From NCBI RefSeq assembly GCF_000142905.1, contig NW_013657668.1, forward strand, positions 172,492 through 236,491: a stretch of 64,000 nt of DNA. The letters run 5' to 3'. Source of the DNA: Thecamonas trahens ATCC 50062. Its lineage: Eukaryota > Protista > Apusomonadida. Positions within the stretch are counted from its first letter, which is position 1. Every line of letters begins with the position of its first letter. The translations under genes and the position numbers were made by a program. Below the pieces are notes generated by a model. The model made no database searches. It was not told the origin of the DNA and was given only the letters and a program-made list of their open reading frames with translations. Of this stretch, positions 1-64,000 are shown piece after piece.

Positions 1-618
1 TCGAGCGCGGGACATTGTCACCAGTGCGGGTGGCAGCAGGGCCGCTCGGCCCCTCGCCGTCGTCCGAGCCGTCGCCGAGTCGTCGTCCGAGTCGATGTCG
101 CCGCCTACAGCCGGCGTGGACGAGAGGACCTCAATGACCGGGCGGGCAGGCTTGGTCTTGGCCTGCTTGGGAGTCATAAGCGCGGTGAGCATGTTGAGAT
201 CCGGGAAGAACTCGCCGTGGTTGAGCTTTGGCAGATGAACGGTCAGCTCGCGCGTGTCGTCGTTGTACACCGACTTGGCGTCCTCCATCGAGTCTTGCAG
301 CGGCTGCTTAAAGTGCAGCCGGAGAAAGTACGGCTTGACAAAGACTTGAACTCGTACATTCCGATGTAGTAGTCGACCTCATCAAACTGTCTCCCTCTCC
401 GCCCCATCATCGCCCATCATGAGTCGCCGGACAACGCGCCGCGTTGGTCATCCCGCCACTGTCCCGCACACGCCCACACGCCCACACGCCCGCACGCCCC
501 CGCCCGGGTGGCCACCCTTCCACCACCACCAGCGAAACCATACCTTGATCGACTTGAGCACAATGTGAACATACACAAACTCGTTGTCTTGCGAGAGTCT
601 GAACACCGGCGTGATCAT
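1..618 (-). CDS. SHQ1: H/ACA RNP assembly factor SHQ1, 5' part; runs off the window start
   Basis: ATG 618. Exon 1 (618-544) reads MITPVFRLSQDNEFVYVHIVLKSIK. After intron 543-387, exon 2 reads FDEVDYYIGMYEFK(x)FVKPYFLRLHFKQP...HLPKLNHGEFFPDLNMLTALM, matching the SHQ1 CS domain (MLTPxFxLSQD...KPYFLRL...LNMLTALL). One base is missing at ~344. Confidence 0.9.
387..543 (-). other. Spliceosomal intron in SHQ1 (157 nt, phase 0)
   Basis: Donor AAG|GTATGG and acceptor GACAG|TTT; removal joins two SHQ1-like segments in frame. Confidence 0.85.
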
Positions 619-853
619 GATGCCCAGTACCAACCACAAGCGTCGGGTGTCGCCGGCCAACCCGTCACCGCACCACCTCTGTGCCAACAACGAATGATAT
701 TGAAAGGCCTCACCAGAGCCATGGCCTGACCAGAGCCCAATCGCTCCTCACCGCCCTTTCCCCCCATTCCCCATCCCTCACCTCCTCCCCTCCCCCCCAC
801 CCTTCTCCCATACCCCCTTTCCCGCATCCCCTCCCTCCATCCCCCACCCCCCC

Positions 854-899
854 TCAGACAATGCCATCTCCCCACCATCAGACAATGCCATCTCCCCCC
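854..899. repeat. 24-bp-period direct duplication (TCAGACAATGCCATCTCCCC x2) in a C-rich divergent promoter region
   Basis: Copies start at 854 and 878. Confidence 0.85.
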
Positions 900-1073
900 T
901 TGTCACTCCCAAACCGTTCCAACTGAATTCCTTCGCCATTCCCATTCCCACTCCCATTCCCTGTTCCCGTCCCCTCACTCGTTCCCTCTCCCTCGCCCAA
1001 TTAGCATTGCCGTTACCACCCCTCGCCACCCCACCCCTCCCCACCCCCACCCCTCCCCACTCCCCCACTTCCC

Positions 1074-2516
1074 ATGGCAGAGTACTCAGACTCGCACTTT
1101 GCCTTGGGCGCACATGGAGGCGCCGAACTCGACCCGCGAATCCATGCCGCCGCCCCACACCAGGCCTACTCGTCCGGTGCACCGCCGCCGGCTGCCTCGC
1201 CGTCGCAGGCGAGCCACTCGTATTATGCTCCGGGCGCTGACGAGCCATATGCTGCATACCGCCCAAGGCCATCGCGGGGGCCGGCGCATGTTCCTGATGC
1301 CAATCAAGATCCCTACGCCAACGGCCATAGCCGCGGCCTGCGCATGCCGTACGGCCGCGGCGTCGACTCGTCCTCGGCCTCGGCCCAGCTCGCCTCCGGC
1401 ACCGATCCGCAGCACGAGTACGAGCACTACGCCAAGACCTCGGGCGCCGCCACCCGCCGCATCTTTGACCCGCGCTCGGATCGCGACCGCATGCGTGAGA
1501 TGCAGCGGTTCCAGGCCGCAACCTCGGTCAACAACAAGCGCTACAACCCGGTGCTCCAGCGGTACGCCGACGACAGCGAGGAGCGCGCCGCCCGTGACGC
1601 CGAGTCCCGCCGCCGCTCGGCCCAGCTCCAGCGCCACGCGCGCGCCCCGCAGGCCGAGCTCGGCTCGGTTCGCGACCTCCATGTCGGCAAGCTGAAGAAC
1701 CCGCCTCGCCGCCGCGGCGCAGGCGCCGTCGGCCCGCCGCCAGACTCGGACATCTTCAACCCGAATCCTCTCCCGTACCGCCCGGGCAAGCGCCACTCGG
1801 AAATCGACTACACCCGCGAGACCGAAGAGTGGTGGAACCTGAAGCGCGATCCGCCGCCGCCGCCGCCTCGCCGCCCGCCCAACCCGTACTCGCGCGAGGC
1901 CAAGGAGCTGCTCGAGAAGAACCAGGGGACAAACATGACCGACATTCTCCAGCCTGATCGCCACAAGACCAAGGCCAACATGCTCCGCTCGCCCTCGCCC
2001 ACCCACCACCGCGCCCCGCGCCGCTCACGTTCGCCAGGCTACTCGCTCGAGGGCGTCCACCCAGACCCAGCGAGCTCGTACACCTCGGACCTCCTCCGCC
2101 ACGAGGCCCACATTCCCTCTGCGCCCGAGGCCGCGCCTTCCGTCTCCAATCTCTCAAACATCGGCCTCGACCACACCTCGGAGCGCCGCCAACCGTCCAA
2201 GCGCGTCTTTGCCGACAACGTCCACCATCGTACCTCGTACAACATTGTCTCCGGCCACTCTTACGACGGCTCCGATGGCCGCCCCAGGCTCTCCCGTCGC
2301 CCGCTCAAGCCCGAGATGCAGGCCGGCAAGGGCGTCGCCAAGACCCTCGTCTACCGCGGGCCCGGCGATCCCGGATCCGACCCCGCCACAAACAACGGCG
2401 CCGGCTACTCGCTCACAGGCTCCAAGCGCCGCGGCTTTGCCCCGCACATCTACGGTGAGACCGGGGCCGACAACTGGAAAGAGACCAATCCCAAGTTTAC
2501 CTTTAAGCGTTATTAG
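1074..2516 (+). CDS. Hypothetical, largely disordered Pro/Arg/Ser-rich protein (480 aa)
   Basis: Long ORF with C-ending codon bias. ATG follows the C-rich leader seen before other + strand genes here. No recognised domain; short YNPVLQRY and YNIVSG motifs. Confidence 0.75.
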   Translation: MAEYSDSHFALGAHGGAELDPRIHAAAPHQAYSSGAPPPAASPSQASHSYYAPGADEPYAAYRPRPSRGPAHVPDANQDPYANGHSRGLRMPYGRGVDSSSASAQLASGTDPQHEYEHYAKTSGAATRRIFDPRSDRDRMREMQRFQAATSVNNKRYNPVLQRYADDSEERAARDAESRRRSAQLQRHARAPQAELGSVRDLHVGKLKNPPRRRGAGAVGPPPDSDIFNPNPLPYRPGKRHSEIDYTRETEEWWNLKRDPPPPPPRRPPNPYSREAKELLEKNQGTNMTDILQPDRHKTKANMLRSPSPTHHRAPRRSRSPGYSLEGVHPDPASSYTSDLLRHEAHIPSAPEAAPSVSNLSNIGLDHTSERRQPSKRVFADNVHHRTSYNIVSGHSYDGSDGRPRLSRRPLKPEMQAGKGVAKTLVYRGPGDPGSDPATNNGAGYSLTGSKRRGFAPHIYGETGADNWKETNPKFTFKRY

Positions 2517-2671
2517 TTCATCTACCATAACACCCTTGCTTGCCGAGCCCCATACCGCCGTCGCCGCGAATGCCCGTGCCGTTGTGGCCGTGACTGGCTT
2601 GTGTCGTCACCGCGTCGCCGTAGGTCACCGCGTCACTGCACTCCAGCCCACCCCCGCGCGCCCACGCACCC

Positions 2672-5440
2672 ATGCCGTCCCTCCACTCGCTCCTTGTCCT
2701 CCTCGCCATTATCGTCGTCTCTGCCTCTGCCGCCCGCCTCCGCCGCCGCTCCCGACCTCCGCCGCTGTGCCCGGGCGCCGCCGCGCCTCCCACACATTCC
2801 GCCCTGGTTGCTGCGGGCAACACCGCGTACGCCGAGGCCAGGTTCCCCGACGCAGTCGACTGCTACACAGCGGCAGAGGAGATTGTTGGGCGAGCAAAGA
2901 CGGAGTCGCCTGCGCTGGCGCCGGCTAATCGCGCGCTGGCACTCCTGGCCTGGGCTGATGCTTCGGCGGCAGCCGACGCCGCATCGCGCCGCAAAGAAGC
3001 AGCCCGGGCGGCAGCGGCTGCCGTCCGCGCCGATCCACGACTCTCGTTGGCGCATCTGGCCCGCGGCCTGGTATTCAAGGCTGCACGCAAGATCGATCGC
3101 GCTCTGGCTGCCTTTCGCAAGGCCGACGCCCTCGCTCCAGCTACCGATGCGTCGGCCGCCCTGCTTGCCGCCGGCCTGTTGTTTGAAGAGAGCGAGTTTG
3201 CCGCCGCTGCTGACGCCTACGGTGACATTGTTGACTCTGGTCGCACCGCTGACCCGAGGTATTTGTTCAACGCGGGGCTGGCGGCCGCGCGCGCAGGCGA
3301 TCATGCCCGCGCTGCTGCCTGGTTTACCCGCGCCGCCGACGATCCGAGCCTCACCGACGCCCGCCGCTACGCCGCATGGTCGCTGGCAGCACTCGGTCCC
3401 GAACGCGAGGAAGACGCTCGACTTGCTTTCACCGTTCTACTTGAGACCGGCGAGCCTGGCGCGTACGCCGATCTTGTCCGCTTCGAACGGACTCGCGGGC
3501 ACCTCGACGCTGCCGCTGAGGCACTCGACGCTTCCCGCCGCCACCTCGGATCCAGCGCCTACCGTTCTGCTCACGGCGGCATGCTCCAGGTCGCCGACGC
3601 CCGCCTTGCCCTAGATGCTGGAGAACTTGCGCGCGCCTCGCGGCTTCTCGACGCCGTCCTCGAGTCGACAGCAAAGCCGGATCCTGCCGCCTATACTGTC
3701 CTTGGCATGCTCCACCGCCGATTTGGTCGCCTTCCCGCGGCGCTGGCCGCCTTTGAGCGTGCTGCTGCTACCATCGCCACAGCTGGCAGTGGCGCTGACA
3801 CTTCGACCTCCTCTACCGCCGCTGTCGAGAATGCCTTCAACTGGGCGCTAGCCCTGTTTGAGTCCGGCGACCTTGACCACGCACTCAGACTCTACCGCGC
3901 CGGCTTGGCATCGATGCCCACCGCCGAAGTTTACCTTGCCCTGGCATCGGTCCACACCGCCCGCTCAGACCACACCGCTGCGCTAGAAGCCATCAATGCC
4001 GCACTGGACCTCGACCCTACCTCGGCGCATGCGCTCTCTGACCGTGCCTTTGCACGGCTGATGGTCCTCGACCTTGCTGCCCGTGACGAGGACAAGTCGG
4101 TTCTCGCCGCAGGCATCGCTGCCGACGTTGCTGCCAATGCTGGTGATCCAACTAAGCGTCCAGCTGCCCGCCCATTCCACGCTCTCGCCTTTGATCTCGA
4201 CCCAGCCATCTTCCGCGACCTGGCTGCTGCCTACGCCCGCTGGACCCTTGCCTCGCTTGCTGCTCTCGAGCTGGAGCCGTACACATGGGAACTCGAGCCG
4301 GGCCAGAGCCGACCGCGGCGAAACCCAGGCCCGCTCCGTGTTGGCTACCTCTCTGCAGACTGGGGCAGCAGCCCGGTGGGGCGGCTGATGATCGACGTTC
4401 CGTCGCTTCACAAGCCCAGCGTGGTCAACGCCTCGCTTCTTGCCCTCCGCCCCTCGGACGGCTCTCCCGGGCGCACCGCCACCGAGGCTCTCTACGGCCA
4501 CGCTTTTCATCGCGTGTGGGACATGGACCATGCCTCGCTGGCGGCCTTTATCCACGACGATCTCCGGCTCGACGTCCTTATTGATCTCACCGGCCACACC
4601 GCCGGCAACCGCCACGAGCTCCTTGCGCTTGCGCCTGCTCCGGTCATTGTCAACATGCTCGGCTATCCAGGCACCATGGGCGCGAGCTACGTCACACACA
4701 TGGTCGCCGATGCCATCACTGCCCCTGATCCAACGCTCTTTGCCGAGCAGTTACTCCTGCTCCCGCACACCTACCAACCCAACTCGTTTGCACGACGGCT
4801 GCCACGGAGCGAGCTTGCTGCCCGCGCAGGCTCCCGTGCCGATCACAACCTCCCGGAGACCGCCACCGTTCTCGTCTGCTTCAACGCTCTCTACAAGATC
4901 GACACCCAGGCTCTCGACGTCTGGGCTCGGCTCCTCCTCGCCCAGCCCGACGCTGTCCTCTGGCTCATGTCGTCGTCGTCGCACGCCGAGGCCGCAATCG
5001 TCGACGCTCTGTCCGCGCGTGGCGTGAACACAAGCAGCTCGCTTGTCTTTGCGCCGCACTTGCCGCACACAGCGCATGTGGCCCGCCTCACCCACGCCGA
5101 CCTCTTTCTCGATACCCACGTGTACAATGCACACACCACAGCGCTCGATGCGCTCTGGGCCGGTGTCCCGGTCATCACCTACCCAGGCGATGCCTTCCAA
5201 TCGCGGGTTGGTGCCTCGCTTGTCTCCGCCGCATTCGCCGGTGAGCCGACCGCCCTCGGTGCTCTGGTGGTTGACTCGTGGTCGGCCTACGAGTCTGCCG
5301 CCCGGGCCCTTCTTAGCGGTGGCCTCGCTACGGTCAAGAACTCGCTCGCAGTGCGCCTCGCCAGAGGCACCTCGCCGCTATTCGACACCGCAAACTACGT
5401 CGCCGCGCTCGAGGACTTGCTCGTCGCCCTCTTCGACTAG
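2672..5440 (+). CDS. TPR-containing GT41 glycosyltransferase (OGT/SPINDLY-like) with N-terminal signal-peptide-like segment (922 aa)
   Basis: TPR repeats, then LRVGYLSADWGSSPVGRLM, DLTGHTAGNR, NMLGYPGTMG, FNALYKID and DLFLDTHVYNAHTTALDALWAGVP, which are GT41 catalytic motifs. Confidence 0.9.
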   Translation: MPSLHSLLVLLAIIVVSASAARLRRRSRPPPLCPGAAAPPTHSALVAAGNTAYAEARFPDAVDCYTAAEEIVGRAKTESPALAPANRALALLAWADASAAADAASRRKEAARAAAAAVRADPRLSLAHLARGLVFKAARKIDRALAAFRKADALAPATDASAALLAAGLLFEESEFAAAADAYGDIVDSGRTADPRYLFNAGLAAARAGDHARAAAWFTRAADDPSLTDARRYAAWSLAALGPEREEDARLAFTVLLETGEPGAYADLVRFERTRGHLDAAAEALDASRRHLGSSAYRSAHGGMLQVADARLALDAGELARASRLLDAVLESTAKPDPAAYTVLGMLHRRFGRLPAALAAFERAAATIATAGSGADTSTSSTAAVENAFNWALALFESGDLDHALRLYRAGLASMPTAEVYLALASVHTARSDHTAALEAINAALDLDPTSAHALSDRAFARLMVLDLAARDEDKSVLAAGIAADVAANAGDPTKRPAARPFHALAFDLDPAIFRDLAAAYARWTLASLAALELEPYTWELEPGQSRPRRNPGPLRVGYLSADWGSSPVGRLMIDVPSLHKPSVVNASLLALRPSDGSPGRTATEALYGHAFHRVWDMDHASLAAFIHDDLRLDVLIDLTGHTAGNRHELLALAPAPVIVNMLGYPGTMGASYVTHMVADAITAPDPTLFAEQLLLLPHTYQPNSFARRLPRSELAARAGSRADHNLPETATVLVCFNALYKIDTQALDVWARLLLAQPDAVLWLMSSSSHAEAAIVDALSARGVNTSSSLVFAPHLPHTAHVARLTHADLFLDTHVYNAHTTALDALWAGVPVITYPGDAFQSRVGASLVSAAFAGEPTALGALVVDSWSAYESAARALLSGGLATVKNSLAVRLARGTSPLFDTANYVAALEDLLVALFD

Positions 5441-6791
5441 ACGCTCGCGCTCGCGCCCTGGAACGACCGCTCCAGCGCAGCAGCGGCGTCGGTCGAGTTC
5501 TGTTGGCGAACGAGGGAAAAGTGCGAAGCAAAGGTCGAGAGATGGAACGTGGGGATACCTGCCCGTGAGAGCGGGGCAGAAATGCGGTTGACGATGCCGG
5601 TCTCGGTAAACCCATCCCCGCCGCCGACGTTGCCCTCGACTCGGAGTGGGACCCAGGTGTGTGACCAGAGCGTGAGGCCGGGCACCTCCAGCGCGTCGAC
5701 CACTCGCTGCTCTAGCAGCATCGAGATCTCATCCGCAGTCTTGGTCAGCGAGAAAAACCGGGTTCCGGCCCCGGCTGCGGCGTTGGCCGACACAAACAAG
5801 TCGGCGCAGAGAGCTCCAAAGACTGCCGTAAACCGGCGCTCCGGCACCGCCAGCACTCGGAGTGCATCACCGACCGCCGGCCATGTCACGGCCATCGGTG
5901 CTGGCTCGGTGAGACCGGTGCCGGTGCTGGACTCAGCGCTGGATCCGGCGGCGGCAAACTTGGCCACCATTGCCGATGTCGGCGCCGCCTCGGGCAGCTC
6001 GCCGGCAACTCCGACCGCGTACCTGCTCTTGAGCGCTGCAATCGCATCGCGGACCTGTGCGGCCGGAACCAGAACATAGTCGGACGCATACGTCGAAAGA
6101 TAGAAGATCGAGATGTCGTGCTCGGCCAGCGGCGCCGAGAGCCGGCCAAAAACGCCGGCGGCCGACTGCATGCTGTCTTCGGAGATCTCGATGACCCGCC
6201 AGGCCTGGCTGTGCAAGTTGACCACGTCCGCGTGCGGGAGGAAGAGGCTCAGCGTCTCTTCGTCGACCACCAGCGAGAGCTCGTCGTGGATGTGGGTGAC
6301 CGAGACAAAGGCCGACGAGCTGAGCATGCAGTTGATCAGCGCGTACGCCACCCTCGGCAGCGCGTCCAAGCCAAACCCGAGTGTGTACACCATCTCTGGT
6401 AGGACTGAGCAGAAGATCTTGACCGGTCTCCGCTCCGCCCGCCCGCGCAGCCCCCGACCCCGCCCCAGTCGTCCAGCCCGTCCTTGCCGTCCACTACCTC
6501 GCTCCCAGTGCTTCCGCTCCCGCTCCCGCTCCCGCTCGCGCCCGAGTCGGAACCACCAGCCGCACCGGCTCCCCGCTTTCGCCGCCCGCCAGACTGGCGC
6601 ACCATAGGGAAGGGAGCCTGTGCAAAGACTGGTGAGGTACCGAGCGTGTCGGTGTCTGTCTCGGTCTCAGTCCCGGTCTCGGTTCCGAACCCGCTCCGCC
6701 CACAGGGGCTCTCGTCGCCCGACTCGGTCCCGGACCCGGCGCCGTCGGCATACCCGCGTAGCGACGAGAGACCAAATGGTAGACTTGTCAT
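5437..6791 (-). CDS. CASTOR/GATS-family tandem ACT-domain protein
   Basis: APLAEHDISIFYLSTYASDYVLV, FFSLTKTADEISMLL and GFTETGIVNRISAPLSRAGIPTFHLSTF match CASTOR ACT2-ACT4. Core ORF is 6393-5437. Probable ATG 6791 with a Gly/Ser-rich N-tail, joined by a 1-nt frame break at ~6450-6467. Confidence 0.85.
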
Positions 6792-7046
6792 TATGGTGGT
6801 AGTGGTGGTAGTGGTGGTGGTGGAGAGGGGAAGAGGAGTGGTCGGGTGGTCGGGTGGGGGCAGGAGTGGGGGACAGCGCAGCATGGCCGGGTGGTGGTGG
6901 TGGTGGCTCGCCATTTGGAGTCTCTCCCGCTTTCCTCTGTCTCCTTCTGCCTTCTTTTCCCCCGTCACTCCCTGCACGCCCCCCCGCACACGTCCACACA
7001 CCCACCTGCGCCCACCAACACCAGCCCACCAGCTCACTCCCATAGT

Positions 7047-7659
7047 ATGGTATGTCTTCCGCAACCCAGCCCACTGTCACCCTCCCTGCCCCCTACCACA
7101 CTCACATCCTCTCCCTCTTTAGTCTCTGAACATCCTCCTGGTGGCGCTTGTCGTGCTGGTGGTCGTCGCTTCAAGTGCGACGGCGTCGTCGTCCTTGGAC
7201 GCTGATGACGTTGTTGTGGTGAATGATGGTCCAGTGGTGGAGAACGTTGGCGATGATCTGATCCAGTGCGAGTCGTGGAACGGGACGTACAACCTCCAGG
7301 CTCTGTTTGATGCGTACAATGCTTCGGGTCAGACCACAAGCATCTCGGCCATTCCGTCGGGCGATGGTGGCGACACCGATTACATCGCCTACTCGCTTTG
7401 TCGCTACTGCCTCTTCTCCCAGTGCTTGCGCGGCACCTTTGTCGGTCTCATCACAAACTCGGGCTCGCAGTGCCAGTCGCTCGCCTCGAACCTCGGCGTC
7501 TTCAACCCGTCCGAGCGCGGTTTCACCCTCGCCTATCCCCAAGTCTCCATCCGTTTCATGTGCAACCTCGGCGCTGGCATCGGGCAGCCGGTTGTGACCA
7601 ACTCGGCTGCTCCGTACTCTCTCGTTTGGCAGTCCAAGTACATCTGCCCCATGGCGTGA
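7047..7659 (+). CDS. Small secreted MRH (mannose-6-phosphate receptor homology)-like protein
   Basis: Exon 1 coding part is ATG only (7047-7049), intron 7050-7122, exon 2 SLNILLVALVVLVVVASSATA (signal peptide). The Cys pattern YNLQAL...YSLCR...CQSL...FTLAY...SIRFMC...YSLVWQSKYIC is typical of MRH repeats. Confidence 0.7.
7050..7122 (+). other. Spliceosomal intron (73 nt) directly after the start codon
   Basis: ATG|GTATGT ... CTCAC ... pyrimidine tract CCCTCTTTAG|; supplies an in-frame ATG to an ORF whose signal peptide otherwise lacks one. Confidence 0.8.
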
Positions 7660-8072
7660 TCGGGTTGTTGACTCTCAGCACCGTCGCGCCAACCCATTAT
7701 GCGTAACATTGCTCCTTTTTCCCCCCATGTCACCTGCCCGCCCAACACAGCCCGAAACCACATGCATGATTTGTCACCTGTTTCGCCGCTTGGACGCACG
7801 ATTCCCTTGTACCGTCACATCCGGACTTGAATCGGTCCGGCCATGCCGAGATCCAAAGCCTTGTTGTCGTCAACAATGGCCGCAGATGCAGTTCACGAGC
7901 TGACAGAGGCACCGGTCAGGCGCGAGGCAAACACGAGTGACCAAGAAAAGACCCAGGCGCAAACTGCGACCTTTTTTTTGCGCCCACACGCACGCGTCTT
8001 GAAGAGAGGAAAGACAGGCGGAAGCACCTGCGGACACACCGTTCCTGCCCCAAAGACGCGAACAGCCTTACC

Positions 8073-9971
8073 ATGACCTGTCGCTTCTGGACGAGTGCTG
8101 TGCTTGTTGTACTTGCGGCTGCGGCTGCATACCGAGTCCTCGTCCCGCCACCAGCCGAGTTTGCCCACACCCCGCTGCTTGACGAGTACGACTACGTGGT
8201 TGTCGGCGGCGGGTCGGCAGGGGCGGTGGCTGCCGCCCGGCTGGCTGAGGGCGCACCAGATGCGCGAGTGCTGTTGCTAGAGGCCGGGCCGTCAGACTCG
8301 GCTATGATGGAGGTGGCCATCCCGGCGGGGTGCTCGCTGCTGCAGCGGACCAAGCTCGACTGGCAGTTCACCACGCAGCCGCAGGCTGCATCGCACGGGT
8401 CGATGCACGAGCGGCGCTCGCGGTGGCCGCGGGGCAAGACGCTTGGCGGATCTTCATCAATCAACTACATGGTGTATGTCCGCGGGGCACAGGACGATTA
8501 TGATAAGTTGTGGGGTGTGTCGGGCTGGTCCTTTGCTGACGTTCTGCCGTTCTTTCGCAAGTCGGAAAACTACGTCGCCCGCCCGCTCGCCGCCAACGAG
8601 ACCCATCGCGCAACAGGCGGTCCGCTCACGGTCTCCAAGCCGCAAACGTCATCGCCGCTGGTAGACGCGTTTATTGCGTCCGGGAAGGCGCTCGGGCTCG
8701 CCCGCAACGAGGACTACAATGGTGCTGGCGGCATGATGGGCATCGCCCATTGTGATCTGACCATCAAGGACGGGGTGCGCGCCTCGTCGGCCGCAGCCTT
8801 TCTCCGGCCTGCACTCGCTCGTGCCGCCGCAGCTTCGGCTAGTGGTGTCTTCCATGTTCGCACCTTTGCGCATGTCACTCGGGTGGTGACTGAGACCGAT
8901 GCGGCGTCCGGGAAGGTGAGGGCGGTCGGCGTCGAGTTTGCCGACACTGCCGACTCTGACGGCGTCGCCAGTGAGGACTCGCCGCGGCGAGTTGTCCGAG
9001 CCACCACAGAAGTTGTGCTGTCGGCCGGTGCTGTTGGCTCGCCGCACGTACTCATGCTATCGGGCATCGGGCCCGAGGATGTTCTCGCTGCTGCCGGCAT
9101 TGAGACTGTGGTGGATTTGCCCGGCGTCGGCCGCAACCTCCGCGATCACTTGATGGTTCCTGTTCGGTTCCCGACCAAGGACAAGGCGAGTGGGCATCTT
9201 ATCACCAAGAAGCGTGCTGAATCGCTCACCACGCTCTTGAAGTATCTTGTCTTTAGTGGCGGTCTGCTTACCACCAACGGACTCGAGGGCACGGCGTTCT
9301 ACTCGACCGGCACCTCAGACCATCTTCCGGCGTCGGTGCCGGACGTGCAGATCCACATGATAGCAACCGGTGGATCCGACGTCGAAGCAGCAAACATCGG
9401 AACCAAGCCCGAGTTTGTGGCGCAGGGAGTGATTGATGACCCGGACCGCTGGCAGGCGGGAGGTATCAACTTTCTGCCGATCATCCTCCACCCCAAGTCT
9501 CGCGGTGCGATCACTCTCAACTCGTCGTCACCATTTGACCCGCCGCTCATTCAGCCAAACTACCTTGCGGAACAGGCCGATGTCGACCTTCTCGTCGCTG
9601 CTGTCCATGACACTCTCAAGCTCGCCGCTGACGAGGCGTACGCCGAGTGGATCGACGCGTCGTCACCGACGACGTCGCCGCTTTACGAGTCGGCGCCCGA
9701 CGGCGCCGCCGCCGGCGTCTCGTACTGGGAGTGGCATGTCCGTAACTTTGCTGTCACTGTCTACCACCCAGTTGGGACGGCCAAGATGGGCGAGCCTGGC
9801 GCGGCTGGCACTGTTGTAGATCCGCAACTGCGAGTTGTCGGTGTCGACGGTCTGCGCGTCGCCGACGCATCCATCATGCCGACACTCATTTCAGGCAACA
9901 CCAACGCGCCGTGCATCATGATTGGGGAGCGCGTCGCTGACTTTATCTTATCGTCTCTACAAGGGCGCTGA
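8073..9971 (+). CDS. GMC oxidoreductase (choline/glucose/alcohol dehydrogenase-like), N-terminal hydrophobic anchor (632 aa)
   Basis: YDYVVVGGGSAG FAD motif, RGKTLGGSSSINYMVYVRG, LSAGAVGSPHVLMLSGIGP, YHPVGT, GNTNAP. Confidence 0.95.
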   Translation: MTCRFWTSAVLVVLAAAAAYRVLVPPPAEFAHTPLLDEYDYVVVGGGSAGAVAAARLAEGAPDARVLLLEAGPSDSAMMEVAIPAGCSLLQRTKLDWQFTTQPQAASHGSMHERRSRWPRGKTLGGSSSINYMVYVRGAQDDYDKLWGVSGWSFADVLPFFRKSENYVARPLAANETHRATGGPLTVSKPQTSSPLVDAFIASGKALGLARNEDYNGAGGMMGIAHCDLTIKDGVRASSAAAFLRPALARAAAASASGVFHVRTFAHVTRVVTETDAASGKVRAVGVEFADTADSDGVASEDSPRRVVRATTEVVLSAGAVGSPHVLMLSGIGPEDVLAAAGIETVVDLPGVGRNLRDHLMVPVRFPTKDKASGHLITKKRAESLTTLLKYLVFSGGLLTTNGLEGTAFYSTGTSDHLPASVPDVQIHMIATGGSDVEAANIGTKPEFVAQGVIDDPDRWQAGGINFLPIILHPKSRGAITLNSSSPFDPPLIQPNYLAEQADVDLLVAAVHDTLKLAADEAYAEWIDASSPTTSPLYESAPDGAAAGVSYWEWHVRNFAVTVYHPVGTAKMGEPGAAGTVVDPQLRVVGVDGLRVADASIMPTLISGNTNAPCIMIGERVADFILSSLQGR

Positions 9972-10034
9972 ACTCGGCTGCATAAACCCCCGCTTTTGCT
10001 CTCCAGGTGGCCACCGCCGACTGCGGCAGCCTTG

Positions 10035-11225
10035 CTATGGCTCGGCAAAATCGAGCTCGTTCAGCTTCTGCTGGGTGGCGTTGCGGCGGCGCTGGATCAT
10101 CTTGAAGCCACATAGCTGAACGAGCAGAATGCCAGAGAGGCAGTCAAGGCCGAGGATAGTGCCAGCCATGCCCGCGAGCTCACCAAGCAGCGAGGTCATG
10201 GGGTATGCGTAGGTCTCCTTGGTCACGACGGTGTTCAGACTATCGTACTGGAGAAGTATGTGGACAACGCTAAAGCCGGGCGGGATCGATGCGAGCTGTG
10301 GCGAGTCCTGCGCGAGGGCGATGGTCGACTGAGAGATCGAGTACGAGACTGACTGGGCGTTGTTGATGCTCTCAAAGATCTCGCGCTTGATGGTCATGAC
10401 GGTGGAAAGGCCCGGTGAGCCAAAGTTGGTCATGCGGTCGACGTCGTTCTCGGTCGGCTTGGTCCCGAACAGGTACGGCATGACACCGATGCCGTAGAAG
10501 AGGATGTTGTTGCTGGCGAGCGAGGTGTTGAGCAGAAAGACGATCTCGAGGGCGTAGTCGGTCGATGCTGCGCTTGCGACAAAGGGCGGGGAGGCAGAAC
10601 CCGGTGGTGGCGGCGGAAAGTCGTCGCGCGGGGCCGAGTTGGTGGTGTAGCAGTACATGCCAGTGGCGCGGAAGATGGCCTCCTCAAAGTGCACCGTCTG
10701 CTCGATGGGCTGCGGTACGTCGTTGCCTTGGCCGAGGAAAGCGACTAGGACAGCAAAGTCGTAGTCGTTGATGTTGCAAAAGGTAAAGGTCGGATACGCC
10801 AGCGATGAGGCCTGGTCGACCGAGACTGTTGTCCCTGGCTGTTCCTTGTCTTGCCGGTACTCATTGACTGTGTACATGACGTAGATGGTAAAGGCAATGG
10901 TGAGGACGAGGATGATGCCGCGGTTGAGCCATCGGAACTCGCGCGCCACCCGCTGCTCCTCGGTCAGACCTTCGGCCATGATCTGTCTCCGCTCGTGCAC
11001 CCGCATTGCTGGCTCGACCTTGCTTCCCCGCTTTCCGCCCGTCCCCATCCTTGTCCTCTGTCCGCTTGTCGCCGTCGCCACCATCGCCACTTCGTTCGCC
11101 GCCTCGTCGGTGCTGGTCGACTCGGCATGGGCGGTCGACTCGCTCGTCGGCCCGCTTGCGCTCGCGCTTGCAGCCGGCGTGCTTCTCTTGCCTGCTTGCA
11201 TGTGGGCTGATCGCCGTTTGCCCAT
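10035..11225 (-). CDS. DEG/ENaC (amiloride-sensitive channel)-like two-TM protein with a short ectodomain
   Basis: TM1 IILVLTIAFTIYVMY; post-TM1 TTVSV..LAYPTFTFCNIN (cf. FPAVTICN); TM2 YPMTSLLGELAGMAGTILGLDCL (cf. LLxDIGGQLGLFxGxS). Confidence 0.75.
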   Translation of the reverse strand: MGKRRSAHMQAGKRSTPAASASASGPTSESTAHAESTSTDEAANEVAMVATATSGQRTRMGTGGKRGSKVEPAMRVHERRQIMAEGLTEEQRVAREFRWLNRGIILVLTIAFTIYVMYTVNEYRQDKEQPGTTVSVDQASSLAYPTFTFCNINDYDFAVLVAFLGQGNDVPQPIEQTVHFEEAIFRATGMYCYTTNSAPRDDFPPPPPGSASPPFVASAASTDYALEIVFLLNTSLASNNILFYGIGVMPYLFGTKPTENDVDRMTNFGSPGLSTVMTIKREIFESINNAQSVSYSISQSTIALAQDSPQLASIPPGFSVVHILLQYDSLNTVVTKETYAYPMTSLLGELAGMAGTILGLDCLSGILLVQLCGFKMIQRRRNATQQKLNELDFAEP

Positions 11226-11326
11226 GGGGGGCCTGGGTGTGGTGTAGACAGGCAAGTGTGGCGAGGTAACGATATGGCAATAGGCCGAGCACCGTCAGCC
11301 GCATCACCCTCGGTCGGCACACCGCA

Positions 11327-14300
11327 TCAACTTGCCGCCGCGTTCGCATCAGCACGCGAACACCGATGATGACGGTAGCGGCGGCGGATCGTGGTGCGGG
11401 CTTTATCGCCTGGGCATCGACCGGTCCAGCACTCATGCTTCGGTAACGGCGGTGGGGTGGGGGTGAGCAGGAGTGGGTCGACAACGCGGAGGGGGAAGCG
11501 GACAGGGTGGAGGGTCTGGAGGGGCTGCCAGGCGGCGATGGCGTCGTCGTCGGCTTCGAGAGCAATCAGACGCTCACAGGCGGCAGAGGCACGTTCGACG
11601 TCAAGAACGGTTCCGGCGGTGAGCTCGTTGACATGGTTGCGGCCGTGGTACTTGACAGCAACGACGGCGCGGGCCGAAGGACCCTCGGCACCGGGCGGGG
11701 CGATGCAGCGGTCAAAGATCGAGGCAAGATCGGTGGCGGCGAGGGCGGCGATGCGGGCGGCGGCGCGGTCCTTGCGGTCAAACTCGTAGCGATGTGAGGT
11801 GAGGAGCGAGCGGGCGGAGGAAAAGGTTTCACGGAAGGTCTTGTCACGGAGAGTGTGCTTGAGGATGAGGGCGGCCTTGTGCTGCTCGAGGAGGGCAGCG
11901 TCGGTGGCGAGCGAGGCGATGACCGGGGCCATGTGCTCGGCCACAAACTGGTCGATGGCGGCCTCAAGGGCGTCAGGCGAGTGCTCGGCCGACTGGATGA
12001 CCCAACCAAAGAAGCGCTCGCCGGCGTACGTCGGGGCGAGAGTCCACACAACATATCCAAGTTGCTGCCGGGTTCGCAAGTCGTCAAAGGCCATCTGCTT
12101 GATGACCTGCTGCAGCAGCAGTGTCGCGTAGTGGACGTGCGGTTCGTGGCCGTTTGGAATGTGGAAGTAGAGCGCAAGCGCCGAGTTGGTGTCGTCGTCG
12201 TGCGGAGCGCGAGCGCGGGTGACGAGTCGCGATCCGGGTCGGAGGGCGACGCAGCGAGTGTGGGGGAGGAGCGCGAGAGGGAGCGGGGCCCAGCCCATGG
12301 CGTGGCGGAGCGCGGCGTCCCAACCGACGACCGTCTCGGCACTCACGTTGCCGTAGACAAGGGTTTCGGCAAAGCCGATGCGCATAAACCGGCCCAGAGC
12401 GGCCTCGACGTCGGCAAAGCGGAGGCTGGCGAGTTGGGCAACAACAGAGGCATCGGACCACGAGGCTGGGACAAGAAGCGCGGCGACGTGGCGACGGGCG
12501 TGCCAGTGTGGTGAGTTGGATTTGCGGTTGAGGTAGACCTTGAGTGCCTGGTCGCGGAAGACTTCAAACTTGCCTGGGTCGAGCACGACGGCGCGAATGG
12601 CGGCCAGAAAGTCGACAAGATATGTACCCATGTGCTGCGAGTAACCACCAAAGCTGACACGGTAGCCGACCGACGATGCCGTGGACGAGGCGTGGAGGCC
12701 AGCTAGTGAAGCTGGGTACTTGAACTCGCGCAGCGCGTCGCGGAGGAAGAGATCGAGCACGTAGTTGGCGGCCAGGAGGCCCGGCGACGCCGCGGTGCCC
12801 TCGTGCGAGTAGAGCGTGACTGAGCCCAGCACCTTGGGTTGGGCGTACACGGTGTCGCGGATGTAGAAGACGCGGCCAGTGGCATCGTCGATGAGCTTGA
12901 GCGGGACCGGCGGGGCGAGCGGGTCGTCGCTGCCAGGGCGGACGCCGTCGCATCCGGGCAGGATGTCGAACGAGTCTGGGATGTAAGGGTTGAGCTCCGG
13001 GAGAGCAAGGGTCGAGCAGAGGGCCGGGAGGCTATCTGTGCCGTTGAAGAGAGCGCGCTGCTCAGACGAGAGCTCGACCCGGCCGTACTTGGTCCCGTAC
13101 CAGCGCTCGGTGAGGGAGGCCGACGATGCGGTAGCGTGGGCGACGACGTAGACGCGGGCCAGCTCTGGGACGAGGCAGGGGAGAACAACGTTGCGGAGGA
13201 GGCCGACGTTGAGGCCGGCCGGGCTGTGAAGGTACGGACCAACGAGGATGTGCTCGGGGGCGTAGGTGTGGAGAGCGACGGCGAGCGACTTTGCGGTGGA
13301 GCGTGGCGACGACTTTTCGCGAAAGGTAAAGTTGATCTCGGCCATGGCAGCGTGCTCGGCGTAGAGTGCGGCGAGGACGGCGTCGGGAGCGGCAGCAACG
13401 AGGCGGAGCATGTGAAAGACGGCGGCAGCGATGGCATCGGTGGAGTCGAGACCAGCAGGCGTGAGCATGACCTTGACGGCGAGAACGGTAAACTCCCAGT
13501 GCTCAAGGTAGGTGTAGGCCGAGAGCTCTGTGGCCCAGCCCGGGCGCGGAGAGCCGAGAGCAGCGAGCCGCTCCCCTCGTGGCCGAGGATGTGGGTGATG
13601 AGCGCGAGGGGCTTGGTCGAGTAAGCGTGGCGGAGGCCCGGGAGGGCAAAGAGGAAGACCATGGAGCGCTCCTCGGAGACCGGGACCATGGTGTACCAGT
13701 GCGGGCCGGAGGGCGGGTCGGCAAAGGGCAGCGGCGAGGCAGCGGCGAGGCGATCGGTCAGGCAGGAGTCCGCTGAGACGCGCGAGGCAGCGGCCGAGTC
13801 AAACACCGGGAGCGGGGCGTTGTGGTTGGCGATGAGCGGAACGTGGGCGTCGTGGAGCATGGCGGCCATGTCATCGAGCGGGAGCGGGGAGACTAGGCAC
13901 ATGCGCATGAGGTTTGCCGAGTAGTACTTGGCGTGAAAGTCGAGAAGGGCAGCGCGAACGTCGATGCCGGCAGCATCGGGAGCAGTAGCCAGCGTCTCGA
14001 GGTTTCCTGTGCCAAAGTGGGCAAAGGCGTAGTCTGCCTTTGCGGTAGACTTGATGAGCTGGTAGAGCCTCCGCGAGTTTGAGGTCAAGTTCTTTGAGTT
14101 TTCCGAGTCGACAGCCTTGACCTCACGAGCAGCACACGAGGAAGTGAAGAGCGGGGCGATAAAGATGGAGACAAAGATGTCCAGCGCCGTAGCCAGAGCC
14201 GATGCCTCGACATCAAAGTGGTAGGTGGTCTTCTCTGACGATGTAGATGCGTTGCAGCCTCCGCCGTGATCGTTGATGAACTTGCGATATGCGTCCTCCT

Positions 14301-14517
14301 CTGGGTACTTGTCCGAACCCAGGAACAGCATGTGCTCCAGGTAGTGTGCGAGGCCCGGGAGGCTCTCCGGGTCAGCCATGTGGCCCACGGCTACCGAGAG
14401 GGCCACCGCGGCCTTCTCGGCCTCCGGGTCGTGGACAAGCATGCACTCGAGGCCGTTGTCCAGCACCAGGTGGCGGAGCTCACGTCCGTCCGCCCCTGGT
14501 TTGATGATATGTGTCAT
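11327..14517 (-). CDS. Insulysin / pitrilysin-family M16A metallopeptidase
   Basis: ATG 14517; GLAHYLEHMLFLGSDKYP (HxxEH), FGTGNLETL, LGHEGSGSLLSAL and FDDLRTRQQLGY. A single missing base at ~13540 restores LRARGWATELSA. Exact C-terminus uncertain. Confidence 0.92.
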
Positions 14518-14604
14518 GGTAGTGGTCGCGATAGTGGCGGTGGTGGTGGGAGGGGAGAGGGGTGAGCACACGAGTCGCATTGAGTGGAGGGGGGCGGGGG
14601 GGGG

Positions 14605-14969
14605 NNNNNNNNNNNNNNNNNNNNNNNNNNNNNNNNNNNNNNNNNNNNNNNNNNNNNNNNNNNNNNNNNNNNNNNNNNNNNNNNNNNNNNNNNNNNNNNN
14701 NNNNNNNNNNNNNNNNNNNNNNNNNNNNNNNNNNNNNNNNNNNNNNNNNNNNNNNNNNNNNNNNNNNNNNNNNNNNNNNNNNNNNNNNNNNNNNNNNNNN
14801 NNNNNNNNNNNNNNNNNNNNNNNNNNNNNNNNNNNNNNNNNNNNNNNNNNNNNNNNNNNNNNNNNNNNNNNNNNNNNNNNNNNNNNNNNNNNNNNNNNNN
14901 NNNNNNNNNNNNNNNNNNNNNNNNNNNNNNNNNNNNNNNNNNNNNNNNNNNNNNNNNNNNNNNNNNNNN
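14605..14969. other. Assembly gap flanked by poly-G
   Basis: Run of N. Confidence 1.
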
Positions 14970-14995
14970 GGGGGGGGGGGGGGGCGACCTGACCT

Positions 14996-15258
14996 GACAC
15001 ACGCACATACACACACACACACATACACACATACACACACATATACACACACATACATACACACATACACACACATACATACACACACACATACACACAC
15101 ATACATACACACATACATTCAACCACACGCGCACACTCACTCGGACACACTCAGAGACACACACTCTCTCTCTCTGTCTGTCTGTCCGTCTGTTCCTCAC
15201 ACACACACACACACACATACACACACACACACACACATACACACATACACACACATAT
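14996..15258. repeat. (CA)n/(CATA)n compound microsatellite
   Basis: Directly visible; lies in the insulysin/PTPDC1 divergent intergenic region. Confidence 0.95.
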
Positions 15259-15272
15259 CATAGTGTCCACAT

Positions 15273-16829
15273 ATGTCCACCTTGTACTGCAAAACAGTCT
15301 GCCGCGGGAGCAAGTGCAAGCACGAGCGAGTCCGATCGGGGACGGTTGCAGCCATGCCGGGCCTGCCCTCGGCCTGGGTCCGACCCCATCTGCTCGCCAT
15401 GGCCAGGCCATCGTGGAGGAAGATCGCTGACCACGGCCTCGATGTCGCCTTGGCCGACGCAGGCGTGTGTGTGGTCGTCAATCTGCAGCAGCCCGGAGAG
15501 CATGCGTTCTGCGGTGATGGCCTCGACCCGCACTCGTCAGCTGGCTTTGCCTACGATCCCGACGTCCTGGCTGCTGCCGGCATCACCCACATTGCCTCGG
15601 GATGGGACGACATGGGTGTGCCACGCATGGCGGTCCTTGCCCGCTCCGTCTTCTTCATCGACTACGCCGTCAACGTGCTCGGCGGCCGCGCCGCCGTCCA
15701 CTGCCACGCCGGCCTCGGCCGCACAGGCCTCGTCTGCGCCGCCTATCTGGTCTACTCAGAGCATCTCTCGCCGCAGGCAGCCATTGCTGCCGTTCGCGCC
15801 GCCAGGCCCAAAGCCATCCAGACTCGCAAGCAGGTGGCGGCCGTCAAGCGCTACGCGCGCGCTCTGGCCGACGCCGCAGCCGTCTTTGTCCCCTCGCCAG
15901 CGCTCGTTGAGCTCTGGCGAATCGACCACGCCACCCACTGCACCACCGCAAGCGAGTCGTGCACACACTGGGCGCATGCCGCGCCGAAAACTCCGCACAC
16001 AGCCGCCGGCGTCGCGCTCCCGCAGCCCGCCTCGCTCCGAGACCTACTCCAGAGGCAGGAGCTCATCGTTCATGGTGAGGAGCGCCGCGAGCTCCGCTAT
16101 GGCCCCAAGGCCGTCCTCCTTCTTCTCCGCCGCCTCGAGGCCGAGTCGCGAGCCGATGCCGCCCGCGCGCTGAGCGACGTGGCCGCACGTGTGCTCCCGG
16201 GCACTGTGCGACGAACCGTCGCCGACGCCGGATCGTGGCTCTGGCCAGAGTACAGTCTGCAACAGAGCCTCAACGCCCGGTTGTGGCATGCTGTCGATGA
16301 GGTGCCGCTTGTCACGGTCGTCTCGACGCTCGTCTCGTGGCTTCGCTTCTCGCTCGCCCACCCACTCGTCGAAGCCACATCACTCAATCTCGGTGTGTAC
16401 TCGCCCGACTGCGTTGGCCTCGCCGTCCATCTCATGTCTGCCTTTGACCCGATCCTCGCGGCCTGCACGCCCGACGAGGCCCTTGCTGCCGACAAATTGC
16501 TCTTCTGGGCACTGGCCCACGGCGAGGCACACGTGCCGCTCCGCCTTGCCGCCCTCAGACAGGCCATCCGCGATGCTGCCGCCACCAAGCCCAAACCGGT
16601 CATTGTCTACACTCCGCGTGCTGGCGCTACAGAAGGCCTCGTGAGCGACCTCCTGTTCCAAGCCGGTGCTACCGGGCCGTCGTCACAGGCAGCCAGTTCG
16701 GTGGCGGTCAACGACTCGTCCATCTCCGAGCCTCTCTCCGGCAGCGATTCGTCCGACTCGGGCAGCGACCTACCGTCACCGCGATCGCGGTCGCAGGCCG
16801 GTACGCCCATCCCACATCGCCCATACTAA
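15273..16829 (+). CDS. PTPDC1: Protein tyrosine phosphatase domain-containing protein 1-like dual-specificity phosphatase
   Basis: N-terminal CRGSKCKHE, LAMARPS, NLQQPGEHAFCGDGL, GFAYDP, GWDDMGVP and catalytic AVHCHAGLGRTG are all characteristic of PTPDC1. Confidence 0.9.
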   Translation: MSTLYCKTVCRGSKCKHERVRSGTVAAMPGLPSAWVRPHLLAMARPSWRKIADHGLDVALADAGVCVVVNLQQPGEHAFCGDGLDPHSSAGFAYDPDVLAAAGITHIASGWDDMGVPRMAVLARSVFFIDYAVNVLGGRAAVHCHAGLGRTGLVCAAYLVYSEHLSPQAAIAAVRAARPKAIQTRKQVAAVKRYARALADAAAVFVPSPALVELWRIDHATHCTTASESCTHWAHAAPKTPHTAAGVALPQPASLRDLLQRQELIVHGEERRELRYGPKAVLLLLRRLEAESRADAARALSDVAARVLPGTVRRTVADAGSWLWPEYSLQQSLNARLWHAVDEVPLVTVVSTLVSWLRFSLAHPLVEATSLNLGVYSPDCVGLAVHLMSAFDPILAACTPDEALAADKLLFWALAHGEAHVPLRLAALRQAIRDAAATKPKPVIVYTPRAGATEGLVSDLLFQAGATGPSSQAASSVAVNDSSISEPLSGSDSSDSGSDLPSPRSRSQAGTPIPHRPY

Positions 16830-16855
16830 ATCCTCGGACCCTCAGATGTGCTGCG

Positions 16856-17938
16856 TCATGCGCTCTGCCACAGCGCCCAGCGCTTGAACGTCGAGGCGCC
16901 AGCAACGAGCGGCGGCTGGACGACGATGGTAGACTTGTCGTCAGCAGAGTAGCCGGCCTCGCCAAGCAGCTTGCGACGCTTGGCGTGCGCAGAGGTGACG
17001 GCTGCAGCGGCGGCGCGGATGTTCAGCAGCAGCGGATTGGAGGTCCAGTCGTCGGCGATGGCTTTGCGCTTGCGGCGCGGTGTACGTGACGGCGCGGTAT
17101 CGGGGGCCACGCCGCGCGGCTGGATGACGGGCGTCGTCGTGCGGCGCTGGGCCGGCTTGGTCTTGCCGCCACGGCCGCGAGCAGCACGAGCCGACTCAAG
17201 CATCTTCTGGGCCCGCTGCTGCTTGCGCTTGCGCGGCGTTGTCTTGGTTGTGGCGGACGACTTGGGCTTGCGGCCGGTCTTTCGGGTCTTGATCGGGTTC
17301 TCCGCGACGGCGGCGGCGACCTCAGGCAGGGTCTCGCTAAACGAGTTGAGCGCGGCTTTGAGCGCCTTGGGAGTGACGTCCACAGCGGTGGCGAGCGAGC
17401 GGACGCCGGCAGTGTCGAGGGTGCGGCCCTGAGCGAGGGTGGCGGCGGCGATGGCAGCGCCAGCCACAACGGGCTGGCCCAGCTCGTTGCGGACGTCTTC
17501 GGGCGAGGCCTTGGGCATCTTGCGGATGTAAGCATCCTTAAAGGCGGCGAGCAGGGCGACGGCCGGAGCGGAAAGATCTTTGGCCAGGCCAGCGGCGGCG
17601 ATGATGGTGGGCATGCTGAGCGGACGGGAGAGGCCGAGGACGTTGCGAAGACGGGTGAGGGCGGTGATGGCCTTGCCACGGGTGCGGAATCCACCAACTT
17701 GGGCCAGACGAGCATGGGTAGGCGCCGCCGCAGGAGCCACCTCCTCGGCCGCCGCCGCCACCACCACTGCCGCCATGCCCATCAACGTCCCGTCCTTGAC
17801 CTTGCTCTGCGCCGCCCGGCTCAACTCACGGGCACGGGCCACCACAGCCTGTGACGTGCTTGGTCCGGTCTCGGCAGGCAGTAACTGCTCTGCTGCCCGT
17901 GCAATGAGGTTGCCCAGCGGTTGGCGCTGTGAGGGCAT
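16856..17938 (-). CDS. ORC6: Origin recognition complex subunit 6-like
   Basis: LIARAAEQLL...VVARARELSR...AAVVVAAAAE...LRNVLGL...ALLAAFK...QPVVAGAAIAAA follows the ORC6 TFIIB-like helical pattern, with a basic C-tail. ATG 17938 lies just before a gap. Confidence 0.65.
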   Translation of the reverse strand: MPSQRQPLGNLIARAAEQLLPAETGPSTSQAVVARARELSRAAQSKVKDGTLMGMAAVVVAAAAEEVAPAAAPTHARLAQVGGFRTRGKAITALTRLRNVLGLSRPLSMPTIIAAAGLAKDLSAPAVALLAAFKDAYIRKMPKASPEDVRNELGQPVVAGAAIAAATLAQGRTLDTAGVRSLATAVDVTPKALKAALNSFSETLPEVAAAVAENPIKTRKTGRKPKSSATTKTTPRKRKQQRAQKMLESARAARGRGGKTKPAQRRTTTPVIQPRGVAPDTAPSRTPRRKRKAIADDWTSNPLLLNIRAAAAAVTSAHAKRRKLLGEAGYSADDKSTIVVQPPLVAGASTFKRWALWQSA

Positions 17939-17973
17939 GGCTGTGGAGACGGATGTGTGTGTCTGGTATGGGA

Positions 17974-18420
17974 NNNNNNNNNNNNNNNNNNNNNNNNNNN
18001 NNNNNNNNNNNNNNNNNNNNNNNNNNNNNNNNNNNNNNNNNNNNNNNNNNNNNNNNNNNNNNNNNNNNNNNNNNNNNNNNNNNNNNNNNNNNNNNNNNNN
18101 NNNNNNNNNNNNNNNNNNNNNNNNNNNNNNNNNNNNNNNNNNNNNNNNNNNNNNNNNNNNNNNNNNNNNNNNNNNNNNNNNNNNNNNNNNNNNNNNNNNN
18201 NNNNNNNNNNNNNNNNNNNNNNNNNNNNNNNNNNNNNNNNNNNNNNNNNNNNNNNNNNNNNNNNNNNNNNNNNNNNNNNNNNNNNNNNNNNNNNNNNNNN
18301 NNNNNNNNNNNNNNNNNNNNNNNNNNNNNNNNNNNNNNNNNNNNNNNNNNNNNNNNNNNNNNNNNNNNNNNNNNNNNNNNNNNNNNNNNNNNNNNNNNNN
18401 NNNNNNNNNNNNNNNNNNNN
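17974..18420. other. Assembly gap
   Basis: Run of N. Confidence 1.
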
Positions 18421-18442
18421 TCAAACTGGGCAGGAGAGGGCG

Positions 18443-20887
18443 TTATGAGAACGCGGCGAGGAGGTCGGCAACTTCGGGCGGTGGATCGATCGATGCCGAT
18501 GATGGTTGCGGTTGTGGCGTGGTCGGGGCGGACGGTGCAGCTTGGGTCGAGGCCACGGAGGCGACAATGCCATTGGCAAAGACGGCGGCAGCGGCCGGAC
18601 GCCACGGGGAGCGCTCCAAGAGGCCGTGGACGCGGCAGACGACAAGGGAGGTGCCAGACGAAACCCTGATGGCTGTCTCGGTCGCTGTGCAAAGGACGAC
18701 TGCAGTCGACGACCGGATTGCGGCGTACTCAACATCAGCTTCGCGGAAGGTCGCCGTCTGAAGGCGACGAAAGGCAGCCGATGCCTTGGCCTCATACTGG
18801 TGCTCTTCGCTCGGCCGCAGCGTCCCAAGCAGCTGCTTCTGCCGCATGGAAAGAAGATTGAGCGTGAGCGCAGCGCCAGCCGGCACCGCCCCAGGCAGAG
18901 TCACCGCAACAAGGGCAGGCTCCAGTGAGAGCTCGACAAAGCGGACGGCAAACCAGTCATAGTCGATTCGCTTGTCCACCATCGTCTTGCGCACCATCAA
19001 CGCTGCTGGGAAGGCGCACAGCGCGTCGAGCAAGAGGCTGGGATCATCCGGCCCGGGATCCAGCACCGCGATCGGAGCGTTCTTTCCAAACGCTTTGACG
19101 ACCGGATGTGAGGCAAGAGTAACCTCGCGGTTGGCATAGAGCGTAGGCAGGCCACCGGCAACATCGCCCGGGACGGCACCATCAATGAAACCGACAACGA
19201 GCACGTGGTCGCCGACAGCATAAACAGACAAGCCCGTAGCCACTAGCGGCGTAACTCCCGTCGGTGCCTCCTTGCGTCCAGCCACGCATCGCACAGCAGA
19301 AAAGGTGCCGGTGAAGAGGATGCTCGCCACGCCGGCCGGGAGGGCAAGCTCCGCCGCGTGCGCCTGGCTAAGCTCAGTGCCCAGCGGCAGGGACGTGGCG
19401 GCGGAGGCTTCGAGAGCAAAGGTGATAGCAGTTGGCAAGGTGATGACAGACGTCGCCGTCAACGCTTCCAGCTCAGGGCCAAGTCGCAGCTCCCACATAC
19501 CACGAGGCAGGCAGCGAAGGAGCCGGCGGATTGGTGCAGGCATGGCAGCGCTGCCGTCACTGCCTCTGCGAGCACACAGCAGCGACGATTCGAGGGTCGA
19601 GAGCCAGGTCGTGTCACAGTCGGGCCCCGGCCGCCACCACAGACCGTAGGCGAGGTGACCTGGCGACTCGAGCCGCGACGGAAGCAGGTCCAGCCAGGCC
19701 GCGATGCCGTCGGGCCCGGATCGGGCGCCGATGACGACGGCAGCAGTGGCGAGCGCATCGGCAAGTGCGCAGGCTGCCGAGGTCACAATCGTGACCGACG
19801 CGGGCATGCCAGCCCCAAGCTTAAGCAGCGCGCCCGAGTGCGGGTCCACAAAGTGGGTGTGCCCAAACTTGAACAGCTCGGTGTAGTCGCCCGACGTAAC
19901 AACTGAGACGTAGCGGACGCCTGGTGGCGGCGTGATCTTGAGCGTGGCGAGCGTACCAGCTGAGCCAGCGAGATCTGCCAGCGGCTCTCCGGCAGTCCAT
20001 GCTGCAAACAGCGTAGAAACAGGTGGTGGTGTCGCAACCGCTACGTCCCATCCCCACCCTACCCCGGTGTGTGTCTGCGGCCCGGCCCGTCGTCCGCCCA
20101 GCGCAGACGACGGAGGCGCAGCCGGCGGCCCGCCCGCAACGACCATATCGCCGCCCCACTCGACCATAAACGCCTCAAAACCCACGTCGAGCAGAGCATC
20201 TGCAATGAGGTCAATGGCGAGACCCTTGGCGAGGCCGAGCAAGTCGATCTGGACGCCGGGCGGGATGCGGTCGCGCACGATCTTCCCGTCGTCGACTTCG
20301 ACCAGATGCCAACCAACGACGTTCATGACATCTTTCTGCCTCGCTGGCGAGAGCAGCGAGTCTGCAGCGAGCGCGGAGCGCCAGGCATCGTACAGTGGCT
20401 TGGCCGTGGCGTCGTACGCACCGAGAGTCAGAGCGTGCGCCTCGCCCGCCAGCGCCAGCGCCCTCTGCATCAGCGGTGAGAGCGAGAATGATGGGCTCGG
20501 TGCTTGCTTCTCGCCCGTAGCAGCTCCATTGGTGCCATCAGCGTTGTCGGCGCCATCGATGCTCTCGGCATCGACAGCGAGGAAGGCGTTGAGGGCGACG
20601 ATCTCTGAGTCTGGGTTGAACGGATCGAGGACGGCGTGGATAGCGTCAAAGGAGGTGTCAATGGCTTCGGCAACGGCGGATGATGCCGCGGCGTGGGCAT
20701 CGGGCCCGATGCCTGGCGGAAGGGCGACAACGTGGTAGGCGAGGGCCATGCGTGTGCCGGAGGTGTCGACGGCACCTGCCGCAGTGGCAGACCGTGTCGG
20801 GAGGCGGGGCAGCGGGTGAGCGGGTGAGCCTCGCGAGGCGGCTGGCGAGGAGAGCATGAGAGACGATGCCGACGTGGCAAAGGCCAT
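18443..20887 (-). CDS. ApbE-family FAD:protein FMN transferase fused to C-terminal flavin-reductase-like domain(s)
   Basis: GAYDATAKPLYDAW, IDLLGLAKGLAID, VEWGGDM, VTSGDY, HFVDPHSG and ADALATA are ApbE motifs. C-terminal VGDHVLVVG, FVELSLEPALVAVTL and LTLNLLS resemble the flavin reductase split barrel. Confidence 0.85.
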   Translation of the reverse strand: MAFATSASSLMLSSPAASRGSPAHPLPRLPTRSATAAGAVDTSGTRMALAYHVVALPPGIGPDAHAAASSAVAEAIDTSFDAIHAVLDPFNPDSEIVALNAFLAVDAESIDGADNADGTNGAATGEKQAPSPSFSLSPLMQRALALAGEAHALTLGAYDATAKPLYDAWRSALAADSLLSPARQKDVMNVVGWHLVEVDDGKIVRDRIPPGVQIDLLGLAKGLAIDLIADALLDVGFEAFMVEWGGDMVVAGGPPAAPPSSALGGRRAGPQTHTGVGWGWDVAVATPPPVSTLFAAWTAGEPLADLAGSAGTLATLKITPPPGVRYVSVVTSGDYTELFKFGHTHFVDPHSGALLKLGAGMPASVTIVTSAACALADALATAAVVIGARSGPDGIAAWLDLLPSRLESPGHLAYGLWWRPGPDCDTTWLSTLESSLLCARRGSDGSAAMPAPIRRLLRCLPRGMWELRLGPELEALTATSVITLPTAITFALEASAATSLPLGTELSQAHAAELALPAGVASILFTGTFSAVRCVAGRKEAPTGVTPLVATGLSVYAVGDHVLVVGFIDGAVPGDVAGGLPTLYANREVTLASHPVVKAFGKNAPIAVLDPGPDDPSLLLDALCAFPAALMVRKTMVDKRIDYDWFAVRFVELSLEPALVAVTLPGAVPAGAALTLNLLSMRQKQLLGTLRPSEEHQYEAKASAAFRRLQTATFREADVEYAAIRSSTAVVLCTATETAIRVSSGTSLVVCRVHGLLERSPWRPAAAAVFANGIVASVASTQAAPSAPTTPQPQPSSASIDPPPEVADLLAAFS

Positions 20888-21014
20888 GGCTGGTGGCAGA
20901 CGAGGGTAGTAGTTGGTGCTTGGTGCCAGGGAGTGAGAGGTGCGGCGAAATGTATCTGCTTCATCCACGGCTTCGGCACTGGCAGCTCAGGCCGAGCCGA
21001 GCCCATCACAGTCG

Positions 21015-21266
21015 TTCGTTCAACCGTAATCGTTCGTCTGATCGTTGTCATTCGTTCAACCGTAATCGTTCGTCTGATCGTTGTCATTCGTTCAACCGTA
21101 ATCGTTCGTCTGATCGTTGTCATTCGTTCAACCGTAATCGTTCGTCTGATCGTTGTCATTCGTTCAACCGTAATCGTTCGTCTGATCGTTGTCATTCGTT
21201 CAACCGTAATCGTTCGTCTGATCGTTGTCATTCGTTCAACCGTAATCGTTCGTCTGCTCATTGTCT
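21015..21266. repeat. 36-bp minisatellite, 6 perfect copies plus a degenerate 7th
   Basis: Unit TTCGTTCAACCGTAATCGTTCGTCTGATCGTTGTCA at 21015, 21051, 21087, 21123, 21159, 21195 and 21231; no spacers. Confidence 0.97.
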
Positions 21267-21465
21267 TCAGTCTTCCACATCGTTCGATAGTTGTCGTCTC
21301 CCCCCAAACCCTCCCCTTTTGCCCTGACCGTTGGCCACACGGCACCGCCACCCCCTCCCCCCCCCACACGAGACACCCACCCACTGTGGCCGCTTCCTCT
21401 TCCAGCCCCACGCACTCCACCACACCACACACCAAACCACACCGACTCCAACTGCCACAGTCTTC

Positions 21466-22470
21466 ATGTCCTCCCGCTTCCTCTCCTCCTACACAGAGGA
21501 CGTGGCCCTCCCCGCGAAGGACTTTGTCTACGAGCGGCCCAACACAAGCTACGAGTGGCGTCGCCACAAGGGCATCGATCTCACCGCAGACATCTCCGGT
21601 GACCACCACTCCCACCCGCCGCCGACATCGGCCTCTGCATCTGCCTCTGCGGCCTCGCCCGCGCCGCCTACATCTGGCGAACCCTTGCCCCAGCCCGGCC
21701 ACATCGCCGCTGGCGCTACGTCTGCATCTGATGCTCCTACTGCTCACACCGATCACGCCCTCGATACCACCCAAGACTCGCTGCGTGTATATGATCCGAA
21801 CCGGGCAGTCTCGATCTACTCGTCAGACTTTGAGTCGGCCCTTGTGGCCGCTGCCGGCGAGCGGGAAGAGACCGCCCGCCGGCTCGCCGCCGGGCCTGAC
21901 GCCGTCGATCCGACCCACGCCCCGCCGCCGGTCCTTGCCAAACGAAACAAGGTTGAGCAGACTCGCCCGCCGCGCGAGCATGAGGTTCTTTGCCCGCTTC
22001 CGGTGCGCTCCATGTGCCATCGCGAATACGGCGAATACGGCTACAATCCCGTCGAGGCCAACCCGCGCCATCCCAAGGAGATCTCGCTTCGCTCCTCCAA
22101 CGCCGACCTCGCCGCAGGCTCCACAAAAACAACCAACCACCTTCCGGGCTACACGGGCTTCCTCCCGGCCGATCCGCACAACGTCCACGCTCGCCGCCAG
22201 GCTGTCGCTAACTGTCCGCGCAGGACCGAAAAGGCCTCGTCCACCCTCAACGTTGGCCGCGAGATGGTGCCCGGTTACGCTGGCTACAGGCCGTCATCTC
22301 CCTCTTTCAACGCCAACCGCTCCTTCCGTATGTATCGCCAGTCCGAATACGCAGATGCTTTTTACCGCAAGCCGGTCACCGCTGATGACGTGGTCGAGCA
22401 GCGCAAGCAGCGTGAGCTCTTCTCTCGCGTTCTCAATCCGTGGAACCACGCCTCATTCAACATCAGCTAG
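21466..22470 (+). CDS. FAM166-like (PGYxGxxP repeat) putative ciliary microtubule inner protein
   Basis: ATG 21466 after a C-rich leader; HLPGYTGFLP and MVPGYAGYRP repeats in an otherwise low-complexity protein. Confidence 0.65.
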   Translation: MSSRFLSSYTEDVALPAKDFVYERPNTSYEWRRHKGIDLTADISGDHHSHPPPTSASASASAASPAPPTSGEPLPQPGHIAAGATSASDAPTAHTDHALDTTQDSLRVYDPNRAVSIYSSDFESALVAAAGEREETARRLAAGPDAVDPTHAPPPVLAKRNKVEQTRPPREHEVLCPLPVRSMCHREYGEYGYNPVEANPRHPKEISLRSSNADLAAGSTKTTNHLPGYTGFLPADPHNVHARRQAVANCPRRTEKASSTLNVGREMVPGYAGYRPSSPSFNANRSFRMYRQSEYADAFYRKPVTADDVVEQRKQRELFSRVLNPWNHASFNIS

Positions 22471-22649
22471 TACTCCACGCTTTCGCCGCCTGCATCTCGC
22501 CACACTGCACCTCTCATTACTGCGATAAACAAGCTCATCTTCCCAGCAGCTAGTCTCCTCCTATTTCTCCACGTTGAATGAAAATGCATGATCGTGCGTT
22601 TTTTGGATCTCTCAAAGACGAAACGATGGCCATTTCCGCACCACCAGCC

Positions 22650-23635
22650 TCCAGGACTCCTCTCTCCGGAATTTCCCCTCCCGCTCGCAGGCTCGCGGTC
22701 GGGAGTCCCGGTGACAAACAGGGCTGTGGTGTGGATGACACAGTGCACACCCTGGGAGACCCCCTACATGAGGGGGCCGTACTGTCCTTGGACAGTGCGG
22801 GAGTCGTGGACAATGTAATTTTTGGGGTCGCGCGACCTTCGGCTTCATCCGCGCTCAGGGCACCGGATGAAGGGTAGCAACCAGTCACGGGCTCTGCCCG
22901 TGGCCGGGGGTGCACCCGGTGTCTTGAGCAGGCCGAGGAGCGTGTACCACCAGGAAGGGGGGCCAGGGGAGGAGCCGGCCCCCTGGGCGCCAGGACGCAG
23001 TCCGTCTGGCGCCCTTGCACATCCTTCCTCGTGGTCAGAAATGACCCGCCAAACGTCATGCGACCGGAGTCCGCAAGGGGGTGCGGTCTCATTCGAAGGG
23101 GGTTGACCGGCGGTAGGTGCACCTACCGTTTGTCGCCCCCGTTGGTTGCGGTCAGGGATCCGTCCCTAAACGGCGCTGCGAGGTGTGGACGGATCAGCGG
23201 GGCGAGGGCGCATGCGCCCTGCTCACGCTGATCCTCCTAACCCCCCATGGGATGTGTGTCCATCCCGCCGTCGGTCCGCCGACGGCAACCAGTGTCGTCA
23301 CATGTTGTCGGCATTATCATCCATATTGCCAACCTCTCCCTGGTGGACCGCCGGATGCTCGGTGGTCCTGAGCTGCAACCAGGACAGAGGTCGACCTCTT
23401 GGAGGGTGGGATCTGAAGGAATATCGGTCGTCGGCGCCCCAGTGAGGGATTCCAAGTGACTAGAGTATCCTGCAGTCGATGTTGAGCACCCAACAAGTTG
23501 TACGCCGCACCACTTACGGATGTCCTATGTGGCGGCCGTCTTCTCGCCGTAGTGAGATCAGTGGTTCGCGGTACTTAGGGCCGGCGTACAATCCCACGGC
23601 AGGTGGCACCCTGCGGTTCCTGTAGGTGCTTCTCT
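22650..23635 (+). ncRNA. Candidate long structured non-coding RNA, family unassigned
   Basis: More than 15 helices, including nested multiloops; G-U wobbles consistently on the + strand; Sm-type site AATTTTTGG at 22817-22825; no credible ORF; unusually large gap between convergent genes. Confidence 0.5.
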
Positions 23636-23717
23636 GCTTAACTCCATGCAACAACTCTCCAGCACGTGATCTGGAACACAGGAGCTCTCAACAGCGCTGC
23701 TGTGTCTCGTCCATTGT

Positions 23718-23754
23718 CAACGCCATCTTCAACGCCATCTCCAACGCCCATCTC
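23718..23754. repeat. CAACGCCATCT x3 short tandem repeat, followed by a pyrimidine tract to ~23820
   Basis: Directly visible; the third copy is imperfect. Confidence 0.8.
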
Positions 23755-23824
23755 TTAACCCCCCCAACACGCCAGTTTACCCCCTTTTTTCGCCCCCTTC
23801 CCCCCTTTCCCCTCTCTTTCTGGA

Positions 23825-24120
23825 CAAGACCTCCTCCTGCACCCAAGATCCGATGCAACCTTATCGGGTCGGAGACCCCCTACCGTAAGGTTGGATAACT
23901 AACCCCTGCACCCGTGCAGGGCGGCATAATTGTTCTAATCGGCCCGGCTCACGCCGGTCCGATCCACGTCCTGACCCCTACCCAAGGCCAGGCCCCAAGT
24001 CCAAGCGCTTCATGCGTATGACGAGGCTCACGAGTAAGTTGGCGCCAGACGGGCCCGGACAGTCCCTTCCTACGGTCGGGGGCTTCGTCCGACGTTCGGT
24101 TGGTTGTGGACCCTCTAGTC
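23825..24120 (+). ncRNA. Second structured block (~300 nt): a separate small RNA or the 3' domain of the upstream RNA
   Basis: Helices CAACCTTA/TAAGGTTG (23856-23893), CCCTGCAC/GTGCAGGG (23904-23921), ATCGGCCCGGC/GCCGGTCCGAT (23938-23963) and GTCGG/CCGAC (~24075-24093). Confidence 0.35.
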
Positions 24121-24235
24121 TACATCATTAAACTGATTCTCACACACACACCACCAGCCTCCACACCCTTCAAGCTCAAAATCGCTTGCTTTCATGGGAA
24201 AATCGCAAGCATACGCTTGGCTATCAACGTCATGG

Positions 24236-27200
24236 CTACAGCTCCTTCTCCACAATTGCTCCCGCCGGCATTGCAAACGAGTCCGACGAGTCCGTCGAGC
24301 TCGACGACGACGAGTCGTCCTCCGAGTTGAGGTGCGCCGTCCGCTGCACGGTTGCCTGTTTCTCAACGCCTGCGAGATCCGCACGCCCGTAGAGCATCGC
24401 GAGCATTCGCGCCATCTGCTCCCGCATCACTCGCGTCGGCTCGTCGTCGCACAGCTCTGCGTCCGTCAGCCGCGCCACAACCTTGGGCAGCAGCCGCTCG
24501 ATGTGCTGGTACAGCGTGCAAATCGCCGCGTCGCGGTACTTCTCCGGAACCTCCGAGAACGTCACCGCCACGCCCTCCACGCGCTCCGGCACCGTCGAGA
24601 GCTTGTCGAACAGCTCCGCCATCACGCGTTCGTTCGACACGATAAAGTCGTTGAACTGAAGCATTTTCTTCTCCTTGTTGCCAAACTCCTTCTTGTTCGA
24701 CAGGTTCTGCAGCACCTTGCCGATCAGCACAAGCAGCTTCCGCTCCGTCGGCGTCGGCAGCTCCTTCACCAGCCCGTACGACTCGGGCGCCGTGATGCAC
24801 GGCACCATGAAACGGAGGAAGAAGAACCCACCAACCGCAATCGAGTTCTGCTGCTGCGTGTGCTCCTCAAGCAGCCGCCGCGCAGCCTGCGACGTCGGGT
24901 CCAGCGCTCCCTGCAGGTTGTCACACGCGTCCACCATCTGGTCGAGCTTGTCCGTCAGCTCCAGGATTGCGTCGTTGAACATGTCGAGCCCCTCCCGCAT
25001 CGGGTTGATCGCCACTCCGATCGACGCCAGGTCGGACGTCAGCAGCGGCTCCAGGTTCTCGATCTCGTGGAAGACCTCGGACCCGTTGACGTACGCAGAC
25101 TTGGTCTCCTTCAGATTGTCGTGCAGGTTCTCCGCCACAATAGCCGCGAGGTTCTCCGTCGACACCGGGAACCGCTCAGACATGCACGCCTGCACATGAG
25201 CAAACAGCTCGCGGAACGCCACAGGCAGGTACCGCTCAGACTCCACAATCGTGTTGAACATCCGCTGGCACTTGTTAAGCAGCCCGAACTTGTTCGTCTC
25301 GTCCTGCGCCTCGCCCTTGGCCTTCTTCTGCTCCTCGAGCTCCAGATCGTGGATGATCTTGTTCAGCGGTCGCCCAATCGTCGCGTGCACGTAGTCCAGG
25401 CCCTGCATCTTCGAGTACGTCTTGAACATTTTGGTCGCAAACGAGTTGGTCCGGAACATCGTCGCCTGCGACTGCGCTCCAAACACCTCCCGCGTGATAA
25501 AGTCCTTCTGCAGGTCCACAGACAGCTTGTGCGCCTCGGTGAGAATGAGCACAGCCTTGGCCACGTTGTCCGCCTCCGTCGCCTGCGTCACGTCCACCAC
25601 GGCGTGAAGCACCTCGTAGCCCGGCAGCAGCAGCATCTCCAGCAGCGGGCCCGACTTGGCAATGATAGCGTCGAAATCGAGCGGCTTCTTCGATCCAAAC
25701 GAGCCAAACACCACAGAATGCCGCAGATCGTCCGTCAGCTCCGGTGGCCCGTACAGCTCCTCCTCGCGTTTCCGCTTGTACACAAGGATCCCGAGGAGCA
25801 CAATCAGCAGGCAGCAAACAGCTCCCGCAACCGCAATGCCGACAATCGAGCTCGTGCCCAGCGGCGGCTCCGGCGGCTTGGGTACCGCCGCAGGCTGCTC
25901 AAACACAAAGAACAGCGTCGTCTCGTCAAACCGGCCCCACGGCGCCACCACCGTAAACTGCGCGCCACCGGCCCCGCGCTGCGGTGTCGAACACTGCAGC
26001 TCGCTCTCGGACACATACACCGTCTCGTTGACCGGCACTCCGTCAAACGCACACAGCAGCCGCGAGTAGTTGGTGAACAGCACGCCGGTCACCGTCACCG
26101 TCTCACCACCCGATGTAAGCCCGTTGAGCGGCGCAATCGCGTCCACAGACGGGCAGCCCTGCCCGCCAAACAGCGGCGTCTCGGACGGCGCCGTCGCGTT
26201 CGGGTTCACGCACGACGACGCAATCGTGCACTGCTGCGTGTCCACGCACCACCCGCACTCGGGCCGCGCTGCCTCCCAGCACTCGGAGCACGTGTCCCGG
26301 AGCAGGCACGAGTAGTACTCGAACGGCACAGGTGCAAGATAGTCCTCGTCGATATACCGCAGCGTGAGCGTTCCAGTTGTCGCCACCAGCGACGTCGGCG
26401 ACACGCACGTAGCTGACGATTCGGTCGCTCGGCCACACGTGCCGCAAGCTCCACAATGTCCTGCCCGGCACCACGGTCCCACTGACACGTCGTGCCAGGC
26501 AGGAACGGGCCGCCCGAAAACACAACCTCGGTCCCGCCCTGCATCGAGCCCGACGACGCAGACGGCGTGCCCGTCGGACACGCCCGGTTCTCGCCGCTCA
26601 GCCCGGGAATCACCGTCGTCGTGTTGGCACACGCCCCGCCGCCGATCCCCACACGCGACACACAGCTTGACTCCTCGAGGCACCACGAGCAGATCGACGC
26701 ACACGCGCCGCACGATGTCTGCGCGGCACACACAATCACCTGCACACGCGTCTCGGCAAGGCTCTGCATCACGTAGTTGTCGCCACTGTCCACAGACAGA
26801 CACACCACGTACTCGCCAGCGTTAGCAAACGTCACGTTAAAATACGCGAGTCCGCCAGGCCCAGCCTCATTGTAGTCGCGCGCGTACAGCACGTTGCTCG
26901 GCACCTGGCACCCGCCCGACACGCGGTCAAACCCGATCTTGGTGTTGACCGACGCCGTCGCACCAGCGAGAACAATCTCCGTCTGCACTCCGGCCTCGAG
27001 CACGTTCCAGCCTCTTCGCCCCCGTCAATGCTCAGCGACGTAATCGTTGTCGGCTGCGCAGAGAGCGCCGTCACATTGAGCCCAGCCTGCTTGACGTAGC
27101 TCAGCCCGCCATCCACAGACAAGCAAACCTCGTACGGCCCCGATGGCGAGTTAAACGGCCCCAGGTTGAACGTTGTCGCCCCAGATCCGAGCGAGACAGC

Positions 27201-30200
27201 GCCGTCCACGTTCTCGGAATCGCATGCCACGCCCTGCGCAACAAGTGCGAACCACGTCGTCGCAGAGATCTCCACCCCAGCGTTGAGGCTGATCGTCAGC
27301 GGCGGCGGCTTGGTCGTGCCAAACAACTTCGGGTTCACATCCACCACATCGTTCGCAGTCACGTTCACCACACGCACAAGCGGTCCATCCTGCTGCACAA
27401 GCCCGCCACGGCTGCCGTCCCACGAGTAGCACGCCACATAGTCGCCTGCTGCAGGCATCGCGCTCGCCGCGGCGATCGTTGGCCCAGTCCACGGCACATC
27501 CACGTACGTCCCGGCCCCGGCTCCACACCCGACGCCCACAGGCACCAGCGACATCAACGACGACGACTCAAAGTACACTCCCGACAGCGCAAACGTCGGC
27601 TTCGAGCCCACGCCCACAACACGCGGGTCGACATGATCAATCGCGTCAGTCGCACCGCGCACCACCAGCTTGCCCACGCTTGTCTGCGCCACAACCTGCG
27701 TCGCGTGCACCCCATAGCACACCGTGTAGTTGCCCGGTGTGTTGATCGCCGACGTCCACTGCGTCTCGGTCCCGCTCACAATCGGAATCACGCCCAGCTC
27801 GGGCGTGCACGACGCCGACGACGAGAAGAACACCCGCGTCGCAGCAGACGGCTTGATGTTGGAGCCGGTCATCGCAAACACCGGGTTCACGCCGACAGGT
27901 ACCATAAGCGGCGACAGGCTCGTCACCGTCGTCGCCGTCGCAGCAATCGCCTGCACAGACACACCCGTCTGCGCCAGCCACGTCGGCACGTCCGAGTCGA
28001 CTCGCACGCACGCGTAGTACACGCCTGCGCTCGTGAATCCGCCGCTCCCGCCGCCAAGCACGTACTCGGTCTGCGACCCGTTGTTGATGAGCGTCACAAC
28101 CTGCGGGGACGAGCAGTCGCCGGCAGTGAGCGTAAACCCGAGCTCGACGCCGCTCATCAGCACAATCGACGACGATACCGTTAGCACAAAGTCGTCCACT
28201 CCGGACGGCACCTCCGCCGGCACCAGGCCTGTCACTGTCGTGCTGCTTCCAGCTTGCACCGTGAGCGTCACCGACGACTGCTGCGTCCACTCCTCGGACG
28301 GCGCCCCACGATTGACCGTGTAGCACGTCGAGTACGCTCCCAATGCCAGTGGCGCAGACAGCGTCACCGGTCCTGTCGCCGTCATGTCCGTCACAGCCTC
28401 GCGGTCACCCAGAATAAGGCAGCTTTTGCCTGCCGCCGCAAATGCGATTGCGCCCGTCGCCACAGGCGTAAACGTGCTAAACGTCATCGTCAGCCCGCTC
28501 TTGTCTGCAGGGTGGTATCGCCGGTCCACCGACGTCAGCGTGTTTGTGTCAATCGTCACCACATCGATCGTTGCGCTCTGCGCCGTGTAGCTTGCCTTGC
28601 CGTCTGTTGAGTAGCACACATACAGCGGGCCCGACGCGTAGTCGCGGTCCACCGTGATAGCCACGGTTGCCCCAAGGTCGGTGCTGAGATCCACCGACGC
28701 ATCCACGCTCGCGCAGCTCGCCGAGGTCGAGAGCCCCACCGTCGCGCCCTTGGCGTGGTAAGCTCCGTTGCCCGTCAGCGTGATCGTCGGCCGCGTCTTG
28801 GCGCCCATCACGTTTGGCACCGGCGTCACAAACCGGTCTGCACTCGGCCCGACAACCGTAAACGTTGCCGCAGGATTCTCCACCCACGCCGTCGTGGCAT
28901 CCATCTGCGTGCACACCTTGTACATGCCCGGTGTCGGATCGCCGACATACCCACGGATCGTCGTGTTGCCGTATCCAAACTCACGCTCGCTCGCGACCGG
29001 CACCGAGCCGCACGAGTCGGCAACCGGAATGACCGCCACCTTGGTCGACGACGCCCCGATGAGGTTCGACGTCCCCGACGGCACGAGGTCACTCGTCATG
29101 CCCGAGCCAAGGAACGCAGGCTCGAGCGACGACAGAATCAGCGCCTCCGTCGACGACACGACCGTGATCTCCGCACCGACTGCGATCTGCGCCACCCATT
29201 CGGCGAGAAGAATAGGCTTGTAGAAGCAGAACTGATACTTGCCCTTGTCTAGCCCCGTCGGCGCCGTGAACGGTGGCGGCGACGGCGAACCGGTGGTGTA
29301 CGCCACTTCGCCAATCCGCCCCGAAACACACGCTCCAGACTTGGCCATTGCAAGCTGTGTCGTCCCGTCGCGGGCATCGGTCACAATGTCGAACGCGAGA
29401 CCGGGCACACCAGACGCCACAATCTGCGGCGTGGCAGACTCGATCGACAGCGCCAGCGGCTCGTTCACCACAGACACTTGCGATCGAAGTTGCCGCGTCC
29501 ATGTCGCTCCGCCGTTGACTGTGAGGCAGACATCGAACACACCAGGCTCGGCGAGCGCCTCGCTCACCAGAAGCTCCTGGTTCTTGGCCTGCACATCAAC
29601 CGTCCCGATGTGGAAGCCCGTCTGCCCACAGTCCTGATTGGCGTCTGGATGCAGGAGCGCCACTTGGACCTGTGACGGCACCGACGTCTGCTGCAGCGAC
29701 CCAAAGGTCATGAGCGGCTGCGTCCCGTTCAGCACCGTCGACGGTACCAGATCGGTCATCGCATTCGGCGAGTCGATCGCGTACTGGATCGTTTGCCCCG
29801 TCGAGCCCCAACGCGTGCCCTCGGCTGTGTAGCAGACGTGGTAGTTCTTGGAGAGCTGCGCCGCCGGCTCGCCGTAGTCGACGCTGAGCGCGAGGTCGAT
29901 CGAGCCATCGGCAAGCGCCACCTCGACCTTGCGGTCCTGACATGAGGCGTAGGGTGAGATGGCCACCTTGGCGCCCGGCGGTCCACCGCCGGCCGTGAAG
30001 CTCACCACATACGAGCTCAACGAGTTGCCGAGCACCGCTGGCGGCGAGTCCAGCGTCAACGAGGTCGCACTGGGTGGCGAGAAGACCACGAACGCTGCGC
30101 CGCTAGCCTGTCCCACCCACGTACCTGGCTTGGCCGCTGATGCAAGACAGAGGTAGTACTGACCCGCAGGCACGCCGCTGTTGAGCGATATCGACGCCAT

Positions 30201-32704
30201 CCCGCGCCCGTTGACCACCACCGCGTTGGAGATGGTGGCAGTAGAAGGCGGGACTGAGCAGTCGGGCGCTGTCGAGAGCCCGACCTGTCCAGAGAGCACG
30301 CTCGACAGGCCGTTGAGCTCAAGAAAGACACCAGCATCGTCGGCGTACGCGCTTTGCGGCGAGAATGACGAGATGGTAGATGAAGTGACGTCGACCACAG
30401 TGATGACCGGGCCCGTCTGGCGCGCAAACGACACACCGCCATCGACCGAGTAGCACACGTGATACGCGCCCGCTGCAAGCGATGGCGCCACGAGGACAGA
30501 CCCAGTCGCAGAGTACGGCACAGCCGGTGCAACATGGTTATCCACGACACATGACGGTGCTCCGCTGGCGACGAGCGCAAGACGGGTGCCGGTGTCGGTC
30601 ACCTGGGCACCAGAAAAGACAAACCGGGCCGGAGCACCGGCAGCGATAGACGGCGGGGTGACCGAGGCGATGGCGTTGACACCGCTGGGAGCAACAACCA
30701 GCTGGATGCCGGTCATCTCGACCCGCAGAGAACTGGTCGACGATCGAACGCAGAGCTTGTAGGTGCCAAAGGTCGGGATGGAGACGCCGGTGTAGCGACC
30801 GCTCTCCGAGTTGTAGGCGGTCTCGTACTGCGGCGTACTGCCAGAGCAGTCAGTGGAAAAGGCAAACTGCGAAGTCGGCGAGTGGATGCGGTGGCCCGGG
30901 GCGACGGCAAAGGTGGCGGTAAAGGTCACGCCGGCGCCGACGGTCCTGGGCGTCATGGCGGTGATCGAGGTCGGAGTGACGAGGACGTGGGTGAGGGAGA
31001 GCATCGGCTGATGGACCCACTCCCCGAGCGAGCGAGCACAGAACTCGTATGTAGACGTCTTGCCAAGGGTAGCGGTCAGTTCATCCAAGTTGCCCGCTCA
31101 AAAGTGACTGATGTCGATGCCACAGCCGTCTCGCCGATCCTACTAGAGTCGCACAATTGAGGCGGACCACGGCGCATGCACGCAAACACGTACTTGTTGT
31201 TGGGGTCGTTGGTCCCGCGCAAGAGCCCGTTCAGGCCAAAGTTGCCCCTGATAACAACGTCGTTCTCGTTAGGACGATCACTTGGAAAGGCCTGCCAAAC
31301 ACCGAGATGCGAAGTAGTAGCACGTGTGAGAGGGTTGACGTACGTTGCAGGCATTCGGAGCCCGTTGTCAAAGCTGCGAGGGTTGGTCAGCAGCCGCGAG
31401 CCGATCCAGTAGTCATTGCTAGCGAGACCGGAGATGCCATCGAACCAGGTGAAAAAGGTATTCCACTCCGGATCGGTGCCACGCTCGAGAACGACGCCAC
31501 CCTCCTTGGCACATGCATCGACAGCCGTGGCGAGAGTGACTTTGGCTTTGGTTATGAGCCAAGCGCACGCCTGCGTTGCTGCGTGGTAAGCGTTGGAGAT
31601 GCCGCTCGCTGCACAGGCGGTCGCCGGATCCGAGACATATGTCGCCGGATCGACAAAGGCAAACTCAGCCCCGGTGGCAGAGACATACGCTGAGTCGGTG
31701 ACGACGACCGACAGCGAAGTCGTTCCGGTTGATCCATGACCGATCGTTTTCGGTGTCACATCGGTGAAGGTCGTCGGGTACGGGCGACCGAGCGCGACTG
31801 TGACCGTAAAGTCGGTCTGAAGCTGCCAGTTGACGCCAAAGTCGTTCGAGGTGCAGATGCGGATGTTTGTCCCAAGAAGTGACTCGGGCAGCGGCTTCTC
31901 CACCCAAAAGTACGACGAGCGCATCGGCTGGATGCCCTGCAACGCAGTACAGTCGGTGGCGGTAAAGCCCATCAGCGCCGTGAACGACGGCGTGATGATG
32001 TCCGAACGCACAAAGAGGGGTAGCTTGTTGTCAACCGGGTTGGTGTAGAGGAAATCAGGGTTCACATTTCCCACCATTTTGTGGCTCGGATCAAGACGCA
32101 TGCAGTACGGTTGATAGCTGTACTGCGGGTAAATGTCGCGCCAAGTCCCATCACTCACGTAGCGAGTGAAAATGTACTGGGTTAACACCGTGTTGGGCTC
32201 GCCGCCGTACCAGTTGGCATACTTGTACTGCAGGCCATTGATACCACGGTACTGGTACTGGAACTTGGCCTGGTCGATGGCAGTAATGTCGAAGAAGCGA
32301 ATAAGGCCATAAGCGTAGTCTAAATCGGTCTGACTTCGCCCCGTGTTCGCCAGAAAGTTGTCCATGGCGGCCGAGGTCGCCCAAGGCATGAAGAACCCAC
32401 CCGAGCCACCGTCGAGGGTAGCACACCAGTTGAGCGTACTCTGAAGCTCAACTCTGTTGGAATATGATGACTCGGAGTATACCTGGTAAGGTCCAAAGGT
32501 GGCCACATCCACATCTGTGCTCTCCACCCCTGTGTCAGTCTACCGACCTGGCAACTAATCGCACGCTTTCACCGCTGCCAATGTCTTCCCTGTTACATGT
32601 AGAGCCACCCCCCTCCTTTTGACCCACGTACCACCCAGAGCAGGTGCCAGAATCAGTCCGAAGACTGCTAACACGGCCACAAGGGACGACGGGATGTATT
32701 GCAT
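24236..32704 (-). CDS. Giant single-pass receptor: signal peptide, 2 C-type-lectin-like domains, many Cys-containing Ig-like repeats, PSI-IPT-PSI-IPT, TM, RasGAP (~2,780 aa)
   Basis: ATG 32704 MQYIPSSLVAVLAVFGLILAPALG; intron from 32631; YANWYGGEPN and CAKEGG...YWIG (CTL); repeated GxYxxCYSxDGG motifs; PSI CAAQTSCGACASICSWC and CLLRDTCSECWEAARPECGWC; IPT GGETVTVTG; TM ~25780-25850; GAP motifs MFRTNS, GGFFFLRF and KVLQNLSN. Four ORF segments are joined by 1-nt breaks at ~31094, ~27020 and ~26428. Confidence 0.8.
32515..32631 (-). other. Spliceosomal intron (phase 1) after the signal peptide; alternative in-frame acceptor at 32530
   Basis: Donor G|GTACGT, branch-like ACTGAC (32539-32534), acceptor CACAG|; removes two in-frame stops. 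Confidence 0.8.
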
Positions 32705-33401
32705 GGAACAAGTCAACTGTCTCACGACGTGTGACTTGAGAATGAGCGGAGAGTCGACCATAAGGTATCTGCTGCGCGCGTGGGGATACGTTTGCGAATT
32801 GTTTCACTGTTCGTCATCCGGCGCATTACCGCTTGCCGGCCGAGCCGTCGCTCCACTGGCTCGACGATATTGAGAGATTTCCCCTCATTTACTATGCTGG
32901 CCACCCACCAGTGCCAGCACATACTGCCCATTGGCACGATGGCCTGCATGTACACGAGCTGCATCCGCACGCTCGCCTACACCCGAGATCAAGTTAAGAA
33001 TTGGGCATCCAGGGCGCGCTCATCATCGTCGTCGTCGTCGTAGATCGTCATCAAAGGGTGGGTGGGTGGCTTTCCGATCCTCCGGAACCGACTGTGTCGA
33101 CGCCATCCAAGCTCTCAGCAAGTATGATACCAGCTGCTTCGCTTCGCTCAGCCGACTACGAGTGTTAGCGACTTGTAGCAGTCGCAGCAACTCTTGGAGC
33201 GCAACACCAGCGCAACAAGGCACAACAGCGGCAATCGACACTCTAGCAGGACCAGCACAAGTCAAATAGAGCCATGATCGCACAGCACTTTGAATGTACT
33301 GACTGGTACAAGATCTACCAATGACCGAGGGGTGGTATGATGAGGCAACACGGTTAAGGGATGTTGGCCCGATCGGCAACGTTTGTTCTCATGTCCTGCT
33401 C

Positions 33402-34847
33402 TCATGCCCTATTGACGGGAACAGTGGCCGGGCCGTCGTCCAGATCCGAGCCTGAGGAGCGGCCGGGGGCGTCGGCCTCGAACCCGGCCTCGTCCGAGTA
33501 GACGTCCGAGTCGGGAAGAGTGGTTGGGCGGAGGTCACCAGCGTCGTCGGTCGAGCCCGAGTCGGAGACGTAGCGCGAGGTGGTGCGGGCAGCGGCCGGC
33601 GGCGCTGCAAAGTTGGGGTTCACCGCCCCACCCTCCGGATCATCCATTCCCAGAACCGAGTAGTGAGTGTAATTCTCGCGGAGCGAGAGCACGTACGCGC
33701 CAATGAGCTCAAACATGATGCCGCAGAGCGGGAGCGCCACGTAGAGCAGGACTGACTTTCCGGAGAAGCCACCGAACAGGCCAGTGATGATAAAGTCAAG
33801 GATGCGGAGGGTGACGTGGAACATGGCCAGAATGTAGATGTAGTCAAAGTCCATGAGCGCCTTGGTCATCCAATAGAGCTCGGCACCGGTGGCGGCAAGG
33901 AACGCAACAACAAAGACAAAGATCACAAAGCCGACATGGTCGTAGGCAGCAACAAAGAGGATGGCCGGCACGTAAATGAGCGCCTGAATGACAGCAGTGA
34001 TTGCCGAGTACAAGATCGGCATCGTCTTGCGGATCCGCTTGTTCTGCGGGTCACCCATCGACGACGTCCCGAGCTTCTTGCGGTAGTGCCAGATACCCAG
34101 GTAGAGGAAGAAGAGGGCAAAGCCAATGAGGAAGACGTAGATGACAAAGACGAGGACAGAGACCTCCACAAGATCCACCACCCACAACGCGAGCAGCGCC
34201 CCTGTAATAATCAGCGCATATGCCACCAAATCCTTCCGCATCAGCGTCTCCTTCAGCGCAAAGAACGAGTACGCGAGGCCTGTTGCCAGCGATGCGATCT
34301 GGTAGAGCGACGACCCATTGATGTCCCTTCCACCGACATCCACGCACAACTCCGAGAGACCAAACAGACCCACAACTACACACCCACACAACGTTAGTAC
34401 CCACCAGCACATGTACATGGCCACAGACCACCCGGTGGTACCAACCGGACGATTCACACGGGTCGGAGTATGGAGAGAAAGGGGGGGGGGGCAGTTGCGA
34501 CGAGAGGGGCAGGGCTGCCAGTCAGCCAAACACCGGCATGTGCAACAGCAACAGCGACAACAACAGCAGTCGGCACAGGAAGGGAGAGGCAGTCCCCTCA
34601 TGGTCACACCCCGCCCCTACCTTCCCTCTTTCCTCCCACGCCACCCTGCCCTCCTCCCACACCCTCCCCTCCTCTTCCCCGCACACACACACACGCACAA
34701 CGTACTGAACCACCACATGGGGTAGTTGTACCACGGCTCGGGAGCAGGATCATCCCGACGGACAGTCAGCAACTTCTTGAGCAGCCACAAGGAGGTGGCG
34801 TGTCCAATGCCTCCGATGGTGGGGAAGACAGCATTGAAGGCAGACAT
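33402..34847 (-). CDS. NIPA/DMT-family multi-pass transporter (Mg2+ transporter-like)
   Basis: Exon 1 (34847-34706) MSAFNAVFPTIGGIGHATSLWLLKK...WYNYPMWWF; exon 2 from 34375 IVGLFGLSE...FFALKETL...ALIITG. The KK...PxWW...E...LKExL pattern of NIPA is present, with ~9 hydrophobic segments. Confidence 0.7.
34376..34705 (-). other. Spliceosomal intron (330 nt, phase 1)
   Basis: Donor A|GTACGT, perfect TACTAAC branch point (34399-34393), acceptor TGTAG|. Confidence 0.9.
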
Positions 34848-34926
34848 GTCAGTCCAGCTTGCTGCGAGACAAGTAATGCCCTCCGGTGACTCTCGGCTGA
34901 CATGTCTGGCGAATGCTACCACTCAC

Positions 34927-34994
34927 ACCACCGCTGCTTTATCCGAACCGCGTCGGGGAAACCACCTCTGTTTTATCCGAACCGCGTCGGGGAA
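34927..34994. repeat. 34-bp tandem duplication spanning the stop codon of the coiled-coil gene
   Basis: ACCACCGCTGCTTTATCCGAACCGCGTCGGGGAA / ACCACCTCTGTTTTATCCGAACCGCGTCGGGGAA (2 mismatches). Confidence 0.9.
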
Positions 34995-37900
34995 ATTCCG
35001 GGAAGCCGATCGTACCGATTAAGGCTTGGAAAGCTATCTGCAACGTCAGCTGCAACGACGTCGGCGGTCCGTGCCTTGATCGGCGACCACTCGCGGTGCC
35101 GCTCCAGAGGAAGTAGGCCAGACGCCTGCCGGAGCGGAATGCGCTCCACGCGGAGGACGGGCTGGCCGATCCGAGATGCCACCTCCAGCTCGTGGATTGC
35201 TGCCATCTCGGACGACCAGTATCCAACACCGTAAAAGAACGTTCCGTCGCCGTCGTCATGCTGTAGACGCCGCGTGAGCGTGACCGAGTTGAGCACAGCC
35301 AGAACGGCCTCGGCCTGCCGCTGCCGCTCGGCCACAATCGCCGCCTTCTTCGCCTCCCACATGGCCACTTTGGCCCCGTGCCACATCTCCATCCGCTTCA
35401 GCGCATCCATCATCGTGTCGTCCCCCGAGCCGGTCGCCTCAAGCGCTGCGCGCTGCCGTGCCGAGTCTTGCGCTTGGACGCCAGCAGTGAACTTGCGGAA
35501 GAGAGCTGTTGTCTTGGCACGCCGCAGCTGTGCGTCGCGCCCAAGGTATGCCTTGATCTCAGCCTGCGCCTGGGGATCCGCCGCGAGCGCCTGGCTCTCG
35601 AGTACCCGCCGCGCCTCCATCAGTGCCGCGCGCGTCTCACCTAGTTCAGCAATCAGCCGCTGGCGCTCGAGGAAGAGCTGCAGCGTTGACGATCCCCCAC
35701 CCTCTAGGCCTAGGTCGGCGGCAGCCGATGGTGACGCCATGTGCCCGGCCGCTCCAGCGGGCGAGTTGGCCGCCGCCGCATCATCGCGCGCTGCAGCTAC
35801 GCCTCGCGACAGCGCGTTGACCGCAGGCGACACGCTGCTGCCGCGCCGCGGCACACCCCGAGTGGGCAAGCCAGGCGGCAACAGCGCATTGCCCTGCGCC
35901 ATCGGCGCCGTCTTCAGCTCGTGGATCTGTTGCGCCTGGTACGCCACAACCCGCTGGAGCCGTTCCAACGCAGACGCGTGTTGCTGTTCCTTGCCCGCAA
36001 GAATCCGCGCAAACGCAGCCCGCGCCTTTGGGTCTACTTCAGTCACGCTCCGACCCACGTGCTCGCCTTCGCCCGTGCTCGACATGGAGACCGAGCCCAC
36101 AACACCGAGCCCGGCGGCAGTATCGGCGTCAACGGCCCCAAACGTGTTGCTCGACGAGCCAAGCAGCCGCCCGGGCGCCGGGCTCCTGCCGGATATGGAC
36201 ATCTTGCGCTCGCGCGGTTGTTTTCTGAGCTCGGCCTCCGATGGCTCTCGACTGCCATACGCAATACTCGACCGACGCTGCCCGCGCCGCTCTGCCATCA
36301 GCTTCTCGCGCTCGGCCGCCACAGCCTTGCGCTCGGCACGTAGCGTTTCCACCAGCGACAGGCCATGCGCAGTTGCACCACCATTGTTTTGCGAGCCACT
36401 CCCACTCTCGCCACTGGCAAGGATGCGAGCAGACGCCAGCTGCTCCTTCAGCTGCTCCACCTGGTGTTGCAGCCCGATAGTTTCGACCCGAGCCGCGTCT
36501 AGCGCCGCCGTCTTGGACACCACAGCGGCCTTGGCCTCGACCACAGCTTCCTCAGCCGCCGCGTTCTTCTTCTCCACGCCCTCCTCCAGCATCGCCACAA
36601 ACTTCCACACCTCGGCGCACGCCATCCGCGTCTCATTGGCAGCCGCGTCTAGCTCGTTGTTGGTCGTGCGCAGATGGCCTTCCAGCTGCGCAGCAAACTT
36701 GCCGTACTCGGCCTCGCCGCCCTCGCCTGGCAACTCGGCCGCGTCAATCTCCTCCAGTGCGCTCGCCAGCTCATTGTCAAACAGCCGTGGCTCGGCCACA
36801 AAGGCTTGTGTGAGAAAATCGTCCGGAACAACCCCGAGTCGCGCCAGCCGCGCGCCAACTCCGGCATGTACAACACGTACACACGCCGACATGCGGAGTG
36901 CCGCAACATGCGCACCGCGGTACGCCTCTCGGCTCATGGCTAGCACTGCCCGTGCTTCGGACGCCAGCTCCATTCGATGCACAGAAGCTTCGCGTTCAAG
37001 ATCGGCCGCACGCTGCGCCAGCGCCTTCTCGTAGTCCGACTTGAGCACAGCCGCAATCGAGTCTGGCCCCATCTCAGCACCCAGCGCTTGCTGCAAGTCG
37101 CTGATGCGCTCGTCGTAGCCAGCAGAGATCTTGGCAACCTGCGAGCGGTGGAACGCCCGCGACCGCCGCTCACCCTTGTCACCCGCAATCACCGCCGCAG
37201 TCAGCTTGGTGTTGAGATTCTTGATCTGGCCTACAAGCTCGGTCTCGATCTTGCGGAGCAGAACTATCGCCTGGTCGTGCTTCTCCGACACGCTCCGCAA
37301 GTACGCGCGGGTTACCTTGGACATTTCTTCCCGCTCAGACGCCATGTCGGCGACTTTGAGCTTGAGCTCGTCACGCTCACGCTGCAGGGCCGCACCCGAT
37401 GCTTGCCAGTCGCGAACAATCTTCCGTAGGCCCTCTTGCCCGTCCAGCAGCCGCATCACCTCGTCGGTCTGCTCTCGCACCTTGACCTTCAGCTCGGCAT
37501 TGACGGCCATCATTGCCATGTAGCCGTCGACAAACATCTCGGTGTGGGCCGCCTCGCTGCCACCCACCCGCGCGCCTTGGCTCGCCCCACTCGCCGCATC
37601 AAGAGTCGTCACCTGGTCAACCACGTTGGGCAACCCGCCGTCCTTGATGGCGGACAGTTCTCCAGTCGACACGTCAAGTGCTTGAGCCCCTACATCTCTC
37701 CCTGCATTGAGTCGGCCAACCAGACGCCCAATCTGTGCTTCCATTTCGGCGTTGGTCTTCTCCGCAAACTCATAGCGGACAATCGCCGCACGAAGCTTCA
37801 TCCTGGCACCCTTGAGCTTGTCTTGCAGCGAGTACACCGCTGATGCGTTGACCTCCTTGCCTCCACCGCCCTTGCCCACGCCTGGGCCAAGGCCAAAGTC

Positions 37901-40900
37901 GCTGATGCTCGACTCATCTGACATCGATGCGTCGTCGTCCATCACATACTTGAGCTTGTCTTCCGCCCACCGCAGTCGCGACTTGAGCCGCACAATCTCT
38001 TTCTTGGCCTTGCCCAGCTCGCGGACCAGTCGCTCTTCGGTCTCGCGCCCACCAGGACACTCCGGCCCAGAAAACGCAGGAGATATCGGTGTTCGCGGCG
38101 TTCCGCTGCCGTCGCTGGTCCGCTGCGCCCGCCGGCTGCGTCCGCCGCGCCCGCCTAGCCCAATCTGAACTGACGACGGCACTGATTCGACACTTGCTTC
38201 TATGCCGTCCGCTTGCTGCTCGAGCTCGCTGTTGCACCCCGTCTCAATCGTGAGGTCTGCCAACGAAGCCTTTGAAACCAAGATGCGCGGCCCACCGATG
38301 TCTTCGTCAGCTTGCACACGCTCACGCGCAAATGCCTCGCGCTCAGCTTGAGCCTCTGTTCTCTCGCGCACAAGCTGCTGCTCCAGCTCGGTGATGTGAT
38401 CGCGCAGCGCTTGAGACGCGTTGCGAGTCGAGGTCACGAGGCTCATGAGCCGACTGCGCTCGGTCTGCGCCTCACTCAGCTCACTGCGCACACCTTCAAT
38501 TGGTTGGCAAGTTCGCCATCCGTGGCCGCCATCTCGTCCGCCAACCGCAACAGCGACGCTGAATCTAGGTGCACCCCCGGGTCTTCCTCGAGCTGGCGCG
38601 AGAGCACATCCAGCTCAGCAGCATGCTCTTCAGCGAGCACTACACTCGAGTCATTGCCGACCTCGCCTTGCCCCACGCCACCAACTCACGGGCCAACAAC
38701 CGAGTCGTCTCGTCCTCGGCATCACGGGCACGCTCGAGCGCCAACGAGTGCTCGTCCGCCAGTCGGCGGGTCTCGTCCAGTGCCGCCATTAGCCGAGCCC
38801 TGACCTCTGCAGCCTCGCCTTGCGACATGCGTGCCGCGGCAAGCGCTCGCTGCTCCGCATCGAGCGCCGCCTGCTTTTGGTTAGTTAGATTCTGGATCTG
38901 TGTGTAGAGCGCTTGCTTCTCTGATAGGTAGAGCCTGCGCATTGACGCCAGCCGCGTCTGCAGTCGGTCCCGCTCGAGATACACTTTCATCGCATCAGTC
39001 GTTTGGGACTCGAGCGAAAGCAGTCGCGACGCGAGCTTGTCCGAGGTCTGCGCCACCGTGCTCGGGGCTAGGCCTACCGCCGGTTGACCAGAGCTGACCT
39101 GGCGCTCGCCAACCTGGCCTTCATCATCAATAAGGACCTCCGGATCGTCAGAGAGCAAACGCGCATCAGAAAGCAGTCCCAGGAGAACACTCCGCGATGC
39201 GGCGGCCTCTTCAGTCGCGACAAGTGGCGGAAGAGGTGACGGCACGGCTTCGTCGGGCGTGGTCAAGCCAGCCGAAGGAGCGAGCATGGTTGATGGTCCA
39301 GACTCGGTCGTACGGGCCCGCGCAGAAGCAAGCTCCTCGCTCAGGCGACGAACCTCGGCCTCGAGGGCAGCATAGTCGTCGCCGTTGACATCAGAGACAA
39401 CGACTTCGCGAGACTCCTTCCTTCCGCCACCCTGGCCCTTGCGGCCGCGTTTGCCCCGTCCTGCCCGTCCCCGCCGACCAGAGCCGCGACTGCGGCCCGA
39501 CTTTCCTCGCCGCCCGCGCAGCGACGGCGAGCTTGCAGGAGAGCCTTGCAGCTCGGGCTCGTCGACCCCATGCTCCTTGTGGTCAGCCGCGCGCTTGGCC
39601 GCCCGCTGGGCAAGCGTCTTTTGCAGCGAGGCCACAGTGGCTTCCGACGCTGCCTTGATCTTGGCAATCTTGGCATCGGCTGCAGCCTCAGCCTCGCTCC
39701 GAATGCTTTTGAGCTTGACCTCGAGGTCATGTATCTTGGACTCGAGCGAGGCGTTGAGCGCCAGCAGCGGACCGGTCGTCGAGTCGTCGGTCCGCGCCAT
39801 AGTCAAAATCTGCGCCTTCAGCGACTGGACCTCGCGCGCATGCGCTGTCTCCATGGCGGTCTTTTCCGCAGCCGCCGACGCCCGAACCTCCTCCAATTCT
39901 GCCGAGACCTCGGCATGCAGCGAGGCGACATACTCGCGGAAAACAGGATCCTCAAACATGGAAAGCTCGTCGTCGATGGCATCACCGCCTGTCAGCGAAG
40001 CGAGCGAAGTCTGTGATCCGAGACCACCGCGACGGGCGTTGATTCCGCGCTGGAGTCGCAGCGCTGACTGCATCTTCGCCACAGTCCGCTCGGCCTTTTT
40101 CTCACGGACTACCGTGAGCGCCTTGAAGGCCTCAGTGTCCTTGACAAGGGCCTGGTACATGCGCTTGAGCTTGCGTGCATGGTTCTTCAAGTTCTTGTAC
40201 TTTTCCACCAGGGCTGCCGAGTCGCCGAGCTCGTCGTCATCGTCATCATCACCAAAGCCCAGCGCGTCGAGCGTTGCCCGCCACGACGAGGCCTCGGCTG
40301 CTGCCGATGCCTGCATCGAAGTGATGTGCGAGGCAAAAGATGACTCGTTCGACGCCAACAGTTCGTCGATCTCGCGATCCTTGCTCTCCAACACAAGGGT
40401 TAGTGACGCTACCTTGGCCTCCAACTTGGCGATTTTTTCGCGCGAGGTCTGCAACTCGCGCTCCTTGGCAAAAATCTTCTGCTTGCCCGACTTGACCGCG
40501 TCGCGCAGTGCCTTGACCCGCTTGCCGGACAGCTCCTTGGAGGCGTCAAGCAAGTCAAAGTTGCGATTGACCTCGGAGCGGTAGAGCGAGACCATCGAGT
40601 CCTTGATGGTCTTCAGCTTGGCTGTCGAGCCGAGTGCGGTCTGGAAGGCCTCCTCCAGCGGAGCGGTCGCCGCCTCTTCGATGTGTATGTCGATGTCATC
40701 AAAGACGCCGTCAGCAGCGGCGTCAAACCACCGGCGCAGCGACTTGAGCGCCTCCTCGCGGGTAATACACAACGCCTCGTAGTTGACAATGATGACGTTG
40801 ACTTGCCCGCGCGCAGCATGCCTCTGCGCTTCGGACGAGAGCAGCTCCGAGAGGCCCGAGTCGACACTGGCAGCCTCGCGCTGCGCCTCATCGTACTCGG

Positions 40901-41165
40901 ACAGCGCCGAGTTGACCGTCGCCTCAATGTTGTCAAGCATGGCCGTAGTATACTGCGCCTCTTCGAGACTCGACCGCGGCGTGGTGAACCGCACGGTCGG
41001 CTTGGCCCGCTGCACACCGGCTTCGCCGTGTGCCTGCCACTCATCATCGGCAAGGTCCGCGTAGAACGCATTCAGGTCCACCTTGGACGCGTCGAACTCG
41101 TTGCCCGGCTCCTCCGCCAACCGCCCCAGATTGGTCAACCCCATGAGCGGCGGCACGCCAGACAT
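34973..41165 (-). CDS. Large coiled-coil protein B (~2,060 aa), function unknown
   Basis: ATG 41165 (MSGVPPLMGL); heptad-rich; three ORF segments (to ~38680, ~38680-38493, 38491-34973) joined by two 1-nt breaks. Confidence 0.7.
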
Positions 41166-41331
41166 GTTGCTCGCCACAACCACGCCGTCGCCTGTCGCTG
41201 TGCTTGGTTTGGACGTCTGGTCACCGAGACAAGTGGCCAAGCCAACAGCTCTTGCCGTTCGGTCGTTGCCGCCGCGCCCGAGTTGGTCGGTTCCTCTTTC
41301 GCGACAACTAGCCACACACTCCTTTGACTCT

Positions 41332-44300
41332 TTATCGCGACACTGCTGCCAGCTCTTCCTCATACCGCGCAATGAGATCGTTCTTGAGGCCAAGTCGTTT
41401 TTGAGCATCTGCTCGCGGTGGAGCGCGTCCATCATCTTGCGCTCGGCGGCCTGGGTAGCCCGGGTCAAGTTCGCTTGCTCTCGTGACGACGATGACGTCG
41501 CTGCAGTGAGGCGCGTCTGGAGCTCACTGTTCTCGCGCACAAGCTGAGCAATGCGCTCCTGCAGATCGTCCACCGTCCGCCGAAGTTCCTCCATCTCCTG
41601 CCGCTGGCGAGTCGACGCTTGGTGAATCCGCTGCGAGGTCTCGGCGGATGCTGCCGTTCGCGCCTGCGACAACTGCGCTCGCAGCAGCTTAGCCTCCTTG
41701 ATCGCCTGGCTTGCCCTAGCCCGCTCTAACTCCAGATCCTGCCGAAGCTGGTTAGCCTCGGATGTTGACCTAAGCGATGACGCACCAACAGACTGCATCA
41801 ACTCGGTTCGATGCGAGTCCACTGCTTTTTCTCCCGCTGAAGAATGACCAGCGCGTCCTCAAACTCGGAGACCTGAGTCCGCAGCTCGGCGTTCTCGGCC
41901 TTGCTTCGCGAAATCGCCTCCTCCGACGCAACCAGCACATCTCGAAGACCCTCCACGGTGGCCAGCATCTCGCCCAGCTTCTGTCGCAGCACAGCAGCGT
42001 CATCGCTCTCATACCCGGAGCGCACGTTCTCCTTGCAACTGTCGAACGGCGGCGTCGTCGCAAGTTCCCATGCCGCGAGGCCGGAACCCATCACTGGAGT
42101 CCGGCTCTGTGGTCGGAGATGAGCATCGGTAAGGGCGTCCTCCACGTGCTCGAGCTGCTGAGTGCAGAGCGCAAGCTCGCGCTCGAGCTTGGCCACCTCA
42201 CGGGCTCGCCCGTCAAGCCGATCGCGAAGGCTCTCGGCCTCAGCAACGTGCTGCCGCGCACTGCGCCGCGCGCTTGCTACCTCGTCTTCCAGCCGCTCAT
42301 TGGCCCCGCGCAGCTGCGCGAGCTCGCTTGCCCGGGACTCGCAGGCCTCCTCGAGTGCATGCGCCCGTGAACTTGCCGCCAGTGCTTCGGCCTGCACAGA
42401 GTCAAGCTCCTTACGCAGGCAAACAAGCTTGGCCTCGAGCGTTCGCACTGTGTCCTCGGTTGCCCGGCGAGAGGCAATCTCGCTGCGAACAGCCTCCAGT
42501 TCGGCGCTCAGCTTCGTAGACGCCCGCTCAGCATCGGCGAGCTGACGGTCGGTATTCCGGCGCAGCTCGGCAAGCGCAGCCTTGGCCGCTGCCTCTGCGC
42601 CCTCCATGGTCTTTTTCAGGCCGATGTAGTCGTCGTGGGCTGATGCAAGCGCATGCCGCGCAACTCCAGTCTCCTGCTCGGCAAGCGCTGCCCGCGTCTC
42701 GGCTTGGGCTGCTGCCTCGGCAGCTTCCTTGCACTTGTCCTGCGTAGCTTCGAGTCGGGCTGTCAACTCGGCAGCCGTTTTCTTGGCAGCTTGCGCGTCT
42801 GCAGTCGCGTGTTCCAGCGATGCCTCCAGTCTGGACGCAATCCCGGTCAGCCTAGTAACTTCAGCCTGTGCCCGTGCGAGCTCGGCCGCTGTATCTTCAG
42901 CGCGACGCTGCGCCGCAGCTGCCTCGGAGCGGGCACCCGCCAGCTCGACCGCTGCCGCTGAAGCCGACTCGGCTGCACGCGCTTCAGCAGCTGTTCGCGC
43001 TGCAGACGCCGACATCTGCGAGTCATGGAGCGTAGCCAGGCGCGTTTCCAGCTCGGTGACCCGGGTGCGGGCCTCGGCGAGACGCTCCCCCATCAGCGAT
43101 GCATCATGCAGTTCTGCCTGAGATGGCATAGCTGCTAGGCGCGACTCAGCACTATCAGCTGCGCGCCGCGCACGGTCGGCATCGTCGCGTGCCTGTGCGA
43201 CCGCAGCCTCGAGCTCCGTCACGCGTCGAACCGCCGCATCTGCCCGGGCCTGCTCACGATTGGCTCTCTCCACTGCGGCGCTGAGCTCTGCCGAGATAGT
43301 CTCGAGCTTGAATCCGGTCACCGCGTGCTCTTTCTCCAAATCCCGCAGCGCCTTGGCTTCGCGAGCCGCCTCGGCTGCCTCGTTCTTGAGGTTCTCAACC
43401 GTAGCGGCGAGCGAGTCAGTCTGCAGCCGGCTCGACGCCAAGAGCGCCTCGGTCTTGCTAAGCTCCTCGCCGCGGGTGTCGTGAGCATGGCGAATCTGCG
43501 CAAGCTCCGACTCCAGGGTGGCAACACGAGCAGGGCCTGCGGTTGCAAGCTCGGCAGTGAGCTCGTCAACACGGGCTTCCAGCGTGGCAACAGCTTCAGC
43601 AGTCGCAGCTTCGCCTTCCAGTAGCTGGTTGACATACCCGACTGCCTGTGCCTTTTCCATCATTGACGCCTCCACCACCGTGTCCAACTCCCGCAGCTGA
43701 GCCTCGTAGTCGGCAACGCGCTCGGCGAGCGCTGCAGCCTCGGCCGAGTGAGCATCAACCTCGGCAGCCATGGCTGCAGCATCGCGGGAGGCCTCAGCCA
43801 GCTGAGCCTCGAGCGCTGTAACCTTGGCTGCAAGCTCGGAGCGGGTCCCTAGCACGGTGTCAAGCTCGGCCTTGGACGAGCTGAGCTCGGCGGTGGCGTT
43901 TCGCGCCTGCTCGGCGTAGTGGGTCACAAACCGCTCTGTGTTGACCAGCGACGCTTGCATCTCCTCAGCCCGTGACTTGGTGGCTGCCAACTCAGCCCGG
44001 GTCTCACGCAGCTCGGCGCCAAGCTCGTCCATACCGCGCCGCGCTGCGCCAAACGCCTTGGCGTGCTCGATCTCCAGCTCGCGGTAGGCAGCCTCGACTT
44101 GGTCGCGTACAGAGGCCTCGGCCGACGACAGCCGTTCAAGCAACTCCTCTTTCTCGGCCGCATACGTCTCGCGCGACGACGCCATGGCATCGTGTGCAGC
44201 CTTGGCCGCCGCCTCAGCGCCTTCCAGTGCAGCGAGCAGATCACGGACTTGAGCCTCGTACGCCGCCGCCAGATTAGCCTGCGACGCACACGCAGCATCG

Positions 44301-45922
44301 GCATCCTCACACAGCTCCTGCAGGTACTCGACAGTGGCACGGAGCTCGACAACGGCCACGGCATCCTGAGCTGCCTGTTCGCGCACCGTGGCGAGCGCTG
44401 TCGCAGTCCGGTCGTCGCGCGTCCGCACTTCATCATACTGGTTCTGCAGAATATTGAGATCAACAAGCGCTTTCTCCAGCTTGCTGTGCGTCTCTTGCAG
44501 TGTGTCGGTCAGCTGCCGGACTCGGTTGCCGGCTGCCAAGGCCTCTTTGTCAAGCTTGATGTTGGCAGCCTCGAGGCCAGCAATCCGTTCCGAGCTTGAT
44601 GCCTCGAGCACGCTCAGCTGAGCCTCGAGCTTGGTTCTCGCCTCGCGTTCGTTGCTCAGCGCAGCCTTGGTCTCGTCAAGCTCGGCAAGCGCAGCTCTGG
44701 CTGACTCTTGAAGCTCGACAAGTGCTGTCGATGCAGCCTCCAGTCGCTCTTCTACTCCAACCTTGACAATCATGAGCTCGTGGAGCGCGTCGCGCTCGAG
44801 GGCAAGCTCCTCGTGTCGGGCCACAGCTTCGTCAAGCGAAGCCTGGAGAGCCGGTAGCATCTCAACGTCGCCCATCAGCCGCACGCGGTCCATGTCGGCC
44901 TTGGAGAGCGCAATTTTGGTAATGTCAAGTTCGAGCTTGGCCTGCTGCGCCACCGACTCCAGGTGAGCATTTCGATCCTCCATGTCCGCAATCCGCGACG
45001 CGGCCGCAGACTCGGCCGCCTCAACCGCAATAGCGGCCTCGGCTTCAGAGTTTCGAACGTCAAGTTCAAGTCGGAGAGCCAGCTGGTGGGCGGCAAGCGC
45101 ATCGTCGCGGGCGGCCTGGAGCTCGGCGGCCATGGCGGCGATCTTGTTCTCCAGCGCCATAGCCAGCGAGCGCTCGTCGCCGAGCTCAAGAGCAGACGCA
45201 TTGAGCTGATCCTCGACTTCCCCGCGGTCCGCCAGCACCGTGTTGAGCTGGCTAGAGAGCCGTTGACGCTCATCACGGAGCGCTGCAAGCTCGTCCCGCG
45301 TGCGGTCGAGCTCGTCATTGGTGGCGCGGACCTCGTACGTTAGCTCGAGCTGGGCCTTGTCTGCGGCAGCAGCGTCACTCCGCGCCTCATGCAAGTTGCG
45401 ACGGAGGCTCTCGATCTCAGCCTTGGCACTCGCCAGCTCCTCGGCTACCTTGCGAAGCTCTGTGTTCCGAGCATCGAGCAGGCCGGCGGCGGAGCGAGAC
45501 GCACGCTTGTCGGCCTCGAGCTCAGCGAGGCGCGCATTGGTGGCAATCTCCCACTCGCGGGCGTTGGCCAACTCGGCATCGCGAGCGCGGAGCGTGCCAC
45601 GAAGCTCTTCGATGGTACCGAGCGCCGTGCGGGCTGCTGCTGCCTCTTCGTTGTGCGAGGCGACAGCGACGTTGAGCTCGGCGCGGGTGGCGCTGTGCGC
45701 GGCGCGTTCGTCCTCAAGCGCCTGCTCCAGCTCGGCAATGGTTTGACAGTACGTAGCCTGGATGCCCTGAGCCTCGTTGAGCTGCATCTGTGTCGCGTCG
45801 CGCTCCAGATACGCCATCGAGAGCTTGGTCTCATACTCGCCCTCGACCGCGCCAAGACTCGCCGAATACGCGCCCGAGTGGGCTATGGTCAACGAGTCGT
45901 GGGTCACAATCGGCAGCGACAT
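41332..45922 (-). CDS. Large Ala/Glu-rich coiled-coil protein A (~1,530 aa), cytoskeletal/basal-body-like
   Basis: ATG 45922; continuous heptads; 1-nt breaks at ~41830 and ~41390. The latter gives ...LKNDLIARYEEELAAVSR-TAA (41334-41332). Confidence 0.7.
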
Positions 45923-46188
45923 GGTCCCTGCCTCACCTCGTGCTGCTCTCTGTGGGTACAGTAACACCTGTGCCAAAGGCGTGAGCGAGGTGGTTGTCGT
46001 CGCTGACGGCGACCGCTACCGTTGCACCGCCCGACGACGCCCGCTGCATGTGAGCGGGTGTCAGGCGCGGTCCGAGCTGCACAAATTTTGTACCGAGGCC
46101 GAAGAAGGCGATTCATTCACGGCAAAACGATGGGGTTCTTGTTTTGCGGATGGTCACACACAAGCAAGGCTCTGTACGAGGCCCATGG

Positions 46189-49100
46189 CTAGAGGCGCGG
46201 GTTCTGGAGGAGCGCCACGACCTCGGGTCGGTCAGCCAGCCAACGGGTGAACGGCTGGGAGTCGGGCCCGTGCCAAAAGGTAGCGCCAGCTTCGAGAAGG
46301 TAGGCAGCAAAGACGACAAAGACGCAGTAGCGCTCGAGAAAGTCAAGCGTCTTGCCCACGTAGCGCGGGTTGGTCTCTGAGAGGAGGTAGACGTCGTGGA
46401 TAGAGGTCCGCAGATTGAGGACCAGGTCACAGGCGTCGATCGAGGTGTCGACGAAATCCTTGGCAGCCCAACCCGGACCGAGGACCCGGACCAAGTCGAG
46501 GACTGTGGCGTACTCGCCGGCGCGCATAGCTTCGACCGACGAGTGGCGCCGAAGCGGGCGGAGCGGCTGGGCGAGGTTGTGCCTAGACCTGTCATCTTCG
46601 TCCGACTCGTCGCCCGAAGCCGCATCCAAATGCGCAGCGTCGGCTTCACCCGCGAGCGCGCGGATGACCATGTGGCAGACAACGGTACCTTGGGTCGTCC
46701 GGCCCTGGCCCATCTGGCACTGGCACACGAACCGGAGCGCGTCGCGGTCGGCCGGGATGGTCTCCGGCAGTCCGTCGCAGCCCCAGGCGTCGGCGACGAT
46801 GCCTGCCACCCGCTCCAGGTCCGAGGCTAGGAAGGCCTTTTCGTCGGTGACCGGGACGCGAAAAAAGTCAACTGAGAACTCTTCGAGCGACGCAAACAGG
46901 TCACGGTAGGTGGCGATGGTGTGTGGGCCCTCGACGGCCTCCCAGTGTGAGAGAAGCATGCCCATGAGCTCCGGATCGCCGGTCTCGTCCTCGCCGTGGA
47001 CCAGGACATGGGCACCGTAGAGTTCGGCCTCAGCTCGGACGTCGTCGAGGAGCCTCAGCTCGAGCGCCTCGAGTCGGGCCTCGTCAATGCCACGCGACTG
47101 CAGGTTGCGGAACGGGTTACCGGCTTCGCGGAGAACAAACGGCTTGGCAGCGAGGAAGAGGACAGGCTCTTCGCGGAGGCAAACCCAATGGACCCGCGCA
47201 GAGGCACCGGCCTCACCCACCACCCTCAAGAGGACCTCAACTAGCGCCGCGCCGGTCGGCATGCCCACGCCGTAGATCGGGTACCGGGCGTCCACATGCC
47301 GAAAGTTGGGCGCGCCAGTCAGCTTGAGCTCAATGTGCTGCTTCTGGCAACCCGGAAAATGGTCGGCCTTCATGATCATGCCGCCGGCAAGCACAGTGCC
47401 GCCACGAGCGTCCACCACCCCGGCGTGGTCGTCCATCGACGAGACCACGCCGGTCCGGCAGCTCGGCACGACCTTGGCACGGTTTTCAAAGTCGCTTCGT
47501 GAGAAGAGCACGTCGTCGCCCTCACGCCGCGCCGAGCTCCACAGCGCAGACAACAGACCACTCACCTCGGGCAAAGAGTTGAGAAATCCAGCAAACGAGG
47601 TGCGCTCTCGGGTGCCCGAAAAGGCGGCATACTCGGTAAAGCAGATAAGGTTGAGGTACAAGTCCATCGAGTAACGTGCCTTGAACCTCAGCAGCGTGGC
47701 GGTGTTATCCTCGTCGTCTCCTTCCGACAGCTCGTCGAGGAACGACCACATGATCGACCGCAGCGACCGACCGGCGGCGGCGGCAAAGAACTCTTCAGCA
47801 CGCTCGAGTGCTGCATTTCCATGCGGCAGCAGCCGCACAAGCTCTTTCACCAGTTGCGGGTTGGCAAACTTGGGCTGCGGCGCCCCCTTGGCCACCGGGG
47901 GCCGCACAAGCTCAACAGGTTCGATGCCTGCCGCAAGACCAGCCACTGCCATGCATACCGCCGTCCGCATTCCGCCGTGGCCAGAAATCAAGAGCAGGTG
48001 CTCACCAGCGTTGCGGGCAGCGACGGCCTCGATGGCCAGGTCGTCAAACGACCTCGCTGTGTAGTTGATCTGGCCCGCAAGAACGGACGCAATGGTCGAC
48101 GTCGACAGCGCCGAGAGCTTCGCCTGGGCCTCGAGTGACGCGAGTGCCTCCTCGTCCTCGCCAGCTAGCGTTCCAACATGCAGCGGCAGTCGCTCGTACG
48201 AGAGCTTGAAGCCCTCGGCGAGGAGCTGGGCCATGGCCTCTGCTGGCGTGACCAGAGAGGTCCCGTCAGGGAGCAGGTCTGCCAGCGCCACAGACTCGCC
48301 CGGATGGACCAGAACCTTGTTGCCGAGCGAGGCCGCCTCATCGGCCACATCGGCCTTGAGTCGCGCCTCAACCTCGAGAAGGCGCTCAGCCGAGATGCCG
48401 CGCATCTCCATGAGCACCTGCCGCGGTGCGTCAAACGAGCGCAGCGCAAAAGGCACGCCCGAGATGTAAACAAACGGCTCCATGCGGACGTTGACAACAT
48501 TGATCCGCCCCGCGTGCGTCGCCACCAGCACTGACCGCAGCAACGACCGGAGCGTCGGCTGTGACGTCTGTGCGCAGCCGTGGATCTGGAACGAGCTCCT
48601 GCCGACCCGCCCCTCGCCGTCTGCGAGGAGCGGGCGGTAGTTGGCATCGACATTAAGCGGTGGCGCACCTGGCCTGGCCGCTGTCACGCCCACGTCAACC
48701 ACGTCCTGGCGCAGGATCGAGTACGCCGAGAGAACTGAACCCGAGCGCCCCGCGACGAGCGAGCGGGCGAGCTTAGGATCGACCTCGGAACCAGCCTCCA
48801 GTGACGCAGCCAGTGCCCGCGAGTCTGCGTCGAGGTCGTCAGCCGGCACGAAAAACGCTGCCACCGAGTCGGTGTCGAGCGACGAGTAGACATGCCGGAC
48901 CTCGGGGTGCTCGTTGATCCAGTCGGCAAACGAGATCTGGCGCGGAAAGGTGCCACCAGCCGAGAGCGTCTCGACCAACTCCATGTAGTAAGCCGAGAAC
49001 GCAATGAGCATGACATAGCGGCGGAGAAAGAGAAGCGAGTGCTCAAGGTCAGGCGGCGACGAGGCCTTGTACACGAGCACGGCTTCACGGATGTTGACGA

Positions 49101-50403
49101 GCTCTGCCGTGGTGTCAACGACATCGTCGACAAAGGTCTTGGCGCGCGCACCGATCGCCAGTGCACGGACCAGCGCAAGGACAACTCGATAGTTACCGGC
49201 CTGCTGCTCAACAACACGCCCGAAAATGCGGTCGTGCGGGACCGCGACCGGGTGGGTGGACTCTGGAAGCGCCGAGTCGAGCGACGGCGAGCGAACGAGG
49301 CCAGCACCGAGAAGCCGCTTCGGGACGGCGCCAAAGGCCAGGTCTTCGCCTTGCTCGCCGGCCGCGGTCGGCGAACACGGGCCAACCGCAAGCGCGGCCA
49401 TGCCGCCGGTCAGCGAGACCGAGGTCTTGAGCCGCGACGCAAGTGATGGCGTGCCTGGTGGCGAGTCACCGAGGGCGCCAAACGAGGCAAGCTCGGGTGC
49501 GTACGACGACTTGGGCGTCATCTCGACCGGGGTGGCAAGGCCAACGCCAGCACGGAGCTTGAGAATGACCTTGGCCAGCGCCATCGAAAACGTGGTCCGT
49601 CCACGGCCCGACTGACAGTTGAAGACCAAGGCCTGGGCGGCACCGGGCGCGTCGGATGCGGCTTCGATGACGCGAGCGAGGGCATCAAAGACCGCAAAGT
49701 CGGGCACTGCCATCGGTGGCAGCGGAATGCGATGGTATGAGAGTGAGATGCCTGGAACCTGCGCGAGGACGACGGCAACAAATTCGGCCGAGGTAAGGAT
49801 GGAGGTCGGCCCGGTGACGGCGCCCAGCACGTCGGCATCGGGCGACGGCAGCTCGACGTGCTCCCACATGGCAAGCACCCTTCCAGGCTCTACTTCCTTG
49901 TGAACAAGAATCATCGAGCCGTAGCGACGGGCTTCGGCCACAACATCGGCCTTGAGCTTGGCTTCGAGAGCGTCCAGCCGCTCGGCCGAGATTCCGCGGA
50001 GATTCTGTAGGTTGGCGAGCGGATCGTCGGCGGAGCGGAGGACATACGGCGTCATGTTGAGGTATATCATGGCCTCCTCACGGAGATTGACCCAGTGAAT
50101 GATGCCCGAGCGGGCGGCGGCAAGCCGCAGCACTGCGCGCATGCCTGCCGCCGTCGGCTGGGCCACGCCAAAGAGAGGAAACTGATAGGCGCGCCGGAAG
50201 TTGGGCGCGCCAGAGACTCGAGGTGTGAGGCCCCAGGCCCGTGATCCTGGGTACGCATCCGACTTGAGTACCATCGACGGCGTCAGTACATCCCCACGCC
50301 GTGCCGAGACCAGCAAGTCCGACTCGAGATCGTTGGTGGTAGCCACGTAACGTGCCGCGGCAGACATGCGGATGCGGTCCGGCGCCTTGGACTGCTGCGA
50401 CAT
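46189..50403 (-). CDS. Paladin-like tandem PTP-like (inositol phosphate/phytase-type) phosphatase, three repeats
   Basis: GAPNFRR...GVAQPT...WVNLREE...YHRIP...FNCQSGRGRTT; repeat 3 GAPNFRH...CLREEP...RVPVTDE...CQMGQGRTT; repeat 2 is degenerate. ATG 50403. Confidence 0.9.
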   Translation of the reverse strand: MSQQSKAPDRIRMSAAARYVATTNDLESDLLVSARRGDVLTPSMVLKSDAYPGSRAWGLTPRVSGAPNFRRAYQFPLFGVAQPTAAGMRAVLRLAAARSGIIHWVNLREEAMIYLNMTPYVLRSADDPLANLQNLRGISAERLDALEAKLKADVVAEARRYGSMILVHKEVEPGRVLAMWEHVELPSPDADVLGAVTGPTSILTSAEFVAVVLAQVPGISLSYHRIPLPPMAVPDFAVFDALARVIEAASDAPGAAQALVFNCQSGRGRTTFSMALAKVILKLRAGVGLATPVEMTPKSSYAPELASFGALGDSPPGTPSLASRLKTSVSLTGGMAALAVGPCSPTAAGEQGEDLAFGAVPKRLLGAGLVRSPSLDSALPESTHPVAVPHDRIFGRVVEQQAGNYRVVLALVRALAIGARAKTFVDDVVDTTAELVNIREAVLVYKASSPPDLEHSLLFLRRYVMLIAFSAYYMELVETLSAGGTFPRQISFADWINEHPEVRHVYSSLDTDSVAAFFVPADDLDADSRALAASLEAGSEVDPKLARSLVAGRSGSVLSAYSILRQDVVDVGVTAARPGAPPLNVDANYRPLLADGEGRVGRSSFQIHGCAQTSQPTLRSLLRSVLVATHAGRINVVNVRMEPFVYISGVPFALRSFDAPRQVLMEMRGISAERLLEVEARLKADVADEAASLGNKVLVHPGESVALADLLPDGTSLVTPAEAMAQLLAEGFKLSYERLPLHVGTLAGEDEEALASLEAQAKLSALSTSTIASVLAGQINYTARSFDDLAIEAVAARNAGEHLLLISGHGGMRTAVCMAVAGLAAGIEPVELVRPPVAKGAPQPKFANPQLVKELVRLLPHGNAALERAEEFFAAAAGRSLRSIMWSFLDELSEGDDEDNTATLLRFKARYSMDLYLNLICFTEYAAFSGTRERTSFAGFLNSLPEVSGLLSALWSSARREGDDVLFSRSDFENRAKVVPSCRTGVVSSMDDHAGVVDARGGTVLAGGMIMKADHFPGCQKQHIELKLTGAPNFRHVDARYPIYGVGMPTGAALVEVLLRVVGEAGASARVHWVCLREEPVLFLAAKPFVLREAGNPFRNLQSRGIDEARLEALELRLLDDVRAEAELYGAHVLVHGEDETGDPELMGMLLSHWEAVEGPHTIATYRDLFASLEEFSVDFFRVPVTDEKAFLASDLERVAGIVADAWGCDGLPETIPADRDALRFVCQCQMGQGRTTQGTVVCHMVIRALAGEADAAHLDAASGDESDEDDRSRHNLAQPLRPLRRHSSVEAMRAGEYATVLDLVRVLGPGWAAKDFVDTSIDACDLVLNLRTSIHDVYLLSETNPRYVGKTLDFLERYCVFVVFAAYLLEAGATFWHGPDSQPFTRWLADRPEVVALLQNPRL

Positions 50404-50850
50404 GAAGAAGTGAGGCGGGGGAGGGAGGTGAAAACGGGAGGTACAGACGGGAGGTACAAACAAAAAGTGGGACGGTGGTGAAGGAGGAAGAGGGGTGACT
50501 AGCGCTATCGTTGCTGCCGCCGTACCGCTGCCACTACCACCGCCCCACACTCTGCTGTCGTCAGTGGCCAACGTCGGTGGCGAACGAACAAAGTGCTGTC
50601 GGTCCTGCCGGGCGGTCATCCGCAACCTGTTCATTCGTTCGGTGGGCGTTTGTTCGATGGTTCGGCCCCACTTTGGCGCCTTCCGGTGAGACCGACAGGA
50701 AGCGAGTTCATTCGGGCACACCGCGCTCTGGTTGCGACGGCCACCGAGTCCGCAACGTAGACATACCTCGTCGACGCTTTTGTTCTTTGCACTCTCACAC
50801 ACTTTCTGGCGGGTAACGCCTTGAATCCGCCTTTACGCCCGCAGTTGTTG

Positions 50851-52593
50851 ATGTCACACACTCGCTACTCGGCTGGGCACAGACGGCCTAGGCTGGTCCA
50901 CGGAACACCACCACAGCCGCGGCCGTCGATGTCGCCTGCATCGACCTACAGCCACATGAGAGGCGGACGTAGCATTCACCCGGAGCGGAGGCGCCGGAGG
51001 GAGCATGTAGGTGGCTCTCTCTCGTCGCATGTGTCGATGGCGTCGACGGCGTCGACGGCATCGGCGGCACGCACCTCGGCCCCGTACAGACACGGCTCAA
51101 CATCATCACATTCGTCATTCACCGCCCAAGACCGGAGCAGGCAGCGGATGACAACGTCAGCAACAACGAGACGGTCGACTGCGCCGGTGCTGACGTCAGT
51201 GGAGACATCACCGACGTATGCCCGTGGGTACGCGCCGCCGCCGTCAGCAGTGGCAGCCGGCGGGCGAAGCTCTAGGTCGAGCTCTCGATTCTCGTCGAGC
51301 GCTGGCATCGGGACGGGCGCCGGCTATGCTCTTGATCGAGGTATGGGGCGTACATCAGGCACGCCGTGGTACGCTGCTGAGAGTCCGTCGCGGTCGTCGC
51401 GAGCCGATCGTCAGCGGCGGCGGGACGAGGCCGATCCCGGCGCTCTGAGCAAGGCAGTGGGAGAAAGCGAGCGCGGCAGCGGCGAGGTCGGGCTGTCAAA
51501 CTTGGGCAACACGTGCTTCATGAACTCGATCCTGCAGTGTCTTTCCAACTGCGGTCCGCTGCGGAACCTATTCCTCTCGGACGAGGTGGGGAGCGCAATC
51601 AACACAACGGCGTTCAAGACCAAAGGCCAGCTCGCAGTGGCGTTTGGCCTGTTGCTGCGGGAGATGTGGCAGCAACGAGCAAGCTGCGTGGCACCGCGGT
51701 CGTTCAAGCGCGAGGTCGGAGCTTTTGCGCCGCGGTTCATGGGCTTCTCGCAGCAAGACTCGCAAGAGTTCCTCCGATTCCTCCTCGACGGCCTGCACGA
51801 GGATCTCAACCGGGTTCGTGGCACCAAGCCTTACGCCGAACTCGACGATGATGAGCGGCTGACTGTGGCGCAAAAGGCGCAGCTCATCTGGGACTACCAC
51901 GTCTCGCGGGACGACTCAATCATTACTGATCTCTTTCGCGGGCAGCTCATTTCGACCGTGACGTGCATGTCGTGCTCGGCAGTCTCGCAAGCCTTTGATC
52001 CGTTTCTTGACATCTCGCTCCCGATTCCGGTGACGAACCAGGCGCCACGGACATCGATGCAAAGCAGGCGGTACGGGACCGGGTGGGGCGGAGGAGCGTA
52101 CGGCTCGTCGGCACTCTCGTCGTCGACAGAGTCGTTCACCCTCGGCCAGTGTCTGGAGGCCTTTACTGAGGCCGAGGTTCTCGACGGCGATGAAAAGTAC
52201 TACTGCTCCAAGTGCAAGAAGCACCGCAAGAGTACCAAGGAGCTTGGCCTCTTTCGGCTCCCAGCTATCATGGTTCTCCACCTCAAGCGGTTCTCAGCGT
52301 CGACGTTCCGGCGCTCCAAGCTCACCAACAACATCACGTTTCCGCTCGACGGCCTCGACCTCGGCTCGTACCTGGCACCCGAGGCGCCGTCGTCGGGCCA
52401 CTCTGCCACCTACTCGCTCTTTGCCGTCTCCAACCACATGGGCAGTCTTGGCGGTGGTCACTACACCGCGTACGCTCGGTCGCCAGACACCGACAGCTGG
52501 TTCCTCTTTGACGACGCGCGTGTGAGCTCCATCTCGCCCACACGGGTCGGCGGTCCGTCGGCCTACCTGCTGTTTTACATGCGGGACCCATGA
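50851..52593 (+). CDS. Ubiquitin-specific protease (C19), USP2/USP21/USP8-like
   Basis: GLSNLGNTCFMNSILQCL, QQDSQEFL, LHLKRF and NHMGSLGGGHYTAY. Start codon uncertain (50851 or a later ATG). Confidence 0.95.
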   Translation: MSHTRYSAGHRRPRLVHGTPPQPRPSMSPASTYSHMRGGRSIHPERRRRREHVGGSLSSHVSMASTASTASAARTSAPYRHGSTSSHSSFTAQDRSRQRMTTSATTRRSTAPVLTSVETSPTYARGYAPPPSAVAAGGRSSRSSSRFSSSAGIGTGAGYALDRGMGRTSGTPWYAAESPSRSSRADRQRRRDEADPGALSKAVGESERGSGEVGLSNLGNTCFMNSILQCLSNCGPLRNLFLSDEVGSAINTTAFKTKGQLAVAFGLLLREMWQQRASCVAPRSFKREVGAFAPRFMGFSQQDSQEFLRFLLDGLHEDLNRVRGTKPYAELDDDERLTVAQKAQLIWDYHVSRDDSIITDLFRGQLISTVTCMSCSAVSQAFDPFLDISLPIPVTNQAPRTSMQSRRYGTGWGGGAYGSSALSSSTESFTLGQCLEAFTEAEVLDGDEKYYCSKCKKHRKSTKELGLFRLPAIMVLHLKRFSASTFRRSKLTNNITFPLDGLDLGSYLAPEAPSSGHSATYSLFAVSNHMGSLGGGHYTAYARSPDTDSWFLFDDARVSSISPTRVGGPSAYLLFYMRDP

Positions 52594-52670
52594 GGAGATA
52601 CAGCCTTGGCAGCTGAGCTTGTGCGCTAGCAACTGTACGTACGTGGGTTGGTGATGTGCCGGGAACTGGG

Positions 52671-53894
52671 TCAGCGCCTGCTCCATCTCTCCACAAACTC
52701 AGCCGTCAGCTCGAGGTATCTGTCGCCATAGCCGACGTAGGTGTAGTCGGTCGTCTCGCGTGCGACGGCCGGCTCGATTTGTGTCCCCTCGCCCCACTCA
52801 TTGAACGATGTGATCGAGACATAGTCTGGGCCTGAAGCCAGTGCCGCCTCCCACATGCGTACGTAGTACTTGCCGTTGTCGCGGTCCTTGCGGGTGGCGC
52901 TGTTCCACGGCCGGATCCGGGTGTCGTCGTAGCCCGGGCCAACCGAGAGAGAGACTTTCAGGCCGGCTGCATGGGCCTCGTTGACAAGTTCCGGCCACTC
53001 GGAGACAGACGAACCGTAGCTGAATCCGTCCGAGCCAAAGTAGGTGTACAAGCCGTCAAAGCCGCCCGCAGCAAGTTCAGCCACGCAGCCGCGATCGAGA
53101 CAGAGGCCAAAGGCAAAAACGTCGGCATCGCTCCCCCGCAGCGAGCCACCTTTGCCCAGCACGTCCGCCCACTCAACGGCCGGCGATCGGTACGAGTCGT
53201 ACACGTAGACAACTGGTCGGCCATCGATGCGATAGATGGAGTCGTAATGAAAGTAGTGGGCAGCGAGGTACTCGGCGTCGTCGGCAAACGAGACCGGGCT
53301 CCGCCCTTCGTACGGCTCGGAATGAAAAGCGATCTGGACTGGAACGTGTGAGGTCTCAACAGCGCGGAGCACGTCGTCTACAATGATGTCCGTGTTGATT
53401 CCCTCACCGTCGACGGCCCGCGGATTGGACGCCTGCCCGGTCCATCCGTAGACTAGGACACCGATGCCAGCCTTGCCTGCATCGGAGGTGTGGCCGGTCA
53501 CAACAGCAGCATCGCCCGAGCTGTACAGCCCGCGTGCAGGATAGTACGGCGAGCCGACGTCAGGCGGAGCAAAGCGATGGCCGCACGGATGGTGGTGTCG
53601 TAGCGCCTCGTTCCAGTGGCACAGCACCCGATGATCCCAGTGGTGGAACGCCTGGTCCTCGTCTCCATACCACGTGTAGTAGAAGGCATGGACCGAGGTG
53701 TTGACTCCCGGCCCATCACCATCAGCCATCACTTCTGCCATGGCCACATCGGTCTCACCCTCTGCCCCGAACTCGGTCCCCGTCGCCATCGGCATGCCAT
53801 CTCCAGCCACGGTCACAACCACAACCACCATGACGACCAGCCACACCGCCACCCAAGTCGCCGCAGTGCCGGCTCTCGCCCAGCCCAGTTGCAT
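52671..53894 (-). CDS. GH99 glycoprotein endo-alpha-1,2-mannosidase (MANEA-like)
   Basis: N-terminal TM; HAFYYTWYG, YYPARGLYSS, FDGLYTYF, SVGPGYDDTRIRPWN and catalytic TSFNEWGEGTQIEPA. Confidence 0.95.
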   Translation of the reverse strand: MQLGWARAGTAATWVAVWLVVMVVVVVTVAGDGMPMATGTEFGAEGETDVAMAEVMADGDGPGVNTSVHAFYYTWYGDEDQAFHHWDHRVLCHWNEALRHHHPCGHRFAPPDVGSPYYPARGLYSSGDAAVVTGHTSDAGKAGIGVLVYGWTGQASNPRAVDGEGINTDIIVDDVLRAVETSHVPVQIAFHSEPYEGRSPVSFADDAEYLAAHYFHYDSIYRIDGRPVVYVYDSYRSPAVEWADVLGKGGSLRGSDADVFAFGLCLDRGCVAELAAGGFDGLYTYFGSDGFSYGSSVSEWPELVNEAHAAGLKVSLSVGPGYDDTRIRPWNSATRKDRDNGKYYVRMWEAALASGPDYVSITSFNEWGEGTQIEPAVARETTDYTYVGYGDRYLELTAEFVERWSRR

Positions 53895-53923
53895 TGCAAG
53901 AGTATCAGAGAGCGAGGTGAGTA

Positions 53924-53930
53924 TGTGTGA

Positions 53931-53981
<51 letters not shown>

Positions 53982-54045
53982 GAGTGGTGTGCAGCGTGTG
54001 GTGTGCAGCGTGTGGTGTGCAGCGTGTGGTGTGCAGCGTGTGGTC
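53924..54045. repeat. (TG)n(AG)n microsatellite followed by 14-bp repeat GTGGTGTGCAGCGT x4
   Basis: Directly visible in the GH99/hSac2 divergent intergenic region. Confidence 0.95.
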
Positions 54046-54177
54046 GATGTGGCAGTGCCATCGCGCCGCCCTCACCCCCTTCACCCACCACACCACCACC
54101 CCCTTCCGACACACGAACCACCACACCACACCACACCACACAAACCACACAAACCATCCCACGTACTGCTATTGGGC

Positions 54178-57100
54178 ATGGAGAGCAGCTCACATGCAGA
54201 GTGCTGCTTGCTCCACCGTGGGCTACATGACGAACCACCACCGCCACCCTCGCCCGACGACCTCCTCGCTTCGGCCCGCCTCTGCTCCCTCACCCACTGC
54301 GAGCCGCTGATGTACCCGCCGTCGCTGACAATGGCAGCTCCGTCGCGTGCGCCCGAGCCTGCAGATGGCGCAGTTGCTCCCGCCTGGATTGAGCTCGCCC
54401 TGCCGCCGCCATACTCCCATCTCGCCCTTGTTCGCCTCCGCCATGCTGCGCCTGTCGATCCTGCTCACCTCTTGCTTACTCTCGTTTGCCCGACTGCGCT
54501 CGCCGCCCACGCACCGGTGGACGTCTCCGACCTCGATGACGTCGATGTCGATGTTGGAGGCAATATAGCCGTGTCTGGCGGACGACGCCACAGCCGATGG
54601 CCTGCCGCCCGCGAGCGCCTTGTGGCCCGCCGCAAGACCCTCGCTGCAGAGGCCTCCGCCACCGCCGCCGGCACGCTCGATCTCCAGCTGGCGCTGGCCG
54701 ATGCAGTTGGCGGATGCGAGGGACAGACAGCAGACGGTTCGGTCCGGTTTCGGCTCGTTGAGCACGACGGACAGCAGGTGTGGACCAGTATTGTCCTCTC
54801 GTATCCAGCCGACGCCTTTGTTCCTCCGCCAATGATTGTTCGAGTCAGCTCGAGCGAGAGCTCGGGCCTCGACTGCGAGGCTGTCGACGCATACTCAATT
54901 GAGCAGCTTTCCGAGCCACCGCCACAACTTCTCATCGTCGCCGCCTCGGTCAGCTATCCTGACATGCTGCGGCGGCGGCTGGAAAAGATAGCCCGCCATC
55001 TCGACCCGGCCCGTATCAGCCACTCGCCTCTGCTTTTGCTCGCTCGTGGCCTTGGCACAGTCCTTCGCCGGGCCTCTCGTCCGCGTCGCGCTGCGCTTGG
55101 GTCCCGACTTCGTGCTCTTGCCATCTACAACATCCCATCGTCGGTGGTCGTCAACGCAGGCGGCGTTCGGGTCGTCGTCGAGTCGGCCCGCTCCGGCAAG
55201 CTCACACTCACCGCCTCCAAGGCTCTCCTCCTCGCCTGGCTCCCCCTGGAGGCCCACTACGCAGCGCAGACCATGCTGCCAGACTTTTTGTCTCAGCCGT
55301 CGTCGACCTCCTCTCGCTCCACCCATACACCCACAAGACTGCCGATCGGTGCCTGGACGCGCTCCACCAGCTTGTCGTCGCCTCGGCACGGGTGACCATG
55401 GAGGCATTGCCATCATCATCGGCCCGGCTCCCAGACCTACCGGGCCTCCTCGCCGACGTCCTCGGGCCGTACTCACGGCCGCACGCCGTCGCCGCTGCCA
55501 AGCGGGTAGTTGCCGCCACGCCAGTCCATGACGTACCACTCTTGTTCTTTGTTCGCGAGCTGCTGGGTGTGGCGCGCCTCCGTCGGTTCTATCCGCTTGC
55601 TGATCCGCTGGGTGCGCCGGCTGGCTCGCGGATCACCGGTGATGCGCTTACGCTCGCGCCGCATCTGCGGTATCTAGACGTGGCGATGGGCAATGCTCCA
55701 CTTCCGCGCGAGCGGCTCATCAAGGCTTGGCCCGTCGCCACCATTGACTCGGTCGGCCGCCTCGATGATGTCGTGCTTGTTGTCACTGATCGCGCCATCT
55801 ACTCTGTTGCCGCTGACGGCAGCAGCAGCTCGGGCCCTGCACCATGGCTCACCCGCATTCCATTGGCCTCGCTCGACGGCTGCACCTTTGGTCCGCTCGC
55901 GTTCGAATCGGGCCTTGATCCGCCACTTCCGACGCCGCCGTGGGGCCTGCTCTTGGCGTGCTCGATCGGACCGGCGCTGCTGAGCTCGTTCGACAAAGCC
56001 CATGCGCGGGCCGGCGGCCAGCGAACACCGTCGGGCCAGCACTTTCTTCCTGTCCAGCCGTCGACCATCAACCTGGGTGTGCCTGGCCTCTGGGCTTCAA
56101 ACCTCGAGGTCCTGGCCTCGTTGGTCGACGACCTCGCGCTCAAGCCCGAGGCCGAAACAGCCCATGTCAACGCTGCCGGTCTCCCGCGGCTGACCGCCTA
56201 CCAGCTGATGGTCCAGGTTGTGGCTGCCATCTCGCCGCTCGCGGCTGCACAGCTCGACCCGCTGCGTCCGTGCCCGCCTGGCGGCGGCTATCCGCACGAT
56301 GGTGTTTTTCGGGCTGGGATGCCATTCTCAGCGCCCTTTTCCACCTCGATGTACCCGTCTACATCAATTTGCCCAAGGTCCTCCCGGCAACAACGCTGCT
56401 TCCGTTGCTCCAGCGGACCGTCGCCGCGCTGGAGGGGCTGCCAGGGCTCGACGACTTTGCAAGCGTGCCTCTCCGCCTCTCGCTCTCGGGTGTATTGGAA
56501 GCTTTCATCGATGCGTTTGAGCTGGCCACGGCGTCGCACTTTGGCGGCATGGCGCCGGACCACGACGACGAGGTTGCGTTCGCGCGGTCAATGGTGGCCA
56601 GGTTCTCGCTCCTCTCGACCAAGGCTGATGCTCACCACTTTTCCGGGCCAAGCGTCGCCGTCGAGCGCATCGACCAAGTGGTGACCGTCAGCGAGGCGCT
56701 AGATGCCATCCGAGCCGCCGTCACCGCCCAGCACGTTCTCGACCCCTCGCTCGACTTCCTCCTCCTCACCGCCCAGACGGCGCTGAGCGGTGCAGTTCAT
56801 CTCGCCGAGGCGCCGGTCTCGTTTCCTGCCTTTCCGCCCGTCCCGGTCTTGGAGCTCCTCTACGGCACGCTGCACGCGGTCTACGCCTCGCCCGAGCTTG
56901 ATCTCGAGTACATGCACCGCTACATGCCGAGCTGTGAGCTGGAAAAACAGCAGACGCTCGACTTTGGCCTGCTCATGCACCAGGTTGCACCTGATGCTGA
57001 GGCCACTCACATGTCGGGCATGCGCCTCAACCTCGCCCTCCACCCCGCGCTCTCCGAGCCGCCTGAGGCCACCGCTGCATCGCGCGAGCTCATGCACGAG

Positions 57101-57259
57101 ATCGCGCTTGTCATCACTGCCGCTGCGCAGGACCTCGCAGGGCCTCGCATTCGGGTCCTCCCCCCGCATGCTATTGATGCGCTTCATGTTAACTCCAAGG
57201 TCAAGGCCCGAGTGTACAATGCCAAGCGCCGAGGCGCCAGATCGGTTCCGTCTCAGTAG
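54178..57259 (+). CDS. Hypothetical protein with an hSac2/TPRG1-like PH-fold segment (~1,025 aa)
   Basis: Three ORFs joined by 1-nt breaks at ~55245 and ~56310; AWPVATIDSVG..DVVLVVTDRAIYSV...RIPLASL..CTFG resembles the hSac2 domain. Confidence 0.55.
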
Positions 57260-57368
57260 CGAGGCGGTGGCAGGTTTGGCCGCAACGGTGGTGGCCTCGA
57301 GCTCGAGCTCGCCCCACCTGATATGCCACTGCGACTCGCGCAAAGTCTCAGTCTGAGTCTGTGGGCCA

Positions 57369-58841
57369 TCAATGGTGTCTAGCGCGCTTAGCTCGCTCTT
57401 GCTGGTGGTCATCGTCGCTGCCATAGCTATCGCGGCTCTGGCTGCCGTTGCTCTGGTGGACGCGGCGAGCACGCTTGCTCGATGGTGGCGGCAGCGGCTC
57501 GCTGTTGTCGTTCGGCACGCTGTTGTAAGCAGCTCCGCCTTTGTCGTCCTCGGTCTTGTCATCACTGTCGCTGTCGCTGCTGGCGTTGCTGCTGACGCCG
57601 CGTGGCCGCTTCTGCGACTCGGACCGGGCCTCCATCGCACTGCGGTACTCGATGGCATACAGGACGTACTCGGTGGCGAGGCGAAGGAGAGCCGCGAGTG
57701 CGTTGACGGCATCAGCCTCGCGAGCCGCGTCCGGAAGCAGCGACGCCTCGCGGATGACCGAGTCGGTGAAGAAGACCCATGACGAGACAAAGCGGCGAGA
57801 GGCGTCGGTAAAGTTGACAGGCCCGATAGAGCCGACAAACTCGGCAGTGGTCTCGGCCCAGGCCGCAAGCGGGGCGCGCTGCGCAACGAGGTCGACAGTG
57901 GCGGTGGCAAAAGCCCGGACGGCGGTATCCGGCATGGCAAGGCACCACATGCACATCTGCGAGATCTGTGCCCAGTCGACGGCCGTCAGGAGAGCGTCGA
58001 GCCGGGCCATGAGCGGCTCGTCGGCGATGGTGGTGGCCACGGTAGCAGCCTGGGTGACGAGCGCGATCTGGCGGCGGGCGGCAGCGTCAAAGCCGGCGAC
58101 TGGATCTGACGATGACGAGCCGCTTGCTGGTAGAGTGGCGGCGCGCATGGCGGCGGTGATGGCGTCGACAGCCGGGCCAAGGACGGCCAACGCCGTCGCC
58201 AGCTCCGGGTCGGTCACGTCGGGTATGAGCGCGCTCAGCAGCTTGGCCAGGACCCGCTCCTCTGCGGCCTGCATGGCCTCGGCGACGTCAGCTCCCGGCG
58301 CAAGACTCGCCCACATCTCGTTCCGCCGGCGGAGCTCGGCCTCGATTATAGCGGCAAGACCACCGAGCTGGCCCGAGGTGCGGACGGTCACGATGGCGTC
58401 AACAAGGCTGGCCTCGCCAGCCTCGACATCGGCAGCGGCGGCGACCAGCTCCGGGAACCAGGACGAGCCGCCAGTGTCCACCACCCGATCAGCATGAGCA
58501 GCTGGAGGAGCTGGTGCATGAGATGCGGTCTTGCGGCACATGTCGAGAAGATCATCGGGTGGTGGGAGGTCGGATGCTGCGGGGAAGCCATCGCGCCAGG
58601 CGATGCCTGTGTAGTGATGCTTGGACTTGCCCCGTGCGCCAAGACGGCGAGTACCGACACGAGGAAAGGCAGCTCGAATGACTCTTCCTGCCACCGCCAC
58701 TGGCAAGTCATCGTAGCCATGAGCAGCAGCATAGCTGGCAAAGGCGTCAAAGACGGTAGCCCGCTCTAGAGTGGCGCTCTGGTTCGCGTCGGCAGCCACC
58801 ACAACCAGCCACGCCCGGAACAGGGCAGCAGGGGTGGTCAT
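57369..58841 (-). CDS. RFX: RFX-family winged-helix transcription factor
   Basis: AWL...LERATVF...GRVIRAAFPRVGTRRLGARGKSKHHYTGI is the RFX DNA-binding domain. Downstream W...FVSSWVFF..SVIRE...LLRLATEYVLYAIE resembles the RFX dimerisation domain. Confidence 0.92.
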   Translation of the reverse strand: MTTPAALFRAWLVVVAADANQSATLERATVFDAFASYAAAHGYDDLPVAVAGRVIRAAFPRVGTRRLGARGKSKHHYTGIAWRDGFPAASDLPPPDDLLDMCRKTASHAPAPPAAHADRVVDTGGSSWFPELVAAAADVEAGEASLVDAIVTVRTSGQLGGLAAIIEAELRRRNEMWASLAPGADVAEAMQAAEERVLAKLLSALIPDVTDPELATALAVLGPAVDAITAAMRAATLPASGSSSSDPVAGFDAAARRQIALVTQAATVATTIADEPLMARLDALLTAVDWAQISQMCMWCLAMPDTAVRAFATATVDLVAQRAPLAAWAETTAEFVGSIGPVNFTDASRRFVSSWVFFTDSVIREASLLPDAAREADAVNALAALLRLATEYVLYAIEYRSAMEARSESQKRPRGVSSNASSDSDSDDKTEDDKGGAAYNSVPNDNSEPLPPPSSKRARRVHQSNGSQSRDSYGSDDDHQQERAKRARHH

Positions 58842-59189
58842 GACCAGGAGGTGGACGTTGGCCAAAGTTGCAATGTGAGTGAGTGAGTGTAAGTGGGTGG
58901 CTATGGGTGGCTATGGGTGGGTGGCTGTAGCTGTGTGGTTGTGGTTGTCGAGGTGGTAATCGTCGTAATCGTCGTAATCGTAGTCATGATCGTCGTCATC
59001 GTCGTCGTCGTCGTGTCGGGCCAGTGGTGACAGGCAGCGATGTCGTGTGAGCGAACAGTCACCACAGACAGCCACAGATATCGTCTTCTGCACCCGTCTC
59101 TAACAGTTGACTTTGCCAGCTGACCACAGCAGACGGCTACGCTTCTGGAGCAGCCAAGTAGCTCAAGCTCGGCTCGCTTGTCCAAGGTG

Positions 59190-60146
59190 ATGGCCGACGC
59201 GAGCGAGAAAACGAGGGTGGCGTTGGTGGCTGGGGCGACTCGTGGAGGAGGAAGAGGTATTGCCCTGGCGTTGGGAGAGGCTGGGTGGTGCGTCTACTGC
59301 TCGGGTCGCTCATCGCGAAGCAAGGCGAGCCAAGGAGAGGATGGCGGTGGCAAGAGCGAGACCATCGAGGAGACGGCAGAGATGGTGACGGCTGCGGGAG
59401 GTTGTGGACTGGCTGCGGTGGTCGACCACCAGGATGAGGACGCGGTGGCGGAGCTGGTGGCCAGGATCACCAAGGAGAAGGGCCACCTCGATCTACTGGT
59501 CAACTGCGTTTGGGGCGGCGACAATAAGGCCCAGTGGGGCACAGCCATCGATGCACTGGACGTTGGCAAGGGCCGGGCCATGCTCGACCAAGCCATCGTC
59601 TCGCACATCATCACCACCAAGGCCATGCTTCCTCTCCTCCGGCTCGGCACCGACCCGCTGGTGGTCGAGGTGACGGACGGCGCCGGTGGCTTCTTTCGCG
59701 GGGCTCTTTTCTACGATCTCGTCAAAAATGCAGTCATCCGCCTCGCCTTTGCCACCGCCGAATCGCTGCGTGAGTCGAGCATCTGTGCTGTGGCGGTCAC
59801 GCCTGGATTCCTCCGCTCTGAGGCCGTTCTCAAGCACTTTGGTGTGACGTGCGAGACCTGGCGCGATGCCATTGCCACCGATCCGCACTTTGCCCACTCG
59901 GAGACGCCCATCTTTGTCGGCCGTGGCATCGCCGCCCTCGCCGCCCTCGACGCCGACGCCAAGGCGGCGCGAAACGGGCGAGTCTTTGCCTCGTGGGGCC
60001 TTGCCACCGAGTTTGGCCTTACCGATACCGACGGCTCGGTCCCCAACTGGGGTGCGCATGCCGCAGACTCTGACTTTGGTCGCGATCACGCCGCCTCTCA
60101 CGCCCGCTTCCTCAACGCCTTTCCGCACCAGCCGTCGCCGCCGTAG
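59190..60146 (+). CDS. Short-chain dehydrogenase/reductase (DHRS1-like / bacterial-type)
   Basis: VALVAGATRGGGRGIA, DLLVN, catalytic YDLVK, TPGFLRSE, SETPIFVGR. Confidence 0.93.
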   Translation: MADASEKTRVALVAGATRGGGRGIALALGEAGWCVYCSGRSSRSKASQGEDGGGKSETIEETAEMVTAAGGCGLAAVVDHQDEDAVAELVARITKEKGHLDLLVNCVWGGDNKAQWGTAIDALDVGKGRAMLDQAIVSHIITTKAMLPLLRLGTDPLVVEVTDGAGGFFRGALFYDLVKNAVIRLAFATAESLRESSICAVAVTPGFLRSEAVLKHFGVTCETWRDAIATDPHFAHSETPIFVGRGIAALAALDADAKAARNGRVFASWGLATEFGLTDTDGSVPNWGAHAADSDFGRDHAASHARFLNAFPHQPSPP

Positions 60147-60645
60147 CTGTGCCCCACAAATCCCGCAGGCTGTACTTACCATCGCCACTTGTAGCATCAT
60201 CACTACATACAGGTACCGGTGATCCCAGAGATCCCAGAAAAGGCACCCTGATCCCACTTTCTCTGCAGAACGCCAACAGTCGCAGACCGTCGCCAGCCAA
60301 CGTGTCCCCCCTCTCCTTCCCCAAACGACTCACAGGCTCCACCGTCAGCCACTTGACGCACCCCACCCATCCAACCCACCACCCCACATCGAGACACACG
60401 GCACACGTGTCCCATTTGTACCCCATGGCCGACTCGCCTCCATCCACAGGTACGCCCTTGCTCCACCCCCTCAGCCCCGAGCCCATCCCCTTCGTTGTCA
60501 CCTTGCGACGACACAAAACTTTCAATTCAGTTTGCAACGGACTCTGTCACCGAACACCACCACACACGCACACACACCACCACACACCCTGATATGGAGG
60601 CCACGGATGTAGTCATGCCCACATCGACTGTCACTCACATCGGGA

Positions 60646-62232
60646 ATGGATGATGGTCGGAATTGGGTTCTGGGAATGGATGCTCGGTCGGCTGGTGGCC
60701 GTCGTCTTGCAGAGGATGAGGTCGTGGCACTGCTCAACAAGCTCTGCCAGCGGGCAGGTATGCCGGCTTCGGTGACATCGTCCAATCAGGGCACACCTCT
60801 TCTTTTTGCCACCTTTCTAGAGGCCATGCTGGCAGTTCCTCTGCCTGGCCTGGTGAGGGCGCCGGCGACGATGGCAGACGCCGAGGCCAACGCCAACATC
60901 GTCATCGGCATTCTCCGCAAAGCAGTCGACCTGCCGCTGAACCAGCTGAGCGTGGAAGCGCTTGCACGATGCGAGGTTGGCGCAGTCGGCAAGACGGCAG
61001 ACATTACCGCCTCACTGTGGGACATTCTGGCCGCAGCCGAGTCACTGCAGGAGCAGTCAGCGACGAGCTCGGAGCTTGGCCCGCTGCTCGACAGCGTAGA
61101 GCCGGAGAAGCCGATTGCGCGTGGCGGGCCAATTCACCCGTCGATTCAGGCTGACGTTGCTGCGCACGACGAGCTTGCAATCGCTGCATCACGCGACGCA
61201 ACAGCGGCAGCCATCGACGCCGCCGAGGCTGCGCAGCAGCGAGCGCACACGCTCCGCCAGTTTGAGGCCTTCCTCATCAAGTCGCAGGGCGAGGGCGCAC
61301 TGCGCAAGCTCGAGGCTGCGGCGCTGGACGGCAAGCCGCGCCGGGTGCGGTCGTCCAAACAACGGGTCCGCAAGTCGCCACGCAAGGCAGCGCGCCGGGA
61401 CGAGCTGTCGGGCGCTGGAAAGCTGGCGTCCGCCGTGGGCGCACGCCAGCACGCAGGCCTGGCGGGTGCTGACGCGCTCGCCGACGATGCAGACATGGTC
61501 ATCTCGCCCGAGCTGCTACAGGCGCTCGGCGTGGGCCCGCGGCTCTCCAAGCACTTTATGAAGCAGCAGGTGGCTCAGTGGGAGCGGCTGGCCAAGACCA
61601 ACACGGCGAAGTACAACCGAAACATTGGTCTGGAGGACATGATTGCGCGCCAACAGGCGTACTACAAGCTGCTGGAGAAGGAGGCGCGGGTGGAGAAACA
61701 ACAGCGGGCCAAGCGGCGCACCGCCAAGGCCAAGGCCGCTGTCCGGCGCACGGCCTACGAGCGGCGGCGCAAGCGGGCGGTTCTCCGCAAGCACGCCTCG
61801 GAAGAGATGCGTGCCATCGAGTCGCGCGCGCTTCGCCGACGCGACAACGAAGAGGTCATGTACCGCAAGCTGTTTGACAAGTGCCTTGCGCTACAGCGCA
61901 CCCGGCTTCGCGAAGAGCAGCGCGCCATTCGTGAGGAGCAGCGCGAGGCCGCTGCCATCCTCAACGAGCGCAAGTCGAACCTCGCTCGCTATCACGCCGA
62001 GCAGATGGCCATGGTCAAGGAGCAGGTCAAGATTGAGTCGTACAACCGCCGCGTCGCCGAGCGCGCCCAGGAGGTGGCGCTTGACAAGCTCGAGCACGCC
62101 ATGAAGGACTCACTCGCTGCTCAGCTGGAGCAGCTGAGGGCCCAGATCGACGCCAACGACCGACTGTTTTACGAAGAGTTCCCCGCTGCAACCGAGGAGC
62201 GCCTTGCCCGCATTGCTGCTGTCTCGAGATAA
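60646..62232 (+). CDS. CEP95: Centrosomal protein CEP95-like
   Basis: N-terminal DUF5745-like segment (LFATFLEAML...NANIVIGIL...LNQLS) and C-terminal EEVMYRKLFDKCLALQRTRLRE...YHAEQMAMVKE...AQ, matching the CEP95 C-terminus from memory. Confidence 0.75.
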   Translation: MDDGRNWVLGMDARSAGGRRLAEDEVVALLNKLCQRAGMPASVTSSNQGTPLLFATFLEAMLAVPLPGLVRAPATMADAEANANIVIGILRKAVDLPLNQLSVEALARCEVGAVGKTADITASLWDILAAAESLQEQSATSSELGPLLDSVEPEKPIARGGPIHPSIQADVAAHDELAIAASRDATAAAIDAAEAAQQRAHTLRQFEAFLIKSQGEGALRKLEAAALDGKPRRVRSSKQRVRKSPRKAARRDELSGAGKLASAVGARQHAGLAGADALADDADMVISPELLQALGVGPRLSKHFMKQQVAQWERLAKTNTAKYNRNIGLEDMIARQQAYYKLLEKEARVEKQQRAKRRTAKAKAAVRRTAYERRRKRAVLRKHASEEMRAIESRALRRRDNEEVMYRKLFDKCLALQRTRLREEQRAIREEQREAAAILNERKSNLARYHAEQMAMVKEQVKIESYNRRVAERAQEVALDKLEHAMKDSLAAQLEQLRAQIDANDRLFYEEFPAATEERLARIAAVSR

Positions 62233-62266
62233 AAGGCGTCTGTCGCGTTGGCGCATGTAGGCCTGC

Positions 62267-63376
62267 TCATGCCAGGGAGACAACCATCGAGGCGACGACA
62301 ACAAGCACTGCGACCATGGCCGACGGCACAAGACCAGCAGCGGCCGAGGCCGTTGTCGGCTCGACCGTGTTCGGGACCTCCTCGCCGGCACTCACCAGGC
62401 CGGGCGTGTTCATCGAGACGAGCTTGTAGTAGACCGGGCCAAAGTCGAGGGCCCAGCGGGTGTTGTTCGCGGCGTACTCGGCGACAATGACAGTGGTGTT
62501 GACACCACGGTCGGTGACGGCGACAGGACACGCGTTGGGATCGGCAGCGCACGACGAGACGCCTGCGGTGTTGGGCGCAATCTGGCGGTGGAGGCACATG
62601 TCAGTGTTGAGCATCATAACAGGGCGGCCACCTGCACCGCTGTCCCACTGGTGAACCGGGCTGGCGCCCGGGACCGCGCGGGCGTTCTGGCGCCAGGCCG
62701 AGTTGACCATCTCCTTGTAGAACTCGTTGTCGAGCGTGTTAGGCTGGCGAGTCCAAGGCCCTGTAAAGCCGCCCGAGTCGGCCGCCTCGGCGGCGCCGAG
62801 CGAGTGTGCGCCCATGAGGGCGACGACCTCGCGGTCGGTGAAGCCCATCTCGTTGCGGAAGAGGTTCATGACCGTCGACATGCCGCCCTGGGCGTTGGGG
62901 AACGAGCCGGCTGCTGCCGTCTTGGGCGACGTCGCGCAGTCCTTGCGGCCATAGGTGAGCGGCATGGGCGGGACACAGACGCCAGCCGTGCAAGCCGCCG
63001 AGTTGGCCGCGCCAACCCGGGCGGCCACAATGCCGCCGAGCGCCCAAAAGTCAGCCCGCGACATCTGTCCATACTCGAGCTTGGACTGCCGGTTGACGTA
63101 GAGGTTCTCCATCGCGCCCACAATGTTGATCAGGCCCTTGTTGTCCGCGTTCTCCAGGTTGATACACCCGTCCGAGACATGGTTCGGCGAGACGCCGACC
63201 GAGTCGTGAAAGCCAAGTCGCACCAGCTCGGCTGTCCGCGCAGGCTGCGCGGCAATAAGTGCCTCCACATCGGCGATTGCCAGCGCCTGCTGCGCCACCG
63301 TCACCGTCCCACACTGCGCACACGTAGCCAGGACGAGGACGACAACCACTGAAACAACCAGAGAGTAAACCTTCAT
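62267..63376 (-). CDS. Secreted, probably surface-anchored heme peroxidase (peroxidase-catalase superfamily, APx/CcP hybrid-like)
   Basis: ATG 63376 with signal peptide; distal LVRLGFHDS...DGC; SRADFWAL; proximal VALMGAHSLG; GPWT..LDNEFY; hydrophobic C-terminus. Confidence 0.92.
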   Translation of the reverse strand: MKVYSLVVSVVVVLVLATCAQCGTVTVAQQALAIADVEALIAAQPARTAELVRLGFHDSVGVSPNHVSDGCINLENADNKGLINIVGAMENLYVNRQSKLEYGQMSRADFWALGGIVAARVGAANSAACTAGVCVPPMPLTYGRKDCATSPKTAAAGSFPNAQGGMSTVMNLFRNEMGFTDREVVALMGAHSLGAAEAADSGGFTGPWTRQPNTLDNEFYKEMVNSAWRQNARAVPGASPVHQWDSGAGGRPVMMLNTDMCLHRQIAPNTAGVSSCAADPNACPVAVTDRGVNTTVIVAEYAANNTRWALDFGPVYYKLVSMNTPGLVSAGEEVPNTVEPTTASAAAGLVPSAMVAVLVVVASMVVSLA

Positions 63377-63714
63377 AGCTGCTGCGACAAGTGGTGCGGC
63401 GGCGAGGTGGCGCGGCCGAAGTTGGCAGCTTTCGCAACTATTTACCCATCCGCACCGCATCAACATTGGTGGAGAACAATAGCGCTCAGACAACGCTACC
63501 CATGCTGGCCTCACCCAGGCCAACGCACACGCCAACAGGCCGATGCACACGCCAACAGGCCGTCCTCGTCTGTCCGCGGCCGTAACTGCAGCTCTGTCGC
63601 GCCTAAGGTGCCACAGCTGGCTGCCTGGCAGGTTGCGCCGGGCAAGCTCACGCAACGTTTGCTTGCGGAGAAACATAATCGCCGAGTGCGTGGGGCCCGT
63701 TGGACGGTATGCCC

Positions 63715-64000
63715 TCATTTGCATCCGAGGAGAGCAACAATGTTGGCGTGACCGTTGGCGGCAGCTGCCTCTCGGGCGGCGCCATCGTTGATGTCAGCGT
63801 CGAGACCGGCTGTCAGGATGTCGGCGACCAGGTCGGCGTGGCCGTGTTCAGCGGCCCATCGGAGCGTGTATCCGTCGTGGAAGCTGAGGTCGACCTTGGG
63901 ATGGTGGAGAAGGAGGCGGACAATGTCGGCCGATCGATGCATGGTGGTCCAGTCGAACCAGGAGGTCGGCATCGGGTCGACAGCTTCGATGGCCAGCAGC
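63715..64000 (-). CDS. Ankyrin-repeat protein, 3' end; continues beyond the window
   Basis: DIVRLLL...TLRWAAEHGHADLVADIL...AAAANGHANIVALL. Confidence 0.85.
   Translation of the reverse strand, partial: LLAIEAVDPMPTSWFDWTTMHRSADIVRLLLHHPKVDLSFHDGYTLRWAAEHGHADLVADILTAGLDADINDGAAREAAAANGHANIVALLGCK

Follow-up and report, generated by a model that had tools for sequence, protein, structure and literature searches.

The interval 22654-24149 of the DNA examined here is very probably an insertion of a low-copy, recently active, non-coding and non-autonomous retroposon of the non-LTR type. The window, i.e. the whole stretch of 64,000 nucleotides that was analysed, corresponds to positions 172492-236491 of scaffold C12 (contig NW_013657668.1) in the gapped draft assembly of Thecamonas trahens ATCC 50062, which comprises 28.7 Mb in 131 scaffolds. 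This assembly is gene-dense, with long ORFs, a G+C content of roughly 60-65% and scaffolding gaps, two of which (runs of N at 14605-14969 and 17974-18420) are situated inside the window. The initial annotation had described a stretch of about 1 kb as either a long structured ncRNA or an insertion derived from a structured RNA. The insertion is retained here while the ncRNA gene is not, because the sequence occurs in dispersed copies, some of them truncated or degenerate, with target site duplications (TSDs) of their own. The retroposon family is new and ordinary in kind, and its behaviour is closest to that of SVA-like composites and of stringent-type SINE/LINE systems. A false lead is thereby removed: what lies at this locus, in a compact protist genome, is not a structured RNA gene of kilobase scale.

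Genomic setting and organization of the element

The gap that holds the element is bounded by a + strand ORF ending at 22470 and by a - strand gene, encoding a PSI-TIG-RasGAP protein, which ends at 24236. Without the insertion only ~255 bp would separate these two convergent genes, and the inserted retroposon is the reason why this gap is ~1.5 kb longer than neighboring convergent gaps. The earlier statement that the gap holds no credible ORF was confirmed: Pfam searches with ten ORF pieces gave nothing significant, the sole match having an E value of 0.19, which is chance level. The largest + strand ORF of the element is at most 94 aa long, and no ORF piece of the element matches Pfam.

The ~1-kb stretch first delimited is not a unit in itself. 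It forms the 5' two-thirds of a repeat at 22654-24149 bounded by 15-nt direct repeats, namely two identical copies of CACCACCAGCCTCCA at 22639-22653 (5' TSD) and 24149-24163 (3' TSD). The whole copy, ~1,495 bp on the + strand, is defined by full-length identity to other copies, with similarity stopping exactly at its ends; base 22654 is an extra 5' G of the window copy, and its last CA could belong either to the tail or to the TSD. The first part of the element is a hairpin-dense head module of 600 nt (22655-23255, + strand), and copy alignments show that it is followed by a body and 3' module (23256-24149, + strand) common to all older and truncated copies. The element ends in a (CA)n tail (24141-24149, + strand) whose length varies among copies. 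A terminal hairpin, GUGGAC...GUCUAC (24106-24123, + strand), lies 17 nt 5' of the tail and is conserved among the 10 compared copies, which are 76-100% identical; its six pairs are kept in 9/10, 9/10, 10/10, 10/10, 10/10 and 9/10 of them. This hairpin is the best candidate for a site recognized by a reverse transcriptase (RT). A repeat search of 22600-24200 returned only the TSD and internal hairpins; neither terminal inverted repeats nor long direct ones were found.

The 3' part of the RasGAP/PSI/TIG gene, together with 81 bp downstream of it (24155-25549 of the window), is duplicated on scaffold C35 at 98.7% identity (L037:109-1503, equal to C35:269109-270503). The end of that duplication falls within the TSD of the retroposon, at most 6 bp from the point of insertion, and on the upstream side the flanks are unrelated. 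This may be a coincidence or may mark a break-prone site.

Copies in the genome and marks of target-primed reverse transcription

We searched the organism's own 28.7-Mb genome for copies with the gap as query. Four full copies were found, on C12 (the window), C16, C29 and C4, spanning 1,491-1,499 bp at 98.8-99.6% identity. Pairwise identity of the young copies is 98.3-99.6%, and the window copy is 98.6-99.5% identical over its full length to those on C16, C29 and C4. Two further copies (C10 and C41) are interrupted by a scaffold gap, one on C53 is 5'-truncated, and more than a dozen shorter or older matches show 75-92% identity. Full and partial copies are spread over seven scaffolds, with unlike flanks. 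The last 210 bp are common to 18 places in the genome and the 5' end is present in only 5-6. The head is confined to the young lineage, plus one older copy (L016) in which it is present from about element position 453, and the genome contains no match to the head other than tailed copies of the element. Dispersed degenerate copies had been named in the initial annotation as one of the observations that would speak against an RNA gene, and many dispersed copies are what this search returned.

Each of nine checked copies carries its own TSD of 10-15 bp, among them the window copy, L002, L004, L006, L028 (where it is of low complexity), L029, L030 and L033; the TSDs of copies other than the window copy include CCATGCAGTCTTT, TCTAAACTAGTAG, GCGAGCTTCACCT, CATGGTCTTGAT, CGCGGATCTGACT, TGTATGAACT and others. 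One full copy, L003, has no clear TSD. These lengths are inside the range of roughly 7-20 bp for target-primed insertions. A (CA)n tail of about 3 to 8 CA units is present at every complete 3' end. The 5' ends of copies lie within 1-3 nt of each other, some with an extra G or AG, while the 5'-truncated copies begin at element positions 243, 1281, 1301, 1331, 1339 (three independent insertions) and 1451, and all reach the common 3' end at ~1493-1495. TSDs, a variable short-repeat tail, 5' truncation and the lack of long terminal or inverted repeats are together the marks of a non-LTR-type insertion. The combination of per-copy TSDs, variable (CA)n tails and almost coincident 5' starts indicates target-primed reverse transcription.

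A repeat that spreads at the DNA level, i.e. a DNA transposon or MITE, a solo LTR or a segmental duplication, could be proposed on the grounds that this genome contains probably active hAT elements as well as Ty3/gypsy elements and that the region is rich in palindromes on both strands. We consider it extremely unlikely. The element has neither terminal inverted repeats nor LTR-type ends, and its TSDs vary between 10 and 15 bp, compared with 8 bp for hAT in this genome. LTR elements typically give duplications of 4-6 bp. A variable simple-repeat tail, a common 3' end, ragged 5' ends, transduced upstream host sequence and flanks that differ from copy to copy also argue against such a repeat.

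For the retroposon we propose that the + strand of the element would be transcribed, and that an RT supplied in trans would recognize the conserved 3' module (about 160 nt, comprising the terminal hairpin and the (CA)n tail). This enzyme would then prime cDNA synthesis on the nicked target and copy towards the 5' end, often incompletely. The tail, the truncated 5' ends and the transduction of upstream sequence described below make transcription of the + strand probable.

Some copies have features of their own. The truncated copy on C53 (L006, C53:16684-18152) contains an internal tandem duplication of 185 bp, so that element positions 888-1072 are present twice; C53 is a repeat-rich scaffold, interrupted by large gaps, on which two Ty3/gypsy elements and a 135-bp tandem array are also found. 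L028, L029 and L030 (C54:16387, C17:421813 and C46:176568), three old copies whose TSDs are separate, start at the same position, 1339 (CCCCAAGTCC), which points either to a hotspot of RT stops or to a short sub-family of ~157 bp. A scan of viral contigs for the 3' motif of the element gave no match.

Folding of the element and the question of strand

The helices listed in the initial annotation are present in the sequence, most of them in the minimum free energy fold, and folding beyond chance was likewise borne out: 22655-23635 (981 nt) has a z score of -5.09 against dinucleotide shuffles, while two 981-nt coding controls nearby have +1.52 and -0.61. The - strand of the same interval folds equally well or better (z -5.53). 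The excess of structure is concentrated in the head (22655-23255; z -6.10 for the + strand, -8.14 for the - strand), and little of it is seen in 23256-23635 (z -2.3) or 23636-24149 (z -1.7).

Selection on a + strand RNA had been proposed from the frequency of G-U pairs, an argument which composition and strand controls remove. There are 24 G-U pairs on the + strand and 11 on the - strand in the G-rich head, and the relation is reversed in the C-rich 3' part, with 28 and 40. An excess that is limited to the G-rich head and reversed towards the 3' end follows base composition. To make the stems strand-neutral the element was also folded without G-U pairs and diverged copies were then compared. 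Changes in stems of these copies are of the G-U type and of the A-C type in the ratio 32:18, and in unpaired columns C/T and G/A differences stand in the same relation (111:62). Substitution amounts to 17.8% in paired and 22.4% in unpaired columns. In consensus folds of the copies most hairpins are kept, with double changes in 6/132 and 3/35 predicted pairs; covariation contributes little (terms of 8.56 and 0.22 kcal/mol), and in old copies pairing is lost at many stem positions. The richness in hairpins is real and local, and these comparisons gave no sign of strand-specific selection on the structure.

These results bear directly on whether the locus is a functional structured ncRNA gene, or a member of a family of such genes, on the + strand. 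Folding far above that of shuffles and of neighboring genes is what such a gene would show, as is the retention of most hairpins in diverged copies with a few pairs changed on both sides. We nevertheless judge this hardly credible, because the sequence is multi-copy with per-copy TSDs, tails and truncations, it matches no Rfam family, its structural signal is symmetric between the strands, its covariation terms are small, its stems are often broken in old copies, and its G-U bias equals the background mutation bias.

Origin of the head

No match at gathering score was found when the 64-kb window was compared with Rfam. At E ≤ 10 the region 22400-24300 gave chance-level matches only (Sphinx_2, miRNA precursors and lncRNA fragments), none of them to an snRNA or telomerase RNA family, and an ARAGORN scan gave no tRNA or tmRNA. 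Two motifs read from the sequence of the head are reminiscent of cellular RNAs. One, at 22817-22837 (+ strand), is an Sm-site-like AATTTTTGG followed by a hairpin, GGTCGCGCGACC, and is of unproven origin. The other, at 23191-23243 (+ strand), is a strong 22-bp-arm hairpin formed by an inverted repeat (23191-23234) and followed by CCTAACCC (23236-23243). This 8-nt sequence is complementary to TTAGGG, which is the telomere repeat of this organism, with arrays at scaffold ends on C1 and C2, and it occurs once in the 64-kb window. An older copy has the 9-nt CCTAACCCT at the same place, and old copies beginning at about element position 602 lack the motif. The match to the telomere is 8 nt long (9 nt in one old copy), compared with ~1.5 repeats for a telomerase template, and the copies are tailed insertions.

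It could be asked whether the copies are processed pseudogenes of a long structured RNA gene of the host, for example of the Sm class or of telomerase type, with the head keeping the fold of that RNA. The exceptional structure of the head (z -6.1), the Sm-like AAUUUUUGG with its following hairpin, the strong hairpin immediately 5' of CCUAACCC in an organism with TTAGGG telomeres, and the presence of CCTAACCCT at the corresponding place in an older copy are all in accordance with such an origin. However, no source gene was found, matches to the head in this genome all being tailed element copies, and no snRNA or telomerase RNA family appears even at an E value of 10. The - strand of the head folds even better than the + strand, and the 8-mer, having been chosen after the fact, is weak evidence. 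Long-lasting offspring in identity classes from 75 to 99%, some of them headless, are the behaviour of a family. We therefore regard the pseudogene origin as very unlikely.

At this locus the head does not represent a host RNA gene. Most likely it is a 5' module of the retroposon, captured or evolved, that would give the RNA stability, allow particle formation or act as a promoter. Capture from a cellular RNA is possible, though unsupported. A more specific proposal, to which we assign very little probability, is that the head is a captured cellular structured RNA with an Sm-site module and a boundary-like hairpin next to CCUAACCC, possibly related to the telomerase RNA or to an snRNA of this lineage, and that its copying took place very recently, in a genome with no detectable RTs other than Ty3/gypsy pol and telomerase. 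If this were true, the recent copying of a captured cellular-RNA head would imply an unconventional or unrecognized source of enzyme.

Reverse transcriptases and other mobile elements

In search of a partner for the element, the whole assembly was compared in six frames with the RVT_1, Exo_endo_phos_2 and Exo_endo_phos models. RVT_1 matched at seven places, which represent Ty3/gypsy pol (about four families) and telomerase; a weak match on C84 is 99% identical to a gypsy copy. The LINE-type endonuclease model, Exo_endo_phos_2, had no match in the whole assembly, and none of the 33 Exo_endo_phos matches lies beside an RT match. No LINE-type RT was found in the gapped assembly, and neither was a resident LINE with the same 3' end; given the gaps, in which a LINE may lie undetected, this absence is not proven. 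The RT loci have no DNA in common with the element, and no longer shared element was found upstream of seven short 3' fragments. The lack of a visible partner could be attributed to its situation in unassembled sequence, to its loss, or to its being of a kind missed by the models. Which RT mobilizes the element, when no LINE is visible in the assembly, is the question of wider interest raised by this family.

The RT loci themselves (L021-L027) are at C33:208857, C25:3798, C20:8442, C53:34458, C53:40458 and C84:10592, with L025 at C10:261781. The roughly four Ty3/gypsy families have intact pol ORFs of 1,125-1,534 aa, and the telomerase reverse transcriptase on C10 possesses TEN, RBD, RT and C-terminal domains. 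The genome also holds a hAT DNA transposon of 2.75 kb, with an 846-aa ORF (zf-BED, DUF659 and hAT dimerisation domains), terminal inverted repeats CAGTGAACGGAACG and an 8-bp duplication. It is probably active, with at least five copies at 99-100% identity; copies are located at C9:402770-405562, C4:516460-519205, C4:227969-230715, C15:32021-34764 and C26:23060-25749, and another at L038:225-2968, on the metagenome contig Ga0208059_1000794 discussed below. On that contig the 846-aa ORF adjoins the retroposon; it is a hAT transposase, unrelated to the element. With hAT present and no L1, the transposon content here is unlike that of Capsaspora as described in PMC4007536.

Comparison with known retroposons

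The element encodes no RT, which separates it from autonomous LINEs. It also differs from classical SINEs, having no match to a tRNA, 7SL, 5S or snRNA head and a length of 1,491-1,499 bp against about 80-700 bp. The hominid SVA elements, mobilized by L1, resemble it in being kilobase-sized, non-coding and modular, with varied 5' modules and a common 3' part, in TSDs of 10-16 bp, in frequent truncation of the 5' end, in 5' transduction of host sequence lying upstream, and in a copy number that is low to moderate and includes very young copies. The two are unrelated in sequence; the tail here is (CA)n and not poly(A), no VNTR, Alu-like or SINE-R part is present, and a mobilizing LINE is known for SVA while none was found for the element.

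In stringent-type LINE/SINE pairs, such as eel UnaL2/UnaSINE1 and others of the CR1/L2 type, a 3' stem-loop precedes a variable short-repeat tail, and the RT recognizes the former and slips on the latter. The element likewise has a conserved 3' stem-loop just upstream of a variable short tandem-repeat tail. It differs from these pairs in that no LINE with the same 3' end was found, and we only infer that the hairpin at 24106-24123 is recognized. RIME/ingi and NARTc/L1Tc of trypanosomatids are pairs in which a non-coding LINE derivative shares both ends with a known autonomous element. Like RIME and NARTc, the element is non-coding, resides in a compact protist genome, generates duplications longer than 10 bp and presumably depends on a LINE enzyme; unlike them, it has no detectable autonomous relative, and its head looks captured and does not resemble a LINE 5' UTR.

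An snRNA-derived head on a LINE-dependent retroposon has been described in SINEU (Kojima 2015, PMC4494074). The idea is similar here, where an Sm-like site and a hairpin are found about 165-185 nt from the 5' end. In contrast to SINEU, U snRNA models gave no match to the head, the element has two to five times the length of a SINE, and it has no recognized polymerase III-type promoter or homology to a small RNA.

5' transduction of host sequence and probable insertion polymorphism

On C16 an old 5'-truncated copy of the element is situated directly downstream of an ORF of 1,108 aa. Copies on C15 and C11 are collinear with this locus and carry the last 86 codons of the ORF and/or its 3' UTR; one of them starts within those 86 codons and the other 47 bp past the stop codon. 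A read-through transcript copied back with 5' truncation fits both copies, which in turn suggests that the + strand is transcribed. In the C15 copy, the stretch transduced from the host is unstructured (z -0.08). We considered whether the C15, C16 and C11 copies represent a second family with a 5' module of its own, and rejected this, as the module is the 3' end of the host-type ORF on C16.

The 1,108-aa ORF is located at L019:3213-6539 (C16:169212-172538) and has two paralogues on C2 (C2:466301-469787 and C2:357509-361020), both of which end before the element. The three copies are 95-97% identical and have sharp common ends (query 872-4384), so that they may be either a gene family or an unrecognized mobile unit. 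The ORF on C16 has no RT or endonuclease domain and no confident match in Pfam or PDB, its matches to kinases being at chance level only.

One public metagenome contig, Ga0208059_1000794 (L038), bears a full copy of the element with 98.5% identity. Its 3' junction runs into DNA identical to C14:112114-112853, and at that point C14 runs straight on, with neither the element nor a gap. The contig is probably a chimera formed through repeats, since its hAT copy lacks the 8-bp duplication, and for this reason the single 3' junction alone was used. Judged by that junction, which is missing from the genome studied here, the contig probably records an insertion polymorphism. A young, low-copy family of non-coding retroposons with 5' transduction and polymorphism could serve as a strain marker and in the annotation and masking of its other copies. 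Stretches of the contig are 100% identical to C7:192007-192231 and C14:112111-112853, which indicates that the same species, with other sites of transposon insertion, is present in a public environmental sample.
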